Below are positions 1-10,237 of a stretch of DNA of 10,237 bases, one piece after another. A program made the translations under genes and the position numbers. Position 1 is the stretch's first letter; every line of letters begins with the position of its first letter. A model generated the notes under the pieces. The model saw only the letters and a program-made list of their open reading frames with translations. It was not told the DNA's origin and searched no databases. The stretch spans positions 1 through 10,237 of the forward strand of contig CAZPLO010000035.1 in assembly GCA_964587725.1 (NCBI GenBank), in the 5' to 3' direction. This DNA is from an uncultured archaeon (GTDB taxonomy: Archaea > Altiarchaeota > Altiarchaeia > IMC4 > SCGC-AAA252-I15).

Positions 1-37
1 ATCAAAACAGCCTTGCTCAAGGAATCATCCGGTTCGG

Positions 38-844
38 TCACTTTACCTGGTACCAGAAGCTGATGACCTGCGGCTTATCCCCTCCTTCCTTCAGGAGGGT
101 GGCTTTGAAGATGTCTACTGGGCTCTTATAGACTCTGGAGACTTCGCTCAAATCCAGCTCCAAATCATCCTTCGCAACAGACAACACCACACTCCCCGAA
201 GTCACACGCCGGTAGTCAACCTGGGTGCTGCTGTCACTGTACTCCATCCTGTAAGGTCTGGTGCGGAGGTCATCCAAGGACATGTTCAAATTCAGGATGT
301 CGCCGAACACCTCATGCTCCTCCCAAAACCTGCCCACCAACACGGAAGGTGGCATGTAGGCGTCGGTGAATTCGCCGCGTTCGCCCAACCAGCTGTCCGA
401 TGTAAGGTCGTAGATTTCACGGCTCGACCGGCTTTCACTGTGGCTGTACACCCACTTGCTGTCGTCCGTCGGCGATAATGTGTAAGAGAAGGTGCGGTTC
501 TCACCAGGGTTCAAGGTGAAAGACTCCTCCTTGCTGAGAAGGCGGGAGTCGACCAAAAGGTCGTAGGAGGTCTTTCCCGCCTCACTGCAGACTACCGTGA
601 AGGATACTTTATAGGATTTGCCGACGTCCAAGACGTTCAATGCTTCACCGTCTACTTTACCGTACTTCAACGCCGCATCCGGGTCCGGCAAATCAGACAA
701 ACGGGTGAAGTAGATTTCAGTGGAGCCGGTGAAATGCGTGAACGCCTGATACGCGATGAACGCACCCACAATGACGACACACACGACCAAAAAACCAACA
801 ACTATTTTGGTGTCGCGGTCGAGTGAAGACAGCTTCTTACCCAT
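38..844 (-). CDS. Membrane-anchored hypothetical protein, DUF1616-like extracellular domain
   Basis: 268-aa ORF with ATG start, basic N-terminus and one hydrophobic helix (IVVGFLVVCVVIVGAFIAY). Motif order TEIYF / VGKSYKVSFTVVCSE..SYDL / FTLNPGENRTFSYTLSP / FKATLLKEG..QVISFWYQV resembles archaeal DUF1616 as recalled; no search run. Confidence 0.7.
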   Translation of the reverse strand: MGKKLSSLDRDTKIVVGFLVVCVVIVGAFIAYQAFTHFTGSTEIYFTRLSDLPDPDAALKYGKVDGEALNVLDVGKSYKVSFTVVCSEAGKTSYDLLVDSRLLSKEESFTLNPGENRTFSYTLSPTDDSKWVYSHSESRSSREIYDLTSDSWLGERGEFTDAYMPPSVLVGRFWEEHEVFGDILNLNMSLDDLRTRPYRMEYSDSSTQVDYRRVTSGSVVLSVAKDDLELDLSEVSRVYKSPVDIFKATLLKEGGDKPQVISFWYQVK

Positions 845-866
845 GATACCTTATATGGGTCAATGG

Positions 867-883
867 TTTTAATAATGTTTCCC
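867..883 (-). promoter_or_regulatory. Putative BRE/TATA promoter of the 268-aa gene
   Basis: Minus strand reads GGGAAAC-ATTATTAAAA, ending about 23 nt upstream of the ATG at 844, within an AT-rich divergent intergenic region. Confidence 0.45.
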
Positions 884-934
884 TGGGTTTCCGTGGGGGT
901 ATTTTTTCGGGTTTCGTTTTGAAAGTAGTGTTTT

Positions 935-949
935 CTTTATTTTTAAATG
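935..949 (+). promoter_or_regulatory. Putative TATA box of the 294-aa gene
   Basis: CTTTATTTTTAAATG about 35-45 nt upstream of the candidate starts; followed by SD-like GGGGTG (975-980) and GTGAT (987-991). Confidence 0.4.
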
Positions 950-982
950 TTTGCGTGTATTGTTTATTAGGGTTGGGGTGGC

Positions 983-1867
983 TTGCGTGATATTGTGGGC
1001 CACAGACAAGTATTGAGCGGGCTGGTTTTGACTGCGTTTTTAGTGTTTTCCATCCACACGGTGTCTTCGTCTGTTTTAACCGGGCAGGTGGAGGTGCCGA
1101 ATTCGCCGCCGGGGATAGCTTCTGTAACGTTGCACGACTCCGACGGGGGCACCATACAGTTGACGGCCGGCAGCGACGCAAACATCCTATACTGCGACGC
1201 TGTGGTAACGGACTTGAACGGCTACGGGGACGTCAACCAAAGCTGGGGGGTCATATACAACGGCACCAACATGGCGGCGGCGGCAGACAGCAACGAACGA
1301 TACGACAACAGCAGCTGCGTACTGTCGGAGGGAGCCGGAAACCAAATATACGTGAACTGCTCGTTCACGGTCCAGCACGAGGCCGTGAACGGCACATGGA
1401 CGTGCAACATAACCGTGAACGACAGCAGCGACGCAGTCAACGCCACCACAGGCACCAACACGGTGGATGAAATCACCGGAATATCCATCCTGGAAAGCTC
1501 ACTCGACTTCGGCACCCTAGCGTTAGGGGGAGAGAGCAGCGGCGGAAACAACACCCAGGTAACCAACCAGGGGAACGTCGTAATAGACATACGGGTGAAC
1601 GGCACAGACTACGGCTGCACCGGCCAAGGGACCATACCGGTCAACAACACCCGATACAGTACGTCGGACGGCGGCTGGGCAGGGATGAGCCTGAACCTAA
1701 CCCACACGCCAACAACGGAGACAGGGTTCGACCTCGGCATAGAAGGCATAGCAACAGCAGACGGAACCAACTCCACAGCAGACGAGTACTGGACCATAGC
1801 CATACCCGGCTCCGGAGTCTCCGGAACCTGCACCAACAACATCCAAATAACCGGGACAGCAGGCTAG
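983..1867 (+). CDS. Secreted two-domain beta-rich glycoprotein; candidate major fimbrial/fibre subunit
   Basis: 294-aa ORF (TTG at 983, or GTG at 995 as an alternative start). Sec-type signal peptide ending about VSS|S, no TM anchor, 6 Cys and 13 N-x-S/T sequons counted by eye. Aligns end to end with the C-terminus of the giant ORF. The CDS is secure; the function is inference. Confidence 0.85.
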   Translation: MRDIVGHRQVLSGLVLTAFLVFSIHTVSSSVLTGQVEVPNSPPGIASVTLHDSDGGTIQLTAGSDANILYCDAVVTDLNGYGDVNQSWGVIYNGTNMAAAADSNERYDNSSCVLSEGAGNQIYVNCSFTVQHEAVNGTWTCNITVNDSSDAVNATTGTNTVDEITGISILESSLDFGTLALGGESSGGNNTQVTNQGNVVIDIRVNGTDYGCTGQGTIPVNNTRYSTSDGGWAGMSLNLTHTPTTETGFDLGIEGIATADGTNSTADEYWTIAIPGSGVSGTCTNNIQITGTAG

Positions 1868-1873
1868 AAACTG

Positions 1874-1925
1874 TTTTATTAACCGAAACCCAAATATATT
1901 GGATTAATAATCCCGGTTAAAAAAA
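1874..1925 (+). promoter_or_regulatory. AT-rich intergenic element with putative BRE/TATA and nested inverted repeats
   Basis: CGAAA (1884-1888) then AAATATAT (1892-1899) about 30 nt before the ATG at 1927; palindrome GGATTA-A-TAATCC (1901-1913); outer inverted repeat TTTTATTAACCG (1874-1885) / CGGTTAAAAAAA (1914-1925), 11 of 12 matching. Confidence 0.5.
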
Positions 1926-1926
1926 A

Positions 1927-3102
1927 ATGGGTGATGTACGACTACAGGCTGGCCTGATACTACTGGTTCTAGCAGCCAACGCAGCCGCCGTCAGCCTCGG
2001 CGTCAGCCCCAGCAACATAGAATTCCGGGACGTGTTGAAAGGCGGGTACGCGGAAGGCACCGCCACCATAAGCACCTCCAGCCCCGAACCCGTGGAAATA
2101 AGTTTGTCGGTGGGAGGGGAAGCGCGGGACTGGATAACGCTGGGGGAAACCACCTTCACACTCGAACCAAACAGCAGACACGGCGTCAAAGTCATGGTCG
2201 AGCCGCCGGCGGACGCCCCCAACGGAGCATACAAAGCCTCGGTAACAGCCAAGACCCGGCCGCCCGCGGAAGGCCAGCAGGTGATGGGGGCCATCATCAT
2301 CACCGCCGTGGAAATGCAGGCCACCATCTCCGTGACGGGAGACCAGATAATAGACTACGAAGTCCCGTCCGTGCAGGTGAAAGACACCGAGGAGGGGCAG
2401 CCCATAGAATTCAACATCCGCGTGGACAACAGAGGAAACACCCGCATCACACCGCAGATACGCGTGGACATCATGGATGAAGCCTCAACCATAAAGTCCC
2501 TCGACCACGGCGAAACAGAGATACTGCCCACCACATCCGAAAACATACTACTGAAAGTAGACAACGACCTCCCCATCGGCCAGTACCGTGCGAAGGTGAC
2601 CGTGTCCGCGGAAGGCGAGCAGACACAGGAGACCGTGGGATTCGAGGTGTTGGAGAGAGGCAGCCTACGGCTGCAGGGGCAGCTGATAACCATCAGAACA
2701 GACAAGGTGTGGGCTACGGTCGGAGACGTCGTGGAACTCACCGCAGTGTTCAAGAACACCGGCCAACTCGTCGCGCCCGCCGTCTTCAAAGGGAAAGTGT
2801 ATTTGGACGACGACATAGTCGACGTCATAGAAGGCGATGAAATAGACGTCCCCGTCGGCGAAACAGCCGACCTCACCACATACTATAAACCCGGGCAACC
2901 CGGGAAATACAAGATAGTGGGTTGGGTATACTACAGCAAGAAAACCACCAAGGAAGGGTTCGTCATAGTCAACGTCCAGGACACCACCGAAACCACCCAG
3001 CCGCCGGCCACGGAAGAGAAGGAAGGCGACTCCACCCCATTGTACGCGGTCATAGCCGTGCTGGCCGTGGTAGTGGTTATCCTACTGTTCAGGAGGAAGT
3101 GA
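1927..3102 (+). CDS. Secreted multi-Ig-fold protein with C-terminal TM anchor; DUF916/PapD-like candidate assembly chaperone
   Basis: 391-aa ORF. Signal peptide (..ANAAA|VSLGVSPSNIEF), about three Ig/CARDB-like units (VEPPADAPNGAY; VDNRGNTRI..LPIGQYRAKV; FKNTGQL..PGKYKIVG), T/E/P-rich linker, TM helix LYAVIAVLAVVVVILLF and basic tail RRK. Family assignment is by motif resemblance only. Confidence 0.8.
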   Translation: MGDVRLQAGLILLVLAANAAAVSLGVSPSNIEFRDVLKGGYAEGTATISTSSPEPVEISLSVGGEARDWITLGETTFTLEPNSRHGVKVMVEPPADAPNGAYKASVTAKTRPPAEGQQVMGAIIITAVEMQATISVTGDQIIDYEVPSVQVKDTEEGQPIEFNIRVDNRGNTRITPQIRVDIMDEASTIKSLDHGETEILPTTSENILLKVDNDLPIGQYRAKVTVSAEGEQTQETVGFEVLERGSLRLQGQLITIRTDKVWATVGDVVELTAVFKNTGQLVAPAVFKGKVYLDDDIVDVIEGDEIDVPVGETADLTTYYKPGQPGKYKIVGWVYYSKKTTKEGFVIVNVQDTTETTQPPATEEKEGDSTPLYAVIAVLAVVVVILLFRRK

Positions 3103-4531
3103 ACCTGCTCCGCTTCAGGTAGGCGGTCAACAGCACAGCCAAACCCAACACCGCCAATGCGGCGGTAGCGTGGCCGCCGAACGCCGACCCCGGGCCGCTG
3201 CCGAACCCGATCCTCGGAAGCCTCTCCCTAGGATTCAGCAGATGGCTTAACTCCACATCCCCCGTGGACTCGTCCACCACCACCGGCAACGTGGTCGTCG
3301 TGGTCCGGTTCAACCGCACAACCAGCGTCTTCACCGTGGAAACATTCGCCACAGGACACGGTGGAACATCCACTACTACAGAGCCTTCCTCGAACCCGCC
3401 GCGGAACGCCTGGATCCTGTGCACCCCCACCCGGTAGGGGGTGAAGGCTACGCGGCCGAGGCGGTCCGTCCGCGACGAAAACAGAATGCTGCCGCCATAG
3501 TACACGTCCACGTGCACGTCACGGACCGGCTGGTCGCGGGCGGACACCGTCACAGACACCGGCTCCCCAACGCAGGTGTAGTTCACCTCCACCGTCAACG
3601 GAGTCCTCACCGACTGCACCCGCTGACCCGCCGGCGGGCGGTTGGTGCCGCCGGGGGTCGGCGACTGAACGCTCCACGCGTCCCCGCCGTCGACGTCGCG
3701 GCCTATGCTCTGATGTAGGGTGCTGTCGTACACGGTGCCGCCTATGGTGTCGCCGTCCTCGTATGTGAAGTTGTCGACTTTATAGTCAGTGTAAACCAGC
3801 TCCACCTCGTCGCCGCCGGGGTCCAAGGTGATGCCTGATTCGCTGCTGGAAAACGACTTGAACCCCCCCGCCGGTATGACTCCGGAGAGGTTGAAGGCGG
3901 CGGCCGCCGACACTCCGCCGGCCGCTCCAAGACGCCATCCTGTGACGTCCACGCCGTATGATTCGCTGTTGTAGAGTTCTATGAAGCTGTCGTTTCCGGG
4001 GCGGAACTCGTTAATCACCACCCGCGGCAGCCCATAGTATGTGTAGTCCGCGTTACCCCAGGTGAGGTTGCTGGCGACAGCGTATTCGCCGTCCAACACC
4101 TCCGCCTTCACCCGGTAATACCGTGGGGGAGAAGCGTATGCGGGGTGGCCGGAGTCCAAGCCCACCCTGCTAGGGTCCTGCACACCCATAACATGAGAGT
4201 AAGTGTATGTCGCAGACAGTTCTCCGCTGGATTCCAACACGGCGTTCACGTATGATTCGCCGAATCCGTCGAACGGCTGTTCGCTGTTGCTGTTCCACCT
4301 AACAACCTTCACCTTAACCGACCCGGAGCCGTTCACGCCGTAGGCGCCGTTGGGGTCCGACACGTTCACCCTAACATACACGGTCCTGTTGTAGGGGGCG
4401 GTGAAGCTGCTGGAGGAGGTTTCAACCGACTCTATCCTCGGCGGGCTGTTGAGCACGCTTATGGTCCCCGGGAGGGTGTCGCCGCACGCTAACCCCGCCA
4501 GCAGAAGAACCGCTAACGTTAAGGCCCTCAA
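3089..4531 (-). CDS. Cell-surface protein: N-terminal Ig-like domain, lamin-tail domain (LTD), small beta domain, Thr linker, C-terminal TM anchor
   Basis: 480-aa ORF with TTG start and a signal peptide ending about ACG|D. LTD hallmarks VVINEF..FIELYN..VDVTGWRL..IPAGGF..GDEVEL..SIGR..SPTPGGTN at about 3641-4027; TDRLGRVAF..GVHRIQA motif; TTTTTL linker; TM AALAVLGLAVLLTAYL followed by KRSR. Confidence 0.85.
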   Translation of the reverse strand: MRALTLAVLLLAGLACGDTLPGTISVLNSPPRIESVETSSSSFTAPYNRTVYVRVNVSDPNGAYGVNGSGSVKVKVVRWNSNSEQPFDGFGESYVNAVLESSGELSATYTYSHVMGVQDPSRVGLDSGHPAYASPPRYYRVKAEVLDGEYAVASNLTWGNADYTYYGLPRVVINEFRPGNDSFIELYNSESYGVDVTGWRLGAAGGVSAAAAFNLSGVIPAGGFKSFSSSESGITLDPGGDEVELVYTDYKVDNFTYEDGDTIGGTVYDSTLHQSIGRDVDGGDAWSVQSPTPGGTNRPPAGQRVQSVRTPLTVEVNYTCVGEPVSVTVSARDQPVRDVHVDVYYGGSILFSSRTDRLGRVAFTPYRVGVHRIQAFRGGFEEGSVVVDVPPCPVANVSTVKTLVVRLNRTTTTTLPVVVDESTGDVELSHLLNPRERLPRIGFGSGPGSAFGGHATAALAVLGLAVLLTAYLKRSRFTSS

Positions 4532-4598
4532 CTTCTTTTCATATTCTCCCCAGACCGTTAAATACCCGGCTCACGCCGTCCCGTCCGGTCCTGAGGGC

Positions 4599-4787
4599 TT
4601 ATCCGCCATCCTTCCCGGACAGCTTCCTAGTCCTCCCGGAAGGCAGGTTCAGCGTCTTCAACACGATGCTGTCGTCCACCACGTAGACGACGAACCGGTT
4701 GCCCGGGTTTATCCCCAGCTCATCCCGTATCTTGATCGGGATGACCACCTGCCCTCTCGTGGAGAGCTTAGTCAACTCTACTTCCAT
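4599..4787 (-). CDS. AbrB/MazE/SpoVT-family DNA-binding protein
   Basis: Signature TKLSTRGQVVIPIKIRDELGINPGNRFVV..DDSIVL. Start re-called to the ATG at 4787 (62 aa) because the ORF-track GTG at 4796 lies inside the GGAGGTGA ribosome-binding site. Confidence 0.92.
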   Translation of the reverse strand: MEVELTKLSTRGQVVIPIKIRDELGINPGNRFVVYVVDDSIVLKTLNLPSGRTRKLSGKDGG

Positions 4788-4792
4788 GCGTT

Positions 4793-4800
4793 TCACCTCC
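4793..4800 (-). promoter_or_regulatory. Shine-Dalgarno site of the AbrB-family gene
   Basis: GGAGGTGA on the minus strand with a 5-nt spacer to the ATG at 4787. Confidence 0.85.
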
Positions 4801-4811
4801 GAATGTTCTTT

Positions 4812-10237: not shown

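Follow-up and report, generated by a model that had tools for sequence, protein, structure and literature searches.

A predicted N-terminal donor strand in a pilin-like protein and a membrane-tailed protein at an archaeal locus

Genes and features of the locus

The window, meaning the whole stretch of 10,237 nucleotides that was analysed, is contig C35 of the 1.56-Mb genome of an uncultured archaeon (92% complete). A 294-aa protein (983-1867, forward strand; start TTG 983 or GTG 995) is the predicted pilin. Its likely signal peptide (983..1069) ends at a V-S-S/S cut, inferred from the sequence and its relatives, and is followed by a predicted donor strand (1070..1099), an N-domain with a complete Ig-like fold (1100..1474) and a C-domain with two conserved Cys (1475..1864), which is likely a six-stranded, incomplete Ig fold with a predicted acceptor groove. 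Divergent from this gene is that of a 268-aa protein (38-844, reverse strand) with one N-terminal membrane helix and a CARDB-like region, which has no confident family.

The AlphaFold model of the pilin (mature 265 residues, 107 sequences) has a pLDDT of 96.6. The Ig-like domain (residues 15-132) is joined directly to a second sandwich (138-264), which ends on its final strand (258-264 by DSSP). Matches of the N-domain in VIA are to ICAM-1 and other Ig domains (model 11-135, Z about 9, rmsd 2.7). On the PapD-like chain 6fvi the alignment of the C-domain stops at residue 1777 (Z 8.2, rmsd 2.3), whereas that of a complete PapD-like domain runs to residue 1798, about 20 residues further. This suggests, indirectly, that the C-domain as modelled is without its last Ig strand and has a predicted open groove. 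In a Foldseek search with the whole model the highest TM among the matches listed went to CfaB pilin fusions (TMq 0.39-0.45), and no pilin, WxL pilin or TasA was found among the best 50 VIA matches of the whole model, which were filled by the N-domain. MI-APC covariation over 137 sequences did not recover the model's own hairpins.

The pilin had no Pfam or NCBIfam match and no significant sequence match in the PDB, and no common family was found among 107 relatives. Its two-domain module occurs in six of the 8,342 ORFs in the source genome, three of them stand-alone and three ending large proteins. Relatives numbered 861 at E<=0.001 among 1.84 billion representatives (50% identity), and the nearest Atlas clusters are without a name and mostly archaeal, with Nanobdellota the commonest. 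All three named genome loci that the pilin returned are from Altiarchaeota, the phylum to which the source genome likely belongs. One module protein (L061, 8966-11125) carries about 120 further residues after the C-domain, unlike most carriers, and a divergent pilin and giant pair with a C-domain that barely matches the main family (L097 and L098, in G056 C2 and G055 C55) forms a second subtype.

The next gene encodes a 391-aa protein (1927..3102, forward strand) with a signal peptide, a PapD-like domain, two further Ig-like domains and a C-terminal membrane helix, which is predicted to be a membrane-anchored chaperone. In its model (pLDDT 95.3) there are three Ig-like domains, the first of which bears a flexible hairpin loop (model 91-105). 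The chaperone gene is convergent with that of the 480-aa protein described below and their 3' ends overlap by 14 bases (3089-3102); the two genes run in the same direction in three other genomes.

The 480-aa protein (3089..4531, reverse strand) is predicted from its sequence, hhalign and its relatives to be a donor-only, membrane-anchored base, or terminator, subunit. A likely Sec signal peptide (4481..4531), with a TTG start and an inferred cut at A-C-G/D that relatives place at an equivalent site, precedes the predicted donor strand (4451..4480), which aligns with the pilin strand in hhalign and is also recognised by its profile score. An Ig-like domain homologous to the pilin N-domain follows (4037..4450; hhalign, and a pilin profile E of 5.6e-5 in the genome search), and then a Lamin tail domain (LTD) as cargo (3758..4027; PF00932, E 2e-8, residues 169-258), further domains and a likely C-terminal membrane helix (3116..3169) with a basic tail after it. 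The helix was read from the sequence and was missed by a hydropathy scan at its threshold; relatives have clear C-terminal helices. The pilin's second domain, and with it any candidate groove, is absent from this protein, which leaves it with a candidate donor only.

Immediately before this gene, a purine-rich, Shine-Dalgarno-like stretch and an ATG (4529-4553, reverse strand) open a four-codon frame whose TGA overlaps the TTG start. The arrangement may couple translation and so hold the base subunit at a low level. Assembly error was rejected as the source of the out-of-frame ATG, as the contigs of four of four runs showed no indel (one study; two of the runs may be the source).

Beyond it are a 65-aa regulator of the AbrB/MazE family (4599..4796, reverse strand; TIGR01439, E 3.3e-11), of which the other loci scanned held no close copy, so that it was dropped as a conserved part of the locus, and a giant secreted protein (4812..10237, reverse strand), the predicted tip adhesin. 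The giant's 5' end lies off the contig; it has at least 1807 aa, with two LamG domains, two DUF2341 domains and 78 sequons, and it ends in a pilin module (4815..5552, reverse strand; 274 columns aligned with the pilin at 36% identity, E 1e-42) that is predicted to be an acceptor only, without a free donor strand. Elsewhere in the source genome, a 2,485-aa ORF that is open at both contig ends (C39:2-7456, forward strand) contains, eight times over, the repeat domain found ahead of the module in the giant, and may be more of the giant or another giant adhesin. In G055, a 6,136-codon open frame ending in a pilin module (C7, upstream of 1509-2264, reverse strand) lies directly before an anchor gene.

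A strand and Ig domain common to two proteins

The original prediction held that the 480-aa and 294-aa proteins begin, once mature, with the same strand. The two stretches concerned are DTLPGTISVLNSPPRIESV (4424-4480, reverse strand; residues 18-36 of ORF 3089-4531) and SVLTGQVEVPNSPPGIASV (1070-1126, forward strand; residues 30-48 of ORF 983-1867). They proved to be identical at ten of 19 residues, in register and with 10 residues before NSPP, a level of identity that was never attained when the first 70 residues were shuffled 1000 times. The proposed pattern x-x-L-x-G-x-[VI]-x-V-x-N-S-P-P-x-I-x-S-V has exactly two matches, both at the expected sites, in the six-frame ORFs of the genome (1,428,803 residues), for a chance expectation of 2e-7; since the pattern was derived from these very sites, evidence from the family weighs more than the count. 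A second proposed motif, V[ST]DxNG, was likewise found in all three proteins (as VTDLNG, VSDPNG and VSDSNG).

The homology is wider than the peptide. In hhalign, the N-region of the 480-aa protein matches the strand and Ig domain of the 294-aa protein with a probability of 91.2 (E 1e-6, 124 columns), and over its first ~150 residues the 480-aa protein copies the pilin's N-terminal strand plus Ig domain. Profiles were required to see this; a pairwise BLASTP comparison did not pick up the N-terminal similarity. The motif is thus common to both proteins because the whole strand-plus-Ig region is homologous, and not as an isolated peptide. Among 82 stand-alone relatives, counted from the conserved Pro, position -7 is hydrophobic in 80% and -5 in 90%, and Asn is conserved at -3. 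The Gly of the proposed pattern is not a family feature (13 of 82); position -9 is G, A, S or T in 68%. Scored against the family, the strand of the 480-aa protein reaches 6.9 bits over 10 columns, in the top 0.17% of 17,513 background 10-mers, but 2.7 bits over 8 columns, with Pro at -10, which makes it a genuine yet middling member.

Two findings would have spoken against a free strand. The first, cleavage inside the motif, is not what we see: in both proteins, as well as in their relatives, the inferred cut directly precedes the motif, judging by small-x-small sites that the relatives keep. The second was a strand that folds back as an ordinary intramolecular A-strand; in the AlphaFold model of the 294-aa protein, no strand pairing involves residues 1-14. 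The giant had been said to lack the strand, and none is present in register (-2.9 bits). Just upstream, however, is a look-alike, VTDAVNVSIV, that scores 6.5 bits if shifted by 5 residues. It forms the end of the internal repeat domain that is repeated in the C39 frame, and is therefore likely occupied.

Searches of 60 other genomes of the phylum with the N-region of the 480-aa protein returned seven close relatives (E below 1e-49) and one weaker. All eight of these close or near relatives adjoin a pilin-module or chaperone gene, and their cargo domains differ. More distant anchored proteins are mostly away from pilin genes (regions of 2.5-9 kb), including a second one in the source genome, on C16. 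That protein (L004, 3313-4302) is of the donor type, with 330 aa, Cys-rich repeats and a C-terminal helix, and has orthologue-like genes in G013, G016, G018 and G004.

Predicted assembly and alternatives

The strand-plus-Ig homology of the two proteins, the module at the C-terminus of the giant and the clustering of the genes are observed. Taken together with the models, they make it probable in our view that the locus encodes an archaeal (likely Altiarchaeota) chaperone-guided donor-strand pilus, composed of a pilin, a membrane chaperone, the giant as tip adhesin and, as a donor-only base, the 480-aa protein. Signal peptidase I is predicted to free the N-terminal strand, which would then fill the open groove predicted for the C-domain of the next subunit, and in this way copies of the 294-aa protein would join into a thin pilus. 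The membrane-tethered 391-aa protein may, by homology to ElrE/WxLIP, lend its own hairpin strand to the groove and pass subunits on. The remaining steps are drawn by analogy to Elr and Pam: the giant, as an acceptor only, would start the fibre and sit at its tip, pilins would be added from the base, and the 480-aa protein, as a donor only, would terminate the chain and anchor the fibre to the cell. Its combination of a strand and a likely membrane tail with no groove domain would suit it to both tasks. The function of the pilus is likely adhesion.

Strand donation could instead build short complexes, in which a membrane-tailed donor holds one giant adhesin or a few subunits and no long fibre forms, comparable to the older static-platform model of WxL clusters. 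Several donor-type anchors per genome, many of them far from pilin genes (two in the source genome, four in G011), are consistent with this, as are the three large and three small module proteins of the source genome. However, among about 196 module-bearing proteins, of which 139 were registered on the conserved Pro and classed (the remainder being fragments or having no locatable Pro), the stand-alone form typified by the 294-aa protein is the commonest (82 of 139). It has both the strand and the groove domain, so open-ended chains are possible, and the equivalent WxL protein ElrD is described as polymerising (bioRxiv 10.64898/2026.10.17.759780). We consider short complexes unlikely.

It is less likely still that the strand has no docking role and is what domain duplication left behind, as an ordinary edge strand or a spacer that came with the Ig domain on its reuse. 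The motif does lie within a longer homology, junctions between Ig domains commonly show N-x-x-P after a beta strand, and 9 of 56 proteins that carry the module at the C-terminus score above 0. Against this, the strand is unpaired in the pilin model, it has the same length and pattern at the mature N-terminus of proteins of about 30% identity and of anchors with unrelated cargo, and it is lost in register when the module is internal. With duplicates removed, both -7 and -5 are hydrophobic in 62 of 79 stand-alone proteins as opposed to 11 of 56 C-terminal module carriers, and the leave-one-out profile exceeds 3 bits in 62 of 79 as opposed to 3 of 56; the proteins compared are kin, and the counts are not independent. 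Proteins with the N-domain only, which are mostly membrane-tailed, resemble the stand-alone form: of 28, 24 were registered (one row mis-registered by one, one a divergent pilin and one in the training set), and 23 of these 24 have hydrophobic residues at -7 and -5 and 17 exceed 3 bits, in a set of which many came from a genome search that included the strand columns. On sequence grounds, the strand is retained where a donor would be needed, in stand-alone and membrane-tailed proteins, and lost where it would not, in C-terminal carriers. This distribution, the unpaired strand in the pilin model and the presence in the locus of a membrane protein related to WxLIP and PapD support the original reading of the strand as a putative donor.

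The fibre might also be a donor-strand polymer that needs no chaperone, of the type of threads, cannulae or tafi; the 391-aa protein would then be a structural base or S-layer adaptor. Known archaeal donor-strand fibres are, in the available accounts, described without a PapD-type chaperone, and PapD-like folds serve as scaffolds too. Domain 1 of the 391-aa model matches SafB, FimC, PapD, CsuC and CfaA (Z 11.4-12.7, rmsd 2.1-2.8, single-domain matches), a likeness of fold only, and the non-chaperone PapD-like folds CEP192, HYDIN and MSP score as high as the chaperones. The sequence argues otherwise, as the 391-aa family is related to WxLIP over two domains that include the donor hairpin: with the family profile, WxLIP is the best of 177,635 PDB sequences (E 3.2e-5, across the hairpin). 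Domains 1-2 match WxLIP with a Z of 13.8, the rmsd of 12.4 being due to a hinge difference. At E<=0.01, PF11797 was matched by 9 of 44 family members and PF06030 by 3 of 44, all weakly; the WxLIP Pfam models did not match the window's own 391-aa protein, and PF06030 was not found in the source genome.

The 391-aa family is also tightly linked to pilin genes, often with several paralogues per cluster, and a fibre without a chaperone is accordingly improbable. The family occurs in 19 of 61 genomes and the full module in 17 of 61, with both in 15, and 13 of 19 chaperone regions hold a pilin-module gene. Four of the 19 chaperone genomes gave no pilin and two of the 17 pilin genomes no chaperone, in assemblies 74-87% complete. 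The chaperone alone gave no match as a query for related loci. A second cluster in the source genome (L003, 7736-16460, on C5) has genes for a large module protein, for three paralogues of the chaperone and for a pilin, after which come those of a KaiC-like ATPase and a small partner, and similar multi-chaperone layouts are present in G001, G013, G011 and G007. In three further loci (L051, 3433-7196; L083, 2872-5775; L084, 2322-5090) there are two chaperone paralogues in which the membrane helix is followed by an additional domain in the cytoplasm, and also anchors that combine two pilin-type Ig domains with a long tail on the cytoplasmic side; regulatory coupling is a possible role of these cytoplasmic parts.

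Finally, the 480-aa protein could be a lipoprotein cut at Cys16, with its N-terminus lipid-bound rather than a free strand, since LAGLAC precedes the motif, but none of the five relatives compared has a Cys there and the protein already has a likely C-terminal helix, so that we give this very little credence.

Beyond the chaperone-guided pilus itself lies a wider proposal, which we hold to be slightly more apt to fail than to stand. Here the system would be the first chaperone-dependent archaeal pilus, occurring across DPANN lineages, with a chaperone that shares its ancestry with Gram-positive WxL systems. The 10-residue strand would be a plug-in tag by which any strand-plus-Ig membrane protein could terminate the fibre, and cells would exchange both the giant tips and the bases, enzyme-like or binding, of a single polymer. 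Such a system, if real, would be a candidate means by which these archaea attach to surfaces or partner cells. As the pilin family is large and unannotated, it provides a testable handle on the attachment of uncultured DPANN archaea.

Comparison with known systems

The four roles of pilin, chaperone, tip and base have been described for two bacterial systems. One is the Elr/WxL pilus of Enterococcus faecalis, found only in Bacillota among 4,698 genera (bioRxiv 10.64898/2026.10.17.759780), and the other is the Pam pilus of Ca. Mycosynbacter amalyticus, found only in CPR (PMC13278184). If the chaperone-guided reading is right, the membrane-chaperone route to a pilus, so far shown only in bacteria, extends to Archaea, with a complete and small parts list (pilin, chaperone, tip and base) that could be rebuilt in a laboratory host. 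Outside subscription papers, we found no archaeal description of this family in the literature, and the supplements of the Elr and Pam reports could hold archaeal matches.

[quoted passage not shown] The arrangement of a pilin that is donor and acceptor, a tip that is acceptor only and a base that is donor only is seen here at the level of sequence and model. The donor patterns have a small-x-[VI] core in common, that of Elr being [S/T]-x-[G/A]-x-[V/I]-x-F; the last donor residue is V or I here and F in Elr. In contrast to Elr, the archaeal pilin is extended by a complete Ig domain and shows conserved pairs of Cys and numerous N-glycosylation sequons, the chaperone has three domains and the base is a folded, multi-domain membrane protein. 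No WxL domain (PF13731) was found in the source genome (92% complete; Lactococcus control positive) or among the 25 families listed for 107 pilin relatives, no LPxTG was found at the C-terminus of the 480-aa protein, and no sortase (PF04203) in the source genome.

The likeness to Pam is one of architecture only. Both have two-domain pilins, TM-anchored PapD-like chaperones (several per operon) and no usher, and Pam has a predicted TM-anchored terminator, PamR, with an N-terminal strand (PMC13278184). The Pam donor strand is a linker between the N- and C-domains, whereas here the unpaired strand is N-terminal and one domain follows directly on the other. Chaperone-usher pili (type 1, P, CFA/I and Csu) share the PapD-like chaperone fold and an N-terminal extension with alternating hydrophobic residues. 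Their chaperone is soluble with two domains and their pilin has a single domain, as opposed to three domains plus a TM helix and a two-domain pilin here, and no outer-membrane usher (PF00577) was found in the source genome (E. coli control positive). Without a WxL domain, a sortase or an usher, and with a predicted N-terminal donor, the archaeal system falls outside the Elr/WxL, Pam and chaperone-usher classes by their defining features.

Archaea have donor-strand fibres of their own in tafi (PMC11821415) and threads (PMC9715654), which are described without a PapD-type chaperone. A donor-only cap, Saci_0405, is proposed for threads (PMC9715654), and for tafi a TM anchor, TafF, is proposed together with Tat export and a peptidase of its own (PMC11821415). 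In strand exchange TafF is an acceptor, whereas the 480-aa protein would be a donor. No twin-arginine motif was found in the signals of the 294-aa and 480-aa proteins, and no peptidase family among the six window ORFs scanned, the window ending inside the giant. The best reading is that the archaeal system works like the Elr/WxL and Pam pili but belongs to neither.
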